Positions 1 to 16,271 of a stretch of DNA of 16,271 bases are shown piece by piece. The notes beneath the pieces were generated by a model. That model did no database searches and was not told the origin of the DNA. It worked only from the letters and a program-made list of their open reading frames with translations. The position numbers and the translations under genes were made by a program. The DNA is from Candidatus Fraserbacteria bacterium (GTDB lineage: Bacteria; Bipolaricaulota; Bipolaricaulia; RBG-16-55-9), in the NCBI GenBank assembly GCA_037442925.1, contig JBBIPG010000053.1, positions 1 to 16,271 of the forward strand, in the 5' to 3' direction. How positions within the stretch are numbered: the first letter of the stretch is position 1; each line of letters opens with the position of its first letter.

Positions 1-686
1 GAGAAAAGGAACCATAGTTGGGGCAGTCTGGGTTGAGGCAAGGGCGTTTCTTGAAGATCCGCATGATAGATCACCGTAACCATCTTAGCTTACCTCACCC
101 TTAACTGCACACATCAGGGAGACTACCTAGCTATGATCAATGAGATCAAAGGATCCCCCTTAGTGGATGAGCAGGCACGGACGTGGGCGAATAGGATGCA
201 AGAGCTGTTTAAGTCCTTTAAGCATGAGGCGGGAGAACGTACTAAGGCTTGGGAGCACTTACGGCAGGAGTTCGAAAACGCATTCTGGGAGATCCCTATT
301 ACATTCCTGAGGATCAGGCAGATGAAGTAGGAGAAATCGCGAGGAAGCTCCACATTGCTCATGCCTGTAGTGTTATCATCGATGTGGTGAATTTCCCAAC
401 GTTTTTGCCGTCTCCCCGCTCGCGGCGATTCCAGGTGGGCTCGGAGGAGGTAATTGGGGAATGCTTCCTGGTGCCACACGAAGATCCTAAAGAGTGGGCC
501 TCGGGTAAGATCGCAAGGTTCCCGCTGCACAGATGCAAGTTTGAGGACTTTGAGATCCGCTATGCCCAAGTTGTGCTGATCAACACCGCAGAGGACAGGG
601 GTACAGCCCAGTACGTCTTCGACAAGTTCCATAAGGAGTGCGCACGACAGAGAATTCAGCTTACGAAGAGGCCAGGAGGGTGGTAA
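1..686 (+). pseudogene. 3' part of an unknown gene split over three frames (possible restriction endonuclease or other partner of the downstream methyltransferase)
   Basis: Frame 2 is open 2-79, frame 1 is open 70-330 and frame 3 is open 246-686. Each overlaps the next by a -1 shift. The final stop TAA (684-686) overlaps the next ATG (TAATG). No family motif recognised; the nuclease guess comes from context only. Confidence 0.45.
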
Positions 687-727
687 TGGACTATGATCGT
701 CGCGTCCGGATCCCCTTGGATAGAGCG
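686..727 (+). pseudogene. Probable N-terminal stub (MDYDRRVRIPLDRA) of the gene disrupted by the IS
   Basis: ATG at 686 with GGAGGG at 675-680, coupled to the upstream stop. It runs into the IS end after 14 codons. Confidence 0.4.
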
Positions 728-744
728 GAACTCATCTCAAAATT
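728..744. repeat. IS terminal inverted repeat (downstream of the transposase)
   Basis: GAACTCATCTCAAAATT; pairs with 1566-1582. Confidence 0.85.
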
Positions 745-1531
745 CCGTTGAGGCACACCATAAAGCAGGCAATCGTCAGGAACGCCCGGTAGATGTGTGC
801 TCTGCGCTCATAGCGGGTGGCTAACCTCCGCCAGTTGTTCACCCAGGCAAAGGCCCGCTCTACCTTCCATCTCTGCCGGCTCACCGGGTGCACCTTGGCC
901 GGTCTGCCCCGTCGACGCCGCTTGCGCTTCCGCTGCTGGCGTTCCGGAATGGAAGGGGTGATCCCACGCTTCCTCAGCTGACGGCGCAGCGGACGCGAAT
1001 CATACCCCACATCTGCCGCCAACTGCTTCGGTCGTTGCTTGGGACGCCCTCTGCCTCGTTTCACCCAGATCCGATCCACCGTCTGCAAGGCCACTTTCTT
1101 CTCGTTTACCTGAGCGCCGGTGAGGGTGAAAGCCAGAGGCCGACCCGCTCCATCGACGATCAAGTGGCGCTGGCTTCCCTTGCCCTTATGCCCGTAGCCG
1201 ACGGCATCTCCCCCTTTTTTGCCGGAACGAAGCTGCCATCGAGAAACGCTTGCGCCCATTCGAGCTTTCCTTGTCTATCCAGGGTGCTCAAGAAGGCGCG
1301 CCAGATCTGCTCCCAAGTGCCGTCCGCTTCCCAGGCAGCCAGGCGTCGCCAGCAGGTGGAGTCGTCGCCATAGCGCTCCGGCAGATCGTTCCAGGGAATG
1401 CCGGTGCGCAGCACGTAGAGGATGCCATTGAGGACCCGGCGGTCGTCAGCGCGGGGCCGACCCCGGCGCTTGGGAGGAGGCAGAAGGGGTTGGAGGAGTG
1501 CCCATTGCTCGTCGGTCAGATCGCGGTTCAT
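732..1531 (-). CDS. IS5-family DDE transposase, orfA (1531-1160) plus orfB (to 732) joined by a programmed -1 frameshift, about 266 aa
   Basis: orfA has LTDEQWALLQPLLP..RGRPR..DRRVLNGILYVLRTG.PW.DLPERYG. orfB has HLIVDGAGRPL, ADVGYDS and RWKVERAFAW..NWRRLATRYER. The slippery heptamer A-AAA-AAG is on the minus strand at 1220-1214. Confidence 0.93.
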
Positions 1532-1565
1532 GCCGAGAGCATACCTTCATCTCTACCCCACCGTC

Positions 1566-1582
1566 AATTTTGAGATAGCTTC
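1566..1582. repeat. IS terminal inverted repeat (upstream of the transposase)
   Basis: Reverse complement is GAAGCTATCTCAAAATT. Confidence 0.85.
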
Positions 1583-1851
1583 AAGGTTACTTCCTTGATA
1601 TGTACCTCTGTCTTTGTGAAGTGAGAAGAGTATGTAAAGCTGGCGCAAAGGTCGCCTTTGTAGTAGGAAACGCACAGTACGGTGGCGAGCCCATCTTAGT
1701 TGATAAGCTTACAGCGGAAGTCGGAGAACAAGCAGGATTAACTTGCGAAAAACTTCTGGTAGCGCGGTATCGGGGTAACAGTGCTCAGCAGATGAAGAGG
1801 TATGGGCGCAACCCTGCCCGCGAGAGCATCGTAATCTTTCACAAAGATTGA
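1583..1851 (+). pseudogene. C-terminal fragment of an amino (N4-C/N6-A) DNA methyltransferase, M.BsoBI/M.AvaI-like
   Basis: The frame is open from the IS edge: GYFLDMYLCLCEVRRVCKAGAKVAFVVGNAQYGG..VD..RGNSAQQMKRYGRNPARESIVIF. This resembles the post-catalytic end of these MTases. The SAM-binding and SPPY motifs are missing. Confidence 0.75.
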
Positions 1852-1854
1852 CAG

Positions 1855-2568
1855 ATGACTCTGGAAATCGCGCTGGTGTTTGCCATCATCGTTCTGGCTC
1901 TGGTGATCTTTGCTTTAGAACTCTTTTCAGTGGATTTTGTGGCGTTTGGGATCATGGCGCTCTTCCTGGCTCTGGCGTCCGCCCACATCCTTCCCCTCGA
2001 CATGCAGGATGTCCTCTCCGGCTTCAGTAACCCGGCCACGATCACGGTCTTGGCCATGTTCATCTTAAGCGGAGGCATCTATCGCTCCGGAGCCATCCAT
2101 CTCTTGGCTCGACGAGTCACTCGCTTGGCAGGCGACAGCGAGATCCGACAGCTTCTCACTGTGATGCTCATCGTGGGGCCGATCTCGGCGTTCATCAACA
2201 ACACGGCGGCAGTGGCCATTCTCATCCCAATGGTAATTAGTCTGGCCCGCGAGAAGAAGAGGGCTTCCTCGAAATTGCTCATTCCCCTCTCGTACACGTC
2301 ACAACTGGCCGGAGTCATCACCCTCATTGGCACATCTACGAACATCCTCGCAAGCTCGCTGGCGCAGAAGCTCGGGTTGGGTGCCTTCGGCATGTTCGAG
2401 TTTTCCAAAATTGGCTTGATGATCTTCGCCACCGGAGTGCTCTATCTTCTTCTGATCGGCCGCCACCTGGTCCCCAACCATCGCACCGAAGAGCGGCTGT
2501 ACAGGCCGCCAGACAGTTGCAGAACAAAGACAGCCCTGTCAGAATCAGTGAAGGGAAGAGGTGCCTAG
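1855..2568 (+). pseudogene. SLC13/CitMHS-family (TrkA-C type) permease, N-terminal half only
   Basis: Motifs SGFSNPATITVLAMFILSGGI, SAFINNTAAVAILIP, SKLLIPLSY.SQLAG..TLIGTSTNIL and FGMFEF. The ORF is 237 aa against roughly 600 aa typical, and family-like sequence ends near 2490. Confidence 0.8.
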
Positions 2569-3658
2569 AAAAGCGATGGCCCAACTGGTAGAAATGGCTG
2601 TATGGCTCATCCCGCTTGCCATCTTCGTCGCCGTGCTCGTGGTGGGCTATCTCGTTCGAGCCGCCCTATATCGGCTGCTGACCCGCTGGGCGCAGAAGAG
2701 CGCGACGCAGCTGGACGACATCATCATCGCGACGACAAAGCTGCCCTCGCTTCTTTGGATCCTCATCCTCGGTGCTTTGATCACGTTACAGACGGTGGAA
2801 ATCCCTGAGCGCTTGGACCTAATCATCGATAAACTACTGGTAGCCCTGCTGATTCTCTCCTTGACCCTGGTGGCAGCACGGTTGTTGGTGGCTGTGATTC
2901 AACAGTATGCATCGCGCCTGCCGGTCGAGTCGGCCCTGCCTATGACGGGCCTTACTCAGACCCTCACCCAGTGGGCTGTGATCATCATCGGAGTTCTCAT
3001 TCTGCTTAGCACACTGGGCGTCAACATCACTCCGCTGCTCACGGCTTTGGGCATCGGAGGCCTAGCCGTGGCCCTGGCGTTGCAAGACACTCTCTCCAAT
3101 CTCTTTGCGGGCTTGCACGTGATCCTCGCCCGACAGATCCATCCCGGCCAGCGCATCCGGCTCGACTCCGGTGAGGAGGGCTACGTCGTTGACATCGGCT
3201 GGAGAAGCACCACGCTGCGCACTCCGTCGAATCACTTGGTCATCATCCCCAACACGAAGCTGGCAGGCAGCATCGTCACCAATTACAACATGCCGGATCC
3301 GCCCGTCAATATCGTCATACCCGTGGGAGTGAGTTACGACTCCGATCCCGAGCACGTCGAGCAAGTGCTAAAAGACGAAGCAAACAAGATGATCCAGCAA
3401 CTGCCCGGTTTTATAAGAGATTTTGAGCCCATCGTTCGCTTCCAATCTTTTGGTGACTTCTCGCTCAATTTCACACTGATTGTTCGGGTGGAAAATTTTG
3501 ATGTGCAGTTTGACGTCTGGGGCGAGATCCATAAGCGGATCTTCAAGCGCTTCCAGCAGGAGGGCATTGAGATCCCATTCCCTGTCCGCACCGTGTTTCT
3601 CAAAGACAGCCCGGGCCCTCTGGGTAGAGCGAAGATCCAACAAAAAGAGGGCCACTGA
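2561..3658 (+). CDS. mscS: Small-conductance mechanosensitive channel (MscS family)
   Basis: ALGIGGLAVALALQDTLSNLFAG, G.V.DIGWRSTTLRT..N.LVIIPN, VGVSYDSD and GIEIPFP. The start may be GTG 2561 or ATG 2576. Confidence 0.93.
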   Translation: MPRKAMAQLVEMAVWLIPLAIFVAVLVVGYLVRAALYRLLTRWAQKSATQLDDIIIATTKLPSLLWILILGALITLQTVEIPERLDLIIDKLLVALLILSLTLVAARLLVAVIQQYASRLPVESALPMTGLTQTLTQWAVIIIGVLILLSTLGVNITPLLTALGIGGLAVALALQDTLSNLFAGLHVILARQIHPGQRIRLDSGEEGYVVDIGWRSTTLRTPSNHLVIIPNTKLAGSIVTNYNMPDPPVNIVIPVGVSYDSDPEHVEQVLKDEANKMIQQLPGFIRDFEPIVRFQSFGDFSLNFTLIVRVENFDVQFDVWGEIHKRIFKRFQQEGIEIPFPVRTVFLKDSPGPLGRAKIQQKEGH

Positions 3659-3691
3659 TCTTTTCTTTGCCACACGCTGGGGAGAGCGATT

Positions 3692-4801
3692 CTAGGGTAA
3701 GCGGCCCTCGTTCACGTACCTCGTCAGCTCGCTTACGCTGAGGTTCTCGATGCCCAGCTTGTCTAATGTCCTGCCGCGCCGCCAGTAATCCGTCCGATGA
3801 ATGATGCAGGAGAGATGAATCAAAGCCTCGATCCCGCGCGTGGAGACGCCGTAGCGCTTACCCAACGACGCCATCGGCACTAAGCTCATCGGGACGTCTT
3901 CAAAGATGTAGCGGTGTTCTAGGCGGTTCGGAGCACTGATTCCATAATAGCCGGGGTTGGCATGAACGGCCTCGTAGAGATCTGCTCCACTGGCATCGTA
4001 CGCCATCTTGAGCCATTCCATTGCCGTCATGGCTCGAATCCCCAAGGCCGCGGCAATCGTGACTCGCTCGCGGTCGAGGACCTCCAATACGCGTGCCGTC
4101 GAGGGCGTCACACCATCGATGTAGAATTGAAAATCGCCGCGAGTGGCTTCGATCCAACCGGCGTTGAGAATCGTCAACGCAGGATGGAAGATCGCGCCCA
4201 TGTTGTCCAACCCTGTCTGAAGCACATTTCCCCCATCGACAAACTGTGGATAGGCCTCATGGATGACATCCAGTACGGCTTGTGTGCGTGTGGAGGGCAA
4301 AGCGGCCAGTGGGACAGCATCTTTGATGCTGAAGATGTGGGCTTGGGCTGGACCAGTGGAACGGCTGGCATAGATGAAGGTCTGCGCTTCCGCTACGGTC
4401 ACATTTGCGGCGCCGTTGTGGTCTTTCAGCACTTTTGCGAATTCAATCGCTCCGCACGTCCGCCCTGGGTGCAGAATCACGATCTGACCGTCTCGCAGAT
4501 AAGCAGCGCAAGCCTGGGCGATGTCGCGGTGAGCGGATGAAGGCAGTACGACCATGAGCACATCGGCGAACTGAACTGCCTTTTGGATGTCGGATGTAAC
4601 GAGTGCAAGTTTGCCAAAACCTCGCGGACCACCGGGGTAACTATCCAGTTCGATGCCACGGCGAGCGCGGATGGTCTCGATGTGGGCAGCCGTGCGATTA
4701 TACAGTGCTGTCTCATAGCCCATCAATGCCAGATGGGCAGCCATGGCTTTGCCGCCATGACCTGCCCCCATCACCGTAAATCGAGTCTTCGTCTTTTCCA
4801 T
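3692..4801 (-). CDS. NAD(P)-dependent opine (octopine/nopaline) dehydrogenase family protein
   Basis: Rossmann motif VMGAGHGGKAMAAHL, plus HPGRTCGA, NMGAIFHP, FQFYIDGVTP, LDRERV and HRYIFEDVP.SLVP. The likely start is ATG 4801 after GGAGGTG; the ORF extends to 4849. Confidence 0.9.
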   Translation of the reverse strand: MEKTKTRFTVMGAGHGGKAMAAHLALMGYETALYNRTAAHIETIRARRGIELDSYPGGPRGFGKLALVTSDIQKAVQFADVLMVVLPSSAHRDIAQACAAYLRDGQIVILHPGRTCGAIEFAKVLKDHNGAANVTVAEAQTFIYASRSTGPAQAHIFSIKDAVPLAALPSTRTQAVLDVIHEAYPQFVDGGNVLQTGLDNMGAIFHPALTILNAGWIEATRGDFQFYIDGVTPSTARVLEVLDRERVTIAAALGIRAMTAMEWLKMAYDASGADLYEAVHANPGYYGISAPNRLEHRYIFEDVPMSLVPMASLGKRYGVSTRGIEALIHLSCIIHRTDYWRRGRTLDKLGIENLSVSELTRYVNEGRLP

Positions 4802-4886
4802 ATCGGATGTGTTCACCTCCACTTCGGGGAGTTCCGTGCAGACACTCATGGAGAATATTCACTCATCCCCTGGCAAAGGGCACCAC

Positions 4887-6380
4887 TTACTTTGCTGCTG
4901 GGCTGGCCGTCCAGCCAAGACAACTCAAGAGGGAATCCGGGAAATACTTCCGCCACATGCGGTAATAGTATAACTCTTCTTTCGAGCGCAGTGTGACGCC
5001 GTGAGGAAGGGTCCGCTCCTCTTCGAATTCGCGATCGGACATCTCGCGTTCCGCTATCTGTTCGAAGACGAGCGCTGATCCGGCTCCGCGGGAGAATTTC
5101 TCTTTCGTACGCCACAGCACTTCCTCAGACAGCATACCCTCAAAGGCCGTTCGTAGCGCCCACTTCTCCACGCCATCCCGCTGCTTGAATTCCAGCGGCA
5201 AGTTGAATGCGATCTTGAGCAAATCGAGATCCAGATAGGGTTCACGCCCTTCCAGGCCATGGGCCATCGTCATGCGATCCACCCGTTGCAGATTGGAGTT
5301 GTGCAGAGCCGTAGTGATGCGTATGAGTTCGCGTGCGCGTTCTGGTTGGCTTAAGTCTTTCAGATAGTGATACCCACCGAAGAGTTCATCCGAACCTTCG
5401 CCTACCAGCACGACTTTCACGTATTCGCTGGCCAGCTGGGCGACAAAGTAATTGGCTATGGCACTGCGCACAAGGGCGAAATCAAACGACTCTAGGTGCC
5501 AAATCACTCTGGGGAGGATTCTTCGCATCTCCTGCTCCGTGAAAACGCGTTCATGATGCTGTGTCCCTAGAGATTCAGCTACAAGACGCGCATATGCCAG
5601 ATCTGAGCTGTCCACCATTCCAACAGAGAAGGAATGCAAACTCTCAACATGGGGACGCATCAGCGCAGCGGCGAGACTGCTATCGAGTCCACCGCTGAGG
5701 AAGACGCCCACGGGCACATCCGCTACCAAGCGTTTCTCCACAGCCCTTCGTAAAGACACTTGCAGCGCGCGTAGGGGATCAGCCGGGACTTCTGATGTAG
5801 TGATCCAGCGTTCCAGGTCGAAATACTTACGGAAACCCTCGCGGCTGTGGAACCAGTGCCCCGCAGGGAACTCGTGGATTCGCGCCCGTAGGGGCAACAG
5901 GGCTTTCATCTCTGAGGCGAAATAGAGGCGACCATCTCGCTCGGCGTAGTAGAGCGGCTTCACCCCCAATGGATCCCGAGCCAACACGAGTTCGTCGCCG
6001 TCGAGAAGCGCGAAGGCAAACATACCGTCAAAACGCTGGACGCACTCCGGGCCCTCGTCTTCATACAGATGCAGCACGACTTCCGTGTCGCTGTGAGTCT
6101 TCAGGTGATGACCCTTAAGAGACTCGCGTAACTCTCGAAAGTTGTAGATTTCGCCGTTATACGCGATCCAGAGTCGGCCGTCCTCATTGGTCATGGGCTG
6201 GTGGCCGTAGGCCACATCGATGATGGAAAGGCGCGTGTGGCCGAGTGCCCCTCTCTTACAGTAGCGAATGTCCCTCTCATCGGGTCCGCGATGACGAATC
6301 TTCCGCAGCAGCCTTTCAATGGGAACTGCGGGTTCGCGGGGTCTCCTCTCCAGTTGAAAACTACCTACCAGGCCACACAT
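4887..6380 (-). CDS. asnB: Asparagine synthetase B family glutamine-dependent amidotransferase
   Basis: N-terminal MCG nucleophile, HRGPD, LGHTRLSIID, NGEIYN, ARDPLGVKPLY, LSGGLDSS, GEGSDELFGGY and DRMTMAHGLE.R.P.LD. Confidence 0.93.
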   Translation of the reverse strand: MCGLVGSFQLERRPREPAVPIERLLRKIRHRGPDERDIRYCKRGALGHTRLSIIDVAYGHQPMTNEDGRLWIAYNGEIYNFRELRESLKGHHLKTHSDTEVVLHLYEDEGPECVQRFDGMFAFALLDGDELVLARDPLGVKPLYYAERDGRLYFASEMKALLPLRARIHEFPAGHWFHSREGFRKYFDLERWITTSEVPADPLRALQVSLRRAVEKRLVADVPVGVFLSGGLDSSLAAALMRPHVESLHSFSVGMVDSSDLAYARLVAESLGTQHHERVFTEQEMRRILPRVIWHLESFDFALVRSAIANYFVAQLASEYVKVVLVGEGSDELFGGYHYLKDLSQPERARELIRITTALHNSNLQRVDRMTMAHGLEGREPYLDLDLLKIAFNLPLEFKQRDGVEKWALRTAFEGMLSEEVLWRTKEKFSRGAGSALVFEQIAEREMSDREFEEERTLPHGVTLRSKEELYYYRMWRKYFPDSLLSCLGWTASPAAK

Positions 6381-6393
6381 AGAGCGTTCCCCT

Positions 6394-8049
6394 CTACTTC
6401 ACTGAGCGACTACGTAACAGAATTGTGCGGAGCCGATCGGCCTCGCTCAGGGGTTTGCCCGTCATTGGATCAACTGCCTGGCATGCTCCGTCAACTATGC
6501 GAGTCATGATCTGACCCTTGGCCAGTGGATGCCCCTTGAGGTGAGGCGCGTCGAGAATGCCCAACCGCACGGCACGTGCCAGAGTCACGGGATCTGCCCA
6601 AGGATCTTTCGCCCTGGGAGCGGCGATCTCTTGAACTGCCGCTAGGGTGACCCTGGCTTCGGAGATGAGCTCGTGTTTGCGTTGCTGTACAACGGGGTCC
6701 GCGGTCATATCCGGTGCACCGCCCAGAGCGTTCTCAATGACCCGCCGGGCGATCTTGCAGCTTTGAATCAGCTCATCTGCGGTGGTGGCGTGATGGGCCT
6801 CTGGGAAACCCACGACGTGCACGATGTGGGGCTTTACAGCCATCTGCAAGTAGACGGAAGCCCCCAGATGCCCCTTCGCAAGATCAGGGTCTACCGGATG
6901 GCTTAACAACCCCGTGCGGGTCTGGCGGTAGATCCGGAAATCCTTGCTGGCTAAGGGCTCAGTCAGCTCGATGCACGCGAGAACCTTCGCAAGATCCATG
7001 CGATCCGAGAGCCCACCGGGGCAGTTGAACATGTACTGCGCGATATAGTCTTCAACACCCATCGCCTTCGCGTTATACGCCGATAGAAAACTGGCCACGA
7101 CGTAGATGACATCCGGAGCATCGCGCATTCCCCAATGGTGAGGCTCGTTCACCTCGACAGGAATGGTGCGCTCTGCGTGCCAGCGCATCAGCTCTTGATG
7201 CACTCGAATCGACTCTTCCAGTCCCAACGGGCCACGACGATCCAATTGGTTGAACCAGAAGAGCGATGTGGCACACCAAGCGTTCTGGATGGTATCGAGG
7301 TAGAGCTGAGCCAGTTTCAGATGATCATCGGTGCCGGAGTAGACGCGCAGGAGTGGGAAGTTACCCCGACGGCTGGCCTGATAGAGTCTTCTGTAGTCTT
7401 CTGCTGAACGAACCGGCACACCGCCTGCCCCTTTGCGCCGCTCATCTTGTCTTTCCGGGTGGAAGAAATTCTCTTGCGCATCTTGATCGATGCCCAACGA
7501 GATGACGTCAATGACCATCGCTTCTGCGATCCTTCGAATGCCTTCTTCCGTCTCTTCGAGAGTGGGGCGGCCGAAATGATGTCGAATGAGTGGGTACGGG
7601 GCTTTCCACTTCAGTCGCTCGACGAACGACTGCGGGTAGTCGCCCTCGTGGGCTTGTTCCAACAGTTGCCCACGCAGGTAGGCCATCACCTCGTCCAGCG
7701 TCTCCTGTCCGGAGAAACAGCGTTCAAAGAATTTCAGAGTCTTAGCGTGGTCAGCCACCGGGGGTGTCCCACCAAACACATAGCGTCGATCTGTTAAGCC
7801 GGCGCGCTTCACAGCCGCGATGAATTGTCGTAAGAGGGCTTCGCCAGTCTCGGGCGTGAGGCGATAACTCACGGCGACGAGTCCAGGGTCATGCTTCGTA
7901 ATGGCTTGCACAAAACTCTCGATGGGCACAGCCGCCCCGAGATAGACGGTCTCCCAACCCACTTCCTGGGCCATCCGCAAGAAACTTGCCACACCTGCCA
8001 CATGAGCATCTTCACCCAGTGCACCCGCGATGACCAAGTGCTTCCGCAT
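6394..8049 (-). CDS. Cobalamin-dependent enzyme: N-terminal B12-binding domain fused to a putative TIM-barrel (glutamate-mutase-like), function unknown
   Basis: Base-off/His-on motif DAHVAG...SYRL...FGG in the first ~130 aa, then a ~410-aa alpha/beta domain. The likely start is ATG 8049 after AGGAGGTG; the ORF track start is 8058. Confidence 0.8.
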   Translation of the reverse strand: MRKHLVIAGALGEDAHVAGVASFLRMAQEVGWETVYLGAAVPIESFVQAITKHDPGLVAVSYRLTPETGEALLRQFIAAVKRAGLTDRRYVFGGTPPVADHAKTLKFFERCFSGQETLDEVMAYLRGQLLEQAHEGDYPQSFVERLKWKAPYPLIRHHFGRPTLEETEEGIRRIAEAMVIDVISLGIDQDAQENFFHPERQDERRKGAGGVPVRSAEDYRRLYQASRRGNFPLLRVYSGTDDHLKLAQLYLDTIQNAWCATSLFWFNQLDRRGPLGLEESIRVHQELMRWHAERTIPVEVNEPHHWGMRDAPDVIYVVASFLSAYNAKAMGVEDYIAQYMFNCPGGLSDRMDLAKVLACIELTEPLASKDFRIYRQTRTGLLSHPVDPDLAKGHLGASVYLQMAVKPHIVHVVGFPEAHHATTADELIQSCKIARRVIENALGGAPDMTADPVVQQRKHELISEARVTLAAVQEIAAPRAKDPWADPVTLARAVRLGILDAPHLKGHPLAKGQIMTRIVDGACQAVDPMTGKPLSEADRLRTILLRSRSVK

Positions 8050-8084
8050 GACGATCACCTCCTGCCGCTTGAGCTGAGGGATGG

Positions 8085-8996
8085 CTACCCGTTTGTGGGT
8101 AACGTTGGGTGCATACTGGCGATATCGATGGTGCCTACCACGATGGGGCCGACCTTCAAGGGGACACAGGCGAAGAAACGGATTCCCTTGCGTTGTGCCC
8201 GTTTCATGAAGCGGGGCTCGCCTCCCAGATAGGTCCGGATGATAGGCTCTCCGGTCTGTGCCGCGAGCCCAGGCAATCCTTCTCCCAGCTCATATTCGCG
8301 CTTGTCCTGAATCGGCTCATCATCGAGGCCAACGAACGCTTGTAGTACGAGCTTTCTGCCAGAACGATCGAGGAGGAAGATCTCCCCGAATTGAGCTCCC
8401 GTTCGCTCGAGGACGGTGCATAAGAACTTCTCGTGATCTAAAGCTCGATTCTTCATCCGCCCGAGTGACTGAGTAATGGCTTCCGCCATTTGATCCACGA
8501 CCGTTTGAACAGTGCTCTTTCGCCCGCGGCTAAGAGAACGAGACATGCCGATTCGCTCCTGAGTAGCTGCGAGCACGTTGCACAGAGAGACGCTCAAAAT
8601 GGGCCGTCCGCGCTGCATCGCTTCTTGGAGGGCTTTATCCAAATCGCGGTCGGAATAATAGAGCACAAAGTAGTCTTCGGCGTCCGTCACGAGATACGCG
8701 TGTTCCAGCTCCTGCAAACTGAGCTCATGAGACCGCAGATGTCGTAAGGCCTTCTTGACACTCTGCAAGGGCACATGGGAGTCAATCAGCTGGCGGATGA
8801 GTTCGATGGCAACGAGATCTTCAAAGCTGAAGCGCCTGGCGCTTCCATAGCCCTTCGCGCGTGCTATGCTGGGCGCCATCAGCCCAGAGCGGATCCAAAG
8901 ATCTAATTGTCGATAGGTGATGCGCAACGCTTTGCACACTTCCAGGGACGACCACTCATCCTGCTGTAGTTCCACGGTCTCGGTTGCCGTTGCCAT
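8085..8996 (-). CDS. MerR-family transcriptional regulator (Rv1830/McdR-like) with a C-terminal GAF domain
   Basis: HTH region ITYRQLDLWIRSGLMAPS..A.GYGSARRFSFEDL. GAF-like region GEIFLLD..LVLQAFVG..LGEGLPGLAAQTGEP..FACVPLKVG..VVGTIDIAS. RBS AAGGAG. Confidence 0.87.
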   Translation of the reverse strand: MATATETVELQQDEWSSLEVCKALRITYRQLDLWIRSGLMAPSIARAKGYGSARRFSFEDLVAIELIRQLIDSHVPLQSVKKALRHLRSHELSLQELEHAYLVTDAEDYFVLYYSDRDLDKALQEAMQRGRPILSVSLCNVLAATQERIGMSRSLSRGRKSTVQTVVDQMAEAITQSLGRMKNRALDHEKFLCTVLERTGAQFGEIFLLDRSGRKLVLQAFVGLDDEPIQDKREYELGEGLPGLAAQTGEPIIRTYLGGEPRFMKRAQRKGIRFFACVPLKVGPIVVGTIDIASMHPTLPTNG

Positions 8997-9023
8997 GAAG
9001 TGCTCCTTTATTTCTACACGGAG

Positions 9024-9044
9024 TAATTACTTGCCATGTAATTA
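9024..9044. promoter_or_regulatory. Palindromic operator overlapping the -10 element and predicted start site
   Basis: TAATTAC-ttgccat-GTAATTA, a perfect 7-bp inverted repeat. Confidence 0.75.
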
Positions 9045-9069
9045 TAACACGGTGCCTCCTGCTCGTCAA
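9041..9069 (-). promoter_or_regulatory. Sigma70-type promoter of the regulator-B12 enzyme-asnB-opine dehydrogenase operon
   Basis: Minus strand TTGACG (9069-9064), 17 bp spacer, TATAAT (9046-9041). Confidence 0.85.
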
Positions 9070-9111
9070 GGCGTGCTTCAAACGATGGTTCTTGCTAACG
9101 CCTAAGGCAGA

Positions 9112-10263
9112 CTATCGCTTGAGCGCAGGTCTTAGGAGCACAGGAGCCAGAAAGGTCGTGATCATGATCACCGCCAACAGCACCGAATAGATCTCTCCTG
9201 TCAAGATCGCGCGCTCTAAGCCGAAGGCGGCGAAGATCAGGCCTACCTCACCTCGCGGCAGCATGCCCAGACCCACAACCAGAGAACTCGCTGCGGAACC
9301 GTGTGTTCCCAGTCCGCTCGCGAGCTTTCCGACCACAGCGATGAGACCGAGAATAGCAATATCTAGCAGAATATCGCCTCGAGCCAGCACTCCGAAGTCG
9401 AAGAGTGCTCCGGCTTGCACAAAGAAGAAAGGCACAAAGAGATCGGCGAGAGGGGTAACTCTCTGTGTGATATGTTCTTTGGCTTCCACGCGTTCGAGCA
9501 TCAAGCCGGCCGCGAAAGCCCCGACAATCGCTGCCAGCCCAATCTCCATCGAGAGGAGTGCCAGCCCCAAACAGAAAACCAGCGCGGCCACGATCAAGAC
9601 TCCTTGAACTTGCATACGATGGATGACGCTAAAGAGGAACGGAGCAAAGCGAATACCCATCGTAATGCTGAGCAGCAAGAAGAGAGCCACCAATACCAGA
9701 GTCTGGCCTAGGGAGAGCAGGGAGAGCGAGCCCGTCCGCGAGGTCTCTCCCAGAATCGAGAGCAGGACGAGCGCGAGGATGTCGTCCAAGATGGCCGCTC
9801 CCAAAATGATCATTCCCTCGGGGGAGTGGACTTTGCCTAGATCCGCCAGCACGCGAATGGTGATGCCGATGCTGGTGGCCGCCAGCGTAGCGCCGATAAA
9901 GAGCGCCGCTAGTGTGGCTTGTCCGGTGAGCATCCCGTACCCATAGCCAAGACCTAAGGGGAGCAAAACGCCCAAGAACGCCACGACCACGGAGCGTCTC
10001 CACTGACCCAAGAGCGCACTTAGGTCCGATTCGGCGCCTACCTGGAAGAGCAGGATGATGATCCCAAGCTCTGCAAGATATGAAATCACCGGATTCTCAT
10101 GAGGGTGAATCACGCCCAGCAGAGTTGGCCCCAGCACGATGCCGACCAGAAGTTCGCCCAAGACGGCCGGCTGGCGAAAGCGCTCGAAGAGTTCTCCCAT
10201 AGCCTTAGCGGAGACGAGGATGATCAGCACTTCAGCTGTCGTTTGAAAGAAATCGCTTTCCAT
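9112..10263 (-). CDS. Cation:proton antiporter (CPA2, NapA-like)
   Basis: RFRQPAVLGELLVGIVLGP, LAELGIIILLFQVG.E, ATSIGIT.RVL, GAAILDDI, GAFAAGL and GMLPRGEV. The real start is ATG 10263 after GGAG; the extension to 10494 is spurious. Confidence 0.92.
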   Translation of the reverse strand: MESDFFQTTAEVLIILVSAKAMGELFERFRQPAVLGELLVGIVLGPTLLGVIHPHENPVISYLAELGIIILLFQVGAESDLSALLGQWRRSVVVAFLGVLLPLGLGYGYGMLTGQATLAALFIGATLAATSIGITIRVLADLGKVHSPEGMIILGAAILDDILALVLLSILGETSRTGSLSLLSLGQTLVLVALFLLLSITMGIRFAPFLFSVIHRMQVQGVLIVAALVFCLGLALLSMEIGLAAIVGAFAAGLMLERVEAKEHITQRVTPLADLFVPFFFVQAGALFDFGVLARGDILLDIAILGLIAVVGKLASGLGTHGSAASSLVVGLGMLPRGEVGLIFAAFGLERAILTGEIYSVLLAVIMITTFLAPVLLRPALKR

Positions 10264-10332
10264 GTCCGCTCCGTTCTTTGGACTAACGTAACATAGACCA
10301 TGGCATGCGAATAGGGCAACAAGGGTCGCTAC

Positions 10333-10361
10333 TTGACAAAGTTCACACCTTCTGCTACAGT
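10333..10361 (+). promoter_or_regulatory. Sigma70-type promoter of the aro operon
   Basis: TTGACA (10333-10338), 17 bp spacer, TACAGT (10356-10361), with an extended TG at 10353-10354. Confidence 0.75.
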
Positions 10362-10389
10362 ACAAAACCCGGAAGAGAGACTGAGAAAA

Positions 10390-10485
10390 ATGGCGCAGCA
10401 GAAGAGCATTACACAAGGCCTCAGCGATAGCGTCCTCCGCCTGCTCTTCATCTTCCCCATCTTTGAGCCCCTTAAAGGGGCTTAA
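10390..10485 (+). CDS. Candidate Phe-sensing leader peptide, 31 aa (MAQQKSITQGLSDSVLRLLFIFPIFEPLKGA)
   Basis: Short ORF between the promoter and aroF with three Phe codons in six (TTC ATC TTC CCC ATC TTT). It ends within an 11-bp hairpin (10462-10486). The RBS is weak. Confidence 0.5.
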   Translation: MAQQKSITQGLSDSVLRLLFIFPIFEPLKGA

Positions 10486-10530
10486 ACACTTCACTCATTC
10501 ATAGGCCGTTCCTGCGTTCCAAAAGCAAAA

Positions 10531-10561
10531 AACCTTTCCGCTGTGCTACGCAAGGGAGGTT
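10531..10561 (+). promoter_or_regulatory. Hairpin able to sequester the aroF ribosome-binding site
   Basis: AACCTTTC (10531-10538) pairs with GGGAGGTT (10554-10561), including two G-U pairs. Confidence 0.45.
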
Positions 10562-10567
10562 GGGAAA

Positions 10568-11614
10568 ATGGTCATCGTCATGCAGCCACACGCCAAAGAA
10601 GAACAGATCCAGCAAGCCAACAAGAAGTTAGAATCGCTTGGCTTTCGCGTTCACCGCGTCGATGGAGTCAATCAGACGATACTGGGGGCCATTGGGGATA
10701 AGCGAGGAATCGATCCTCGTCAATTGGCAATTCTGCCTGGTGTCCGCGAGGTCGTGGAAATTACAAAACCCTACAAATTGGCCAGCCGGGAGTTCAAAGC
10801 CGAGGATTCCGTCATCCGACTGGACGGTGTGGCCATTGGGGGAGAGGAGCTGGTGCTCATGGCTGGACCCTGCTCGGTGGAGAATCCTGAGCAGATCCGA
10901 CACATCGCGAAGCTTGTCGCAGAGCAGGGAGCGAAAGTGTTGCGAGGAGGGGCTTTCAAACCTCGCACCTCTCCCTATAGCTTCCAGGGGCTGGGCGAGC
11001 GCGGCCTTGAGCTCTTACGTGAAGCCGCAGATCAGTATGGGCTTCTTACGGTTACGGAAGTGATGGACGCCTCGCAGGTGGAACTCGTCGCTCGATATGC
11101 CGATATTCTTCAGATCGGGGCGCGCAACATGCAGAACTACACTCTGCTCAAGGCTGTCGGGCAGAGTGAAAAGCCCGTGCTTCTCAAACGAGGACTGGCC
11201 GCAACACTTGAGGAATTCCTCATGGCGGCGGAATACATCATGTCCGAGGGGAATCATCGGGTGGTGCTCTGTGAGCGGGGCATCCGCACCTTTGCGGATC
11301 ACATGCGTTTCACTCTCGATGTGGGTGTGATCCCCGTGGTCAAAGAAGTCTCACATCTGCCCATTATTGTGGACCCAAGCCATGCCGCTGGGATTCGCCA
11401 TCGAGTCATTCCACTGGCATTGGCGGGCATTGCTGCAGGAGCCGATGGCTTGATCGTAGAAGTCCATCATCAGCCGGAGAAAGCCCTAAGTGATGGGACG
11501 CAAGCTCTGACGCCGGAGCAGTTCGCTCAGATGGTGCACGAAATGGCCGTCATCGCTCAGGCAATCGGACGCGCCATCTCCAAGCCAAAGCCTTTCTCTA
11601 CTGCAAGGAACTAA
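10568..11614 (+). CDS. aroF: 3-deoxy-7-phosphoheptulonate (DAHP) synthase, type I-beta with N-terminal regulatory domain
   Basis: MAGPCSVE, LRGGAFKPRTSPYSFQGLG, QIGARNMQN, LLKRG, LCERGIRTF and IVDPSH. The N-terminal MVIVM..GAIGD..PYKLASRE is an ACT-like extension. Confidence 0.96.
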   Translation: MVIVMQPHAKEEQIQQANKKLESLGFRVHRVDGVNQTILGAIGDKRGIDPRQLAILPGVREVVEITKPYKLASREFKAEDSVIRLDGVAIGGEELVLMAGPCSVENPEQIRHIAKLVAEQGAKVLRGGAFKPRTSPYSFQGLGERGLELLREAADQYGLLTVTEVMDASQVELVARYADILQIGARNMQNYTLLKAVGQSEKPVLLKRGLAATLEEFLMAAEYIMSEGNHRVVLCERGIRTFADHMRFTLDVGVIPVVKEVSHLPIIVDPSHAAGIRHRVIPLALAGIAAGADGLIVEVHHQPEKALSDGTQALTPEQFAQMVHEMAVIAQAIGRAISKPKPFSTARN

Positions 11615-11618
11615 AGAG

Positions 11619-12917
11619 ATGGAGCGAATCATTCACCCTGTGCGAAGACTTCCAGGCGAGATCACGGTTCCCGGTGACAAATCGATCTCCCATCGGGCGC
11701 TCATGCTTGCTGCCATTGCTCGCGGAGAAAGCCTCGTCCGGGGTCTAGCTCCCGGTGCCGATGTGAAGAGCACCGCGAGTTGCTTGCGCGCTCTGGGGGC
11801 TCAGCTCGAAAGTCGAGATACGAGCCATGGAACGGCAGTGATTCGGGTTCAAGGACGTGGGCTAGGAGGACTTCAAGCGCCCAAAGAAATCCTCAATGCG
11901 GGTAACTCCGGAACGACTATGCGACTACTTACGGGACTCTTAGCGGGACAGTCTTTTCACAGCGCAATTACGGGCGACGAGTCTCTTCAGAAGCGTCCGA
12001 TGGGTCGCATCATTGAGCCGTTGGAGCAGATGGGCGCCAAGATCAAGAGCCAGAACGGCTATGCTCCACTCCGCATCGAAGGTAGAAAACTCACGGGCAT
12101 TCGATACGAGCTTCCCGTGGCGAGCGCTCAAGTGAAGTCCTGTCTGTTGTTGGCTGGTCTATATGCTCATGGCACGACAACCGTTATCGAATCTCAAGGG
12201 AGCCGCGACCACACCGAGCGGATGCTCCAGCTCATGGGAGCGGACTTTCAAGCGAATGGCCAGGCGCTCGCCGTGCGCGGTGGGCGTGAGCTTGCGAGTT
12301 GTGAGTTCTTCATTCCTGGAGATCTTTCTTCAGCAGCATTCTTCATCGCGGCAGCGACGTTGATCCCCGGAAGCGAGCTTGTGATTCGCAATGTGGGCGT
12401 CAATCCGACGCGCGCAGGGTTTCTCGAATGCCTGCAAGCGATGGGAGGATATGTGCAACGCTTGCATGTGCGGGAGGAGAGTGGGGAGCCCGTGGCAGAT
12501 CTTCTCATTCGATCTGCTCCCGCATTGCAAGCAGCTGAGATCGCGGGGAGACTCATCCCGCGACTCATCGATGAGATCCCGCTGCTGGCCGTGTTGGCTA
12601 CGCAAGCCGAGGGCACGACCATTATTCGAGATGCTCACGAGCTTCGTGTCAAAGAGACGGATCGGCTGCGGGCAGTAGCAGAGAACTTGAGGCGCATGGG
12701 TGCCCAACTCGAAGAACAAGCTGATGGTTTGGTCATCGCGGGTCCCCAAGCGTTGACGGGTGCCCAAATCGAGAGCTACGGAGACCATCGCATCGCGATG
12801 GCCTTTTCAGTAGCTGGCTTAATCGCGGAAGGGGTCACAACGATTGAGGGAGCGGAGTGGGTGGACATCTCGTTCCCAGGCTTCTTCGAGCTTCTTGAGG
12901 GAATTGCGCATGGGTGA
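11619..12917 (+). CDS. aroA: EPSP synthase (3-phosphoshikimate 1-carboxyvinyltransferase), class II
   Basis: VPGDKSISHRAL, NAGNSGTTMRL, SAQVKS, RDHTE, NPTR, ELRVKETDR and GDHRIAM. Confidence 0.97.
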   Translation: MERIIHPVRRLPGEITVPGDKSISHRALMLAAIARGESLVRGLAPGADVKSTASCLRALGAQLESRDTSHGTAVIRVQGRGLGGLQAPKEILNAGNSGTTMRLLTGLLAGQSFHSAITGDESLQKRPMGRIIEPLEQMGAKIKSQNGYAPLRIEGRKLTGIRYELPVASAQVKSCLLLAGLYAHGTTTVIESQGSRDHTERMLQLMGADFQANGQALAVRGGRELASCEFFIPGDLSSAAFFIAAATLIPGSELVIRNVGVNPTRAGFLECLQAMGGYVQRLHVREESGEPVADLLIRSAPALQAAEIAGRLIPRLIDEIPLLAVLATQAEGTTIIRDAHELRVKETDRLRAVAENLRRMGAQLEEQADGLVIAGPQALTGAQIESYGDHRIAMAFSVAGLIAEGVTTIEGAEWVDISFPGFFELLEGIAHG

Positions 12918-13779
12918 AAAACTGTTCGGGGTCATTGGAGATCCGATTGAGCACTCACTTTCTCCGGCGCTTTTTGAGTATGTGCTAAGAGAACTAGAGC
13001 TGCCCTATCGCTATCGAGCATTCCACGTGAGGGCGAATGAGCTGAGAGACTTTCTTCAAAAAGCGAGGGCGGAAGGTATCGCGGGCGTCAACGTCACGAT
13101 TCCACACAAGGAGCGTGTGGTTCCCCTGCTGGATGCACTGGATTCGCAAGCGGAGAAGCTGGGAGTCGTCAACACGGTGGCCAGTGAGGGAGGTCGACTG
13201 ATCGGTTACAACACGGACGTGCTGGGATTTACTCGATCCTTGCCAGCGCGAGGGCTCCCGCTTGCGGGTGAACGAGCGGTGGTTCTGGGAGCTGGTGGAG
13301 CAGCCAAGGCCGTAGTCTACGCTCTGATAGACTTGGGAATTCATGAGATCGTCTTAGGGAATCGAACTCTTCCGAGAGCGGAACAATTGGCCATGCAAGT
13401 GGCCACGAGGACCGGCTATAAGAACATACATTGTCTCATGTTGCATGATCTGCACACTCTGGAAGCGATTCGTCAGGCGAAGCTCTTGGTGAATGCCACG
13501 CCGGTGGGAATGCACCCGCAGGTGGGTGGCTGCCCTGTGAGTGATCCCTCTTGTTTGCATGAAGATTTGCTGGTGTATGATCTCATCTATAACCCGCAGA
13601 AGACTCGGCTCCTCAAGGAGGCAGAGAAGCGGGGCGCTCAAGCCATAGCTGGGCTTGATATGCTGATCTATCAAGCTCTTGAGTCGCTGCGCATCTGGAT
13701 GAAGGGAGAGCTGAAATTCTCTGAGGAGTTGATTCGAGGAGTTCGTCACACTCTAGAGGCGCGTCTGGGGTTGAGATGA
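12910..13779 (+). CDS. aroE: Shikimate dehydrogenase
   Basis: GDPIEHSLSP, GVNVTIPHK, VNT, GYNTD, LGAGGAAKA, NATPVGM, YDLIYNP.KT and GLDMLIYQA. The start ATG 12910 overlaps the end of aroA. Confidence 0.96.
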   Translation: MGEKLFGVIGDPIEHSLSPALFEYVLRELELPYRYRAFHVRANELRDFLQKARAEGIAGVNVTIPHKERVVPLLDALDSQAEKLGVVNTVASEGGRLIGYNTDVLGFTRSLPARGLPLAGERAVVLGAGGAAKAVVYALIDLGIHEIVLGNRTLPRAEQLAMQVATRTGYKNIHCLMLHDLHTLEAIRQAKLLVNATPVGMHPQVGGCPVSDPSCLHEDLLVYDLIYNPQKTRLLKEAEKRGAQAIAGLDMLIYQALESLRIWMKGELKFSEELIRGVRHTLEARLGLR

Positions 13780-13791
13780 CAGATCCTCTGC

Positions 13792-13820
13792 TTGACCGAG
13801 GGCTTGCCGTCAGCTAAGAT
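13792..13820 (+). promoter_or_regulatory. Promoter of the tRNA gene
   Basis: TTGACC (13792-13797), 17 bp spacer, TAAGAT (13815-13820), then a GC-rich stretch before the tRNA. Confidence 0.7.
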
Positions 13821-13832
13821 GAGCTATCCCCG

Positions 13833-13908
13833 GCCGGCGTAGCTCAGCTGGTAGAGCAGCCGCTTCGTAAGCGGCAGGTCGTCGGTTCGATCCCGACCGC
13901 CGGCTCCA
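13833..13908 (+). tRNA. tRNA-Thr (anticodon CGT)
   Basis: 76-nt cloverleaf: acceptor GCCGGCG/CGCCGGC, D arm GCTC/GAGC, anticodon arm GCCGC-TTCGTAA-GCGGC, T arm GTCGG-TTCGATC-CCGAC, and an encoded CCA. Confidence 0.98.
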
Positions 13909-13950
13909 GAAGCACTAAAAAGCTCTTCCATTCAGCGAAAAACTCAGCTG

Positions 13951-14451
13951 GTGCGCCGTAACTCCCCAACTGTGAAACTGGCGCAAAATGACCCTAGGCG
14001 GCCGCACTACACGGAGTCTACCCTCACCTTAAAGCTTCGAGGTTATTTCTCATCTCTTATCGAGCGCAACTATCGGATGGCCAGTGTAGGAATGCATTAT
14101 CGCGTCTGGCACGCCTTCTTTGTCTGGGTCGTCCGTGAGGGCTTGATAAAGCACGATCCCTTAGACGGCATCTTAGACTGCGGGCTTAGGCTCAATGAGC
14201 TGATCCGGCTTCGGCTTGCAGACGTGTCACTGGCTCAACGCTCGCTCAAAGTGCACGGCAAAGGGGCTAAAGATCGGATCGTCTTCATGGGAGCCAGGAC
14301 GACTAAGGCTCTCCGGCGGTACCTCGAAATACGAGGCTTTAAGCCCGGCTATTCCGACACACTCTTCATCGACCGAAAGGGAGAGTCATTGAAATCCCGC
14401 TGGGTGCCAGAGGTCGTAGCCCGCTTGGGCAAGAAAGCGGGTCTGAAAATC
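13951..14451 (+). pseudogene. Tyrosine recombinase/integrase remnant (XerC/D-like) with internal and C-terminal deletions
   Basis: AFFVW..REGLI..DP, LDCGLRLNELIRL.L.DV and VHGKGAKDRIVF are present. The linker before box I and the HxxR/Tyr region are absent. Confidence 0.85.
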
Positions 14452-14472
14452 CGGAATCGAGGCGAGAACTGT

Positions 14473-14870
14473 CGTCTGGTATGCCATGTGGATGCCAGCT
14501 TCACAGCGCCTACATACATACGCGTTCCGTGTGGCGCTAGGCGGACGCCAGATCACTCAGGATTCTGGCGTGATCCCTCTTGCCAGGATTCGGTTCGATG
14601 GTCATGGAATATCATGCCTTGATTAGACTTCTTGAACACTTGATTGCCCACCAGTGGACCGATCGCCCGGTCACGATCCGCATGGACTGCAAACATGTTG
14701 TAGATCAACTCAACGACATCATGAGGGTCAAGAGCCCAGACCTGAAGCCGCTCTACACGAAGGCCAGGGTGCTTATGGGAGCGTTCGAGAATCTAGTCCT
14801 GGAGTGGATACCCAGAGAGAAGAACGGTGAGGCCCATCGTGGAGCGGGCAAGAAGACACCCGATATCTGA
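14473..14870 (+). pseudogene. Ribonuclease HI-like gene with two frameshifts
   Basis: Frame 1 LVCHVDAS, frame 2 TYAFRVALGGRQITQDSGVI, frame 3 EYHALI..L..IRMDCKHVVDQL..RVKSPDLKPLY.KA..L..F..LEWIPREKNGEAH. Confidence 0.75.
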
Positions 14871-14907
14871 TCCCCAAGGACAGTTCACCCCGATGAATGG
14901 GGACCCC

Positions 14908-14957
14908 TTGCATCAGGGCCATCGTAGTCTTATAATATGACTATCACAATGGTCATA
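14908..14957 (+). promoter_or_regulatory. Toxin-antitoxin promoter with operator palindrome
   Basis: TTGCAT (14908-14913), 17 bp spacer, TATAAT (14931-14936). The inverted repeat TATGACTAT-caca-ATGGTCATA (14936-14957) covers the predicted start site. Confidence 0.75.
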
Positions 14958-14966
14958 GGAGGCTCG

Positions 14967-15242
14967 ATGGAGAGCAAACGAGTGTCGGTCGCGGAAGGGA
15001 AAAAGGATTTCACGCAGCTGTTGCGAGAAGCACGTGAAAAGCAGATGCCCATCTTAGTTTTCAACGAACGTTTAGATGAGTTGGCTGGAGCTATCCTCTC
15101 GCCTGAAGAATACGAGAGATATGAGCTACTGCATGCCTACTTCGAGGCCCTACGGCTCTCGCAAAAGTTCGCAGATATCAAGCTCGATCTCCCTGAATTG
15201 GTCCGTCAGGCTCGTCAGGAACTCGAGGAGCGCACTGCATGA
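14967..15242 (+). CDS. Phd/YefM-family antitoxin
   Basis: RVSVAEGKKDFTQLLREA..PILV..AGAILSPEEYERY. AGGAGG precedes ATG 14967, and there is an ATGA overlap with the toxin. Confidence 0.85.
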   Translation: MESKRVSVAEGKKDFTQLLREAREKQMPILVFNERLDELAGAILSPEEYERYELLHAYFEALRLSQKFADIKLDLPELVRQARQELEERTA

Positions 15243-15715
15243 CCTCCCAAAGCAAAGCCAGGTCAGTGGTCATCGACGCCAGTGTCTTGCTGGCATTCTA
15301 TCTACCTGCAGAACCCTATAAAGCTCAGGCGCTGGAGTTCTTGGGAGAAGCGGTGGCAGGTCGGGTGAAACTCATCGTGCCTACCTTGACACGATACGAG
15401 GCACTCAACGTTCTTTCTCGGGTTACTCGTGGTCTCAAAAGGGGCCAGAAGCTCTCGCTTGAGGACGCTCAGGAGATCCTCACCGCGATTGATGGTCTCA
15501 AGCTAGAGGAACGAACTGTGAAAGGCTTGGATAAGCAAATCCTCAAGGTCGCCCATGAGAATCAATGTACGGCTTATGATGCAGCGTATCTGGCATTGGC
15601 AGCGAAGTTGAGTGCCGATCTACTCACAGGCGATGAGCGCTTTCATAACAACCTCGGGCCAAGATTCAAGCACATAAAGTTTCTGGGTGATATCGATGTG
15701 CGGAGGAGTGATTGA
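15239..15715 (+). CDS. vapC: PIN-domain toxin (VapC family)
   Basis: VVIDASVLL, VPTL.RYE..N, TAYDAAYLALA and LLTGDERF; the acidic PIN residues are intact. Confidence 0.92.
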   Translation: MTSQSKARSVVIDASVLLAFYLPAEPYKAQALEFLGEAVAGRVKLIVPTLTRYEALNVLSRVTRGLKRGQKLSLEDAQEILTAIDGLKLEERTVKGLDKQILKVAHENQCTAYDAAYLALAAKLSADLLTGDERFHNNLGPRFKHIKFLGDIDVRRSD

Positions 15716-15850
15716 ATTGAAGAGAAAAGACAAGCCCCCTGTCCCGACCAAAGGTCCAAGGGGCTCGGCAAAACAACGAAATCTTATCACAGGACACAGG
15801 GCAAATCAAGCACAGGAAGTCCGCTCAACCTTTCAACTCCTAGACTCGAA

Positions 15851-16225
15851 ATGCTCAAGGATTCTGCACTCGCAGTGAGCGAGGACGAACTTAAATTCCT
15901 AGAGTCCCACTTGCCCAAGAACGTATGGGATGACTGTTTCGTAAACGGTAGAAGGTTGGTAACACTCAAGGGGATCTACCTCCTAGGCTTAATTTATCTA
16001 GGCAGGCTTTTCGGCAGAACACTTGCAGAGACTATTCAGCCTCTTATCGACCTGGATAATGCGTTGAGGGAAGAATTCTCGGAGCATGACTGGCAGACTC
16101 TCACGCAAAGCCTATCAACCACAAGTCTTTCACGGAGTCAAGATGGCCTCCTGATGCGGCTTGGGGACGGAGATGGGAGAGAGAAACTGCAAGCCCCACA
16201 GGATCAATCGGCTCAGCTGAGCTAG
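15851..16225 (+). CDS. Hypothetical protein, possibly a fragment
   Basis: 124-aa ORF with protein-like composition in lower-GC sequence. No clear RBS and no recognised motif. Confidence 0.4.
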   Translation: MLKDSALAVSEDELKFLESHLPKNVWDDCFVNGRRLVTLKGIYLLGLIYLGRLFGRTLAETIQPLIDLDNALREEFSEHDWQTLTQSLSTTSLSRSQDGLLMRLGDGDGREKLQAPQDQSAQLS

Positions 16226-16271
16226 CCAGCCCCTCACCTCCGTGATCATCCGGATCAGGCGCCATCCCCAT

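Follow-up and report, generated by a model that had tools for sequence, protein, structure and literature searches.

The candidate mutase locus and its neighboring genes

The window, meaning the whole 16,271-nt stretch of DNA analyzed here, carries four genes on the same strand that encode, in order, a MerR-GAF regulator, a candidate B12 mutase, an AsnB-type amidotransferase, and an opine dehydrogenase. The mutase gene (6394..8049, minus strand), read from 8049 to 6394 and preceded by AGGAGG 8 nt ahead of its ATG, is a genuine ORF of 551 aa; domain and fold evidence indicated a B12-binding domain fused to a barrel resembling that of GlmE. The regulator (8085..8996, minus strand), with MerR-HTH and GAF domains, is the first gene of the likely operon, and it stops right behind its GAF match and may be truncated. 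No MerR-GAF gene was found beside related mutases in the GTDB loci (0/80) or the metagenome loci (0/80), and the phylum loci lacked one, the window's own excepted. A promoter-like TTGACG-17-TATAAT sequence (9041..9069, minus strand; 11/12 match) upstream of the four genes is a consensus match only, the number of such sites found (two) not being above the mean of 2.9 in shuffles.

The AsnB gene (4887..6380, minus strand), located 13 nt downstream of the mutase, encodes a protein with an intact Cys1 that scored 559 bits against NF006949 (cut-off, 499). It is an accessory member of the locus, present in 17/80 GTDB loci and 0/80 metagenome loci. Beta-lactam synthetase has Tyr at the GEGxDE site; this identity was rejected for AsnB because 15 aligned AsnB proteins keep the asparagine synthetase GEGxDE motif and score far better against asparagine synthetase. 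The N-terminal Cys is missing in 7 of these 15 linked proteins (L012, L020, L024, L050, L005, L067, and L101), and locus L020 has tandem AsnB copies, one with and one without it. The opine dehydrogenase (PF02317; 3692..4849, minus strand), with a likely start near 4801, has Arg and Gly at the positions equivalent to Arthrobacter 111 and 198 and Arg at 35. No Rfam riboswitch was detected in the window, and no plasmid match was found. Elsewhere in the window, an SLC13-type transporter gene (1855-2568) abutting mscS is cut to 237 aa, compared with ~587 in relatives, and an IS5-type transposase in two frames (732-1531) lies upstream. A further region (13833-15715) is likely a mobile-element remnant: behind a tRNA it carries part of an integrase, an RNase-H-like ORF, and a toxin-antitoxin pair of the Phd/PIN type.

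A B12-binding domain and a predicted glutamate-mutase-like barrel

Residues 1-130 of the mutase (7660..8049, minus strand) form a B12-binding Rossmann domain, as indicated by a PF02310 match (residues 6-106; E 1.8e-12) and by the resemblance of its fold to those of GlmS and corrinoid proteins, while the rest of the protein was left unnamed in Pfam and NCBIfam scans. Conservation was assessed in 161 near-full-length family rows from fetched loci, in which two clades dominate and two rows are loci fetched twice, and in a second set of 44 diverse family rows. The DxHxxG..SxxL..GG signature that the sequence-only reading had placed at the N-terminus is there (D14-A-H16-V-A-G19, S61-Y-R-L64, and G93-G94); its Asp, however, is a minority state, found in 6/161 rows compared with Cys in 153/161, so that CxHxxG is the usual motif of the family. 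His16 (codon 8002-8004, minus strand), the predicted lower cobalt ligand, is His in 159/161 rows, with gaps in the other 2. The same reading had reported neither a CxxxCxxC radical-SAM motif nor the Lys that follows the His motif in PLP-dependent aminomutases, and both absences were upheld: the former motif does not occur in the mutase, by which a B12-dependent radical SAM enzyme was rejected, and no Lys is conserved at positions 17-35, where it occurs in at most 17/161 family rows at any position.

Residues 134-542 (6424..7650, minus strand) are predicted to form an epsilon-type TIM barrel with a helical tail. PDB sequence and profile searches with the mutase matched the B12 domain alone and never GlmE, so fold and profile-profile comparisons were needed. 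With an AlphaFold2 model built from 31 sequences (mean pLDDT, 85), the best Foldseek match was GlmE (1cb7_B; E 4.1e-14), followed by ornithine and lysine aminomutases. In VIA-align, run against 48,161 chains, the model aligned with 1cb7_B at Z 32.8 (rmsd, 3.1; 362 residues; 17% identity), compared with 29.4 for lysine aminomutase, 27.1 for ornithine aminomutase; acyl-CoA mutases reached 16-20 and the barrels of methyltransferases about 15, and neither diol dehydratase nor ethanolamine ammonia-lyase appeared in either match list. A profile-profile comparison of the 44-sequence family profile with 8 GlmE-like sequences gave a probability of 98.1% (E 8e-14; 365 columns), against 0.2% for a reversed alignment and at most 7.7% for 20 block shuffles. 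In a quick tree, a long, fully supported branch parted 23 family rows from the 8 GlmE-like rows. PF06368, an annotation carried by many relatives, did not match the mutase, and TIGR01503 (the GlmE family) had no match in the mutase's own genome.

Five segments that had been picked out by eye (PLIRHHFG, SLGIDQ, GGVPV, PLLRVYSGTDD, and VEVNEPHHWG) aligned in order with GlmE beta1, beta2, the NGFP loop, beta3, and beta5. These comparisons agree with the fused sigma+epsilon architecture proposed on their basis, and the structural check suggested alongside it, which set glutamate mutase against methyltransferase structures, came out on the side of glutamate mutase. The barrel is thus predicted to have a GlmE-type fold. 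The N-terminal B12 domain also confirmed that the domain order is opposite to that of methylmalonyl-CoA mutase; an acyl-CoA mutase (MCM, ICM) was rejected given this reversed order, the lack of an MCM Pfam match, and Z scores below that of GlmE. A PLP/B12 aminomutase (LAM, OAM) was likewise rejected, as the PLP Lys is missing and the NCBIfam scores (21 and 13 bits) stay below the respective cut-offs (280 and 800).

Active site and form of the cofactor

GlmE numbering was transferred via a genomic GlmE aligned to 1cb7_B. The adenosine in glutamate mutase is described as held by the carbonyls of G68 and N123 (PMC10947579), and Glu330 of GlmE contacts the adenosyl ribose, as the corresponding residues do in further B12 radical enzymes (PMC4413051). 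G160 of the mutase aligns to G68 and is conserved in 161/161 rows; Glu417 (6799..6801, minus strand), which corresponds to Glu330 by alignment and is a predicted adenosyl-ribose contact, is conserved in 161/161 rows and in 43/44 diverse rows. The substrate in glutamate mutase is described as held by R66, R149, and E171 at its glycyl half, with E171 binding the free glycyl amine, and by R100 and Y177 at its acrylate half (PMC10947579). The substrate-binding Arg pattern had already appeared changed by eye, and indeed R66, R100, R149, and E171 are all replaced, by H158, Q192, Y237, and C259 or A260, respectively, the beta4 register being uncertain by one residue for the E171 and Y177 equivalents. 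No acidic residue that might stand in for E171 occurs at 257-261 in the family alignment.

New invariant residues alternate on the strands (R156/H158, R235/Y237, E299/N301, and Q338/M340) and are accompanied by R378 and H411. The arginines among them, R156 (7582-7584), R235 (7345-7347), and R378 (6916-6918), span 6916..7584 on the minus strand and occur in 161/161 rows each; in the diverse set, R156 is kept in 44/44, R235 in 36/44 (with Lys in 7 more), and R378 in 42/44. R156 and R235 sit two residues ahead of GlmE R66 (beta1) and R149 (beta3), a shift along the strand that would, from the alignment register, place them one barrel layer deeper, and the new arginines likely represent a carboxylate claw relocated deeper in the barrel. 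The metal site that had been suggested from added His pairs did not find support, because they are not kept as pairs across the 44 diverse members (H157 in 23, H158 in 42, H304 in 35, H305 in 27, H419 in 10, and H420 in 27); H158, H411, and E299 could be alternative candidate metal ligands. Among Chloroflexota, GlmE-like proteins (L209, L210, L211, L212, and L215) keep E330 and have R149 and/or E171 replaced, which suggests further orphan mutases.

A barrel-length match to the mutase at E < 1e-60 was obtained in 19/151 phylum genomes. Four fetched relatives from the phylum are 1218-1234 aa long, fusing the B12 domain and barrel to GlmL (L096:6906-10598, L097:8412-12116, L098:7538-11215, and L099:6876-10532), and each is followed by a cobO-like gene. 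In the one long relative that was scanned, GlmL makes up the C-terminal half (PF13941; E 1e-85), and a PF02572 corrinoid adenosyltransferase is encoded by the gene that follows; the GlmL fusion was also found in three sequence-library proteins. Since these relatives are fused to GlmL beside an adenosyltransferase, they point to adenosylcobalamin radical chemistry, and the mutase is very probably an adenosylcobalamin radical enzyme. The clusters of the GlmL-fused forms contain GntR, a D-glutamate-cyclase-like gene, and peptide ABC transporters (by Pfam in L096 and in selected genes elsewhere). As had been stated earlier, no GlmL/MeaB-type chaperone is encoded in the window (19 ORFs scanned); GlmL and CobA were not found in the mutase's genome (94% complete), which carries a PduO-type adenosyltransferase, MeaB, and a methylmalonyl-CoA-mutase-like gene pair.

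Going by database labels, among them 'methionine synthase', the protein would be a corrinoid methyltransferase or would bind B12 without catalysis, and its N-terminal domain does score best, if weakly, against corrinoid proteins. These matches cover residues 1-130 only and fall far below the cut-off, and no cap-domain match was obtained; with a barrel much closer to GlmE (Z 33) than to methyltransferases (Z 15), the invariance of E417, and the presence of GlmL and adenosyltransferase in relatives, such a role seems very improbable. It is scarcely credible, either, that the protein is an ordinary glutamate mutase that is merely fused, a candidate rejected because the four substrate residues are lost even though the adenosyl-site equivalents of G68 and E330 are kept. 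Glutamate mutase is indeed the closest fold, relatives are fused to GlmL, and glutamate is accepted by the partner dehydrogenase; however, TIGR01503 is unmatched in the genome, the branch from GlmE is long, no methylaspartate ammonia-lyase was found in the mutase's genome, and true GlmE and the mutase family occur together in four genomes. The mutase is therefore an uncharacterized relative of the glutamate mutase kind, distinct from glutamate mutase.

The opine dehydrogenase partner and the proposed reaction

The closest named relatives of the mutase are from Bipolaricaulota (74-77% identity), and the family has a wide distribution: 7,945/7,999 scored candidate proteins passed as members, at least 590 GTDB stretches were confirmed, and Anaerolinea thermophila and Bellilinea caldifistulae are among its cultured carriers. 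Zhang et al. 2009 (PMC2667541) predicted a B12 family in Chloroflexi and Firmicutes with an N-terminal B12 domain, an octopine/nopaline dehydrogenase always adjoining, and asparagine synthase nearby, and called for experiments; their section on this family gives no glutamate mutase link, substrate, or test. The mutase locus has the same N-terminal B12 domain, adjacent PF02317 dehydrogenase, and asparagine synthase, and judged from domain and neighbors, the two families are almost certainly one. One member (P0128; 863 aa) is fused at its C-terminus to an ATP-grasp domain (glutathione synthetase/RimK-like), which recalls the ligase neighbor of 2009. Our literature searches, with most subscription journals outside their coverage, found no assay of the family, and no description of a B12 rearrangement of a pyruvate-Asp/Glu conjugate was found in the literature searched.

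An opine dehydrogenase adjoins the mutase in 78/80 GTDB loci (the best 80 of at least 590), both misses being contig ends, and in 58/80 loci of a distant metagenome clade, where 18 of the 22 misses are contigs that stop within the mutase or shortly behind it and the other 4 offer downstream room yet lack the dehydrogenase. PF02317 is on the mutase contig in 18/19 phylum genomes, in one as a remnant. At L097:8044-8343, all that is left of the NAD(P) opine dehydrogenase is a 99-aa remnant with an internal deletion; the multi-subunit flavin/Fe-S dehydrogenase downstream (L097:12993-16371), which we take to resemble opine oxidase or proline dehydrogenase, possibly replaces it in this one case.

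In opine dehydrogenases, Arg111 and Gly198 were reported to switch specificity to Asp/Glu by mutagenesis, pyruvate is the preferred keto acid, Arg35 indicates NADPH, and the new stereocenter of the opine is R (Telek et al. 2024, PMC10787698). R111 is present in 89/90 and G198 in 90/90 rows of mutase-linked dehydrogenases, and the pair in 54/54 of a second set; both are kept even at about 25% identity. Only 1/16 dehydrogenases from other contexts has the pair, and this exception falls inside the mutase-linked clade, at a locus without a mutase. Mutase and dehydrogenase distances correlate at 0.79, which was not taken as evidence because kin share both genes. A split form of the family, sought near dehydrogenases with stand-alone B12 domains, was rejected, since these loci are operons for corrinoid methyltransferases in which nothing matched the barrel. 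Six genomes (L195-L200) have a recurring operon, labeled by eye, in which a hydantoinase-like pair is joined by an opine dehydrogenase of another clade, a carbamoyltransferase-like gene, a gene for a corrinoid protein, and methyltransferase-like genes. Opine dehydrogenases with an N-terminal extension occur at L102:2243-3853, L104:4163-5740, and L108:2317-3897; the extension is a PTS EIIA domain in the single case scanned, and a cobO-like gene is found nearby in L104 and L108.

Because the mutase nearly always has as its neighbor an opine dehydrogenase whose signature points to acidic amino acids, its substrate is likely a pyruvate-Asp/Glu conjugate, and we tentatively favor, with somewhat less than even confidence, a rearrangement of such an opine, N-(1-carboxyethyl)-Glu or -Asp. 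The neighboring dehydrogenase would make the opine from pyruvate, Asp/Glu, and NADPH; His16 would bind cobalt base-off, E417 and G160 would hold the adenosyl group for Co-C homolysis, and R156 and R235, one layer deeper, would together with R378 bind up to three carboxylates, the loss of E171 leaving room for the N-substituent. With the free-amine Glu lost and at least three arginines, partly deeper, the pocket would fit a tricarboxylic secondary amine, which is the product of the partner. The best-precedented reaction would convert the glutamate opine to a 3-methylaspartate opine by glutamate-mutase-like fragmentation and recombination, and AsnB, where present, might amidate the product. Counting against this proposal, the closest assayed dehydrogenases prefer Asp to Glu (mODH-45 and -47 conversion: Asp, 97% and 94%; Glu, 35% and 57%; PMC10787698), and an Asp opine is unable to undergo glutamate-mutase chemistry on its Asp half. 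The four metagenome loci with room yet without a dehydrogenase, the L097 remnant, the missing GlmL in a 94%-complete genome, and the Cys that replaces the Asp of the His-on motif in most members also weigh against it.

The B12 enzyme could instead be the first to act and rearrange the carbon skeleton of a free acidic amino acid that is not glutamate (e.g., a longer homologue), its product then being condensed or oxidized by the dehydrogenase. The fold and adenosyl evidence apply equally here, a longer free amino acid also suits a deeper claw, and assayed dehydrogenases accept 2-aminopimelate and homocysteate (PMC10787698). We nevertheless consider this order of events unlikely, as no acid at 257-261 replaces E171, although invariant E299 could stand in, and as three or more invariant arginines are better suited to three carboxylates.

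A nitrogen rather than a carbon fragment might also migrate: in a PLP-free aminomutase, pyruvate would replace PLP, and a 1,2 nitrogen shift on the pyruvate imine or opine would yield a beta-amino acid (for example, beta-glutamate or a beta-alanyl opine). After GlmE, the nearest folds are those of the PLP aminomutases (Z 29.4 and 27.1), and the PLP Lys is missing, yet an imine-forming enzyme nearly always adjoins. As a matter of general chemistry, however, free ketimines are rapidly hydrolyzed, and it is costly to shift nitrogen by a radical route on a saturated amine; moreover, GlmE is closer in fold than the aminomutases, and the sole dehydrogenase-mutase read-through (P0146) is a fragment, all of which leaves this chemistry rather improbable. 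Its product would match a compatible solute, in keeping with weak c-di-AMP links, and an osmolyte or compatible-solute role is a weak guess: a c-di-AMP riboswitch was detected in 1/46 loci scanned (L032:418-560; 98.8 bits), where the mutase and dehydrogenase genes follow directly downstream, a GntR-TrkA-C regulator was found in 5/80 loci, and transport genes are scattered in the loci.

Catabolism would be served by a radical eliminase, not an isomerase, that cuts the opine C-N bond and releases, e.g., D-alanine. The gene clusters around the GlmL-fused clade look catabolic (they include a D-glutamate-cyclase-like gene, an enolase-family epimerase, a C45 hydrolase, and a transporter of the peptide ABC type), a D-Ala-D-Ala ligase was reported nearby in 2009 (PMC2667541), and the new center of the opine is R (PMC10787698). 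We regard this as quite improbable, since mutases are the top fold matches, with neither diol dehydratase nor ethanolamine ammonia-lyase in the two lists, and since Arg35 suggests NADPH and the synthetic direction.

Known adenosylcobalamin reactions are few, about a dozen. If true, an opine mutase would mean a further kind of radical rearrangement and a new pathway of metabolites in common anaerobes, and a PLP-free aminomutase, if that were true, an unrecognized route to beta-amino-acid solutes (e.g., beta-glutamate) in anaerobes of several phyla. Because close relatives of the dehydrogenase have already been shown to make Asp/Glu-pyruvate opines, a short list of candidate substrates can be made enzymatically and screened, so that an orphan family predicted in 2009 is now open to direct experiment.

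Among known systems, mODH-45, -47, -48, -49, -55, and -582 each share 9/10 tabulated active-site residues with the window dehydrogenase, including R111/G198; they were assayed as biocatalysts, in a report whose main text does not use the term 'genomic context' (PMC10787698). Glutamate mutase GlmS/GlmE/GlmL (Clostridium cochlearium; PDB 1CB7, 6H9E) resembles the mutase in its His-on B12 domain and epsilon-type barrel with tail; its G68 and E330 have equivalents in the mutase family, and GlmL is fused in some members. The family differs in being one chain, in usually having CxH for DxH, in its opine dehydrogenase partner, and in its new arginines, the Arg claw and E171 having been replaced (H158, Q192, Y237, and C259/A260). 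Lysine 5,6- and ornithine 4,5-aminomutases (PDB 8T0V, 1XRS, 3KOW) have a barrel related to that of the mutase, with the adenosyl Glu conserved in both, whereas the mutase has no PLP-anchoring Lys in its B12 domain and carries this domain at the N-terminus, fused to the barrel.
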